Under the pieces are notes generated by a model, which made no database searches, was not told the origin of the DNA, and worked only from the letters and a program-made list of their open reading frames with translations. From Octopus vulgaris (Eukaryota): 64,000 nucleotides of DNA. The stretch covers positions 17,112,001 through 17,176,000 of the forward strand of contig OX597821.1 in assembly GCA_951406725.2 (NCBI GenBank). Direction: 5' to 3'. The position numbers and the translations under genes are program-made. Of this stretch, positions 1 to 64,000 are shown in pieces. The number at the start of each line of letters is the position of its first letter. Position 1 is the first letter of the stretch.

Positions 1-57
1 ATGTATATCGGGCTTCGTATATTTTTATCCCAGTGTCACTTTGATGGCATGCGCCAT

Positions 58-65
58 CAATAATA

Positions 66-125
<60 letters not shown>

Positions 126-143
126 GTAATAATAAAAATAATA

Positions 144-202
<59 letters not shown>

Positions 203-275
203 CATAATGAAGAAGAAGAAGGAGGAGGACGACGACGAGGAGGAGGAGAAAGAAGAAGAGGAGGGGGAGGAGGAT
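58..275. repeat. (AAT)n microsatellite followed by a GAA/GGA purine tract
   Basis: Direct reading; explains the poly-N ORF 41..277. Confidence 0.95.
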
Positions 276-2052
276 AAGCTATATCAGTAAATAATAATTT
301 TAGAAATTTTAAAATTATGGAAATGAAGACGAAATAGTCAAATGAATGGATAAACCTTGAGTAAACAAAAAGAGATAAACAAGGGGAATGCACGATTGAA
401 AGAACCAGCTTTGCTACAACCGATAGAGTAGTAATTTATGTGTGCAAAAAGGAGGGGATCGTTCACTGAAACGAAGTAACCATATTGAAAGCGATTGAAC
501 TTCTTAAAAATATATCCTTGCCACACGGTAAAAGCTACTATTCATAATATGAAGTATGTCGTATGTCGTGACTGAATATATAGCCAATGTTGGTAATGAT
601 TGGTTGAAAAAATCTATCAGTAAATATAATTACAATTTGCCTCCCTGGCACTATGCATTTGGCACTCTATATCTTCTCTTTGAGTGCAAAAAACTGCCAT
701 TATGTTCTCCACACACCCTGTTTAACCGGAAGGAAGTCAAGACAGACACCAAATAATTTTATCACAACTGGTGGACAATATCGATTTTGGTTACAAACAA
801 TGGAGTTTTAAGAGTATGAGTCACATCAGATTTTCTGTAACGTGAAACAAGCTGAATAAACACCGGGAAAGAATTCGTTCTAGAAACAAAAGCTTTTTGG
901 TTTCTCACTGATGGTTACGTCTTTCACCTATATACATTGTCGAAAAATAGACACATGTTACGTATTGATATATTCATACAAACACAAACGTAAACGCAGG
1001 ATTTCCACTTGTTTTGTCATAAAGTCAACTCGCAACGTATTGGTAAGCCTGGTATTGTAGAAGAAGGAGTATGCTCAAGATGCAGGGAAGTGGGATCAAA
1101 ACCGAAAGTATGTGCTCATTAATCTGAACCCATTAGTATATATGTTTACTCTGTAATCAACTGGATATTTCTGTATAGCCGAAAAAAGTCTATACTTCGT
1201 GCGATAAGTAATTAAGTATAGATTCTCCAGTGCCTTCCATTGCAAGTTTCAAGAGACCTGCTCTTTGTCACTGCGCACTGCTGTAATTATTCAAACTATA
1301 TTTGCAATTTTTCCTTTTTTTCTGTCACGTAAGACCTATTTACATGCATATATACCGTGACATTTTAACTTTTTGTCTTTGCCAAGAACACAAAGCATTA
1401 CAAGTGAAAAATACTTAGTAGCAGCAACCAGTAGTTTTATGATATTCACCATCGATCTCGTATGAATCTTATATTTTATGGGATAAGAAAATGGAATTTT
1501 GTGGCGTCGTGTTCCTTCCCCTGCAGAATAAACAGAGGGGAGATGAGTGAGGGAGTGAAAGTTCCATTGATGGTTTCATTTTATTTCATAGCAACGGAAC
1601 AGATGAGAGAAGAAAGCAAACTAAATAAAACCGAGGCAGGGAAATTAATAAAAGAAGCATTAATACTTTAATATTTTACGCTATACCAGATATTACATAT
1701 AGAAATGATATTAAAACATCAATAATAGTATCATGAACATATATAAATACATTCAGACTTTATAATTATATTACCTATATAATTTCCAAGAACACATAAT
1801 ACCTTGTGGAATAGAATAAAACGCTCAAAAATATCAGGAATTGGCAATAAAGCCAAAAAATAAAATCGAATTTCAGGCAGAAAATTTTAAGAGCAAGAAA
1901 TCTTCATTCGTACGAGTATTTTTTTTTCTTCTTGATAATTGTTGTTCTACTTAAATACTTATTTTTTTACCTCTTCTCTGCTTCCAAGAAATGTTTAGAA
2001 ATAAAGTGATTCTACGTAAAACATTTTTGATTTGTTTATTCTTCTTTTTCTA

Positions 2053-2053
2053 C

Positions 2054-2120
<67 letters not shown>
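2053..2120. repeat. (TAT)n microsatellite
   Basis: Direct reading. Confidence 0.95.
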
Positions 2121-2566
2121 CTAAAATGAAATAAAACAATGACAAAAAGATACAAGACCAAGCTAAAGCTACATACTCCTCTTCAGTTTGAATCGGACAT
2201 ACCGGACACCTTTCCGCACAGCCCATATAGAAGCTAAGCTAATTGAAGCTTTAAGCGTTCCCACAAGTGATTTCCTCAAGGAAAGGCTTATGAAAAAAAC
2301 TAACAGAAAATAATCACATTCCTTACGTCATTTTAGATTTATTTAGGTTTGACACAAGGTTTTTATACCTATAAATATTTGCGTTCTAACAGAGGCTGAA
2401 TTTCGTATAGTCATAAATAATCCTTATTTGACATTGTTTTATTCTTTAAGAAAGTCGTGCCTTTATACAGTTAATTCTAATAGAAATTGTAGAATGACAA
2501 AAAAATGTTAAGACATCACAATATTACAGGGGTTGCGCAGATACCAAGACAATTACACACACAAAT

Positions 2567-2593
2567 ATGTGTGTGTGCGTGCGTGTGCATGTG

Positions 2594-2685
<92 letters not shown>
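2567..2685. repeat. (TG)n/(GA)n compound microsatellite
   Basis: Direct reading. Confidence 0.95.
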
Positions 2686-3069
2686 CTTGAAAGCAAAGAC
2701 TCAGGAGGTGTTAGTGTTGAATATATATATATTTAACCAAGTACTTCCCATAGGATTACGGCCGATTCGCAACTCTCATTATGTACTATAAATTGCATTA
2801 TGCAAGAAAATGTGAAATCATGTTTGCATTATCATGTATGTTAATCATTTTGCAATACAGTTAAATATATATTCACAAATTAATGCAAATAAAGAAAGTT
2901 AACTCATCAGACACCAGCACCTCGGGGTTATATCACCAGATCAACTCTAAATACACACACAGTTCACAGAATATACAACGAAGGATGGGTCGAAATTTTG
3001 TCAGTAAAAGTTGCTATTCTAGTCAACATATATTGTCTTGCTATTATTATTTTAAAATTTTGTTCACAT

Positions 3070-3221
3070 GTGTGGCTGCATGGTAAGAAGCTTGGTTACC
3101 AACCACATGGTTCCCAGTTCAGTCCCACTGCGCGGCACCTTGGGCAAGTGTTTTCAACTATAGTCTCAGGCCGACCAATGCTTGGTGAGTGAATTTAGTA
3201 AACGGAAGCTGAAAGAAACTC

Positions 3222-3280
<59 letters not shown>

Positions 3281-4002
3281 GGTATGTAGAAAAATACAAC
3301 ATGGACAAGAACGTATAACTCTTAGAAGACGATACAATAAACACGGACAGGACATTCGAAACCCTCAATCTTCAGTCAAGAACCGGATCATCGTAGTAAT
3401 TTCGGCTGATTAATCTTGAGATTACTAGATCACGGCCAGCCCTCCAAGAAAAACTAAGCAACGAGCATTAGAAAAACTAAGCTGGGAGCGTAGATTTCCT
3501 GGAAGAAGGATCGAATGCATACGGACACCAGGACAGCAAAAGGGACGAATATAAAAAAACAAAAAAATAATGGAATACAGAAACATGAAATACAGAAGCA
3601 TTAACGGTGAAAACAACAACAAGTGTCTTACGACTGATAACAAGCAAACAAATTTTTTCTCTCTGGCGCAAGGAAAGGAGCCTTATCGGCGATGCCTATA
3701 GCGGCGGACGAAAAACAACGATGTTAACACGACGCTGGTCAGAAGCTGAAAGGCAGATTTCGGCATGTCTCTGTGTATGTGTGTCTGTCTGCCTGTCTGT
3801 GTCCGTGTTAGTCTTTCCAACATCACTTGACAACTGATGCTAGTGTATTTACATACCCGTAACTTAGCGGTCCGACGAAAGAGACCGATAGACTAAGTAC
3901 TAGGCTTACAAAGAATATGTCCTGGGGTCGATATGCTCGACTAAAGGCCGAGCTCCAGCATGGCTACAGTCAAATGACTGAAACAAGTTAAAGAATAAGA
4001 GA
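3070..4002 (+). mobile_element. SINE family A copy, interrupted in its internal (TA)n by an insertion (about 3278-3770)
   Basis: Head gtggctgcatggtaag...ggttcccagttcagtcccactgcg and tail ...gactaaagg...cagtcaaatgactgaaacaag match the copies at 12126, 54814 and 58621. Confidence 0.9.
3278..3640 (-). mobile_element. Unclassified dispersed repeat (family D); inverse copies at about 8300-8620 and 8970-9050
   Basis: Reverse complement matches gatgatccggttcttgactgaagattg...ttcgaatgtcc.gtccgtg at 8512-8560; always adjacent to (TA)n or (CA)n. Confidence 0.75.
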
Positions 4003-4088
4003 ATTTTAAAAATATAAACGCCTTCTCAGAAAGAGGTGCTAAAGAGAATATAAAGAATTCACCATCCTTAATTTAAAGAAAACAGTAT

Positions 4089-4129
<41 letters not shown>

Positions 4130-4391
4130 CATATGTATGTATATAAACATATATACCTATATACATACATACACACATATATATATATATATATATACAC
4201 ACAGACACAAACATATACTTATATATACATATTTGTTGATTTCTAAAGAAGGGTGTACATACGTAGAAATGTATGCGTATATAGGTGCATATGTGCGTGC
4301 TTGTGTGTATGCATGTACACACACAGTGTATATATATATGTGTGTGTGTTTGCTATATTTATATGTATACACATGTACATATCCGTATATA

Positions 4392-4624
4392 TATTTCTTT
4401 ACTGCCCACAAAGGGCTAAACATAGAGGGGACAAACAAGGACAGACAAACAAATTAAGTCGATTACATCGACCCCAGTGCGTAACTGGTACTTTATTTAT
4501 CGACCCCGAAAGAATGAAGGGCAAAGTCGACCTCGGCGGAACTTGAACTCAAAACATAACGGCAGACGAAATACGGCTACGCATTTCGCCCGGCGTGCTA
4601 ACGTTTCTGCCAGCTCACCGCCTT
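4392..4624 (-). mobile_element. SINE family C, full-length, tail type C1
   Basis: Reverse complement of aaggcggtgagctggcagaaacgttagc...gagttcaagttccgccgaggtcgac...agtaaagaaata; flanking direct repeat atccgtatatat at 4381-4392 and 4628-4639. Confidence 0.9.
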
Positions 4625-4854
4625 CAAATCCGTATATATCTATATGTTAGTACATACACATGTAAACGGACAAGGCTCTTTGTAGGTATTTGGTTACAGG
4701 CACATACGTATTGCTATATTGTTATATTGTTTATACATATATATTTCCTTGTAAAATTGTAGAAGATTTTAACCCATGGAAAAATGCATCATCCTTTTCG
4801 TGTGGATGTATAGATAACGTTGTTGAATTAGGTGTATGCCTTCGTCAACAATAA

Positions 4855-5003
4855 TTCCGCCGAGGTCGACTTTGCCTTTTATCCTTTCGGGGTCGATTAA
4901 ATAAGTACCAGTTAAGCACTGGGGTCGATATAATCGACTTAATCCGTTTGTCTGTCCTTGTTTGTCCTCTCTGTGTTTAGCCCCTTGTGGGTAGTAAAGA
5001 AAT
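4855..5003 (+). mobile_element. SINE family C, 5'-truncated
   Basis: attccgccgaggtcgactttgcc...ttgtgggtagtaaagaaata. Confidence 0.9.
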
Positions 5004-6280
5004 AGATATAAATTGCTACGCTAAAAACAGACCAGATAACTCCAATAAATATTTATACTCTCCTAATTCCAAACATTATCAAAGGACCCAGTTTAAAATT
5101 TCTAAATAGAAATCGAATAACAGCAACTTTAAATCTGCCTAAATCTGACCAATGATGTGTTGCCAACAGTTTCTACAAACCAACAAAGCATTTCGTGATC
5201 TGATTTTGACACATATTTACTCAATGACTTGCACGCTTTACTGAACTTTATCAGTAACAAACTACCAGCATCCAACCAAATTAATTTCCTTACCATAACT
5301 TTTTATCAACCCACACCCTACAAACACATACTTCACTCCTATTTCTCTTTTGCTTCCCATCACCATAAACAACTTCCTAGTATATTATTACCATTATTAT
5401 CATTTCACTCAGTTCTAACTACTCATAAAGCAACTTGCTGAGATGTATGTAAAGCCAAAAGGAACCAAAGTAAAACCCAATTCCTTAACCACTACGTCAT
5501 GTACTAAGATATGCGTTGGGAAATACGTCTTGAAAAACAACCTTTTGTCCTCTAAAGTAAAATTTTTAAATGATATATTTCTTAAAATAATTTCCAGTCG
5601 GCCAACATTTGTATGTCTGAAGCCAATTACAAATTCTGTAAAAATCTATAGAAATAAAATTATTTATAAAAGCTACAGAATTCCATCTAAATGTCTATAG
5701 TAATAAATGTGAAGAAAAACAAATATTATCAATAAATATTTAAATACATAATACATAAATAAATAAATATCACTTAAACATCTATTCGAATTTCTACACT
5801 TTTTAAAGTTAATCTCATTTTCTGTCAAGACGTTATTAAGTAAATAGAAAGGTATTAATCTTAAGGATGATTTTGTTGCGTTGATGCTACACTTTTGAAA
5901 TTACTTAGTCTGAAAGCATTCTTCTGCTTATAACAGTGGTGTGAAATTTAAATGTGTTTAAAGGTGATTAGCTGGTACCTACTGATTACGCTAGATTTCA
6001 GTATATACAACAAGTAGATAGTCTGCATTTAATCTGAAAATAAAAAGAATAGAAAATATAATAGCCTCCTATAAACGAATAATTAGTAGTTTAGACATTT
6101 TTTTCACGCCATCAAAGCACTATCTCCCCTGACATCATTTAACGATGTGTCTAAAATCCCCTAACATCATATAATGATGTGACTAATATTATTATACTGA
6201 TGCAGTCGCAAAAGTACCACATTACAAATCCTAGCCATTTGCATCCCAAATTCCAACGAAAGCCAAGGATCGATAAATAA

Positions 6281-6868
6281 TGGTTTCAAATGTTGGCACA
6301 GGACCAGCAACTCCGAGAGAATGGTTAAATCGATTATATCTACCCCCTGTGCTCAATTGGTACTTAATATATCGACCATAAAAGGATGAAAGGCAATGTC
6401 TACTTCAGTGGAATTTGAACCCAGAACGTAAAGACACGGACGAAATACCTATTTCTTTACTACCCACAAGGGGCTAAACACAGAGAGGACAAACAAGGAC
6501 AGACAAACAGATTAAGTCGATTAGATCGACCCCAGTGCGTAACTGGTACTTAATTTATCGACCCCGGAAATGATGAAAGGCAAAGTCGACATCGGCGGAA
6601 TTTGAACTTAGAACGTAACGGCAGACGAAATACTTATTTCTTTATTATCTACAAGGGGCTAAACACAGAGGGGACAAACAAGGACAGACATAGGTATTAA
6701 GTCGATTACATCGACCCCAGTGCGTAACCGGTACTTAATTTATCGACCCCGAAAGGACGAAAGGCAAAGTCGACTTCGGCGGAATTTGAACTCAGAACGT
6801 AACGGCAGACGAAATACCACTAAGCCTTTCGCCCGGCGTGACTAACGTTTCTGCCAGTTCGTGGCCTT
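6281..6868 (-). mobile_element. Tandem trimer of SINE family C
   Basis: Three units of about 180 bp joined at gacgaaatac(c/t)tatttcttt. Confidence 0.9.
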
Positions 6869-7319
6869 CAGAACCAGTAAATAATAACTAGGAAAAGAGC
6901 TGTGCAATGATACATTGTGTTGTTCAAACGATGCATCTTAGTTAATTTCAAACACCACACGAACTGGTTTCATAAATTCGATTTTCCTGTATATTAATGA
7001 TATACAATAATATTGAATCTATCATCATTTAAATAATTGTTTCATGATGTTAATGATGAAGAAGCTGATGGAATTTATGAATAATTGGATGAAGTCAAAG
7101 ATAAGAAGCAAAAACAAACTTACGATCAACTCTGTGGTAAACAGTTCATCAGTTACGTACCTTCTCCTTTTAGCAGAAGCAAGCACATTTATCTCCCAAG
7201 TTATTCATCTATTTATTTGCCTATATTGCTATCTCTACAATTATCTCTCGAGCAGTCACTATTCGACACCTGAATGTCTATCAGCCAATAATTGTCTACT
7301 AAGCAGTATATATATATTG

Positions 7320-7725
<406 letters not shown>

Positions 7726-7867
7726 AATGAAGTTAGAGGATGTATTAGCCTCATGAAGAGATGGTGTCATCTAAGTAAATACTGGTTCAATACCTTATAT
7801 TTTGGGGAAAATTGTTTCCCTCAAAATAATAAGGCCTGTACATAAACTGTAGTTTATATTCATGCAA

Positions 7868-8260
7868 AGGAAGAAGAAAACAATGGAGACTTTGAAGTAA
7901 ATAAGAGTTTATTATAAAAAAAAAACTGATCATTATCGCTTACAGCTGTTTCAATTATACACAGAGAAATTAATTAAATGTTAAATTCATATTTCTTAGC
8001 ATAATCTCTTCAATGAGAAAAAATATACCCTTAGATGTTATGTATATTTCTTTGTAAATTCATCTGCTACAATGAATCTACAACCAAACACATAAGATCT
8101 GAGGGTATGTATTTTCTTGCTGAAGAGATCATGCTCAGAAATATGAATTTAACATTTAATTAATTTCACTCTTTATAAATAAGACAATTGTAAGGGATAA
8201 TGATAAATTTGTTGCTGATAATAAACTATTAACTACAAAATCTGTTTTCTTCTTTTTCCT
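7868..8260. repeat. Diverged foldback (inverted repeat, arms about 180 bp); each arm has a degenerate hammerhead-like motif
   Basis: aaattaattaaatgttaaattcatatttct at 7967-7996 is the reverse complement of agaaatatgaatttaacatttaattaattt at about 8137-8166. Left arm on minus reads TTGAAGA-gattatgc...gtataatt-GAAA-cagctg-TA. Confidence 0.8.
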
Positions 8261-8299
8261 ATATATATACATATATATGTATGTGTATCTTCCTGTTTT

Positions 8300-8619
8300 T
8301 GTTATTATCATTATCATTATTGTTTTTACGTATTATTATTATTGTTTTTACGTATTTTTGTATCCCCATTCGTGTAACATCGTCCGTTTTTTTTGTCTTT
8401 TTTGTATACATTCGAGGCTTTTCTCCAAGGAATTTAATGCGCTTGGCTTAGATTTTCCTTGTGGCTGGCCAGATCGGAGCAATCTCAAGATTAATCAGTC
8501 GAAATTGCAAGGATGATCCGGTTCTTGACTGAAGATTGAAGGCTTCGAATGTCCCGTCCGTGTTTTTTGTATCGTCTTCTAAATGTTTTGCGTTCTTGTC
8601 CCAGTTTGTAATTTTTTAC

Positions 8620-8620
<1 letters not shown>
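8300..8620 (+). mobile_element. Family D dispersed repeat
   Basis: Homologous to 3278-3640 in the reverse orientation. Confidence 0.75.
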
Positions 8621-8667
<47 letters not shown>

Positions 8668-9042
8668 CGACGCACGTACCCTTTTGTCTTATATGTAAGT
8701 ACATATTTCTTTAAACTTGGTACGACTCTATAACATTGTCTCTTCTCCCTCTCCTACATTTCTCTGCCTTTCTCACTTTGCACTTCACTTTGATCTGTCT
8801 CTTTCTCGCTCTCTCTCTCTCTTCTCCTCCTCCTTGGTTCCTTGTTCTTCCTCTTTCTCTCACTTCTCCCCCTCCTTAATTCCTCTGTCCCTCTTTTCCT
8901 CTCCCTTCTCCTCACACGTGACTGACTGACCGATTTCTGGCCTTTCGTGCTTAGCAGTCGTCACGGCAAGAAGGCTTCGAATGTCCTGTCCGTGCTTTTT
9001 GTATCGTCTTCTAAATGTTTTGCGTTCTTGTTCCAGTTTGTA

Positions 9043-9097
<55 letters not shown>

Positions 9098-9458
9098 GAT
9101 ATATATACATATACATATATATATACACACATATATATAGGCGAATGTATATATATATATATATATAACTCAACTTGTGCGACTGTGTGTGTATCTGTAT
9201 GTGTGTCTGTGTGTTTAACTTCCCGGCACATCTCCTCCTAGCCAACAAATCGTAGAACCACCAAAAATGGGTCACTTAAACTTTAGGCGAATGAAAATTG
9301 AACTGCGCTATTTCTGTTCCGAAATTCATCTCTCAAGTGCAAAAATCGATAATGTGTTTGTTAAGGCCTTATACCATGCATTGAATAGTGAACTTTACTC
9401 AGTCAGCTGTTTGAAGTAAACTGTGTTCACCACGCGTACAAGCATTCGTAAATTGCAT

Positions 9459-9706
<248 letters not shown>

Positions 9707-9879
9707 GTCACTGCCAACATTGTTTGACAAGCGATGCTGGTGTGTTTACATATACAGCAGAAGTTGTCTGTGTGTGTGGCAGGCTTGGTAGCCTTCAACT
9801 AACACTATCTCCTCCGAGACCCTGTAGCGCAAGTTGACTAAAATTGGGAGTGTGATAGAAGAAGGCTTGCTCTTCATTC

Positions 9880-10134
9880 CATGGAAGAAAAAATTCAAAT
9901 CGGATCATGTTAATACCAAAAATTATTTACATCAAAAAGGTGCTTTTATTCTATGAAAATCCCTATTTTTTACGATTTTTTTACTGCTGTGTTGCCATTT
10001 TTCGGTGTATTTCAACCAGAAAAATGTTCACTTAAAGAGAATATCAAGATACATAATGCAAAATTTTTACTTTTCAAAAATTTCAATTCTAAAGTGTCGA
10101 AACAAACCCAAGCAACGCCGGGCAATACTGCTAG
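9880..10134 (+). mobile_element. Helitron-like 3' end, non-autonomous
   Basis: Terminal CTAG followed by host T (10131-10135), preceded by the GC hairpin ccc-aagcaacgcc-ggg; the 5' boundary is uncertain. Confidence 0.55.
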
Positions 10135-10178
10135 TATAATATATATGCATATATATATGTATGTGTATATCTATATCT

Positions 10179-10219
<41 letters not shown>

Positions 10220-10284
10220 TATATATATGTGCGTGTGTGTGTGTGAGTGTGTGTGTCTGTGTTTGTGAGTATGTGTGTGTGCGT

Positions 10285-10317
<33 letters not shown>

Positions 10318-10934
10318 AGTGTTTATCAGAACGTGTGAATGTAATAAGTCGTTTACATATGTTAAGCTAACTCACTGAATTTCCATATCCCTCCTGAATG
10401 GTTTGCATCAGAAGCCAGTGTATTCTTACCAATGTAGTAACGTACTATTACCAATCTACTGACATTTATTACAACTCTTAATTCATCTCTGCGCAAAAAT
10501 GTGTCTCTAAAACATAGAAATTTGCATTTTGCTTAGTATCGTTGTGCCTATAAATAATAATATACTGTTTAGCATATCATTTTACTTCGGAAAATATCTA
10601 GTAATATTGTGTTTGCAATACCATTATGGACCATTGTATTATAGTTTAAGCGGCTCAGAACACTAACGAACACTAACCCTCTTTCCATAAAGTTCTTGTC
10701 TGGTCGATTTTGCACATTATGTAAACGCGGAAATCTGGTTAAGGACAACTAAAAGTGCATGCGATTGTAAAAGTTGCGAAGAATATAGTATTAATTCTTA
10801 TTTTAATATAAATGAATGTAGTGTATACAAAATAAAGTCTTACTTCAAAATGTGTAGTTACGCAAACTAGGAGCCTGCGTTTCATAAAGCCACACTTTTC
10901 ATTTCCTATTTAATCACGCCGTAAATTTCATATA

Positions 10935-11097
10935 CCGTAAATCCTCGAGTATAGTCCATCCTTGAGTATAATACGCAGGGGATTTTTAGGGGGCTGTACC
11001 TCTGAAAAACCTAAACCTTTTGTATAATACGCACCCCTTCTCTAACTTAATTCAAGGAGGTCTATATAACGTCCTTGGTTTGTAAAACTGTATACGG
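10935..11097. mobile_element. Short Tc1/pogo-type MITE
   Basis: TA|ccgta...tacgg|TA termini; internal repeat gtataatacgca. Confidence 0.55.
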
Positions 11098-11135
11098 TAA
11101 CGTCCTATATTATTATTGTATATATAACATATTGC

Positions 11136-11528
11136 GTGGAGGCGCAATGGCCCAGTGGTTAGGGCAGCGGACTCGCGGTCGTAGGATCGCGATTTCGATT
11201 CCCAGACCGGGCGTTGTGAGTGTTTATTGAGCGAAAACACCTAAAGCTCCACGAGGTTCCGGCAGTGATGGTGGTGATCCCTGCTGTACTCTTTCACCAC
11301 AACTTTCTCTCACTCTTTCTTCCTGTTTCTGTTGTACCTGTATTTCAAAGGGCCGGCCTTGTCACTCTCTGTGTCACGCTGAATATCCCCGAGAACTACG
11401 TTAAGGGTACACGTGTCTGTGGAGTGCTCAGCCACTTACACGTTAATCTCACGAGCAGGTTGTTCCGTTGGTCGGATCAACCGGAACACTCATCGTCGTA
11501 ACCGACGGAGTGCTTCCATGTTATGTCC
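11136..11528 (+). mobile_element. SINE family B (tRNA-Arg-like head), tail type 1
   Basis: A box tggcccagtgg, B-box-like tttcgattccc; 12-bp TSD ataacatattgc at 11124-11135 and 11529-11540. Confidence 0.92.
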
Positions 11529-12125
11529 ATAACATATTGCAAACGTGTAGCTTTTTTGTGCATTTTGTTTGCAGAAGATAAAGAAATAACAGTAATGACA
11601 GTAATAATGTTTAATAAATGTTGCTTATTGCAAGTTATGTATGATTCTTTTATGACTTCATTGCTTTCAGGCTTAGCTTAAGGTATTTTCGCGCCCGACA
11701 TCACAAAGCACGTCTGAATAAGCATTGCCGGACAGCAAATACAGACTCGGACATTGCTTAGAAAATAATTTTCATTTTTAACCTCGTATAAAGATTTTGC
11801 CCTTTAGATTTTGGGATTAAAATGCGGATTATCTTCGAGGATTTACGGCATCTTAGATATCGAAAGTATCATATAAATTCTTTCTATTATAGCCACAGTC
11901 CTGAATTCCCTTTTAAGTTTGGTACTGTTACTTATTTTCTCAACGCGAAAGGATGAATGGCATAGTGGATCTCGGTGGAATCTAAACGCAGTACGTAAAG
12001 CAGGAAGAAACACTACTAAATATGTTGCCCATTCTGCCAACTCGCCACCTTCGTCAGCACGGCTATACTATGAACCTGATTATTTCTCGAATATAGAAAA
12101 TAACCTCACTAGTTATAACCTCATA

Positions 12126-12541
12126 GGTGCAGGAGTGGCTGTGTGGTAAGTAGCTTGCTAACTAACCACATGGTTCCGGGTTCAGTCCCACAGCGTAGCA
12201 CCTTGGGCAAGTGTCTTCTGCTATAGCCCCGGGCCGACCAAAGCCTTGTGAGTGGATTTGGAAGAAGGAAATTGAAAGAAGCCCGTCGTATATATGTATA
12301 TATATATATATATATGTATGTGTATGTGTTTGTGTGTCTGTCTTTGTCTCCCTAGCATTTCTTGACAATCGATGCTGGTGGTTTTACGTCCCCGTCACTT
12401 AGCGGTTCGGCAAAAGAGACCGATAGAATAAGTACTGGGCTTACAAAGAATAAGTCTCGGGGTCGATTTGCTCGACTAAGGTGGTGCTCCAGCATGGCCG
12501 CAGTCAAATGACTGAAACAAGTAAAAGAGAGTAAAAGAGAG
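12126..12541 (+). mobile_element. SINE family A, full-length
   Basis: tRNA-like head with gggttcagtccc B box, internal (TA)/(TG) tract, tail ending in gtaaaagaga repeats. Confidence 0.92.
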
Positions 12542-14024
12542 TTGTTCGAATTAATTAAATTTTGCAGGAAAGGCTATACACCTTTGACGAAAGGATGATG
12601 GATATCTTTCATCGATATAGCAAATAGCGAAAGGTAATGCTGGCCTTTTTTTGTTCTGCTCTACTGACTCTTTCTTTAAATTTCATATATTGTTAACATA
12701 GAATTTTAGAACTTAGATAAATCAGTGCAATGTTTTCTATACACAAGGAAACAAGATCACCGTAGAAGCAATTAACAATACAATAATGATTTCCTAACTA
12801 ATAATTATGATCTCGCTGGCCACAGTGCAAATAAGAATTTATTTCTGCTTGACAGATATTAGAATTGATCATCGAACTGCTTGTTCGCTGAGAATATTAA
12901 CAAAGCCGAGTACTTCTGGTTGATGACACACATGTCGTAATACCAATGTCCTAGAATCTTTGCACCATTAAATCGAGTATATACTGAACGCCGTAAAAAG
13001 GAAAATCTATAATTTTGTAATGTACATTACAGCGATTATCATATTTGCGTTCAAATTTACCGGAACGTATTAACAATTAATATGTAAGTCATCGTTTATG
13101 AGTTCTTTATAAAGAAATCATTATTCAATAAAAACCTAATATATGCACAGACTAATTCTTTGTCTTCTGTCTTGTTGTCCCAGCTTCCACATTCTACCAT
13201 CGCATTTGCTCCTATATTTTAAGCTTATATTACGATGTGTATATAATTCTATTAACCTTGTTTCAAGTCGTTCTCTCTTCTTACTTCAGTATCAGCCGCT
13301 AATGTTCCAAGGTCTACTCAGAGTAGCAACACTTGTCAGGGTCCCAGTTATATATTAATTAACATATTAGGGCTTACTTATATATGCATGCGAAGACTGG
13401 AGCCGGCAGATTCTTCATGACTCAACTGCGGAAAATGTGGCTAGAGCAACGTAATGTGTGGAGCAGAGATCAAGATGAGGCAAGTAAGATATCTTGATCA
13501 TTGACTGCATCCGTTTCGATCTCCACTCGCCTTGACACGGATTTTCCACTGGATTGAAGATGGCTACAGATGTGAGAATGAGAATGCGGGAGCGCAAATC
13601 TTCTTCAATTTAAATAAAGTCACCGCAAAAGTTATCAGTAATCCTTAAGGGTGGACTATATAGTTCTTCATCAAACCAATGAACGTTAATGATATTTCAA
13701 CACATATACGCCATCACTTTTTTGTTACTTAGTTTTCTATATAAGCACATCTCATGGAATTCCCACCATATATTTATATTCCACTCAGACTTACACATTT
13801 GCCACAGATTAAATTGTAATAATAGTTGTCACTTTGTTATTATAATTGCAATAACGTTACATCAGTTACTTCATTGCATCACGATGTACTCATTATGTAT
13901 GAATATGACAGTAGAACCATTTATTATTTATAAGCATAGAGGCAAGCATTTCTGCTGAGAATCTAACCACATGCTTTCTGGTATATTGGAAGAGTGATAT
14001 TGTAAATTGGCAAATTTCGAATAC

Positions 14025-14025
<1 letters not shown>

Positions 14026-14079
<54 letters not shown>

Positions 14080-14161
14080 GTGTGTGTGTGTGTGTGAGTG
14101 TATTTGTGTGTGTGTATAATATATATATATATATATATGTATATGCATGTATGCATGTTTG

Positions 14162-14223
<62 letters not shown>

Positions 14224-14287
14224 TTATACATATATATGTGTTTGTGTTAACATACAGATTTATATATATATATATATATAGCATAGC

Positions 14288-14322
<35 letters not shown>

Positions 14323-14390
14323 GCATGTAAGAATGTATGTACATATGTATGTATGCCCATCCATACATACGTGTGTGTATATTTATATAC
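14026..14390. repeat. Compound (TA)/(TG)/(TATG) microsatellite field
   Basis: Direct reading. Confidence 0.95.
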
Positions 14391-15144
14391 AATCATAATT
14401 GATACATTAAATGTTGGCAAATTTGTGAAATTGTTCACCTCGTTCTTGACAAAACTAATAACATTCTCAAAAAAGCTGATGAGTTAAGCGTGTTTAAACG
14501 AAATGTTCGCAAATGATCAATAAATTTGTTTGCTAATGTTCAAACAGGATGAAAGAAGTATAAGAAAAAAAATGAAAACAAAGAACTGTAACAAAATGCT
14601 CATAACTGATATAAAATATATGAAACTCAAATAACAATTACACAATCTCAAAATGTGAAAGTAAAATAAAATCCTAACAATGCTTGGTAGCTTGACAAAT
14701 TTATAGCGAGTTATATGTTGAGAAATCCGCATGCTTCAATATTGTGTTATACAGGATATTTTCTGTGTTAAGCTCTAGGCTTAATTTGGCCAATGGCAGC
14801 AGATAAAGTCGTGACTGGAATATATAGTAAAAGCTGTCAGCTGTATTTATATTTCAGATTGAAGGTTGTTTTACATTTAGTTGTTTATTTGTTAATTTGT
14901 TTAGAAAGTTGTTTATTTGTTTATTTGTTTATTTAGCTTTCAGTTTTGTAGCTTTGGATGTTTACTGAGTTCTGATAAAAAAGTGGAAGAAAATAAAATT
15001 AGTGACTTAAAAAGAGAATAACAGGAAGGAAGGAAGAAGAGAAAAATGGAAAAAGGAATGAGAGAAAGAAAAATAGGAAGAGGAGGAAAAGGAAAAAGAT
15101 TAGAAAACAGGCGAAAAAACAGAAAGAAAGAAAGAACTAAAGAA

Positions 15145-15200
<56 letters not shown>

Positions 15201-15801
15201 AAAAAAGAATATTGTACTGAAGGTTTACTCATATCTGGAAAATATCTAATTTGAAATAATTTCCTCCGTGAAAATATATGGTCGAAGTTACTTCTGAAAG
15301 CAGAACAAACAGAGAAAAATGGTAAAAATAGAGAACAGCGAGAAAGAGAGACATAAAAGAGTAAAAGGAGTAAGAAAAAAGATGAAGAACGAGAGAAAAA
15401 TAGAAAGGCAGAACAATTGAAAGATAAATATATAAGAAAAAAGGTTTCCTTTTCGTTTATTAATCTTTTGTTTGGCAACTATAAAATGAAATTAGAATTA
15501 TTATACGTAGAGCTGTTTCTTCTGTTCTTGGTTTAAGCCTTTGTTCTGTTTGGCTTTGTGGCAAAATATTTGCACACGTTTTAGGATGTGTAAGATTATA
15601 CAAACGTAGCATGGCTAGGTAGCATGGTCGGTCGTGTGGTTAAGAGAATCACTTCTCAGGCACGTGGGTTCGAACTCAGCTCCACTGAATGGCTAGTGTC
15701 TTCTACCAGAGTCCCAGGCGATCAGTGGATTTGGTAAACGAAAATTGGTTGGCAGCCTATTGTGTGTGGTTGCATACACACACACATATATATATATATA
15801 C

Positions 15802-15838
<37 letters not shown>

Positions 15839-15928
15839 CATATTAATATTTTGGTTAGGTTTCACAGTACTAATAACCTGGTGTTGGAAATCAATAAGTG
15901 TGTGCATATGTGTCATTCCAATTTCTTA

Positions 15929-15963
<35 letters not shown>

Positions 15964-16117
15964 CGTTTATATATTTGTTTTGCAAGATTCTTGATGTGAA
16001 ATCCTTTGTTGAAACAGATGTTGTAGTATTTAGGAATGGTCATTTTGCCAGTTTATCCAATACACGCACTACATATTCAGCGTTATTTATTTTTTACATT
16101 AATCTTAATCTTATTTC

Positions 16118-16161
16118 GGCCAGAGTTCTTTCGTCACACTTCTGTGATCTCATCAGTGGTC
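16118..16161 (-). ncRNA. Minimal type I hammerhead ribozyme motif
   Basis: Minus strand: gacca-CTGATGA-gatcacagaagtgtgac-GAAA-gaac-TC-tggcc; stem I, core, stem II and a CUC cleavage triplet are present. Confidence 0.65.
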
Positions 16162-17194
16162 CTTTGCTTTCTTCTTTCTTATTTGTGTGTCTCTCCTTAC
16201 TTACGGTCAGGCATTTTTTATTTTGTATTCCTATTGTATGTGTCTTCAGTCGAAAGTAGATCGGCTGGACGGGGATCAAAATACTTTCGATCAACTGAAC
16301 AGCCTGCTCATTGATTTAGAATTCAAGTGGCTGAGTATTCCAAACACGCATATATCTTATATAAATCAACATGTAACAGAATGAGAGACACCGAATAATT
16401 ATATTACAGATACAATCTATGCCAGGGCTTCCACAATAATATTAATAATAACAAGTAAGTGTAAACACATGAATAAAATAAAGAAAAACAAATTACAGGA
16501 ACGAGTATAATCAGTCGACCTCGGCGGAATTTGAACTCAGAACATAACGACAAACGAAATACTGATAAGCATTTTGCCCGGCGCGCTAACGTTTCTGCCC
16601 GCTCGCCGCCTTCCAAAGAAATCTTTTCTTGTGTTGTAAAATGCTTTAGTGCAACTAAATAAGTAAATTTGAAAAAGTTTTAATTGGAAGCCTACGAATT
16701 GGCAGTGCCTTTAGACCTTTGGGTCGAATATTATACGGCATTTATTCTGACACTCCTTATTTTGGGTTCAAATCCCATCCAAGCCAACTTTGACTTTCAT
16801 CTATGTCTAGTGAGATAGACTGGCAGAATTATTAGAGCACAGAACGAGGTTGGCGGTGATATCTCATCTGTCATCTTGCATTCTGAGAACAACGTCTGCA
16901 ATGACATGTGTCTTGCTGTATCGGCCATAAAAAGGGAACCTTACCACTGGAAAACATATGTGGCGTGGATGGGAAAACGAGGACATATGGAAACGTCCAG
17001 TTTTCCACGCATACACACCAGGAAAGCAAAGTACTTTACAGAGGCTTCTATATTCGGAGAAGGATAAATGGCTATGGAACGAGAGAGATCATTGTATAGT
17101 TGTAATATAATTATATATTCGCTTAAAGTCACATGATCTCTCTTTTTCTTTCTCTCACTTTCTCTCTCTCTCTCTCTCACCCTGTATATATATT

Positions 17195-17597
17195 GGTTGT
17201 GTAGTAAGTAGCTTGCTAAGCAACCACATGGTTCCGGGTTCAGTCCCACTGCGTGGTACCTTGGGCAAGAGTCTTCTACTATAATCTCGGGCCGACCAAT
17301 GCCTTGTGAGTGGATTTGGTAGACGGAGACTGAAAGAAGCCTGTCGTATATATGTATATATATATATATGTATGTATGTGTGTGTGAGTTTGTGTCTGTG
17401 TTTGTCCCTCCAACATCGCTTGACAACTGATGGTGGTTTGTTTACGTCCCCGTCACTTAGCGGTTCGGCAAAAGACACCGATAGAATAAGTACTAGGCTT
17501 ACAAAGAATAAGTCCCAGGGTTGATTTGCTCGACTAAAGGCGGTGCTCCAGCATGGCCGCAGCCAAATGACTGAAACAAGTAAAAGAGTAAAAGAGC
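17195..17597 (+). mobile_element. SINE family A
   Basis: Matches 12126-12541. Confidence 0.92.
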
Positions 17598-18556
17598 AAT
17601 ATATATATTCTGGGTTGCTTTCAAATTCACAAGCATTTAATCAATTAGAAATGCTGTTATAGATTATGCCTAACCGAAAAACATCACATCCACATCAACC
17701 AAACAGACCGGGTAAAACCGGTGTTAGTATATATATATATATGTATATGTGTGTGTGGGGGGGTGGGTGTGTATGTTTGTATTCGTATACATGCATTTGT
17801 ATCTATGTATGTGTTTTTGTATGTATTTATACTTCTGCATATATATATATATACTCTCTGTATATCTTCTCTGTAGATGCGAGTATGTTTTTTGTTTCAT
17901 TGCAGCTCATTAAGTTAAAATTATTTTGAAGTGCAGTTAGAAAACAGGATTAAAATTAATTTCCAGGTTTTATGTGCGTTTCTTTGACCTTTTAACCTTA
18001 TTTTTAAATTGTTGTTGTTCACTACTTTTTCTCAGTTTAATTTATATATCTCCAGTTATCTGTTTCCTATTTAATTCGTCTGTGTTATATGTTTATATGT
18101 GCTTGTATATACTTTTTAAAGCTATATAGTGTTTTTCTAATATTAACTACTTCTTTTTATCCCTTCATGTTTTTTCCTAACATTAGGGATGGTGAATTCC
18201 CTTTACTTAGATCTAGCACCATAATTCATATACAGCAAAATATATCTTTATTTTTACTAGCCATACTTTTACCTATTCTCTGGTTTCCCTGCACTGATTA
18301 TATAAAGCGAAGATTTTGTATGTATGCTTAGAGTTGAGTCGTTCCTATAACCATGATGTTTAAGTAATCTGAGCCACTTGCTTTCTTTATTTGCATTAAC
18401 ATGTAAATATAATTCATTGCACACTGAAATTATTATTACATGAAATAGGCTATTAAACGGGCGTAATCCTAAGGATGTCATGTGGTAAAGTAAATACATT
18501 CACCTTTCGTACCACCTGACATTTGATCGTTTGTCTATATGTGTGTATGGGTTTGC

Positions 18557-18916
18557 GTGGAGGCGCAATGGCCCAGTGGTTAGGGCAGCGGACTCACGGT
18601 CATAGGATCGCGGTTTCGATTCCCAGACCGGGCGTTGTGAGTGTTTATTGAACGAAAACACCTAAAACTCCACGAGGCTCCGGCAGGGGATGGTGGTAAT
18701 CCCTGCTGTACTCTTTCACCACAACTTTTCTCTCACTCTTACTTCCTGTTTCTGTTGTATCTGTATTTCAAAGGACCGGCCTTGTCACTCTCTGTGTCAC
18801 CCTGAATATCCCCGAGAACTACGTTAAGGGTACACGTGTCTGTGGAGTGCTCAGCCACTTACACGTTAATTTCACGAGCAGGCTGTTCCGTTGATTCGGA
18901 TCAACCGGAACCCTCG
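18557..18916 (+). mobile_element. SINE family B, tail type 1
   Basis: Near-identical to 11136-11500. Confidence 0.92.
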
Positions 18917-18924
18917 TGCGTGTG

Positions 18925-19398
18925 TTTGAAAAACGGCCAGAATTGGCAAATCGCAAAGGGATCGTGTTCCACAATAACAACGCTAGACCGTATACGTCTT
19001 TGCTAACTCAGGAAAAAGCATTGGAGCTTAGCTGAGAAGTGATGTCACCTCCACCATATAGCCCTGACATTGCGTCACCATTTATTTCGAAGTTTGCAAA
19101 ATTCAAATCCCAACGAAACCAACCTTGCCTTTCATTGCATTACCATTTATTTTGCAAAATTCTTTGAATGGTAAAACTTTCAATAATGATGACGACCTGA
19201 AATCGTACTTGGTTTAATTTTTGGCTGATAAGGACCAAAGGTTCTATGAGCGTGGAATCATAAAGTTGCCAGAAAGATGGCAAAAGGTCATCAAATAAAA
19301 TGGAAAATACATAACTGATTAAAGTTAATTCTCTGTATGAATAAAATTACTATTACTTCATACTAAAAAACCGAAATTACTTTCTTGCCAACCCGATA
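18925..19398 (+). mobile_element. mariner transposase 3' fragment with right terminus (pseudogene)
   Basis: Translates KRPELANRKGIVFHNNNARPY...PPPYSPDIA...YERGIIKLPERWQKVI with stops; terminal ...ttcttgccaacccga-TA. Confidence 0.88.
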
Positions 19399-19457
19399 TA
19401 TATTTGTGCGTGTTTGTGTTTGTGATTATCTCCCTCTCTCCCTTTTATTCTCTTTCT

Positions 19458-19514
<57 letters not shown>

Positions 19515-20238
19515 CTCTCTCTTATATATATATATAGTTTATTGGTTTCAATGGCTACCTAATGCTGTGATCACGTGTAATTTCAATATCTGTAACACAC
19601 TGCTTTGTCTGTATACTGTGAAGTTGAAAGTTAAAATGGTTATGTAACAGCGGCTTCCAATGCTTAGCGGTGTCATGCTATGATGAAGTTGCTTGCAGAA
19701 CATTTCTTTAATGGTATTTGCTATATCTAGGGATAGTGTATTGTTAAGAGATAATAAACAGTTTCTACACATATCAATATACGACAATATTAAGGTTGTT
19801 TGACGGTCAAAAGATGAAACATTACGAAAACAATATTATTCACATATAATGTAACAATAACAAGAGAAGAATAAAACAACTCCTACAAGAACAATATCAG
19901 CATCGAAATTGAAAGCAATAAAAGATATAATGTTTCCTGTGTAATGGAAAAGTGGAAACGGCAAAATGACGCTAATATGGCGGAAAAGTAGTTGATAATA
20001 TTAATTAAATTGACAATAGTGGCGTATCAGAAGAAACTGATAGCTTACAAGAAAGCTATGGTGGGGAGAGAGATTGTATATATGATGAGATTTCGATGGT
20101 TGTTTGTATGTCTACGTGAAAGAGAGACTGAAAACGATTGTGCATGTGAAAGGCATACATACACTTGAGCACACAAATACATGAGAGAGAAAGGAAATGG
20201 AAGGTATAATTATATATGTATATATATATATATATATC

Positions 20239-20269
<31 letters not shown>

Positions 20270-20423
20270 ATGTATATGTATATGTATGTATGTGTTTATA
20301 TATACGTATATATAAGTGTGTTTCTATATATATATATATATATACATATATATTTATTTGCATTTATAAACATATATTATATATATATACATATGCATGT
20401 ACATAAATATATACAATTATTAT

Positions 20424-20476
<53 letters not shown>

Positions 20477-20573
20477 AGAGAAAGAGAAAGGGAGGGAGTG
20501 GAGCAGAGAGAGAAAGAGAGAAAGAAAGAAAGAATGAAAGAAAGAGAGAAAGAAAGAGTGGAGATACTGATAA

Positions 20574-20610
<37 letters not shown>

Positions 20611-20662
20611 CAGAACAGTTCGACAGATAGACTGATAGATAGATAGATAGATAGATAGATAT

Positions 20663-20731
<69 letters not shown>

Positions 20732-22269
20732 GAAGGAAAAGAATGCAAAGGAGCAGGAGCACGTGCAAAAGAAGAAGAAGAAGAAGAAGAAGAAGAAGAA
20801 GAAGAAGAAGAAGAAGAAGAGTTGTGATGAGGGGAAAGTGAAAGAATAGCTAGGAGAGTACATTTGATATTCAGTTAAGTGTAAATTTTTTTAAATGAGG
20901 TGGAGAGAGGGAGAGTATATATGAGAGGGAATTGAATGATGATTGTGTGTATGGGAGTGTGTGTGTGTGTGTATGTGTGTGTGTGTGTGTGCATGTGTGT
21001 GTGCGTGAATGCATTTGCGTGGATGAGTGTCTTTGTGTTTGGGTGTCTACGAGAGAATGTGGTTGAGACTGTAAAAGTGATTTTGGTTGAAAACGAAGTT
21101 GTAGTATGTGTGTGTGTGTGGCACAGCAAATATATGGCCATAAAGAAAAAGCGAAGGGAGATAATGCGACAGTTACTGAGGCAAAGAGAGAATGCACACA
21201 TAATACAAATGCAAACAAAATGATACTAAAAGCAAGTGGAGATGAAGTAAAGAAGAATATAACATGTGTCTGTAGCAGCTAATCGTCAGTATCATTACAG
21301 CACTAGACAAAATGCTTAGCGGCATTTCCTCCAGCTTAATACACTGAGTTCAAATCCCACCGAAGTCGACGTTGACCTTCATCCTTTAGGGGCTGATGAA
21401 ATAAGTAGTAGTTGAGTACTGGGTTCGATGTAATTGACTGGGCCCTTCCCAGGACAATTTCAGGCTTTGTGCCTATAATAGAAAGAGTATCATCACAAGT
21501 GTTTAATTGTGAGAAACAACGCTAGAAAATCGGAAACGGAGTGCAGAATATATGGCAGACAGATCTGTACGTGTAGGAAACTAAAATGAATTTGTGCGAG
21601 TTTAAAATGTGTTGACGTTACTCTTCAACCCGCAATTGGGTTCAATGTTTATGTAAATCAGCAAGTTTCAAAATATAAGGCTTCACACAGGAAATATTGA
21701 TTTTTTTCATATTTGTCTTCCAACATTTATTGATGAGAAAACAAGTAGATAATGTATTCAAATAATTATTTATATTTTTTTAATTTTTCTTTTCCATTTA
21801 GTTGAACACGATTTTGAAACCCTTGTTAAACATGGCAAATTATCCGATCCGATTCTCTCAGCCCATATCTGAGAAACACAGATGTAACCAACATTTGTTT
21901 AGCGTTGATTAGAAAGTTTTTTAAAAAGATAATGAATTACAGAAAACATAATTCTATAATCTAAGTGGTACCTATAGTTGAGTATATTACGTGTGTCTAA
22001 GCGACTTACGTCATATACACAACAACGAATGCCGAAAATTGCCTTGCACATTCATTGAATTTTGTTATACTTCATGTTAGTGTTGTGTAATAAACTTACG
22101 ATTACAACTAGTAATCCTTTGTCCGAAATACTTGAGATAGGAATGTTCTAGATTTCGAGACAGCTTCAGCATGTGATCCATGTCTAAATACGTTACCCAC
22201 TTGGGAAAGTTTTGCTGATCTCCAATACAAATCCATATGCTACACCTCGGTCATCTTATTTCTGTTATT

Positions 22270-22612
22270 ATGGGGTGTTCAATCTTTGAGCGTCGCTAGT
22301 TCATTTCTGAAGTTTTCGATTAATATTCTTTGCTCGTTCTCGGTTGCTCGATCTATTTGGTTCTCTAGTTTATATCTAAATTGTTCAGTCAATGCTGTTC
22401 TCTAGGTCATATCTAGGGTGTTCCATCAATGCGCTATTTTAGCTTATATCTAGGTTTCAGTTAACGCGGTACTCTGGTTACTTATGGGGTGTTCGATCAA
22501 TGCGCTCCCCAAGCATCTTTGGGGTGTCCGTTAATGAGTTTCTTTTGTTTATAGGGCGGAGTACTTGATCAATGCAGTTCTTTAGCTTGCATTGGTTTCA
22601 GTTAATGTGGTT
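22270..22612. repeat. Degenerate minisatellite, unit about 35-37 bp, about 9 copies
   Basis: Recurring tgttc(g/c/a)atcaatgcg...tag(c/t)ttatatctagg units. Confidence 0.7.
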
Positions 22613-22661
22613 TTATATTTGAATCCCAGCAATATGTGTAACATTATCATTACTATAGTAG

Positions 22662-22880
22662 TGGCGGTGAGCTGGCAGAATCGTTAGCACGCCGGGTAAA
22701 ATGATGATTAGTGGCATTTTGTCCGTCTTTATATTCTGAGTTCAAATTCCGCCGAGGTTCGCTTTGCCTTTTATCCTTTCGGGGGTCGATAAAATAAGTA
22801 ACAGTTGAGAACTGAGGTGAAAGTAATCGATTGATGCCCTCCACGAAATTACTAGCCTGGTGTCACAATTTGAAACCCAC
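22662..22880 (+). mobile_element. SINE family C, older alternative tail
   Basis: ggcggtgagctggcagaatcgttagcacgccggg head; tail ...gcctggtgtcacaatttgaaac. Confidence 0.85.
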
Positions 22881-23677
22881 ATTATCCCTTTACTAAGAGG
22901 ATTCCTCCTCCTATGTTTGAGACATGAAACAAAGGGTCCCCACTGGAATATATTGTCCCTGTTTAGTAGTAATTCAGTTCGATGTATAAATATGGATAAA
23001 ATGAAGCTTCAGTAATTATGTAGAACTTCTCTCACATGGATTGCGTCTGTTTTATTGTTGGTGTCCTTTACTTTTCCTTTTTTTTTTCTTTTTTTTACTT
23101 TTTATTTCTCGCAATTATTTCGGTTACAATCATTATCTTTAAAGAACATCTTCCAATGCGGGGACAAAGAAACGAAGTGGATACCTGCTTGGCATATCAC
23201 CAAGAACATATAAAACGGATGAAATATTTCTGTAGTCCTTATCGCAATCGGTCAGTCACTTGTGCAACAATAATTACTTCGAGGAATGTGTAATAAAATG
23301 AAACTATAATCAAGTAAGGCATATTTTTGAAGATTTGCAATAATAATTTCACAATATGGTTTGGCTTAACAAGTGATAACACAAATTGTTTTTGTTTTTT
23401 CACATTTTGATTAAAATATCTTTTTTCATAGTTTGTCTTTAAATCCTCGCTAAAGATGGATACATTCAAAACAATATTAATAATTGGAGGATTGAAATGG
23501 GAGCTCTTTCATTGCTCTATTACTCCACTTTGTAGATTAGTAGAAATGTATCGAAATATATGAAAGACATCGGTAAGTGTGCATACTAATTATATAGGAG
23601 TATATGCATCTTTTGCTTTCTGTAAGTTTGTAAATTTGAACTATATATATAAATTTGAACTGTATATATAATAATTG

Positions 23678-23913
23678 TAGGGAATATAATTCCAAAACTT
23701 ACAGGGAAAAATTCAATTTAACAATTTTAAATCAAATTTCGAAAAATATAATATATGTATATAATTTAGAAAAAGAATGTCTATTACACAATTCAATAAT
23801 GAAGCATGTTATTCACAGCATATAGAAAACGATATATCCTGTGTTTTCTATATGATGTGAATGACATATTTCATTATTGAATTGTTTAATAGAGGTTTTT
23901 CTCTAAATTATAT
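23678..23913. repeat. Dispersed repeat ending in a foldback (arms about 72 bp, 23757-23913); related copy at about 59172-59395
   Basis: caattcaataatgaa...catatagaaaac pairs with gttttctatatg...ttcattattgaattg; the motif aaacttacagggaaaaa is shared with the 59172 copy. Confidence 0.75.
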
Positions 23914-23957
23914 ATGCGCATATATATATATGCATGTGTGTGTATGTGCGTGTATAC

Positions 23958-24033
<76 letters not shown>

Positions 24034-24969
24034 ATGTATACTCGCGTGTGTGTGTATAAATGATATATATGTATATATAGACGGATAGACAGACAAATAG
24101 ATATACATACATATATATACATATTACATATACACATATATATTATATATATACATATATTCATATATCTAAATATTTTTGCTTGTTTCCTATAGCTGAG
24201 TACGTTCCACTATATAGTTTTCATTAAATATGATCCCTCTTTCATACACTCTACTTATATAACACTCTCTGTCTACTAAAATTGATTGACTGGTTTCCTG
24301 ATCTGAAAAAATCCTATCTCCAAACAGAAAACACCGCTCCAAGTATCTCATGTAGTTTTCCATCTACTTGATTTTTTATATATATATATATTGAAACCTG
24401 TTAAACGTTTATCTGTTTACTCTCTTCAAACTTATCAAATTCATTATAGCTTTCATATTGGTTTTGTTTAGGAAAGTGTTATTGTCAGGTTTTCAGTTGC
24501 TCTTCGTTTGTGATTAAACGAGATTTCCAATTTATCGATTGTTTGAACAGGCACCACACTGACACATTGCTCTGATATTTGTAATCACTTAAACGTCGTT
24601 TGCTTTTTATAAATGGCTTTTCTACCAGTTTTGTCTGAGCAGAAAGTACAACGTAAATGTTTTCTGGTTTAATACCATTTCAAGTTTACTGTAAGCTAGA
24701 CATTTAATAAGACAACAGACGGGTTTCGAATTATAAGCTGTGTGATAAAGGTAATACTTCATTTCGCTTGTATGATGCAGACATATATTTCTATATTCTG
24801 TTTTATTCTTCTAGTAAAATCCACACGTCCGTGATAACCCAAATTAAACGAAAAACACGAAATGTTCAAATTAATTGAATTTACCTTAACAAACAAATAT
24901 GGAAGAGTTTTATCTTATTTATTACTTTTTGAATTGACTTAATCTCAGCATTTTATACGAAAATTAAAT

Positions 24970-26123
<1,154 letters not shown>

Positions 26124-26423
26124 TATGTTTATATTTTCTATTTTCATGTTTTTCTTCCTCTTTTCATTAAAACCACAGGCTATAAAAGACCAGTTCTATA
26201 ATCTGCAGTTTCTATAACTTTGTTGAAATACTTCATCATTTTGGGTCAGCTCCCATTTTTTTCACATTCGCTTGGGCTTGGTAGTTCCGGGTTAATAAGC
26301 TTTGGTCTTGAGCAGCTAATATGAAACCACTCTCTGCTTTTAGTCCTGTGCTTCGTAACCGTTGTGTTTCTGGTCGTCATCAGCTTGTTTTATTATTATT
26401 GTTGTTGTTGTTGTTATTTTATT

Positions 26424-27047
26424 ATCTTTGCACAGCTTCTAACGCCGGAGATTCACTACGGTGTCAGCTATTCACTACTAGTGATCTAAGGCAAAACCCC
26501 TTATTTTTCGAGCACCTTCCGGAGTATTCGAGTGGTTCCAAGCAGTGCTGTTTTCTGCAAGTGTTCCATCTTTATTGCAGCTTCTCTTTTTTCCAAGTAC
26601 TTCTCAAGATTTTTACTCACTGTTCCCAGGGCTACGACAATTATTGATACTACAACCACCCTTTTCAGCGACAACTGCTTAATCTCCCAAGCTAACCTAT
26701 TATATCTATCGACTTTTCTTTTTTCCTTATAGCATATCTTGTTTTCAGCTGTGCATGCTATATCTATGATCCAGCATCGCTTGCTTTCTTTCTAATTTAA
26801 CATCATGTTTGGTTTCCTATTCTCTATCTCATGGTCGCATTGAATCATAAAATCCCATAGGATCTTTACATTATCATTTTCAATGTTGCCTTCAGGTTTA
26901 TGTCCGTACCAACTTTTTGCTATCTGAAATCCATACTTGTTGCAAAGTGTCCGATGGGCAATCCTTGCTATATTGTCATGACGGCTCTTATAATCTTTCT
27001 GGGCTAGTAGTGTACATTGATTGGTAATATGCTGTACGGTTTCACCA
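26424..27047 (-). mobile_element. R4/Dong-clade LINE 3' fragment (restriction-like endonuclease domain)
   Basis: Minus translation includes RHDNIARIAH, KILWDFMIQCDHEIENRKP, IIDIAC and EHLQKTALLGTTRILRKVL*; (TAA)n-type repeats on both sides. Confidence 0.88.
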
Positions 27048-27258
27048 TATTATTATTATTGTTGTTGTTGTTGTTGTTGTTGCTGCTGTTGTTGTTTAAA
27101 GCAGTTTTATTCAGTTCCATGCAACTCAAAGATTCGTAGGTTTAGTACAGAAACCTACTCCGTTAGTTCAGTACCGCTTTCTTTCATTTGTCCAGCCACC
27201 CGTATATATGTATGTATCTATGTATGTATGTATGCTTCTTCGTACATACATTCAGACA

Positions 27259-27352
<94 letters not shown>

Positions 27353-28018
27353 GAGATAGAGATAATGTGGAAGGTGTCATGTGAGATGGCGATGTATAAT
27401 GTAGACATATAATATCAATGAACCAACAGCTGTGAATAGATATGATGGTAACCTTGGGCAGCTTGAATTATCGGTGTCTTGTTCTGTACGTTTCTGCACA
27501 TTTATGTGCTGGTGACGTCAATGACTGCATAAACGGTGCTTAACGATAAGAAAGAGGGAAGCGTGAAGTAGAAGGTGATAAAAGACAATAAATTTGGAGT
27601 AAAATGCAGAGTCAGCTTTGTTATAATTTAGCTCAAGTTCAGCTCTGAACATGTAGGTCATCGTGTTCAGCCTAAATTCTGCTCTACTCAAGTACAGCTA
27701 TCAGAAAAATGTATTGTAGTTACTCTCATTCCGTCTTTGGTTCTTCTTGGTAGAGACACAAGACATATAACACCACATTATCTATTGAGTTATGAAAAAC
27801 ACTCCAGTGTGCAATTTAAAGAAAATTCGGCTAATGTTTCTAGTGACTTGAGTGGTATCACAGAAGAACATTACTTCGTTAAAACAAGTTTGTGCGGGAA
27901 GTGTGACAGAAGTTGTTAAGGTGCTAGAGGGGGGGGGGAATCGTTCGGTGATATACAAGCGTTGGAAGCTGTGTGGACAAAAGTGGAATTAGGAGTTAAG
28001 GACGTGAATGAAAATAAT

Positions 28019-28280
28019 GGAGAGGAGGAGGAGGCGGAGGAGGAGAAGAAGAAGAAGAAGAAGAAGAAGAAAGAGGAGGAACAGGAAGAAGAAGAAGAAG
28101 AAGAAGAAGAAGAAGAAGAAGAAGGGGGAAAGAGGAAGAACAGGAAGAGGAAGAAGAAGAAGAAGAAGAAGAAGAAGAAAAGAAGAAGAAGAAGAAGAAG
28201 AAGAAGAAGAAGAAGAAGAAGAAGAAGGGGAAAAGGAAGAACAGGAAGAAGAAGAACGGGAAGAAGAAGAAGAAGAAGAA

Positions 28281-28327
<47 letters not shown>

Positions 28328-28430
28328 AGAAGAAGAAGGGGAAGAGGAAGAACAGGAAGAAGAAGGGGAAGAGGAAGAACAGGAAGAAGAAGAACGGGAA
28401 GAAGAAGAACGGGAAGAAGAAGAAGAAGAA

Positions 28431-28477
<47 letters not shown>

Positions 28478-28559
28478 AGAAGAAGAAGGGGAAGAGGAAG
28501 AACAGGAAGAAGAAGAAGGGGAAAAGGAAGAACAGGAAGAAGAAGAACGGGAAGAAGAA

Positions 28560-28615
<56 letters not shown>

Positions 28616-28803
28616 AGAAGAAGAAGAAGAAGAAGGGGAAGAGGAAGAACAGGAAGAAGAAGGGAAAGAGGAAGAACAGGAAGAAGAAGAACGGGAAGAA
28701 GAAGAACGGGAAGAAGAAGAACGGGAAGAAGAAGAAGAAGAAGAAGAAGAAGAAGAAGAAGAAGAAGAAGAAGAAGAAGAAGAAGAAAAGAAGAAGAAGA
28801 AGA
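28019..28803. repeat. About 780-bp (GAA)n-based polypurine tract with higher-order units
   Basis: GAA runs punctuated by recurring GGG-GA(A)-GAG-GAA-GAA-CAG and GAACGG cassettes. Confidence 0.95.
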
Positions 28804-29305
28804 GCAACATTGGGAACGACCAAAATGAATAGACAGACTCTTCATAGATGATTTATGTCAAATACCATACAAGCTATAGACTATGACAAACTACGACAGC
28901 TCTACGAGGGGAGATACTAAGATCAGCGATGCTTGCTAGGAACAAGACATTGACCACTCAGTCATTAACTATACAGCCATGCCGCCATATTGCTTGACTG
29001 ACATCATATCACGTCCTATACCTTGCATTGCGCTGCTGTTCAGTTCTAACTAAGCCATTACTATGTCTTGTTGACTGATTTGCATTTCTTTAAAGAAAAA
29101 ATCAATACTCAACTGTATTTCTTTTATTCTATTCGAACAACAGACGTATGTCTGGGTCGAAATTTACTTCGTGGTTTGTTAATTTTACTGTATAGTTTAT
29201 GCTCATGTTGTCCTTTATGATGTTCTATATTTACCCTGTATATACGCACATATACTTACATACATACATAGAGACATATGTACATATATATATATATATA
29301 TATAC

Positions 29306-29352
<47 letters not shown>

Positions 29353-30217
29353 AGAACATAAACGCAAACACACTCACACATATATTTATAGTTTTTATAG
29401 ACGCGTGAAAAACTGCATATAAGTATAAGTTCCCACAGATGTACATATATATGTATACATACACACACATATATATATGTATGTGTATATGTATGCATAT
29501 ATATATATATGTGTGTGTGTGTGTATTTATGTATTTATATTTATATATAGCTTACATAAACACGCTCACAACTTCTTAAAATTATAAGTGCTCTCATACA
29601 CACACACACTCTGGTTTATATATAGATAGATAGATACACACATACATGTATGTGTGTACACATATATATGTACATATATGCACATAAGTCTTAAGACAGA
29701 GAAATGAGGGGAAGGGAAATGGAGAATAAGTACTCACTTTTCTGTTTCATTCTATGTCCATTTAAGTTGTTGACATTGAACGTATGGAGACAAAAAAATA
29801 TTGTCTCATACGTGTTTGATATTTTTTTACGTCTATTGATTTCTATACATAGGAACGTATATTTACGAAGCTAATCTATATGTGTGTGGGTATATATATA
29901 TATATATATTGGAGCGACTAGACATGGACGCTTTGGTGAGTTAAATTCGTTTATGATAATATGTTATGTGGGTGGGTGAATTGGCTACAATATTAATTAC
30001 TAGATGTACTGAATAAACTCTAGCATAAAGAACCATAAAAAATAACAATGAATGAAAGACTACTTTTGTATATAGTGATATGTATGTGTAGGTTTACATA
30101 TGTTTGTCTATATAAGCGTAGATACATATCTACATCAATATAAGTGAATGTAAATTACACGAGGAGCAGAATACTTTGCATACATAGACATAGATATGTA
30201 GGTATATATATATATAT

Positions 30218-30810
30218 ATGGGAGAATTCACAAAAAAAAAAGAAGACGAAGACAGGTGGTGTAGACAACAAATAGAGGTATTAGTTTAACGCTCGGAAAG
30301 CGAAAAAGTCTTTAAAGTTACGAGCCTACGCTCTTGCACGGAAAGGAGCACAGAAGAAAACAAGGAGAGAAAATAAAGAATATGTAGTGCTCTATCAAGA
30401 GACGTGTGGATAATGGTGATGGAATATCCACGTAGGATGAAGTGGCGATTCATGAGGTGAGACGGATTTTCAAAGTCATGATCGTCACTGCAGAGCCTGC
30501 GTAGGCGGAGGAATTGGGAATAGGGGATGGAAAGTTTGGTGCGTTTAGGGTAGAGGATGAGAATATGAGGTATGACTGTGAGTCTGTGTGTTTGTAATGG
30601 ATGGAGTTGATATAGGGAGAAAATCACAAAAAAAACAAACACAAGACGAAGATAGGTGGTGTAGATAACAAATAGATGCATTAGTATAACGCTCGGAAAG
30701 CGAATAAGTCTTTAACATTTCGAGCCTACGCTCTTCTGCTCTTCTACAGAAATAATCAAGGAGAGAAAATAAAGAATGTGTAGTGGCTAGCGATCTATCA
30801 TGGAAGTGAT
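30218..30810 (-). mobile_element. Penelope-like element remnant: RT thumb fragment between two direct pLTR-like repeats
   Basis: PKRTKLSIPYSQFLRLRRLCSDDHDF...FILRGY is typical of PLE RT C-termini; direct repeats at 30218-30392 and 30614-30790 carry a degenerate gaagagcgtaggctcgaaa HHR-like motif. Confidence 0.85.
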
Positions 30811-30831
30811 ATATATATATATGTGTGTGTG

Positions 30832-30869
<38 letters not shown>

Positions 30870-31205
30870 CAGAGAGAGAGGGAGTGAGGCAGAGACAGAG
30901 ACAGAGATCGAGAAAGAGAAAAAGAGAGGGTGACACTGACAATTGAATGTGTGTTTATGTGTGTGCATACAAATGCAGACATATATATGAGCGGTTATAT
31001 ATATATTTGAGTAGTTGAATGAATTATCTTATTAAGGATAATTCGAATTAACCTATACCTGGGTAGCAAATTCACATCAGGAAATACACGGTTGAAGTTA
31101 CGTGCCTAGGTCATAGATTACGTGCTATCGTGTGGAAATTTGTATGTTTATTTTAAAAATATAAATATATGAAAGAATGGAGCTGAACGACGAATAAACA
31201 AAATT

Positions 31206-31300
31206 CCTTTATTTTCGACATATGTTTCGAAGGCTGCATATTCCTAATTGCGAAGGAATAAGGAGTACATTATGCCGCTTTCTCATCAGGAAAAGCAAGG
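31206..31300 (-). ncRNA. Type I hammerhead ribozyme with intact core
   Basis: Minus strand: ttttc-CTGATGA-gaaagcggcat...atgcagccttc-GAAA-catatg-TC-gaaaa; palindromic stem III, GUC cleavage triplet. Confidence 0.8.
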
Positions 31301-31363
31301 AACTTATGTCAACATCAAAATACACAAAAAACTTTTAGATGATTACTCACACGGAGCCCATAG

Positions 31364-31409
<46 letters not shown>

Positions 31410-31416
31410 CCCATAG

Positions 31417-31465
<49 letters not shown>

Positions 31466-31466
<1 letters not shown>

Positions 31467-32848
31467 AAGGGTGAAAAGGAACACACGAGTTGATATATAT
31501 GAAAAAACAAGTCAAAATAGAAAATGTTAAAATAATTTTATAAAGAACATTTCAGTACCGGTTTCGGTCATTTTGAGACCTTTCAACTGTAACGATTAAA
31601 TAATTAAATTTAGAAAAATTAGAAGAAAAGTTTTTTTAAAGGAATATTTGTATAGTAGTGTTCAAATATAAGTGGCATTCTGCCTTTCTCTGACTCCCTT
31701 GTTTGCACTTGTGTGTTCGAGGTCGTTGTGAATTCTTGGTAGGGTAGAAGAAGAAGAAGGCTGAAGAGGAGAGGGGGTGGAAAAATTTGGGAGTGCCTTG
31801 ATTGTTGTATTTTGAATGGTCAGTGACGGCTAGCAGTTGCAGTTCAATTCAGAATATTTCTATTGAGAGATTTGTTTATGGAATTTGCGTAGGTGTTTTA
31901 ATAAAAAGCATTAGTGATAAAGTTAAGAGGTAGAAGGTGGAGCAGAAGAAGAAGAAAAAGGAGAACAAGAGGAAGATGACGATGTTGATGATGATGATGA
32001 AGAAGAAGAAGGAGAAGGAGAAGAAGAAGATGTTGATGATGATGGTGGTGATGATGATGACGATGATGATGATAATGATGATGATGAAGAAGAAGAGGAA
32101 GAAGAAGAAAACAGAGAAGGGAGAATATGAATGGGTGAAAGTAGTGAGGTGTTGTATGACTTGAAGTTGGCATGTTATGGATTATAGCTGTGATTGGGGC
32201 TGATTAGTAATGGATTCTTTGGAATGTAATATTTGTGTGTGTCTTTCTTTTATTCTAAAGTTGAGGTATATTAATCGTTTGTCGTAGACCCGTTAAGAAG
32301 TGGCCTGTATTTTGTAATAAAGAGAGTTTCTTTACTTATTCGTTGTCTCGAGGTTGTATCGTCCCTAAATTGGTAGAGGGGGAAAATCCTGAAGCCTGGT
32401 GTTTTGTTGTTGGCGCAAGTATCTATGTGTTGGCTGAAAGCTATTTTTCTGTTTTGGGGAATTTTTATCTGGGATCTGTGCAGGGCCATTCTTTTACGCA
32501 AACTATTTTTTTTTGGCCTACGTACTGCTCTTGACACCCGGAGCAGGTTAGTGAGTATATTAGGTTCTCCGAAGCACATGTGAAGTTGCTTTTCACTGTA
32601 AACCGTTGTCCCTGTTTGAAGGAGAACTCTGATCCCTCAATTAGATAGTCGCATATCCCGCAATTGGGTCTTCCACATTTTTTTACTGTCGGCTTCTGTG
32701 TTGAAGAGTGAATTCGGGCTTGTGTTAGGAGACTTTTCATGGATTTAGGCTGTCTCTTGCTTTTTATGATCGTGTGTGTTTGGAGGATTGTGTTCATTAC
32801 TAATCAGCCCCAATCACAGCTATAATCCATAACATGCCAACTTCAAGT
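31466..32848 (-). mobile_element. Penelope-like element, 5'-truncated, GIY-YIG endonuclease with frameshift
   Basis: KCGRPNCGIC...FTCASENLIYSLTCSGCQEQYVGQ, then LRKRMALHRSQI...KETLFITKYRPLLN; HHR-like motif at 31552-31590; 54-bp inverted 5' copy. Confidence 0.9.
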
Positions 32849-33464
32849 ATATATGTATGTGCGTGTTTGTATGTTTTAGTACATGTATGTGTGTCCGCAT
32901 ATGTGGCAACACTAAGATAGCCAGACAGTTTTCTGATTGATAGAGAAATATTTAATGTGTAAAGAGAAAAGAAATATGGAGGAAAAAAAATACCTTTTCG
33001 ACATAAAACCTATAAAAAGTTTATTACTCATCTTCTAGTGTATATAAGGAATGAATTCGTGCATCTCCAATGGATATTGTTATTTCTTTATTAGAAGTGA
33101 TTTTTTTTCAATTTACATACACCTCGTAAACCTATTTTGAAAGGAAACAAATAGATACGTCAATATATACAAATACACACATATACTTTTGTGAATGTGT
33201 CTGTATATGTGTGTGTGATGTGTGTATGTTTGAGCGTGTACACATGAATATATCTGTATATATATATGTAAGTATAAATTTACATGTATGCATGTATATA
33301 TTTTTTATTTATGTGTGTATGCATACGCGCACACGCACGCACACAAACACACATACGCATACATACACACACACACATACGAACTCTTCTTGTCATCCGC
33401 TTTACTATAGGCACAAGGCCTGAAATTTGGGGGAAGGGTAGTCGACTATATCGACTTTGAGATC

Positions 33465-33860
33465 TTGAGCCTGATCATTGGTCAGTTCATGGGGAGCTTC
33501 TCGACTGCGTCTGTTCACAAGGACAAGCTTTTAGAGGTGTTGATTGATGGCGCTTTGTGAGGACCAGGTGCCGCCGACGATGTACAATTGCATCTGCTTG
33601 ACCGTTGTTAAACCATTTCTAAGAAGGCTTTATCTTCCACAACAGAAGGTCTCCTTGACTTTGGCTTGCTTTCGGGGCTGGTGTCACTTTTCTTGAAACG
33701 TCTGAACCAGTTTTGTGCCACACAATCCTTGATTGTTCTCGGGCCGTCCCCATTATTAAATTCTTTCCTGCTGCCCTTGCATTCAGTCCTTTATTTTAAT
33801 AATACAAGTGGCTTAAAATGGCTCTGACTACAAACTTGTTCACTTTTCATTATCAAAGCT
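33465..33860 (-). mobile_element. mariner transposase N-terminal HTH fragment
   Basis: Minus translation KGLNARAA...VAQNWFRRFKKSDTSPESKPKSRRPS resembles the mariner WF.RF..GD.SLED..RSGRP motif. Confidence 0.8.
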
Positions 33861-35839
33861 GTAAAATAAAGCATAAACAATTAATGCGTATATGCACTTC
33901 AACAACGATTGCTTACATTTTATGAAATATAAACACTTCAGCAACGATTGGAATCAAGTTGTATCAAACTAATATCACATGGAGATTCAAGATGTCACAA
34001 ATTATCAATTAAAATATACAAAGCATTTGTCTCAATCTGATCAAGTAATCTTCAAAGTAAGAACTAAAAGCAAAATAGAATATAAAAGTAATGGGTATAA
34101 TGTATTCTATATACATTCTCAAAGTGATTATGTCAAAAATGCTTCAGGACATTTCTTACCAACCTAATATGATACGCGCTCGCAATATCCCATAAAGGAG
34201 GAAAATCAGGGCATCTTTAAAGAGGGAAAAGACCCTAAAAGAAAAATACATATTAATAGGGAGTTTTGGTAGAATTTAATCGATTTTGGTTTAATCAAAA
34301 TCCTTAAACCTCCTTTGTGCCGTCTGTCATAACTTTAATATATCGGTGTTAAGTGCAAACGACTGAAAATACAACAGCATCCCCGCTGAAGTGCTTGGGC
34401 AATTGTATAAGGGTTTTCAAATCATGTGACTTATTTACCAGATCCTGGAGGAGGTTGGATTTGAACTAAGAAAGCATAGGTTTGTTACAGCAAGTCACCA
34501 CATCCAAAAATCTACAATTCGCAATGTGTGATCTTCTACCGGTTATTTATTCATCGACAAAGAAAGGATGAAAGAGAAAGTTAACTGACGGATAATTTTA
34601 ACTCAGAACATAGACTGCCTGAGGAATTGCCACCAGGAATTCTGGTCGCCTTTCTAATGTCCCTGCAATTAGACACCTTTTGTGTGCCTGGGTTTGTTTG
34701 TGTATTTGTATATATCTGTACATATATTTTCTTTTATATTTATGATATACAAATATATATGTGCGTCACCATAGATAGATAAATAGACAGGTAGAGAGAT
34801 AGATATTTGGATAGATAGATTGATAGATAAATGCGTATACACATATGTATACGGGTGTGCATATGCGTGTGTGTGTGTGTTTTGTATGTATGCATGAAAA
34901 ATTCTGTAAAGAAACTTATAAGCACAGAGTGAGTCGGTATTATACAGATTTTCTTTATATATATATATATGTACGTATATGTCTTTATATATATACATTT
35001 AAACTGTTGAGAAGATATGAATTTCGAAACAATCATTTTTAATCTTTCCCTACATAAGATCGTAAATATTATCTCAAATTAATCTGTTGTTAATTACGAA
35101 AATCGTGTAAGTTACTCTCCATAATTACATAATTTTCGCATTGAAAAGATTGATGGATAGTTTGAATCTCATATTAAACGGTATAGTTATTGGATATCAC
35201 AAAAGGAACATTCCATATTCATCTTGATCTGTCTCTATTAACGCTTTCATTCTACTCGAAATAGTCTACTCGTTCCATTTCAATCGCGTTTCTTTTTTTG
35301 TTTTTGCTGTTTGATGATATATATATATATATATCTTTGGTGAAGCTCGACCTTTATTTGTTTTCCATAGTTTGTTATATGAAATTCTCTTCTTTCAATT
35401 ATTCTTCAATTATTTCGACGGTATGGAATCTTTGATTAACGTGTCGAAACAGCCTAATTTTCTCTATTAACGGTAACCATTTGCCTAAAGTTTCCCATAA
35501 AACGTTGATAAATTCACTGTTATCAAATATATCACTGACAGTATAGATGTACGAATACACCGTCACCAACACCATGCATAATCCGATATGCCAAATGCTC
35601 AAAAGTTGGTCAGACTATTACGTAATGAAACGGTTTTATTAAATTTCTGCTTTAATCTTTTTCTCTTTCTGCTTGATATCATTTCTCTTCATCTAATCCT
35701 AAAATTGAAATCGTTTCCTGACGTCAATGGTTCGATACTGATATTTTCTAATTTAATTTTCTTTTCTATTATGGAGCTCGAGTAGCTTTTGGATTCAGAG
35801 AATTCTGATTTGCAAATGATAAAATAGTTTTGTTGGTGA

Positions 35840-35910
<71 letters not shown>

Positions 35911-36425
35911 AAGATCTATATAGAAGCTATTATTGTGAGCCATATTGAATGGCCAAAGAGCCTTGGTCAGGTCAGGCTGAATATCTTCCAAGAATATCTT
36001 CCAAGTGGTTTACAAAACGATTTTATTCTTTTTTAAGGATTGATATTTTGTTATATGAGTTATTTAAAAGATCAAGGAGGACATGTTTTGAAGCTAACAG
36101 CATTTGTTTCAGCTTTATCTTCGGTTATCCTTAAACGCGTCCATTACAAGTATGCTATTACCTTTAGAGAGTTAAGGACGGGGAGTTAACAGAATCGTTA
36201 GCACATAGGACTAAATGCCATGTGCTAGTCATTCTATCGTTCTATGTTCAGGCTTCCGTTTTCACCAAGCTCAACATTGAAATTAGTCTCTCCAGAGTGT
36301 GAGTGTGAGTGAGTGTGTCTATGTATGTCTACATGTGTCTGCGTGTGTGTATATGTATGTGTGTGTGTGTATTTACATATGAATGCATACTGAGAGAAGT
36401 CATCTAATAGAAAAGATGCTGTTAC

Positions 36426-36431
36426 TTCTTC

Positions 36432-36463
<32 letters not shown>

Positions 36464-36942
36464 CCAATCAGGACTCACCCCATTAGCCACAAAGAATAAT
36501 CTCTAATTCGAGCCTACTCTAAGCTACTAAGAATGCGTGTGGAAACTTGAAAATCCACCCACCACACGCGATAGACTGGCGGTTGCACGGGCGCGAAAAT
36601 TACGTTGTTATCCTCATTCCGTAAAGGGTGGCTTTTAACGAGTGGAGAGCTGAACCATCCTGGAGTACAGAGGATTCGCAACTTAGACTAGGGTCTGAAA
36701 GTTTTCCACACCACAGTGGTTTACACCATGGTTCCTCTGCTTTGTGGCAGAAGTAGGAAGAAAGAGTGAGAGAAAGTTGTGGTGAAAGAGTACAGTGGGT
36801 TTACCACCACCACCCGCCGGAGTCTTGTTGAGCTTAGGTGTTTTTGCTCAATAAACACTCACAATGCACGGTCTGGGAATCGAAACCGCGTTCTGACAAC
36901 CACCAGTCCGTTGCCCTAACCACTGGGCCATTGCGCCTCTAC
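36426..36942 (-). mobile_element. SINE family B, tail type 2 ending in (GAA)n
   Basis: Family B head; 12-bp TSD agatgctgttac at 36414-36425 and 36943-36954. Confidence 0.92.
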
Positions 36943-37662
36943 AGATGCTGTTACAGCTGTTACGTGGAATGAAATTCAGCTACGCAGCTATGCTTATCGT
37001 TTCACAAAGTCTCTGGCGTAGTGCCTATTTTTCCCTGCTGTTGCTCACTAACTGGGTTAGCATCAAGTTGTAAAGCCTCCAGTTTTTCGTCACTGTTTCC
37101 CCTTTCTTCATAGAGCAGACATATCCTATTTTTTCCCTTGCCACAAATCTCGTTCTGCGGAAATCCAAGATGAACATCTGCTGCATCGTCCTCCATATTG
37201 GTCTAGTTAAGTAGTCAAGTCCTACAATAACTACTTCTCCAATTCAATCTAAATACAAAACATCAAAAAGATTTCATAAGCTATATGCATAGTTAATAGC
37301 TATAGTTTCGTTATTTATTTATCTATAAAACCAGTATATGGAAATATTACAAACATATACTTGGAAGAGAAAGTTTCGTTTTGGTCTGTTTTGTTTGGGA
37401 GTTTTGTCAGTGCGTGTAACTTTTTTTTATCATTTTATTTATCATTTTTCTATCATTTTATTCATAAAAAGGAAAATGTTTAAGGGAGAATGAAATCATA
37501 ATACAATCAAGAGGCATTATATTGGGCAGAGTGATTTCAATTTTTAATAAGATGAAGAAATAAATCATTACACAGATATTTTTATAAGATAAATAACCTG
37601 GAAGAAAATCAATAACAATGTATAATTAATTTCATAATTGTTTCTGCTTCCGTTGTGGGCTG

Positions 37663-37734
<72 letters not shown>

Positions 37735-38141
37735 ATGTGTATGTGTGTGTGTGTGTGTGTGCTTGATACGAGCTTCCTTGATTTTTTTTTTAATTTTCAT
37801 AGTGCAGAAAGATAACGAAAACAGTCTATCTGAATGAATGAACAGATGAATAAACATGTAAATAAATAAATTAATTAAATAAAATGAGTAAATGAATGAA
37901 TAAATGAAGGAAGGAATGAAAGACTATGACGTCATTGTAAATGTCGACATCACCTGTTGTGTCGGTTTATCAAATCATTAAAGCCGAAAGTTGCTGACTG
38001 TGCGATTTTCTAAGAAGTTCAATACTTGATCAATTTATTCTGTAATTTCCATGTACTCACGGTACGTTAAACACAAGTAACACATAAACACTAACTCACA
38101 TATTCACGCGTACACCATATTTACGAACATATGTATAAATA

Positions 38142-38174
<33 letters not shown>

Positions 38175-38557
38175 ATATATATATATATATATTTTCCTTG
38201 TCCTGTCTTTTACTGTTTATATTTTGTACTGTCGTTACTGTCCTGAAAAGATCTCAAATGTTAATTGATTTGCTTTTCGCAGGAAGGAAAGTTTCTTATC
38301 GAAGATACGTCTCGCCTTCACCTTCGAAACGTAGAGTAGATGAAACCATGGCGACTGAAGAAGGGGTTTTTTCTTTGTGTTAATTGTCCTGTACTCAATT
38401 TTTTGTTGTTTAAAAAAATGTCCAGTTCCTGGGTTTTGTGTCTATGTTTTCTATGTTCGACGTCTTTTTGGTGTCCTGTACTCATATATGCGTGTATATA
38501 TACATGTAGAGGTAGGTACGTATATATATGTTTATATATATGCATATGTTTTATTTA

Positions 38558-38591
<34 letters not shown>

Positions 38592-38669
38592 ATATATACC
38601 AAATAGTGAGGGTACATTGTTTACATTATTTACATTTGTCGGATATTTGTCATCATCTTGTTTGTTGTT

Positions 38670-38715
38670 AACGCAACGTTTCGGCTGATATACCCTCCAG
38701 CCTTCATCAGGTGTC
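38670..38715 (-). ncRNA. Minimal hammerhead motif, left arm
   Basis: gacac-CTGATGA-a-ggctg(gagggtatat)cagcc-GAAA-cg-TT-gcgtt. Confidence 0.7.
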
Positions 38716-38803
38716 TTGGGGAAGTTTCGAACCTGGTTTCTCATTCCTAAGGTATTTTTCGATGTTGTTGTTATTGCTATTGTTGTCGTCTTCTTCTTCT
38801 TCG

Positions 38804-38834
<31 letters not shown>

Positions 38835-38863
38835 CTTCTTCTTCTTCTTCTTCTTCTTCTTCC

Positions 38864-38949
<86 letters not shown>

Positions 38950-38951
38950 TG

Positions 38952-38960
38952 CTTCTTCGT

Positions 38961-38991
<31 letters not shown>

Positions 38992-39483
38992 TTCTTCTTC
39001 TTCTTCCAATCAGAGCTCACGCCATTACCCACATAGAATATTCTCTAATTCGAACCCACTCTAAGCTACTAAGAAGGCGTGTGGCAACTTGAAGATCCAC
39101 CCACCACACGCAATAAACTGGCGGTTGCATAGGCGCGAAAGCTACGTTGTTATCATCATTCCGTAAAGGCTGGCTTTTATCGGGTAGAGAGCTGAACCAT
39201 TCTGGTGTACACAGGATTTGCAATCTAGACTAGGGTCTGAAAGTTTACCACAACATAGTGGGTTACACCATGGTTCCTCTGCTTTGTAGCAGAAGTAGGA
39301 AGAAAGAGTGAGAGAAAGTTGTGGTGAAAGGGTACAGTGGGGCTTACCACTACCCCCGCCGGAGCCTCGTGGAGCTTAGGTGTTTTTGCTCAATAAAACA
39401 CTCACAATGTCCGGTCTGGGAATCGAAACCGCGTCTTACGACCGCGAGTCCACTGCCCTAACCACTGGGCTATTGCTCCTACA
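38952..39483 (-). mobile_element. SINE family B, tail type 2, nested in the left arm of the inverted dimer
   Basis: Homologous along its length to 36426-36942. Confidence 0.9.
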
Positions 39484-39777
39484 CTGTTGTTGTTGTTGCT
39501 TCTGTTGTTGTTAGTGTTGTTGTTGTTTTTGCTGTTGTTGTTGTTATTATTATTCAGGTCACCGCCTGGAATTGAACCTGAAATCTTGGGGTTAGTAGCC
39601 CACGCTCTTGACCACGCCATATGCCGGTGGATGTAGTGATTAAGAGTGCGGGCTACTAACCCCAAGATTCCGAGTTCAATTCCAGGCATTGACCTGAATA
39701 ATAATAACAACAACAACAACAACAGAATCATCGAAAAATACCTTAGGAATGGGAAACCAGATTTGAAATTTCTGCAA

Positions 39778-39823
39778 GACACCTGATGAAGGCTGGAGGG
39801 TATATCAGCCGAAACGTTGTGTT
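39778..39823 (+). ncRNA. Minimal hammerhead motif, right arm
   Basis: gacac-CTGATGA(39783-39789)-a-ggctg/cagcc-GAAA(39811-39814)-cg-TT-gtgtt; palindromic aacgtt stem III. Confidence 0.75.
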
Positions 39824-40093
39824 AGCAACAAACAAGACAAGGAGAAACATCCGTCAAATGTAAATAATGTAAATAACGTACATATTTCTTCATCTCTTAA
39901 ATATAGAACTGTAATAGTGAGGGGTTATCAATCCGGGCAAAATAATTCATAAGCTCTCTGCTCTCAGTTGGTACACAACACTAACAACATTCCTTAGACT
40001 AGTGAAGAACTCTTATAGCAAGTATTCTTAACGCAGCGTGCGAGGTGATGGTTCATCACAACTCTATATTTTAAACTCGTATATGTGTACGCC

Positions 40094-40557
40094 GTCACCT
40101 CCGTCAGTTCTACCTGCAATGTTATATGGTAGTGAAACATGGGCTACCTCAAAGAGAGAAGAGCAAAGACTGATAACGGCTCAAAGAGCCATGGAAAGGT
40201 TGATGCTTGGTATCTCGTTGAGAGAGCACATAAATAGCAACATCATCAGAAAGAAGTCCGGCGTGAGAGATGTCATCGCAGAGTATACTCGCAGCAAGTA
40301 TAGATGGGCTGGACACGTCGCCCGGCTCACCGATAATCGGTGGACGCACGTAGTTGTCGAGTGGTACCCGCGTGAGCGGAAAAGACCACCCGGAAGACCT
40401 CGACGACGGTGGAGTGACGATTTCAAGAGGACGATTGGGATCACGTGGATGAGAAAGGCGCGATCCAGGGAGGAGTGGACAGCATGCTGTGACCAGCGGT
40501 GTGAAATGGACGCCTGACGGACTGGTCGGTCAAAGTGATATCACTTCAAAGTGAAGT
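40094..40557 (+). mobile_element. RTE-clade LINE 3' fragment
   Basis: VLPAMLYGSETW...QRAMER.MLG...WAGHVAR..DNRW...R..GRPRRRW.D; 14-bp TSD tatatgtgtacgcc at 40080-40093 and 40558-40571. Confidence 0.93.
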
Positions 40558-41008
40558 TATATGTGTACGCCATGTATGTACGTGCTTGCCTCTATAACGA
40601 TTACGATTATAAAATGCGTGAGTCTAAGTACGTGTTGTAGTATATTAGTTTGAAAATTAGGCTTATTAAATCTGAAATATTGAAAAATATATTTTCTAAA
40701 TTGTGAATTATTAAACGGTATCGATTGTATTTACGTTTCTAAAAGTTTTTCAAATAATCGACATTAAGTTACGTGTTTTTGCATTGAAGTTGTTCTGTTT
40801 TCATTCATATATCTTTTAGCGTTGTGATTTTTTTTTACGAACTTCTAACAATCGGATTATTTTCACATCGTCTTTTCTTACGTCAGTTTCTTGTTATTTT
40901 ATACACGAATTTTCGTAGCTCGGAGTTTGGAACGTATTTAGATCCCTCTCATTCGGTAAGCGAGTTTGTTCTCTATCTGGAGTCTTGTTGAATAAATCTA
41001 ACAGTCAA

Positions 41009-41153
<145 letters not shown>

Positions 41154-42394
41154 TAGCATTATAAGAAGAAAATGTATAAAATTTGGTGGTTAGCTTCCAA
41201 TAATTGCCTCGTTGGCAAGCTCAAACTGAGAGTGACAATAATCGCATCTGTTTTATCTACTAACAATAAAACATCGTTTTCCCTCGTGTCTTCTTACTTT
41301 CAAGTGTCTCTGTCATACCTTGTTCTCTTTTGTAACGAATCACATTGCAAAGAAATTACTGAATGTTTAAGAGCTGTCATTGAAATTAGAATTCTTACAA
41401 CTTGTAACATTTGACTACTTTTATATAAGATACACTAACCGTAAAATACAGCCAACGGCCAACATTTCTACTTGAGAGTTTTACCTTATTATTCAGTATA
41501 ATAAAGTTGCGATCTGCCTTATAGTAAGAACTCTGATAGTTTTCTCAATTTTGTTGAACATAATTTTCCCTGAATTATATAGATTTTTTTCAATTAATTT
41601 CAGATTAGAAAAGAAAACTATTCTTCATTGATATAAATACGTGGAATGCCTTCAAAACATAAGAACCAAGAACAATCAACTGGTAAAATTCTATAGACGT
41701 CAGTTTCTGATCATTTTCAAATCTCTATATCAATTAGCTATCTGTCTGTATATGTGACTGTAAATGACTCCTGGAAATTAATTCCAAAGTCTATCATGCG
41801 CAGTCGCAGAAGTGACGAGGGAAGATAAGGAATGAATATAATGTAGTTCCTGGGAGGAAATTTTAAAGTAGGCTAAAGGTAAATAATGCTGGAGAAAGAG
41901 AGAGAGAAGAAAATAACTCCACACGCAAACATACACATGTATGCACACAAACATATACATACAAATACAAACGTCTATTCATATTACCAGAAAATCGGTT
42001 TTCACACACACAAACACACACATATACACACACACACACACATACATATCTCTGGACAACTGCTTCGAAACTTCCAGCTTCTATATCCAGACTATGATAT
42101 CATATTCATACCAATAATAATTGAAGTACTAGGTTTTGTTAGTAAAGGAGAATCTAGATAAACTGGGATTTTCAGAAAGAGAAATAGACCAGTTAATTCG
42201 TACATTACAAGTGCAATCTGTGAGTGGAACAGTAAAAATATGTAAGACTTTTCTCAAGTTCCAAATGTGAATTTGTCTGTGTTAATTACAGCCTTGAAGA
42301 CACAAGGCCTGTTATAAAATTATCTTAGACACGTGTTTTCACAGTAAGAAACTAGCTCGTGTCTTTATGCTGTATACATTAAACGATATATATA

Positions 42395-43238
42395 CGTGGT
42401 CTGATCAAAAAGTATCCGGACTGTTGCAGATTGAAGGCGCTTGGCACAGATTGACCTTAAACACTGCTGTACATGTGCCCTAAGTTTTAACGTTCTAGCT
42501 CACTTCCACTGTTTACAGAAGTACTGTGTAGCGTGTAGTCGTCGCATTGACCCTGAATCTGCATCCACTTTTGCCAGAAGCTTGACGATACCTGCTCAGA
42601 GACCAACGCAAAGTTGCAGAAAGTGTATGGAGAGGAGTATATGAGCTGAAAAAATATCGAGAGCAGCGGACGTTCTGGGAGACCTGCAACCCACTGAACT
42701 GAGAAAAACATCGCAGATGTACGTGCAGCCGTGAGGGAAAATCGTCGAATCACCATCCGAGTGTTATCAGAGGATGTGCAGATCAGTTACGGTTAACGTC
42801 AGTCCCTTATCACTGAGAATTTGGGTAATGGGACGCATGTCTGTCAAGTCTGTGCCAAGACTGCTTTCAACTGCCAACGCACCTGCTCATTCAGCGCAGC
42901 TTGTGCAGCAGTTTTTGGCTAGGCACAGCATTCCCCAGGTCCGACAGTGACCCTATTCCTCAGATCTCACCCTTGCGACTTTTTCCTCTTTCCAAAAATC
43001 AAATTCCACTTGAAAGGAGGATTTCAGGGCGTCGAGGAAATCAAAGTGAATGTGACGAGGCAACTGCTGATTATCCCAGAAAACGAGTTCCAGGAATGCT
43101 TTCATCAATGGAAACAGCGCCGGATTGTGTGTGCGGCTTCTGAAGGGGACTACTTAGAATGAGATTAAATGCGAAATTGGTACGTGTTGTGGTTTTGCTT
43201 TTATAGTACCAGTCCGGATACTTATTGATCATATCTCG
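42395..43238 (+). mobile_element. Internally deleted mariner element with TIRs
   Basis: Left TIR cgtggtctgatcaaaaagtatccggactg, right TIR cagtccggatacttattgatcatatctcg; SGRP...VRENRRITIR and CDFFLFPKIK...CFHQWKQR...EGDYLE. Confidence 0.88.
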
Positions 43239-43532
43239 TGTGTGTGTGTGTATATATATATATATATTTTTTTTTTTCTAGTTTCAGCTCAGAGCTGCGG
43301 CCATGTACCGCAGTGTTTAAGGTCAATCTGTGCCGAGCGGCTTCAATCTGCATGCTGTATATTTGTTACTATGGCAACAGTCCGGATACTTTTTGATCAG
43401 ACCACGTATATATATCGTTTAACAATTAAGGATAAAATTTTAATAAGAAATGTTAACAAGAAATTATCAGGTAGTTAGCGTGAAAAACCTCATAAGAGAA
43501 AAAATCTGAAAAATTTTTCACTTGAAAATATT

Positions 43533-43868
43533 TATTTATATTATATAGAGGACATTATTACACATAAATGCCACACGCTAGGAGGGTCTTTCAAAGTCAT
43601 TACTACCAAAAATAAACGAATCGTACCGAATGCAGCTCTCGAAGCAAGACATTTAAAAACAGAATTTAGTTCCAGATCACCTGTGATTTCGTAGATAATA
43701 CGTTAATTGCGAAATCACAGGTGATCTGGAACTAAATTCTGTTTTTAAATGTCTTGCTTCGAGAGCTGCATTCGGTACGATTCGTTTATTTTTGGTAGTA
43801 ATGACTTTGAAAGACCCTCCTAGCGTGTGGCATTTATGTGTAATAATGCCCTCTATATAATATAAATA
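43533..43868. repeat. Near-perfect palindrome, 159-bp arms, 18-nt spacer
   Basis: 43533-43691 is the reverse complement of 43710-43868; one mismatch seen. Confidence 0.93.
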
Positions 43869-43964
43869 TATATATATATAATACGTACTTATACATATAT
43901 AGTGCATGTTTGTGTATGTATGCACGTGCATATGTGTGTGTATGTATGCATGTGTATGTATCCT

Positions 43965-44175
43965 TTATATTTTATTTGTTTCAGTTATTTGACTGCAGCC
44001 ATGTTGGAGCACCACCTTGATGAGTTTTAGTCGAACAAATCAACCCTCGGACTATCGGTTTCTTCTTGCCGAAATGCTAAGTTACAGGGGACGTAAACGC
44101 ACGACCACCTGTTGTCAAACGATAGTGGGAGAGACACAGAGACACACACATAATTATATACATACATACATACAT

Positions 44176-44208
<33 letters not shown>

Positions 44209-44375
44209 TATAGGATTAGCTTCTTTCAATTTCTGTCTACCATATCTACTCACAAGGTTTTGGTCGGCCCAAATTTACGCTAGAGGACAATTACCAAACG
44301 TGCCACGCTGTAGGACTGAATCCGGAAACAATGTGTTTGAGAAGCAAGCATCTAACCCACCGGCTCGCCTGCGTC
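43965..44375 (-). mobile_element. SINE family A, diverged
   Basis: Reverse complement of the family A tail and head. Confidence 0.8.
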
Positions 44376-45549
44376 CATTATACGGGCAAGTAAAACATCA
44401 AACACATTGAACACCAATATGGGATTTTACTAAAATTCCCTTTTTTATTTTATATCATGCTTTTCTGTAAATAAAATTACCTATCCAAGATGACGGACGG
44501 GTGAAATTGTTAAAGTGCTGGACCAAATGCCTTGCATTATCTTATCCATCTCTGTGTATCATAAGATTAATGCCTTCGACCACTGGGATGCCAGGAGATG
44601 TCGGCCCAAATCGCTGAGTTTTCCCTTGGATACACACCCCTGACGAGCATCCATGGGCAAATGCTAGTATTTCTTAAAGAGAATTCGCTCGGGCCAACGC
44701 ATGCATACTGAAAGACATGCTCAGCATTGTTGGATGGGGTCGCTACTATATTATTCGTTTCAAATTGTGGCACAAGGCCAGCAATTTAGATGAAGGGAAT
44801 TAGTCGATTACATCTATCCCAGTGTTCAACTTGTACTTATTTTGTTAACCTCGAAAAGATAAAAGGAAAAGTCGACCTCGGCGATATTTGAACTCAGAAT
44901 GTAAAGTTGGAAGAAATGTTACTAAGCATTTTTCCAGGCGAGGGAACGATTCTGCTAGCTTGCCACCTTTTTCTCCTTTATTATTAATTGACACAAGATT
45001 TATTCATTAATATCTTATACAGTATCCAGAAAATCTTGTATATCTTTTTAACAAATTCTATAAGTTGTAAATAGACTTATGAACCAGTAAACTACTTTGA
45101 TTAACATGACAAAATGCCCATTTTATTCCTGAGTTTAAGATATTTCTCCGCTTCATCAAATTATCTAAAACATTTTAAAATGCAGAAAATATAACATGCA
45201 TTATGGAAAACGGTATTCAATAAATGCTCTGTTGCAACAGCTCGTAGAAAAATAGAATGTTTTCCTATGTGCATCCACAGTTGAATTAGAATATTCTTTT
45301 TTCTTTTTTTTTTCGATGTACAATCAACTGAGAATTTTTTCGAAGAGATATTTGTATATTTCTTAGGTTTTATTAAGACCAAAGATATAATGCATTTGCG
45401 TTGCGCCTTTAAAGAATCGAGCAGTCAGAGGGTGCTAAAATGGAGCGAGAACTGAGAAAATGAGAGACAAATATTGGAGGAGAGAATAAAGAAAAGAGAA
45501 AAGGAGATTGGGGATTAAAGCAAGTATGAGTGTGGGAAATATAACGATA

Positions 45550-45860
45550 AATGTCACCCTTTTGAAGCCTAGCCAGGCTCATGGACCCGGTTTCCCGGTT
45601 TCTGTGGCGTATGTGTTCCCCCCAGCTGGACGGGACGCCAGTCCATCGCAGCGTTACTCAAGAAACAGGAAGAGAGAGTGAGAGAAAGTTGTGGGGAAAG
45701 AGTACAACAGGAGTCGCCACCACTCCCTGACGGAGCCTCGTGGAGCTTTTAGGTGTTTTCGCTCAATAAACACACACACAACGACCAGTCTGGGAATCGA
45801 AACCGCGATCCTCCGATCGCGATTCCGCTGCCCTAGCCACTGGGCCATTGCGCCTCTACA
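45550..45860 (-). mobile_element. SINE family B, tail type 3
   Basis: Family B head followed by ctgcgatggactggcgtcccgtccagc...cagaaaccgggaaaccggg. Confidence 0.88.
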
Positions 45861-45893
45861 TGAGAAATATAATAGAGCAAATATAACGTACAC

Positions 45894-46139
45894 CAGTTTT
45901 CTCAACCATTTTTACCAATGCAATCCTTTGATTCCTATTTTAATCTACTGGACCCTCATAGTCATTCGATGTTTTAAAAAATCTCATTTTTGTAATTAAA
46001 TATCATAAAGAATTTATTTTTAAAATATACTTAAATATTTTGTGTATTGTGACAGTATAACCAATTTATTGCAAATAAATTTTAATAAAATCTTTTATGG
46101 ACCTCCCAATGCCATATGGAGCCCAGTTGAGAATCACTG
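45894..46139. mobile_element. hAT-type MITE
   Basis: Termini cagttttctcaac and gttgagaatcactg; 8-bp TSD acgtacac/tcgtacac (7 of 8 match). Confidence 0.7.
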
Positions 46140-47713
46140 TCGTACACTATATACGTTGTACATTTAATTTACACTTCTAAATTGTGCGTGTATGTGTGGG
46201 GGGGTGCTTGCATGTGCGTGCATGTGTGTCTGTATCTGTGTAAATGCATGTGTGAGTGTATGCGTCTTTGTGAATGCATGTGTGACTGTGTGTGTCTGTG
46301 TATGCGTGTGTGTGTGAAACATATGCACACATATATCCTGCGGTTGTATGTATATAGCCATACATATGTTCATATACGCATACATGAAAACGTACTTACG
46401 CATAAAAAGGAAGTCTTTGAAATTTCATTAATGTTATTTAAATCTTTTGAATAGTCGATTGATATGAAGCAAGAATAGTTGTTTACATTTATTGTTTTTA
46501 TCCGGAGAAGGGGTTGTAGGCTCCTATATTTAATTACAAGTTAAATACAAATTAATTTTAATTTTCCCAAATAATACTCCAGCATTGTCATGCGTATTGG
46601 AATCTTAATATATTTCTTTAGGTTCTTAATTTTCTCATTCAATCATAAATATTTTCCCTATTGAACGATGCTTTATTCTAATACGCGGTAAGGTCTTTCA
46701 AACATTATTTAAGAAAAGTAAAATAAAGTTGATTTTGAAATCATAAATATTACAAAAATACATGCATAGAAAGAATAAAGAACCACCTGTCTTTGTTTAG
46801 CTTTTCTCACCAGAATATTACAACGAGACAATGCTAAAAATCATTAAAGATAAAACGAAAGCAATAAGTACTCTCATTTTCGCTACTGTCGATTGTAGGA
46901 GATCTATAATAAAGAAATGAAAACGCATGCGTGATTTATCCAATAAATATGATACCCAGAATCATAATACTATCTTCACTTTGAAATCTTTTCAATTTTC
47001 CAGCATTTCTTTTTACAATACATTTAAGAGAACTAGTACAGAAAACAGAATAAATAATGTTGTTTTTAAAAGTTTGCTTGTGTGGATATTTGATAGAATG
47101 TAATTATTGTAGATTCATTCTTTATTTTTCTAACTAGATGTCTTAACATAAAAAGGACATCAAAGATCGGCAAATTTTAAAAGAAAAATATAAAATGGGT
47201 CGGTAATTTACTTTTCACTCGAAACTCAAGATGGCTGCCACACCAGTTTTAATGAAATTTGACGGTTCTTTTTATACTTCTCTTATTTCTTCAACAAACG
47301 TTAGATGTCAGTTAGTAGATTCTGCACGCAAATGTATTTACCAATGTTAGCCCTAGGGGATATAAAACATAGATTTACACAACAATAGTTAAGCTAAGTT
47401 TAGAATTTGTTGTCTGTTCGTGCTTCTGTACTGAATGGGGTTTTTTTTTGTCTTTTATTCGTACGTTATTGTTTTACAGTTCCTACTTGGTAATAGGAAA
47501 CTATATAGGTTGGGGAATGTAAAAGGGTAAATGGTAATACTATCTGTATATACAGATTCCTTCTCTACTCTGTACAGGTGCACGTATTGTAGTTTTTCAT
47601 CAGTAATTTATTCTCTGAAATATACCAATATGATTGTATATTCACTGTTTGGACAACATTAATTTCATTTACCGCAGCTCACTTAACTTTATCGTATCAT
47701 TAACTGTCTTGCT

Positions 47714-49030
47714 AAGGCGGCGAGCTGGCAGAAACGTTAACATGCCGGACGAAATGCTTAGCGGTATTTCGTCTGCCGCTACGCTCTGAGCACAAATTCG
47801 GCCGAGGTCGACTTTGCCTTTCATCCTTTCGGTGTTGATAAATTAAGTACCAGTTACGCACTGGGGTCGATATAATCAACTTAATCTGTTTGTCTGTCCT
47901 TGTTTGTCCCATCTGTGTTTAGCCCCTTGTGGCTAGTAAAGAAATAGGTATTTCGTCTGCCGCTACGTTCTGAGTTCAAATTCCGCCGAGGTCGATTTTG
48001 CCTTTCATCTTTTCGGGGTCGATTAAATAAGTACCAGTTGCGCACTGGGGTCGATATAATCGACTTAATCCGTTTGTCTGTCCTTGTTTGTCCTCTCTGT
48101 GTTTAGCCCCTTGTGGGTAGTAAAGAAATAGGTATTTCGTCTGCCGGTATTTCGTTCGGAGTTCAAATTACACCGAGGTCGACTTTGCCTTTTAAGGCGG
48201 CGAGCTGGCAGAAACGTTAGCACGCCGGGCGAAATGCTCAACAGTATTTCGTCTGTCGCTACGTTCTGAGCGCAAATTCCGCCGAGGTAGACTTTGCCTT
48301 TTATCCTTTCGGGGTCGATTAAATAAGTACCATTTACGCACTGGGGTCGATTTAATCGACTTAATCCGTTTGTCTGTCCCTGTTTGTCCCTTCTGTGTTT
48401 AGCCCCTTGTGGGTAGTAAAGAAATAGGTATTTCCTCTGCCGTTATGTCCTGAGTTCGAATTCTACCGAGGTCGACTTTGCCTTTCATCATTTCAGGGTC
48501 GATAAACTAAGTAGCAGTTACGCCCTGGGGTCGATGTAATCGACTTAATATCCTTGTCCGGCCTTGTTTGTCCCCTCTAAGTTTAACCCCTTGTGGGCAA
48601 TAAAGAAATAAGAAACATTAGCGCGTCGGAAAAATATTAAGCAGTGTTTCTTCAGTCTTTACGTTCTAAGTTCAAATTACACAGAGGTCGGCTTTGCCTT
48701 TCGATAAAATATGTTCCAGTCGAGCCCTGGACAAGATGCAATCGACTGGCACCTTCCATGAAATTTCAGGCCTTGTGCCCATAGTAGAAAGAATTATTTA
48801 CTGTTTGGCCAAGGCGGTGAGCCAGGTGAATACTTACCACATCGGACACAATGCTTGCCGGAAATTTATCTGTCTCTTTACTCTTTGAATTCAAATGCCC
48901 CTTAAGTTCAACTTTCCTTTTAAAATTTCCGGAATTGATAAAATATCATGTTTAGCACTGAATGCCGATTTAATGAATTTCTCCCTCCCCAATCAAAAGT
49001 GTTGGGCTTGTGACAAAATTAGGAAGAATT
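47714..49030 (+). mobile_element. Tandem array of SINE family C (about 7 full or partial units)
   Basis: Repeated units of about 180 bp joined at aaagaaata|ggtatttcgtctgccg. Confidence 0.92.
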
Positions 49031-49123
49031 GTTTACTGTCTAGACAAATTTAGCTCTAAATACAGCAGTACATGTGATTTGTGTATATTAATACTATATA
49101 TGTTTTCTTATATTTTTTAAATG

Positions 49124-49182
<59 letters not shown>

Positions 49183-50474
49183 TATGACAAGTAATGGTGT
49201 CAATAAGGCCCAAAGGTGTCAGGTAATGCTGAGTAAGTGCTATAGATAGATCATAGTTAAGCTCCAGGTTCGGTGATTATGCGGATAAGGAGTCCAACGT
49301 AGGTCATATATCAGCATGTGTACATATAAAAAATTTTTTTTCAGAATGAGATTAAAAAAAAAATATTTATAAATGTTCTAAAAATCGTCACACCCTTGGT
49401 TTTTTTTATCTCATTCTGAAAAAAATTATATATATATCTTTAAATTTAATTTGTGACAAAACTTCAAGCTGCATCTGAAAAAGTAACGGTTAGTTCAGAA
49501 TGTATATGCGTTTATGTATGTATGTATGTATGTATGTATGTATGTATGTATGTATGTATGTATGTATGTGTGCATGTATGCATGTGTGTATGCATGTGTA
49601 TATGCATCTGCATGGGTATACAGCTATACGCATGTATGCTTGCATGTATGCTTGTATGTACGTATGTATGTATGTATGTATGTATGTATGTATGTATGTA
49701 TGTATGTGTGTATGTGAATATTTAGATATGTAAGCGTATAGAAGTGCCTGCGTCTACGTATATAGATGTGTATATAGATGTAGTGGTATGCTTATGTACT
49801 GATATGTGTGTGTTTGCTCAGGTTGCATATACAGTTATTACACTGTCGAAGGTTGTATATATATATATATATATGTTCCTCTAACCACTTTCCGACGGTG
49901 AGTAAACGCAATGTCTTAGATACATACATGCAAATATAAGCCTACCTATATTTATGTACAAGCAGGCACAATCATATAAACACGTATATACACACATATA
50001 CGTATAATCTTAAAGTATACACATATATTCGTTTATCCATCTACACATACATATGTCTCCATTTTGACAGACAACGGTTGAACTCAAATACTTTTTTTGT
50101 ATTTTACATAGACATATATATGTGTGTGTGTGTGTGTGCATATATATATGATATATACATATACATATATATACACACACACATATGCCCATATGCGAGT
50201 GCATATACACACTCATACACATGCATATACTCTCTCACACGCACATACACACACGTACACACACACATACACGCACACATATATACGCACATAAAGATAC
50301 ACATCCATCTACACATATTTCCATGCATATTAATCTATGTACACTCATACCACCATAAATAATTACATACATATGTTTCAGTATTATGCATCTCAACATG
50401 TATGTATGGCTGTCTTCATGTAAATGAGAGAGAATGGTGATTGTAAATGTGTATACACAGTACGATAGAATCAG

Positions 50475-51618
50475 AGTGTACAAAGGAGCGAAAGGAGCGA
50501 AAGCAAGATTCGAACGCATTCTAAGAGAGGATGAAAACGGCATATGCCCAATATAACGCAACAAGTTATGGAATAGCTTGGAGAGGGACACCAACAAAAG
50601 AAATGGAAATAATACATGGTATAATAACAACAATTTTCACAATGTACTGTTTGTTGACGCTACACCTATCAACGAGTTAAGTAGGGCATTTAAGAAAATC
50701 CTGCGCACAACTAGCCTTAAAATCAAAGTTGTAGAAAAGACAGGTAGAACTATCAAGGCTGTATTAAGTAAGTCATACTGCTTTGATAAAATCCCGTGTG
50801 GGAATAATTGTGTAGTATGTTCTACAAGCCCACATGTGAACTGCAAAAAGAAAAGCACTGTACACCAGAATAAGTGCCAGGAAGGGACTTGCGCGGTTAT
50901 TCCGGACTCCTATATCTGTGAGACATCTAGGAGTATTAACGGTAAGTTCAAAGAACACCTGAACAACTACATTGAGAAAAAATCCAAACTCCATCTCCTA
51001 TCAGCATACTGTAGACTGTCACAATGATTCCTTAGGGAGACTTATGTTAGACATCCTATTTACACATGCCACGGATGCAATGTTGAGACAGGTCACCGAA
51101 GCTGTCTGTATACAGGAATACAAACCCTCCCTCATCAGTAAATCCGAATGGGGGTAATACCCAGATCCCACTCTGGCGTACCCATCTATAAGCACCCGTT
51201 TCTCTCACTTATATGTAGACATCCGTTCATACATGACATGCATGATAGTGAAATACACGTATGCAATTATATGTAGTCGTATGGCTACATATAACTAATA
51301 AATGCACGTAATATATGTACATTTATTACATGTTAATATAATATACGTACATTTATTTAATTATTTTATTGTTTTTATCTTAGACCTGATGAGTGACGAT
51401 ATTTAAATTGAATTGATTTTATTGTTATCAATTTGAAAATATAGCCACGAAACATGTGTAGTCTATTTACTAATTATATATACTATTTATTATTATTTAG
51501 TTCTGTATTCAGTTTTAGGTAAATGTTTTATCGTATCTTTATTTTTTTTCTGTATGGTAGGATGTAAGTATATCGTTGTTGAATTGCGTCATGGTGGTTC
51601 TTCTCTGATTTATATACA

Positions 51619-51620
<2 letters not shown>
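50475..51620 (+). mobile_element. Penelope-like element 3' part (GIY-YIG, frameshifted) with pLTR-like end
   Basis: KIKVVEKTG...C..C...NC...YICETSRS...FKEH, then RQVTEAVCIQEYKPSL.SKSEWG; followed by an HHR. Confidence 0.88.
51381..51465 (+). ncRNA. Type I hammerhead ribozyme with intact core
   Basis: tagac-CTGATGA-gtg...cac-GAAA-catgtg-TA-gtcta; GUA cleavage after 51460. Confidence 0.82.
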
Positions 51621-51664
<44 letters not shown>

Positions 51665-51765
51665 GTAATGCAATACTAGAGTATTGCTTTCCTGTAAAGA
51701 ATAGCCCGTGAGGGAAAAATACACAAAGTAAATAAATGGCACAACGTTGTGCCATTTATTTACTT

Positions 51766-51834
<69 letters not shown>

Positions 51835-52227
51835 GTATATATCCTTTCGTCATCCAATACTTGCAAGTAAGCTTTTCAACTTTGTTGCAAATAAAAATGA
51901 AGCTGGAGAGTCGACAAGGGGTTGAAAATGATCCGTATTGTGCCCTTTGAAGTATTCCGTCATATATTCGATGTTTTCTCATTAATATAAAGCGCCATTT
52001 TACTTTAGTTTTTGTTTTAGTTCTGTTTACTGAAAGTATGCTTCAGTTAACTTTAGTATGTTAAGTATTTTGGTATGAATATGTAAAAATGATTGTACAT
52101 TATTTTAAGATTTAAAATCGACCAACATTTTCTAGTACTATATAATCTGTAATTCGACGATAAGATTATTCTAAATAAGTGGGTATGCACTACTGTTGAA
52201 AACTATTTTAAATAATATATGCATAAT

Positions 52228-52535
52228 GTGGAGGCGCAATGGCCTAGTGGTTAGGGCAGCGGAATCACGGTCGTAGGATCGCGGTTTCGATTCCTAGACC
52301 GGGCGTTGTGAGTGTTTATTGAGCAAAAACACCTAAAAGCTCCACGAGGCTTCGGCAGGGGGTGGTGATCCCTGCTGTACTCTTTCACCACAACTTTCTC
52401 TCACTCTTTCTTCTGTTGGCCTGCTCGCTTAGCCAGCGGGGTGGCGTCATTTGAAGGCTAAAACAATGCGAACGCATTGTGACCAGCGATGTGTAACTAC
52501 ATCTGATAGCCTGGTCGGTCACGGTGATCACGTTG
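52228..52535 (+). mobile_element. SINE family B, tail type 4 (RTE-like 3' end)
   Basis: 11-bp TSD atatgcataat at 52217-52227 and 52536-52546. Confidence 0.92.
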
Positions 52536-52674
52536 ATATGCATAATATATGGAAAGCACCATTTTAGTCAAATAATCTTAGAAAGGTAGAGAATGGCATT
52601 CTAACGAAAAGTGAAAAGGGTATGTTGAGAATCTCTGATATATTTATGTTATACATTTGTGTGTTGTGAGTGAC

Positions 52675-53025
52675 GTTGTACTCCGTCTCTGGATGCAGGT
52701 GGTGTAACAGTTCCAGGTGTGTCGGCCACTGTCCACTGGGACTCCAGAGTTGTCAGAGTCTGCTCAGCTATATAGGTGAGAAAACTCCCATACAACAACA
52801 CGAGTTTTGTTGAGTCAAATGTCATGAATTTGAGCCAGATGTTTCGATCATCTCTAAAGTTAATTCTTTCTGACCATTCGTCGTTTATAATGAGCCAGAT
52901 GTAATGGCTTGCTTTGTCAGCAACTTACAATTTTTGCTGCTAGACCAAGACGCCCGAGTGCCGAAAAACTCTGGTTCCAACAAATCTTCTAACACCTGGC
53001 TCTACAGGAAGTTATGTTGCCTCTC
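52675..53025 (-). mobile_element. Degenerate 3' fragment of an RLE-type (Hero/NeSL-like) LINE
   Basis: Minus translation LPVEPGVRRFVG...VADKASHYIWL resembles PVEVG.RGF...AE.AS.W.W. Confidence 0.55.
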
Positions 53026-53324
53026 AGACATTGTCGTCACAGAATTAACCAACTAATTGTACTTTCTTTCTACCTACTGTCTGTTCGCGCATGTCACGGC
53101 TAACAGAAGTGTCTCAAGCAGAAAGAGAGTAAAAACAAAAAAACACACTGTTGCTATTGATGGTTGTGTGGTAGTGGTGGCGATCATTGTACAAATTGAA
53201 ATAGGAAGAGGAACATATAAAGATAGATATATAAATAGATTAAGAGAAAAGGGAGTAAATATGAGAGAGAAAGAAGAATACATCTAAGGAAGAATGAGAA
53301 AGAGAGAATGAGAGAAATTTAGAG

Positions 53325-53475
53325 CAAGGATGTAAGGTTAAGAAACGCGGGCCTGGTCTCTAATTAAGTTTCACTGCGTGCAACCTTCGGCAGGTATCTT
53401 CGCCTACGTCTACAGACTTTGTGATTGAATTTGGTAGAGGCAAATTGCGTGAAATCCCGTTGCATATTCATATAT

Positions 53476-53528
<53 letters not shown>

Positions 53529-53815
53529 CATGTATATGAGCGCGCGCGTGTGTATGTATATATATATCAGTGTGTTTGTATATGCGTGTGTTTGTCGGTG
53601 TGTGTGTCGGTGTGTTGTTTGTCACTACACACCACTTGACAATCAGTGTTGGTCCGTTTACACCTCCATAACTTAGTAGTTCGGTAAAATAAACTGATTG
53701 AAAAAGAACCAGACTTTAAAAAATTGTACTGGGTGTCGATTTCTTCGACTAAAACCCTGCATGGTGGGGTTCTGGCATGGCCACAGTACAATGGTTGAAA
53801 CAGGGAAAATATAAA
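53325..53815 (+). mobile_element. SINE family A, old and diverged
   Basis: Recognisable ttgtgattgaatttggtaga and gcatggccacag...gaaac blocks. Confidence 0.7.
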
Positions 53816-54767
53816 CGAGGTGTGTGCGTGTGTGTGCAAGTATGTATGGTTGTATGTACGTATATGTAATGGAATTTTTCCTGAGTATAATAAAATACTT
53901 TGGATATTAGAAAAAGAAACTAGTGGTTCATAATATAATTTTATGAATATTTGGAGACTTGGAGACTAATATACAAAGATGTATAAATAACAGATTTAAT
54001 AAAACAGTTATTTTTCATGTATTATTTTATAAATATTAGAAATTCCTCTGGTATTTAAGCTGTCATTTACGCTTATCGGAGCTTGAGAATTATATTTTTT
54101 CATTTGTTTTTAGTAAAATGTTACATACACACCGTAATATATGTATTACATCATTGATTTCATGTTTAACATGCCAGATTATAATAGAAAGTTCACTATG
54201 AGAATTTATGTTACTTTCGGTTTCAGCATTAAATTAAAAATGGATAAAATTGAAAATAATAGTCAAAATAAAATCTTTTTCATTTGATTTTGTTTTTATC
54301 GGACAGTAATGTACAAAATACGAATACCTCAGAACATTACCTGACTTTCATTTTATAAAAATATGAAGTAAAATATCTGCATAAATGGATGCTCGTATTA
54401 AAATAAACTCCATATATTTATCGAAAATTTAGAGTGAATTTATATTAAAAGTGAATAAATCAGGTCTACCGTGAAATGTTCACGGTTTCAAGCAACATAC
54501 ACATAATTACAGCATAAGAACAGTCAACAGGTGAAAGCCACTAAAATCTAAAACCACATATGTACCCTTACTAAAGTGCATAATTATACACGCATGCATA
54601 CAGACACACACACACATTCCTCTGTATGTGTGTGAGTGCGTGTGTTTATACACCTCCAGTCACATCTAGTGACAATTGAATTTTTCCTTTTTTTGTTTTA
54701 TATTGCGTATAGCCACCTTCATTATTTTATAATTTTGTGTGTATATATTATTTTGTATATATATATA

Positions 54768-54813
<46 letters not shown>

Positions 54814-54814
<1 letters not shown>

Positions 54815-55204
54815 GCAGGAGTGGCTGTGTGATAAGTAGCTTGTTTACCAACCACATGGTTCCGGGTTCGGTCCCACTGCGTGGCATCTTGGGCAAGTGT
54901 CTTCTGCTATAGCCTCGGGCCGACTAATGCCTTGTGAGTGGATTTGGTAGACGGAAACTGAAAGAAGCCTGTCGGATATATGTATATATATATATGTGTG
55001 TGTGTGTGTGACTGTGTTTGTCCCTCTAGCATTGCTTAACAACCGATGATGGTGCGTTTACGTCTCCGTCACTTAGCGGTTCGGCAAAAGTGACCGATAG
55101 AATAAGTACTGGGCTTACAAAGAATAAGTCCCGGGGTCGATTTGCTCGACTAAAGGCGGTGCTCCAGCATGCCCGCAGTCAAATGACTGAAACAAGTAAA
55201 AGAG
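54814..55204 (+). mobile_element. SINE family A
   Basis: Matches 12126-12541. Confidence 0.93.
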
Positions 55205-56167
55205 TATATACATACATATATATATATATATATGTTTAGATTACTATGTCTTCAAGGAAAGACAAAACATTGTAATTAGTTACTATTTTTTTTTTACATT
55301 TTCTTTTTCTTTTTTTTTCTGATTTACAGACTTTATATGTAATTGAATTTTATATCTCGTTTAAACAAATCATCAAGTTGGTGTTTGTCAATTAGTAGTG
55401 AATAATAAAGAACTAGATTCGTTTATCTGACATTTGCGGCCTACATTCTTGTGACAGACACAAAAGATTAACTATAAAATATTTAAGACAATTATTAATT
55501 ACATGGTTAGTCGTTTTAATTGAAAATGAAGACAGACTGCAAATCACTTATACGCACACACATGTAATATCTACGTGTGTGTGTGTGTGTGTGTGCATAT
55601 GAGCGAGAGAGGGAGAGTGTGTTTCTGTGTTTGTGTACGAGTTTTTCTATTCTTTTGCTTGTATCTCTGTGTGTGAGAAATGATAAAATATTTAGAACGA
55701 TTTGTAGAAGTTTATACAAGTTAAATGAATTTAAAAACACTATACACAACTTACGTTTTTCGTTTCTTCCAATCTTCTACTTTTTCATGCTGGCTCCTAT
55801 CTGTCTGTCAGATTTTTTATGTTTTTGCTTTTTTTAAAAGTTAGAATATTTTGAATAATTTCTAGCTTATACGAGTTTAATTAAGTAATCAATTTTAATG
55901 CAAATTATAAATTCTACAATAATTTCAAAGCAATAAAAGCGGGATATGTGTTGAATGATTAATATCATTTATTTTCCATAATAATTGCCCGTATAATTGA
56001 TATTTCGACGTGAAACGCCTAGTTCTTAGCAAGAAATCTAAATTGCTAACAATTATTATTCGATAATCGGTCTTTTCGTCACATTTGCCATTATAACTAA
56101 TTCATTTTGCATACTTTCCTGAGAAAGTAAATCTTTAACTGGGTAGTGTATTAGTTTATGACTTCTT

Positions 56168-56203
<36 letters not shown>

Positions 56204-56479
56204 AAGAAGTGTATATATATATGTATATATATATATATAAATATATATTCATGCAATAATAATGAAAATAATACTCCTTGCCACTATAAGCACAAGTGCC
56301 ACATATTAGACGAGGTTCGTCGCAATAACAGTGTAGCACAAAACGGCGGTGCATCAGCATGGCCGCAGCTCTGAGCTGAAACTAGAAAAAAAAATATATA
56401 TATATATATATAAACTACATACACACAATACACACATACACATGTGCGTGTATGTGTGTGTGTGTGTTGTACTGTTCTA

Positions 56480-57365
56480 TGATAGAAAATTCAACAAAAA
56501 GGGCTCTATTTGGTGAGAGATAAATATTATTTATTTGAAGGACTCAGTACATGTCTTTAAGTGTTACTAATAGTTTCATATGTTGAGGAATGTCTCGAAT
56601 ATATTCTTGAGGTACAAACCACAAATCATAACGGAATGAAAAGAATTTGAATAGAAGAAACGGGAAAAACTGAGAAGGCTGCATATAGAAAACATAGAAT
56701 GTAAAAAAGGGAAAACGAAAACACGAAGACTAAAATGTAAAAAATGAAAAGTAAAAAGGTAAAAGGGTTATCTTCTTTAGACCTTAAGGCTGGATAGATA
56801 TCAACACGATAATCGGAAATAGGCGGGATTTTCCTATTCTTCAAAACCTACCCTTGAACACGCTGAAAATTTCTTACCTAGAGTTCAGTGGAGAGTTAGG
56901 GATCTTAGATCTGAACATGATCTGCGCTCTTTCAGCTAAACAAAGCCTACATTTATTCGGTATGGATTATAAGGTATGGATTTCTCAATTATTTTCCACT
57001 TAATCACATGTTGTGTTTCCGTATCTTTCAAACTCCATACTTCGCTAACCAAGTTGACATCTTTGCTTTTGTCCTTTATATCGGTAGGAGGCTATGCGAT
57101 TAGCATAACGATTTTTAAATTGCCCTTCACATAATCCAGTATATATGTTCTTATCTGATGTATTGTTAATTATGGTTGCAGTAACTTCTGCCTCATATAT
57201 GATAGATTTATTCATGCATCGTTGGTCAAGTGGACAGGATCCTGGGTCGCGACAGTTGTAACTGGATTTAGACTCCTGGTTTTGACCACGTGTAATGATA
57301 TAGCAGCAGCTGTATGATAATTTCATAGTACGTCTATTAAATATTTTCCTGTATCTGTGAGTTGC
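56480..57365 (-). mobile_element. Penelope-like element fragment (GIY-YIG), a distinct lineage from 31466 and 50475
   Basis: KLSYSC...NCRDPGSCPLDQRC...IIYEAEV...IYTGLCEGQFKNRYAN. Confidence 0.82.
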
Positions 57366-57471
57366 TGAAGTGATTGTCTAGGAGAGAGAGAGATCATTTA
57401 CCTGTTAGTTTTTATATGAACGGAAAAGGAAGAGGCAACCAAAATAGTTTCCCTTGGTCTATTTTTAGGTC

Positions 57472-57563
<92 letters not shown>

Positions 57564-57586
57564 ATTATTATTATTATTATTATTAA

Positions 57587-57629
<43 letters not shown>

Positions 57630-57648
57630 GTTATCATTATTATTATTA

Positions 57649-57718
<70 letters not shown>

Positions 57719-57720
57719 CA

Positions 57721-57790
<70 letters not shown>
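57472..57790. repeat. About 320-bp (TAT)n microsatellite
   Basis: Direct reading. Confidence 0.95.
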
Positions 57791-57968
57791 CTTTGCACAG
57801 CTTCTAACGCTGGAGATGTACTACAGTGTCAGCTGTTCACTACCAGTGAACTAAGGTAACACCTCATATTTTTCGAGCAGCTTCCTGAGTATTCCAGCGG
57901 TTCCAAGCTGTGCTGTGTTCTGCAAGTGTTCCACCCTTATTGCAGCCCCTATTTGTTCCATGTACTTT
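57790..57968 (-). mobile_element. R4/Dong LINE 3' terminus, second copy
   Basis: Homologous to 26424-26600; EHLQNTAQLGTAGILRKLLE. Confidence 0.85.
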
Positions 57969-58620
57969 AAAAACATGAAATACCGCTTAGCATTTCACCC
58001 GGCGCGCTAACGTTTCTGCCATTACTATCATTTTGATTAATACTAGAAAGGTTATGTATTACATTATTTTTGATGCCACTAGATCTATTGTTATTATTCT
58101 GATCATTATTAGGTTGTCCATATATAAATTTATCTTTGAAGCCACTATTGGCTATGGCATTGTTATAACAGTGGGCAACTTTTTAGAAGAAGAGAGGTTA
58201 GCAACGCTACTACTAATATTAGCTAACAGGTTTCTAAATATTACACGAGGGTGACAAGACTGTTTATGTATATATGCGAGTTTTTCATTAGGCTTATAGA
58301 AAGTATTATACGACGAGTTCAGAAATTTTCATTGGTTGCAAGCATATGTATAAACATATTTTGAAGAATTTTTCCCGGCTCACTTAATAGCTTTCCAGCC
58401 TTATAATTTAAGGTCTGAGGAGGATAACTCTTTTACCTTTCTAATTTTAACTTTTCATGCTTTCTTTTTTCGTTTCCCATTTTTTACCATCTGCGTTTAC
58501 CAAATACTGCTATTTCAGTTTTTTCGCGTTTCTTCAATTATTCAATGTTGCCTTAGATCGTTATATGTGGTTTGTGTCTGTAGAACCTGTCCTTTAAGTA
58601 AATTATATATATATAATATA

Positions 58621-59029
58621 GGCACAGAAGTGGCTGTGCGGTAAGTAGCTTGCTAACCAACCACATGGTTCCGGGTTCAGTCCCACTGCGTGGCACCTTG
58701 GGCAAGGGTCTTCTGCTATAGCCCCGGGCCGACCAATGCCTTGTGAGTGGATTTGGTAGACGGAAACTGAAAGAAGCCCGTCGTATATATGTATATATAT
58801 ATGTATGTGTGTGTGTGTGTTTGTGTGTCTGTGTTTGTCCCCCTAGCATTGCTTGACAACCGATGCTGGTGTGTTTACGTCCCCGTTACTTAGCGGTTCG
58901 GCAAAAGAGACCGATAGAATAAGTACTGGGCTTACAAAATAATAAGTCCCGGGGTCGAGTTGCTCGACTAAAGGCGGTGCTCCAGCATGGCCGCAGTCAA
59001 ATGACTGAACCACGTAAAAGAGTAAAGAG
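58621..59029 (+). mobile_element. SINE family A, full-length
   Basis: Matches 12126-12541. Confidence 0.93.
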
Positions 59030-59122
59030 TATATATATATATATATATTTCTTTTTTTTCCCTCTCTCTTCCCTTCTCTTCTCCTATGTTTCCGACGAAG
59101 AGCTCCGCTCGAAGCGTTAAAC

Positions 59123-59175
<53 letters not shown>

Positions 59176-59392
59176 GGGAATAAATCCAAACTTACAGGGA
59201 AAAATCAGATTTAGGATTGAATCCAATTTTATAGTGGATATTAATTAATTATATTAATTAATTATAATTAATTATTATTAATTATATTTTTTAATAATTG
59301 TTACACATTTAAATAATATAGATTAATTTATGTATTGGCTTAAGTCTTTCATTGTTTGATTTGCATAATAGTGGTTTTGTCTCTAATTTAAT

Positions 59393-59446
<54 letters not shown>

Positions 59447-59499
59447 GTCCTTTAATTAAATATATATTCATGCAATAATAATGAAAATAATACTCCTTG

Positions 59500-59935
59500 C
59501 CTCTATAAGCACAAGGCCTGGATTTTGTGGGGAGGGAATGATCGATCACATGTACTCCACTATTCCACAGGTACTTAATTGATCGATCCCAAAAGGATGA
59601 GAGACAACGTCGACCTCGGCGGAATTCGAACTCAGGACATTGCGGCGGACGAAATACTGCCGTACATTTCGCCCGGCGTGCTAACGGTTCTGCCTGATTG
59701 CCGCCTTAATAATCATAATAATAATAATTTCAAATTTTGTCAAAGGTCAGTTTGGTGGGGGATTTAGTCGATTTCATCGACCCCAGTGCGTAGCAGGTAC
59801 TTATATAATCGACCTCGAATGGATGAGAGGCAAAGTCGAACTCGGCGCAATTTCAACTCAGAACGTAGCAGCAGACGAAATACCGCTAAACATTTCGCCC
59901 GGCCAGCCAACGATTGTGACAGCTCGCCGACTTAA
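59500..59935 (-). mobile_element. Two adjacent SINE family C copies
   Basis: Two reverse-complement C heads, each followed by ttaataatcataata. Confidence 0.85.
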
Positions 59936-60058
59936 TAATCATAATAGCAACATATATAGTCTATATAGACGTGTAAACGAGAGAAATTTGCTTGAATATT
60001 ATGTACGTATATATGTGTGTGTGTATACAGTAGGTATGTATGTAATTATGCATATATA

Positions 60059-60550
60059 CAAGGTGCAATAGGTAAATTGTCGACATTTTATATTTTTAAT
60101 TTCGTGCATCTGCATTGTTTGTTTTTTATTTTGTCGACTGAAGAGTATAATAAGGTCACTTGGGCACCGTCTGTGAGAGAATCAGCACCATGATGCAATT
60201 CATCCTCCCAGAAACTTGGGAATGACATGCTGTAGTGCTGGGCATTCGCGCCGAAACTCTAATACAAACATTTCAGAACAACCATTAACTTGCAGTGTCC
60301 CCAAAACACGTACCGGGATTGATAAACATCAAATATCCAGTCAAAATCGTGGTGTACGGAGTGATCACTTGTGATAGCAACGTTATTCCTCCATTCATCT
60401 TCTCACAGGGCCTCACACTGAACCCGGAGGCCTGCATTAAATGCCTGGAGGAAGAGGTGCTGCCCTGGGTCAAGAAATTGGCTGCTGGAAGATCTTATGT
60501 CTGGCAAAAAGACTCTGCACCATGCCATACAAGCAGGAGAACCCAGTGCA
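60059..60550 (+). mobile_element. Tc1/mariner-superfamily transposase fragment
   Basis: VVYGVIT...PPFIF..GL..N...Y/C...LE..VLPW...YVWQKDSAPCHTS contains the second catalytic Asp motif. Confidence 0.82.
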
Positions 60551-60980
60551 GAACCTGGTGCAGAACCAAATGTAATTTGCTATTAAATCTTGATATTTCC
60601 ATTTTCGTGTTGTATAATTCTTTTATTAGTAGTCTGGGTAAATCCCAGCAGTTTGCAGTTGAAGCACATTTTCTTATTCCATTGCTGTTGTGTGTTTGTG
60701 CAAAATACATATTAAAGGTGAAAATTATGGAATAATATTATTTAATCGTTTAATTATTTAAATGATATTATTTAATGTTTAATCAATAAACTACTCATAT
60801 GTGAGTGTGTATATGTCTGTGCCTGTGTCTGTGTGCGTGCGTGTGCCCACGTGTGTTTGTAGATAAATAGATAGATAGATGGATAGATAGTTGTATTTAT
60901 ATATATGCATGTATGTATGAATTTACGTATGTGTTTATCTGTTTGTACGGATATGTATATATGTGTACATAGCTACATGC

Positions 60981-61020
<40 letters not shown>

Positions 61021-61346
61021 ATGTATGTATATATATATATATATATATATATGTTTGTTTAACGGTAATTTTCATAGCATTTTTTCGATGGCCCAATAAC
61101 TGAAAAGATGCCGGCGTCGTTTCCGCCCCGACATCCGAAAAGCGGAGTTTTATCATGGCTACCGAATAATTGTTACATACTATATTTACAGATAAATTCC
61201 ACTATTTACATAACATCGAGGTCTCTTTCATTCTTTTGTTGTCTTGACATTTCTATCAATATATATATATATATATATATATATCTTTATGCTTGTAGCT
61301 ATGTACACATACATACACATACGTATACATACATGTACGTACATAG

Positions 61347-61377
<31 letters not shown>

Positions 61378-61951
61378 CATACATACATACATGTGTATTG
61401 TTTCTTTACTTGGGGAAAGAGCATGCTCTAGGATTGTACTGCATGCCCATTCTATGGCCAGCGCCCTGATGCTTATATCTTAGATTTAAGGAACACAGAC
61501 AGTATAAATAATGGATCAACGTACTTTATGTATATTTATTTGGAGAGATTGTTATTTTACCCTCTCTAAATTCTCATATATTAAATTCACTGTATCTAAT
61601 CCATGTCTAATCCTTCATCAATTTTAAATTTTAATCCGTAATCGAATTTAATAATAACACTTTTTCCAAATACTTTTTACTGCCTTTTCTTATATGTTAT
61701 TTGTAAATCCTTCATCATCCTCTTCAATACAAATGCTTTCACAGTGTGTATTTTTTCATTTTGTTATGCTGTTTTGTTCTTGCGAGTGTTTGGCGCGAAC
61801 ATCACATCGAATGTCAATCTAATAAAACATGCATTTTCTATTGTATTGAAAGTAGGCCACGTATTAGGCTTACAATGCATGCAAACACTATTGTCTATAC
61901 ACTGTTAATATTTGTGTATTGGGGTTTTGTTCAAACCTTTTAATGTTTCCT

Positions 61952-62019
<68 letters not shown>

Positions 62020-62155
62020 CAGACAGGTAGATAAATAGACAGACAGACAGACAGATAGATCAAAGGATAGGTAGAAAGATAGATAGTTTTGCGAGTAAAT
62101 TTGGGAGGTAGACATACTTAGTATGTCCTTTGTTCAAATTTAATCCTTCAGCAAT

Positions 62156-62229
<74 letters not shown>

Positions 62230-62639
62230 CGTCAGCGCAGAGATTTGAAAAGTTAAGATGTGCAAGTTGTTGAGATCAACACTTGGTCTAACGCGCTGCG
62301 CATCTCGATTTAACTTAGGCATCTGAAACCGGCCTTAGCAAACATATTCTGTCTGTTTTGCTAGAAAGAGGTAGAAACTGATATCAGTCCGGGAGGTAAA
62401 GTTATCGGTAAATGTTTTTGATTTTCACTCTCGATAAGTTTATCCCTTTTTTGTGTCCCTAGCACTTGGCATCCTTATTTAGGAGCCCTTAATTATATTT
62501 CTACATGAATAATTTTTTTCTATATGAATAATATTTTGTCTAATGACTAATTCGTCTTTTGTGCTGGGCCACTGGTAGTAATCTATAATATTATTACCCT
62601 TTTGATTGTATTTATATATATATATATGGTGTGCTTTTG

Positions 62640-62850
62640 AGCCTGTGTTTGTGCCTTACCAACGATTGTCAAACGTTGTACGTATGTCAACGTCCCTGTC
62701 ACTTACCGGTTTGACAAAACAGACAATAGAATAAATACCATGCCTTAAAAATATGTACTGGGGACGATTTGTTTACTAACATTCTTCAATGCAGTGCCCC
62801 AGCATGACCGCAGTCTAATGAGTGAAACATGTGAAATATAAAAGATAAAG
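62640..62850 (+). mobile_element. SINE family A 3' half, diverged
   Basis: gtcacttaccggtt...cagcatgaccgcagtctaatgagtgaaac. Confidence 0.75.
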
Positions 62851-63019
62851 ATATGTTCATAATCAAAGATAGAGATCATAAAACCAAATTTAAACTCGGT
62901 CTTACAAAATTAATTGCTAAGATATAAAAGAACGAAAAGAAACAAAAACCTCAAATCGGTTCTGCTCCATCTACAGAGAATTTGCTAAGAGCTATAATAC
63001 CAAGACTTACTGTAATAAT

Positions 63020-63210
63020 CCTTTCTACTATAGGGACAATGCCTGAGATTACATCGACTCCAGTGCGTAACTGGTAGTTATTTTATTGGCCACGAATGGA
63101 TGAAAGGCAGAGTCGAACTCGGCGGGTCTGTGAAATCAGAAGGTAAAGACAGACGAAAGGCCGCTAAGCATTTTGCCTGGTGTACTAACGATTCTGCCAA
63201 CTCGTCTCCT
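63020..63210 (-). mobile_element. SINE family C, diverged
   Basis: Reverse complement of the C head and body. Confidence 0.75.
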
Positions 63211-63429
63211 ATTTTCATAATTGTAAAATGGAACAGATAAAGAGGGAGTTTCTACGTGGTTGCTCGACCAGCTAGAAATAAGAACTAAATTTCCGTCTAA
63301 TGACACTTAGCAGTCTTGAAAAGAGGAAGATTTTGGCGGGTTCTCTTTTATGCATCTTAAGTTAAACGGGACAGTCATGAGTGGAAGCAATACCGTTGGT
63401 ATGTCCCGATCTTGGATTTAAAAAAACAG

Positions 63430-63459
63430 CGACTACTACTACTGGCGTTGCTGCTGCTG

Positions 63460-63495
<36 letters not shown>

Positions 63496-63514
63496 TTATT
63501 ACTACTACTACTAT

Positions 63515-63546
<32 letters not shown>

Positions 63547-64000
63547 TTATTATTATTACTACTATTACCACTACAGAAAAATTAATATCGATAAAATTCA
63601 CATTTCCAATAATATCAATACGAACATGTAGGAAGAACGAACAGAACTAAGAGTATAAACAACGAAAAAAGCTACCAACTTAACAGAAAAAACTAAAGGG
63701 GAACACAAAATTCCTTGGAAGAAATATGAACAACACCAACATCACATCAAGAGCAATAACAACAACAAGCAGCCGAAAAAGCAACGGCAAGAAATATAGG
63801 GACAACAACAACAACTTAGCAGTGAAGTGGTGAGGATGACACAAAGAAGAGAAAATAACGGAGTTGAAAGTATCGGTAAATTTATCAACAACAGAAGCAA
63901 ATACCATAACAACAGCAGCAACAACAACTGCTGTAAGCGTTAAAAAAAACATAACATTAGAAGCAACAAGAGCAGCAACTATAAACACAGCATCAATGAT
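63430..64000. repeat. (ACT)n and degenerate (AAC)n low-complexity region
   Basis: Direct reading. Confidence 0.85.

What the first reader, a model, noticed from the sequence alone, without database searches (positions are those of the whole stretch)
38602..39923. tRNA-headed, hammerhead-tailed retroelement inserted as a head-to-head palindrome: candidate Penelope-mobilised SINE
Seen: each arm has a tRNA-like Pol III head (A box tggcg[tag]tgg reconstructed from both arms, anticodon-like hairpin ggg-ctACTaa-ccc, B box g(a/g)gttcaattcc). This is followed by an (AAT/AAC)n linker and a tail of about 150-185 nt containing a minimal hammerhead (CTGATGA...GAAA-cg-TT, palindromic aacgtt stem III). The arms diverge from a centre at about 39626-39632, and the whole 1.3 kb lies inside one 11-bp direct repeat (aatagtgaggg), so it appears to have inserted as a unit. 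Known: minimal type I HHRs with palindromic stem III are typical of Penelope-like pLTRs and can cleave as dimers; classical SINE tails come from LINE 3' ends. Inference: a Pol III SINE that took a PLE pLTR as its tail, self-cleaves, and is integrated by PLE RT/GIY-YIG in inverted form. Read-through transcription would give a long dsRNA hairpin with ribozymes near both ends.
Basis: partly seen in the sequence, partly recalled or inferred. Interest (0 to 1): 0.9.

Follow-up and report, generated by a model that had tools for sequence, protein, structure and literature searches.

The report
Penelope retrotransposon with built-in tRNA promoter
This is a head-to-head pair of short copies of the end repeat of a Penelope-type jumping gene; that repeat carries a tRNA-like promoter, so the element likely used RNA polymerase III to spawn thousands of SINE-like mini-copies and possibly to transcribe its own protein gene too.

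Summary
In detail: two arms (tRNA-like head, (AAT/AAC)n linker, minimal hammerhead) point away from 39626-39631 inside an 11-bp target duplication. About 0.5 kb of the left arm is an unrelated SINE, likely inserted later. The family has roughly 12,000 copies; 49 of 86 sampled loci are two-armed. One arm carries a ~30-nt end extension and the other lacks it, the Penelope (PLE) signature. I found the autonomous partner, an RT + GIY-YIG PLE. It changes the reading: head, linker and hammerhead are that PLE's own pLTR, present after its stop codon and before its ORF, and the 'tail' is the ORF's first ~55 codons. So this is not a SINE that borrowed a tail. 25 of 30 unselected copies begin at the tRNA 5' end, as Pol III initiation predicts. 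The 2.3-kb ORF has no shared T4 terminator (about 3 expected, P~0.02; distant control PLEs 8-9), hinting that Pol III transcribes the coding element too. Copy ends do not map to the ribozyme cut. Transcription and cleavage are untested. Not found in nine literature searches; Repbase/Dfam unchecked. New variant of a known kind.

The parts
38602..38612 (+). left target-site duplication (11 bp)
38613..38786 (-). left arm: PLE pLTR 'tail' (first codons of the PLE ORF), ending at the inner start site, without the ~30-nt extension
38670..38715 (-). left minimal type I hammerhead; one A-C mismatch in stem I
38787..38966 (-). expanded (AAG)n/(AAT)n tract: left linker merged with the 3' microsatellite of the nested SINE
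38967..39494 (-). nested unrelated ~520-bp SINE-like repeat, likely a later insertion into the linker; not part of the PLE family
   Evidence: 88.7% to 36425-36952, which has its own 12-bp duplication; four shorter window copies
39495..39554 (-). left (AAT/AAC)n linker, head-side part
39555..39625 (-). left tRNA-like head, complete to its 5' end; 3-nt deletion in the A box
39626..39631 (.). junction of the two arms; decayed remnant of the small palindrome just upstream of the head
39632..39696 (+). right tRNA-like head (first ~10 nt missing); B box at 39674-39682
39697..39732 (+). right (AAT/AAC)n linker
39733..39912 (+). right arm tail = 5' end of the PLE ORF; likely start ATG at 39749; one stop codon in this copy
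39778..39823 (+). right minimal type I hammerhead: core 39783-39789, extra A 39790, GAAA 39811-39814, predicted cut after 39818
39882..39912 (+). ~30-nt PLE end extension ('tail'), on this arm only
   Evidence: PMC8557442, PMC11167929
39913..39923 (+). right target-site duplication (11 bp)

Best explanation
The locus is an old insertion of two head-to-head short copies of the terminal repeat (pLTR) of an autonomous Penelope-like retrotransposon whose pLTR contains a tRNA-like head, likely a working RNA polymerase III promoter that made the short RNAs which the element's own protein then inserted. Shown: the autonomous element is pLTR - ORF (RT, C-terminal GIY-YIG) - pLTR; the pLTR is head + (AAT)n + hammerhead overlapping the first ~55 codons; most copies begin at the head; units have target duplications and one extended, one short 3' end. 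Inferred: (1) Pol III starts a few bases upstream of the tRNA-like head in every pLTR; from a downstream pLTR this gives a ~0.3-kb SINE-like RNA, from an upstream pLTR a long RNA that can run through the terminator-free ORF. (2) A dimer of the PLE protein cuts both DNA strands about 6-13 bp apart and primes reverse transcription from both ends, once at each of two start sites ~30 nt apart, on uncleaved RNA usually from one source. (3) The two cDNAs are joined at their 3' ends, often through the small palindrome at the head's 5' edge, giving the head-to-head unit. (4) The hammerhead would cut 69 nt into the ORF, so it more likely regulates the coding RNA than shapes the insert. (5) Later an unrelated SINE landed in the left linker.
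For: Partner: of 29 loci found with an RT fragment, 21 have the head and 18 the tail downstream on the same strand, behind a GIY-YIG-type domain and stop. Of 30 loci found with the ORF N-terminus, 26 have the tail end directly upstream; 9 of 40 also have the head. The frame through the hammerhead aligns with the N-terminus of an intact 847-aa relative (40% over 224 aa, E 2e-48). 5' step: 25 of 30 position-ordered head copies start within ~10 nt of the head; 5 continue into the ORF end (4 by BLAST, 1 by eye). Genome counts agree: 2590 exact head 17-mers against 1051 for a 17-mer ~20 nt upstream; corrected by exact-match rates of 14/63 and 26/63 this is ~11,700 against ~2,500. Head resembles tRNA: best score to a tRNA-Arg(TCG) gene, 12-17 against shuffles of mean 2.2, max 6. 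PLE-type ends: in unselected units 14 of 16 have one extended and one short end, 2 both short, none both extended; where the forward arm was extended by selection, 0 of 30 inverted arms were. Arms of one unit share derived variants 2.5 times more than random pairs (0.97 vs 0.38, 64 units, 0 of 2000 permutations). No shared T4: 8 near-full copies have 0-2 runs, all at different columns; 28 runs in 87.6 kb, at most 4 of 37 copies at one place; codon-aware expectation 3.0-3.5, P 0.02; T-rich motifs 0 vs 4.9, P 0.01.
Against: No transcript evidence of any kind. The 5' step could also come from joining or stalling at the small palindrome at the head's edge. The terminator test is one lineage, P 0.01-0.03; single copies L240 and L254 are not depleted on their own (P 0.47, 0.63); the in-genome controls are a distant PLE clade with more Phe (4.7-5.2% vs 2.9%); the one nearer relative with DNA has 4 runs vs 4.4-5.4 expected. 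Of 9 copies with a head upstream of the ORF only 2 start at the head, 3 start inside it and 4 reach further upstream. The B-box pattern is intact in only 14 of 30 copies. Shared variants between arms could partly be conversion after insertion, and 8 of 57 units disagree at core position 7. How an uncapped Pol III RNA with a short upstream reading frame would be translated is unexplained. The tRNA comparison covered only 30 genes of a few isotypes.
Confidence: 0.7

Rival explanations
1. Ordinary 5'-truncated PLE copies. The tRNA-like stretch is a passenger; Pol II makes all RNA, and 5' ends pile up at the head because reverse transcription stalls or the arms join at the small palindrome there.
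For: The short copies are collinear with the PLE 3' end and have no fixed differences from it. Many junctions run through the palindrome. PLE pLTRs typically hold promoters for the downstream copy (PMC6765202, passages).
Against: About ten of the 25 copies that start at the head have no inverted head beside them (read by eye). The drop is ~4-5 fold within ~20 nt, while the 5 longer copies end spread over 25-590 nt. A and B boxes sit in tRNA register and the ORF lacks T4 runs.
Confidence: 0.17
2. One reading: a separate tRNA SINE captured a PLE pLTR and spread on its own; the autonomous PLE picked the head up afterwards from such a SINE.
For: Short copies outnumber ORF-linked ones about 4 to 1; a SINE or tRNA insertion ~25-30 bp behind the stop codon is the simplest origin of the head.
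Against: No SINE-specific subfamily letters at 230 columns in 81 short vs 49 ORF-linked copies, and similar divergence (5.3% vs 7.0%, the short set partly chosen by score). No second family with this head in 30 unselected copies. None of the ORF-linked pLTR families seen lacks the head as a group.
Confidence: 0.1
3. A retrozyme or Sm-alpha-like cycle: the hammerhead cuts multimers into monomers or circles that are then reverse transcribed.
For: Intact core in 96 of 120 arms; small deletions are enriched at the cut (26 of 226 arms vs 1-4% nearby).
Against: No copy ends at the cut; units are head-to-head with target duplications, not head-to-tail arrays; the deletions lie in a GT repeat prone to slippage.
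Confidence: 0.03

Closest known systems
Penelope/Poseidon-clade PLEs, e.g. PAc of the green anole (PMC11167929, parts 1-2 of 4 read; PMC8557442, passages)
   Same: pLTR-ORF-pLTR layout, RT then GIY-YIG, hammerhead overlapping the ORF start, inverted 5'-truncated copy beside the 5' end, 30-40-bp tail at one end only; 39% identity to an 836-aa Anolis protein in the RT region.
   Different: The pLTR begins with a tRNA-like A/B-box head; most genomic copies are pLTR-only and start there; the ORF has no shared T4 run. None of this appears in the text I read.
Minimal PLE hammerheads (PMC4209133, parts 1-2 of 4 read)
   Same: Short helix I, extra base between 9 and 10.1, palindromic 15.2-16.2, pairs of motifs 100-700 bp apart on opposite strands.
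   Different: No Pol III head described; activity here untested (theirs was nil as monomer, low as dimer).
Schistosome Sm-alpha / Sj-alpha SINE-like repeats (seen only as summarised in PMC6765202, passages)
   Same: Pol III promoter followed by a hammerhead in a short repeat.
   Different: Those are tandem arrays cut into monomers; here ends are set by PLE priming sites, units are inverted, and the promoter is shared with an identified coding partner.
TRIMp3: Cassandra, Helenus, Ajax (PMC10886601, passages)
   Same: Small-RNA-derived Pol III promoter inside a terminal repeat.
   Different: They are non-autonomous LTR elements; the paper states that their partners must use Pol II and are unlikely to share long LTR stretches. 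Here the coding element itself carries the head.
Non-autonomous PLEs: MRC1/Chlamys derivatives (PMC8557442, passages) and non-LTR retrozymes (10.64898/2026.07.22.740005, part 1 of 5; PMC7229834, passages)
   Same: Short pLTR-related elements thought to be moved by PLE proteins.
   Different: Head-to-tail arrays; no tRNA head or Pol III in the text I read.
Classical tRNA SINEs (definition in PMC3531059, passages)
   Same: Under 700 bp, non-coding, tRNA head with internal boxes, thousands of copies.
   Different: Partner is a PLE, not a LINE; no simple-repeat 3' tail; the head is not private to the short element.

Membership tests
EN+ Penelope-like element (autonomous partner) | Single ORF with PLE-type RT | tested here: met
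   RVT_1 hit E 6e-8; 272 homologues at E<=1e-20; groups with intact relatives at 100% SH-aLRT in a quick tree. No intact full ORF seen among 58 matches; longest stop-free match 569 aa.
EN+ Penelope-like element (autonomous partner) | C-terminal GIY-YIG endonuclease | tested here: met
   Motif visible in translations; 29% over 157 aa to the C-terminus of the Anolis protein, E 6e-22. Pfam gave no hit on this piece.
EN+ Penelope-like element (autonomous partner) | pLTR on both sides of the ORF | tested here: met
   Downstream in 21 of 29, upstream tail end in 26 of 30.
EN+ Penelope-like element (insertion signature) | Inverted 5' copy and 30-40-bp tail at one end only | tested here: met
   49 of 86 loci two-armed; no unit with two extended ends.
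Minimal type I hammerhead | Core, stems I and II, palindromic helix III | tested here: met
   Rfam has no matching model.
Minimal type I hammerhead | Self-cleavage as dimer | not testable with these tools
   Needs an in vitro assay; the computed dimer minimum-energy fold is not exactly the catalytic fold.
tRNA SINE | Short, non-coding, tRNA-derived head with A and B boxes | tested here: met
tRNA SINE | Transcribed by Pol III from the internal promoter | tested here: inconclusive
   Indirect only: 5' ends pile up at the head.
tRNA SINE | Partner is a LINE; 3' tail of simple repeats | tested here: not met
   Partner is a PLE; precise 3' ends without poly(A) or microsatellite.
tRNA SINE | Lineage independent of the partner, head absent from the partner | tested here: not met
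   Head present in the partner; no fixed differences.
Non-LTR retrozyme | Head-to-tail tandem units bounded by the ribozyme cut | tested here: not met

The most novel reading that the evidence does not exclude
An autonomous, protein-coding retrotransposon that switched to RNA polymerase III: a tRNA-derived promoter in its pLTR drives a 2.5-kb terminator-free RT-endonuclease mRNA, and the same promoter in the downstream pLTR turns the element's own end into a built-in SINE family that outnumbers it about 4 to 1.
Probability: 0.35. Interest if true: 0.85.

Novelty: new variant of a known kind. Interest (0 to 1): 0.62.

Why it matters
SINE-like amplification is textbook LINE parasitism; here a Penelope element appears to make its own SINE from its terminal repeat. 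If Pol III also makes the coding RNA, it goes against the stated expectation that autonomous partners of Pol III elements must use Pol II (PMC10886601) and poses a testable question on translation of uncapped RNA. Independently, the thousands of short two-armed copies are an unusually clean in vivo record of PLE integration: never two extended ends, target duplications of about 6-14 bp, and both arms mostly from one source. These fit and extend the two-start-site, both-strand chemistry shown in vitro for PAc.

Tried and rejected
Rfam and ARAGORN: no tRNA or hammerhead hit. The genome's dominant GIY-YIG PLE (781-aa frame, many intact copies) is not the partner: no tail match in 50 loci by BLAST and profile search. 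No second Poseidon-like family in the genome to serve as a near control: all 30 loci found with the Anolis protein are this family. Metagenome scan gave one relative at 35%. Sequencing runs: no RNA holder on record; 20 of 24 listed runs under five organism labels hold part of the element; contigs of 4 runs cover all 30 bins but cannot show starts, strand or level, so nothing is concluded on expression. Earlier-findings look-ups were empty. SINEBase supplements could not be read, so identity with a described octopus SINE (Ohshima and Okada 1994, seen only as a reference) is not excluded; the one supplement of PMC13282606 holds no sequence match. The tree is the quick version; the careful search did not finish. 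In one search four loci were dropped before counting: three true duplicates and L150, dropped in error; it was kept in the 25-of-30 count. The 11-mer as part of the element was rejected (unique to this locus among aligned copies).

Full report
Observation. The window holds two inverted pairs, tails at 38612-38786 / 39707-39881 and heads at 39529-39620 / 39631-39722, each 87% complementary, inside an 11-mer found only at 38602 and 39913. Each arm reads outward: tRNA-like head, (AAT/AAC)n linker, ~150-180-nt tail with a minimal hammerhead. The left linker is interrupted by a ~520-bp repeat (38967-39494) that recurs at 36425-36952 with its own 12-bp duplication; it is a separate element, likely a later insertion. 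The genome is 2.8 Gb in 227 contigs; from recall of its repeat landscape it is probably an octopus, which I did not test.

The family. The right arm has 5215 first-look candidates in the genome; 40 were scored, and the near-full-length matches are 83-90% identical. An exact head 17-mer occurs 2590 times, its reversed control 0 times; with an exact-match rate of 14 of 63 this means about 11,700 heads. Of 30 position-ordered head copies, 27 have a tail hit on the same strand. Of 86 loci from three searches, 49 are head-to-head pairs; 25 of these have an exact end duplication of 8 bp or more (control 1.1%) and 17 of 10 bp or more (control 0.1%). 3' ends fall in two groups, tail positions 136-156 and 176-182, with no poly(A). 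In unselected units 14 of 16 have one end of each kind, 2 have two short ends and none has two long ends; where the forward arm was long by selection, 0 of 30 inverted arms were long. An inverted 5' copy and a 30-40-bp extension at one end are the described PLE signature (PMC8557442, passages), and the extension matches the gap between two reverse-transcription start sites in PAc, whose protein cuts and extends both strands and is predicted to be a dimer (PMC11167929, parts 1-2). Copies differ from the column majority by a median 5.3%; the window arms by 4.7% and 7.7%.

The partner. The abundant 781-aa GIY-YIG family does not share the tail (50 loci). One tail locus, L098, lay beside an RT fragment. 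Searching with it gave 1033 candidates; of 29 other loci, 21 carry the head and 18 the tail downstream, after a GIY-YIG-type domain and a stop codon, the head ~25-30 bp behind the stop. Searching with the ORF N-terminus, 26 of 30 loci have the tail end directly upstream and 9 of 40 also the head. The tail is coding: an ATG ~20 nt after the linker (window 39749) opens a frame through the hammerhead into the ORF, which aligns with an intact 847-aa relative from its residue 18 on (40%, E 2e-48). PAc's ORF also starts in its hammerhead (PMC11167929). The protein is 54-63% identical to five unnamed proteins and 39% to an Anolis protein and groups with them away from the genome's other PLEs in a quick tree. 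So the whole short element, head included, is this PLE's pLTR. Short (81) and ORF-linked (49) copies have the same majority letter at the ten most different of 230 columns; one column just passed the corrected threshold, a deletion at the cut site. No intact full ORF was seen among 58 matches, so the family is likely inactive.

Pol III. The head scores best against a tRNA-Arg(TCG) gene among 30 tRNA loci of a few isotypes (12-17; shuffles mean 2.2, max 6). 25 of 30 unselected copies start within ~10 nt of it; 5 run on 25-590 nt into the ORF end. A 17-mer ~20 nt upstream occurs 1051 times, about 2,500 copies after correction, a 4-5 fold drop. This is what a start site predicts, but joining or stalling at the small palindrome there is a live alternative. 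Pol III stops at T runs (established knowledge), so I counted them. Eight near-full ORFs have 0-2 runs of four or more T, none shared; 135 alignments covering 87.6 kb have 28 runs, at most 4 of 37 copies at one place. Codon-aware nulls expect 3.0-3.5 for copy L239 (observed 0, P 0.02), and T-rich variants 4.9 (observed 0, P 0.01). Two other PLE families here have 8-9 and 8 runs. Against: one lineage only; L240 and L254 alone are not depleted; the controls are distant and richer in Phe; only 2 of 9 upstream heads are the copy's 5' end. I put Pol III origin of the short RNAs at about 0.7 and of the coding RNA at about 0.35.

The hammerhead. The core is intact in 96 of 120 arms, with the common variant at the free position 7; the helix III segment is intact in 65 of 120. 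Short helix I, extra base after position 9 and palindromic helix III are the described minimal PLE form, inactive as monomer and weak as dimer (PMC4209133, parts 1-2). The cut (tail position 87) does not set copy ends: none of 20 internal 5' starts is at 88 and 3' ends lie 50-95 nt further on, in line with uncleaved RNA being the template for PAc. Small deletions are enriched at the cut (26 of 226 arms vs 1-4% nearby), a possible footprint of cleavage, but the site is a GT repeat.

How the pair forms (inferred). Arms of one unit share derived variants more than random pairs (0.97 vs 0.38; 64 units; 0 of 2000 permutations), so both usually copy one RNA or RNAs of one locus; conversion after insertion could contribute. 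I favour a protein dimer priming from both cut ends at the two start sites, the cDNAs meeting at the RNA 5' end.

Literature. Nine searches found no PLE with a tRNA head or Pol III promoter. Nearest: schistosome Pol III + hammerhead repeats (as summarised in PMC6765202, passages), TRIMp3 elements (PMC10886601, passages), non-autonomous PLEs and retrozymes (PMC8557442, PMC7229834 passages; 10.64898/2026.07.22.740005 part 1 of 5). PMC13282606 and PMC4758252 (passages) mention no such family. Repbase, Dfam, SINEBase tables and Ohshima and Okada 1994 could not be seen; the family may be listed there as an unclassified SINE or PLE.

Verdict. The palindrome, tail and hammerhead are known PLE traits; the built-in tRNA-type promoter and the terminator-free ORF are the new part. 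New variant of a known kind, interest 0.62.

Noticed in passing
window 38967-39494 (-), 36425-36952; shorter copies near 11136-11331, 18557-18754, 45661-45855, 52228-52413: A second SINE-like family: ~195-bp short form and ~520-bp long form ending in a GAA microsatellite; the 36425 copy has a 12-bp duplication. Partner not sought.
   Followed up: partly
window ~40090-40510 (+): Open frame resembling the C-terminal end of an RTE-type LINE (motif recognised from recall), 170 bp right of the element.
   Followed up: partly
window 32292-32797 (-): Fragment of the genome's other, 781-aa PLE family, 56-70% amino-acid identity.
   Followed up: no
window 6325-6818, 47763-48192, 48244-48610: Tandem arrays of a 184-185-bp SINE-like unit, 2-2.7 copies each.
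   Followed up: no
L037, L042, L245-L249 and many others: A PLE family with many copies of an identical-length 781-aa open frame, apparently young; no canonical hammerhead seen near its end in the stretches read.
   Followed up: partly
L208, L211, L212, L220, L227, L229, L234, L235, L286: Mini-elements of the form pLTR - first 250-500 bp of the ORF - pLTR, a second non-autonomous form of the same family.
   Followed up: no
family tail positions 84-89 (window ~39815-39820): Small deletions with several different breakpoints cluster at the predicted ribozyme cut, more often in ORF-linked copies (12 of 38 vs 4 of 70).
   Followed up: partly
L182: Cluster of seven tRNA-Cys-like genes and variants within 3 kb.
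   Followed up: no
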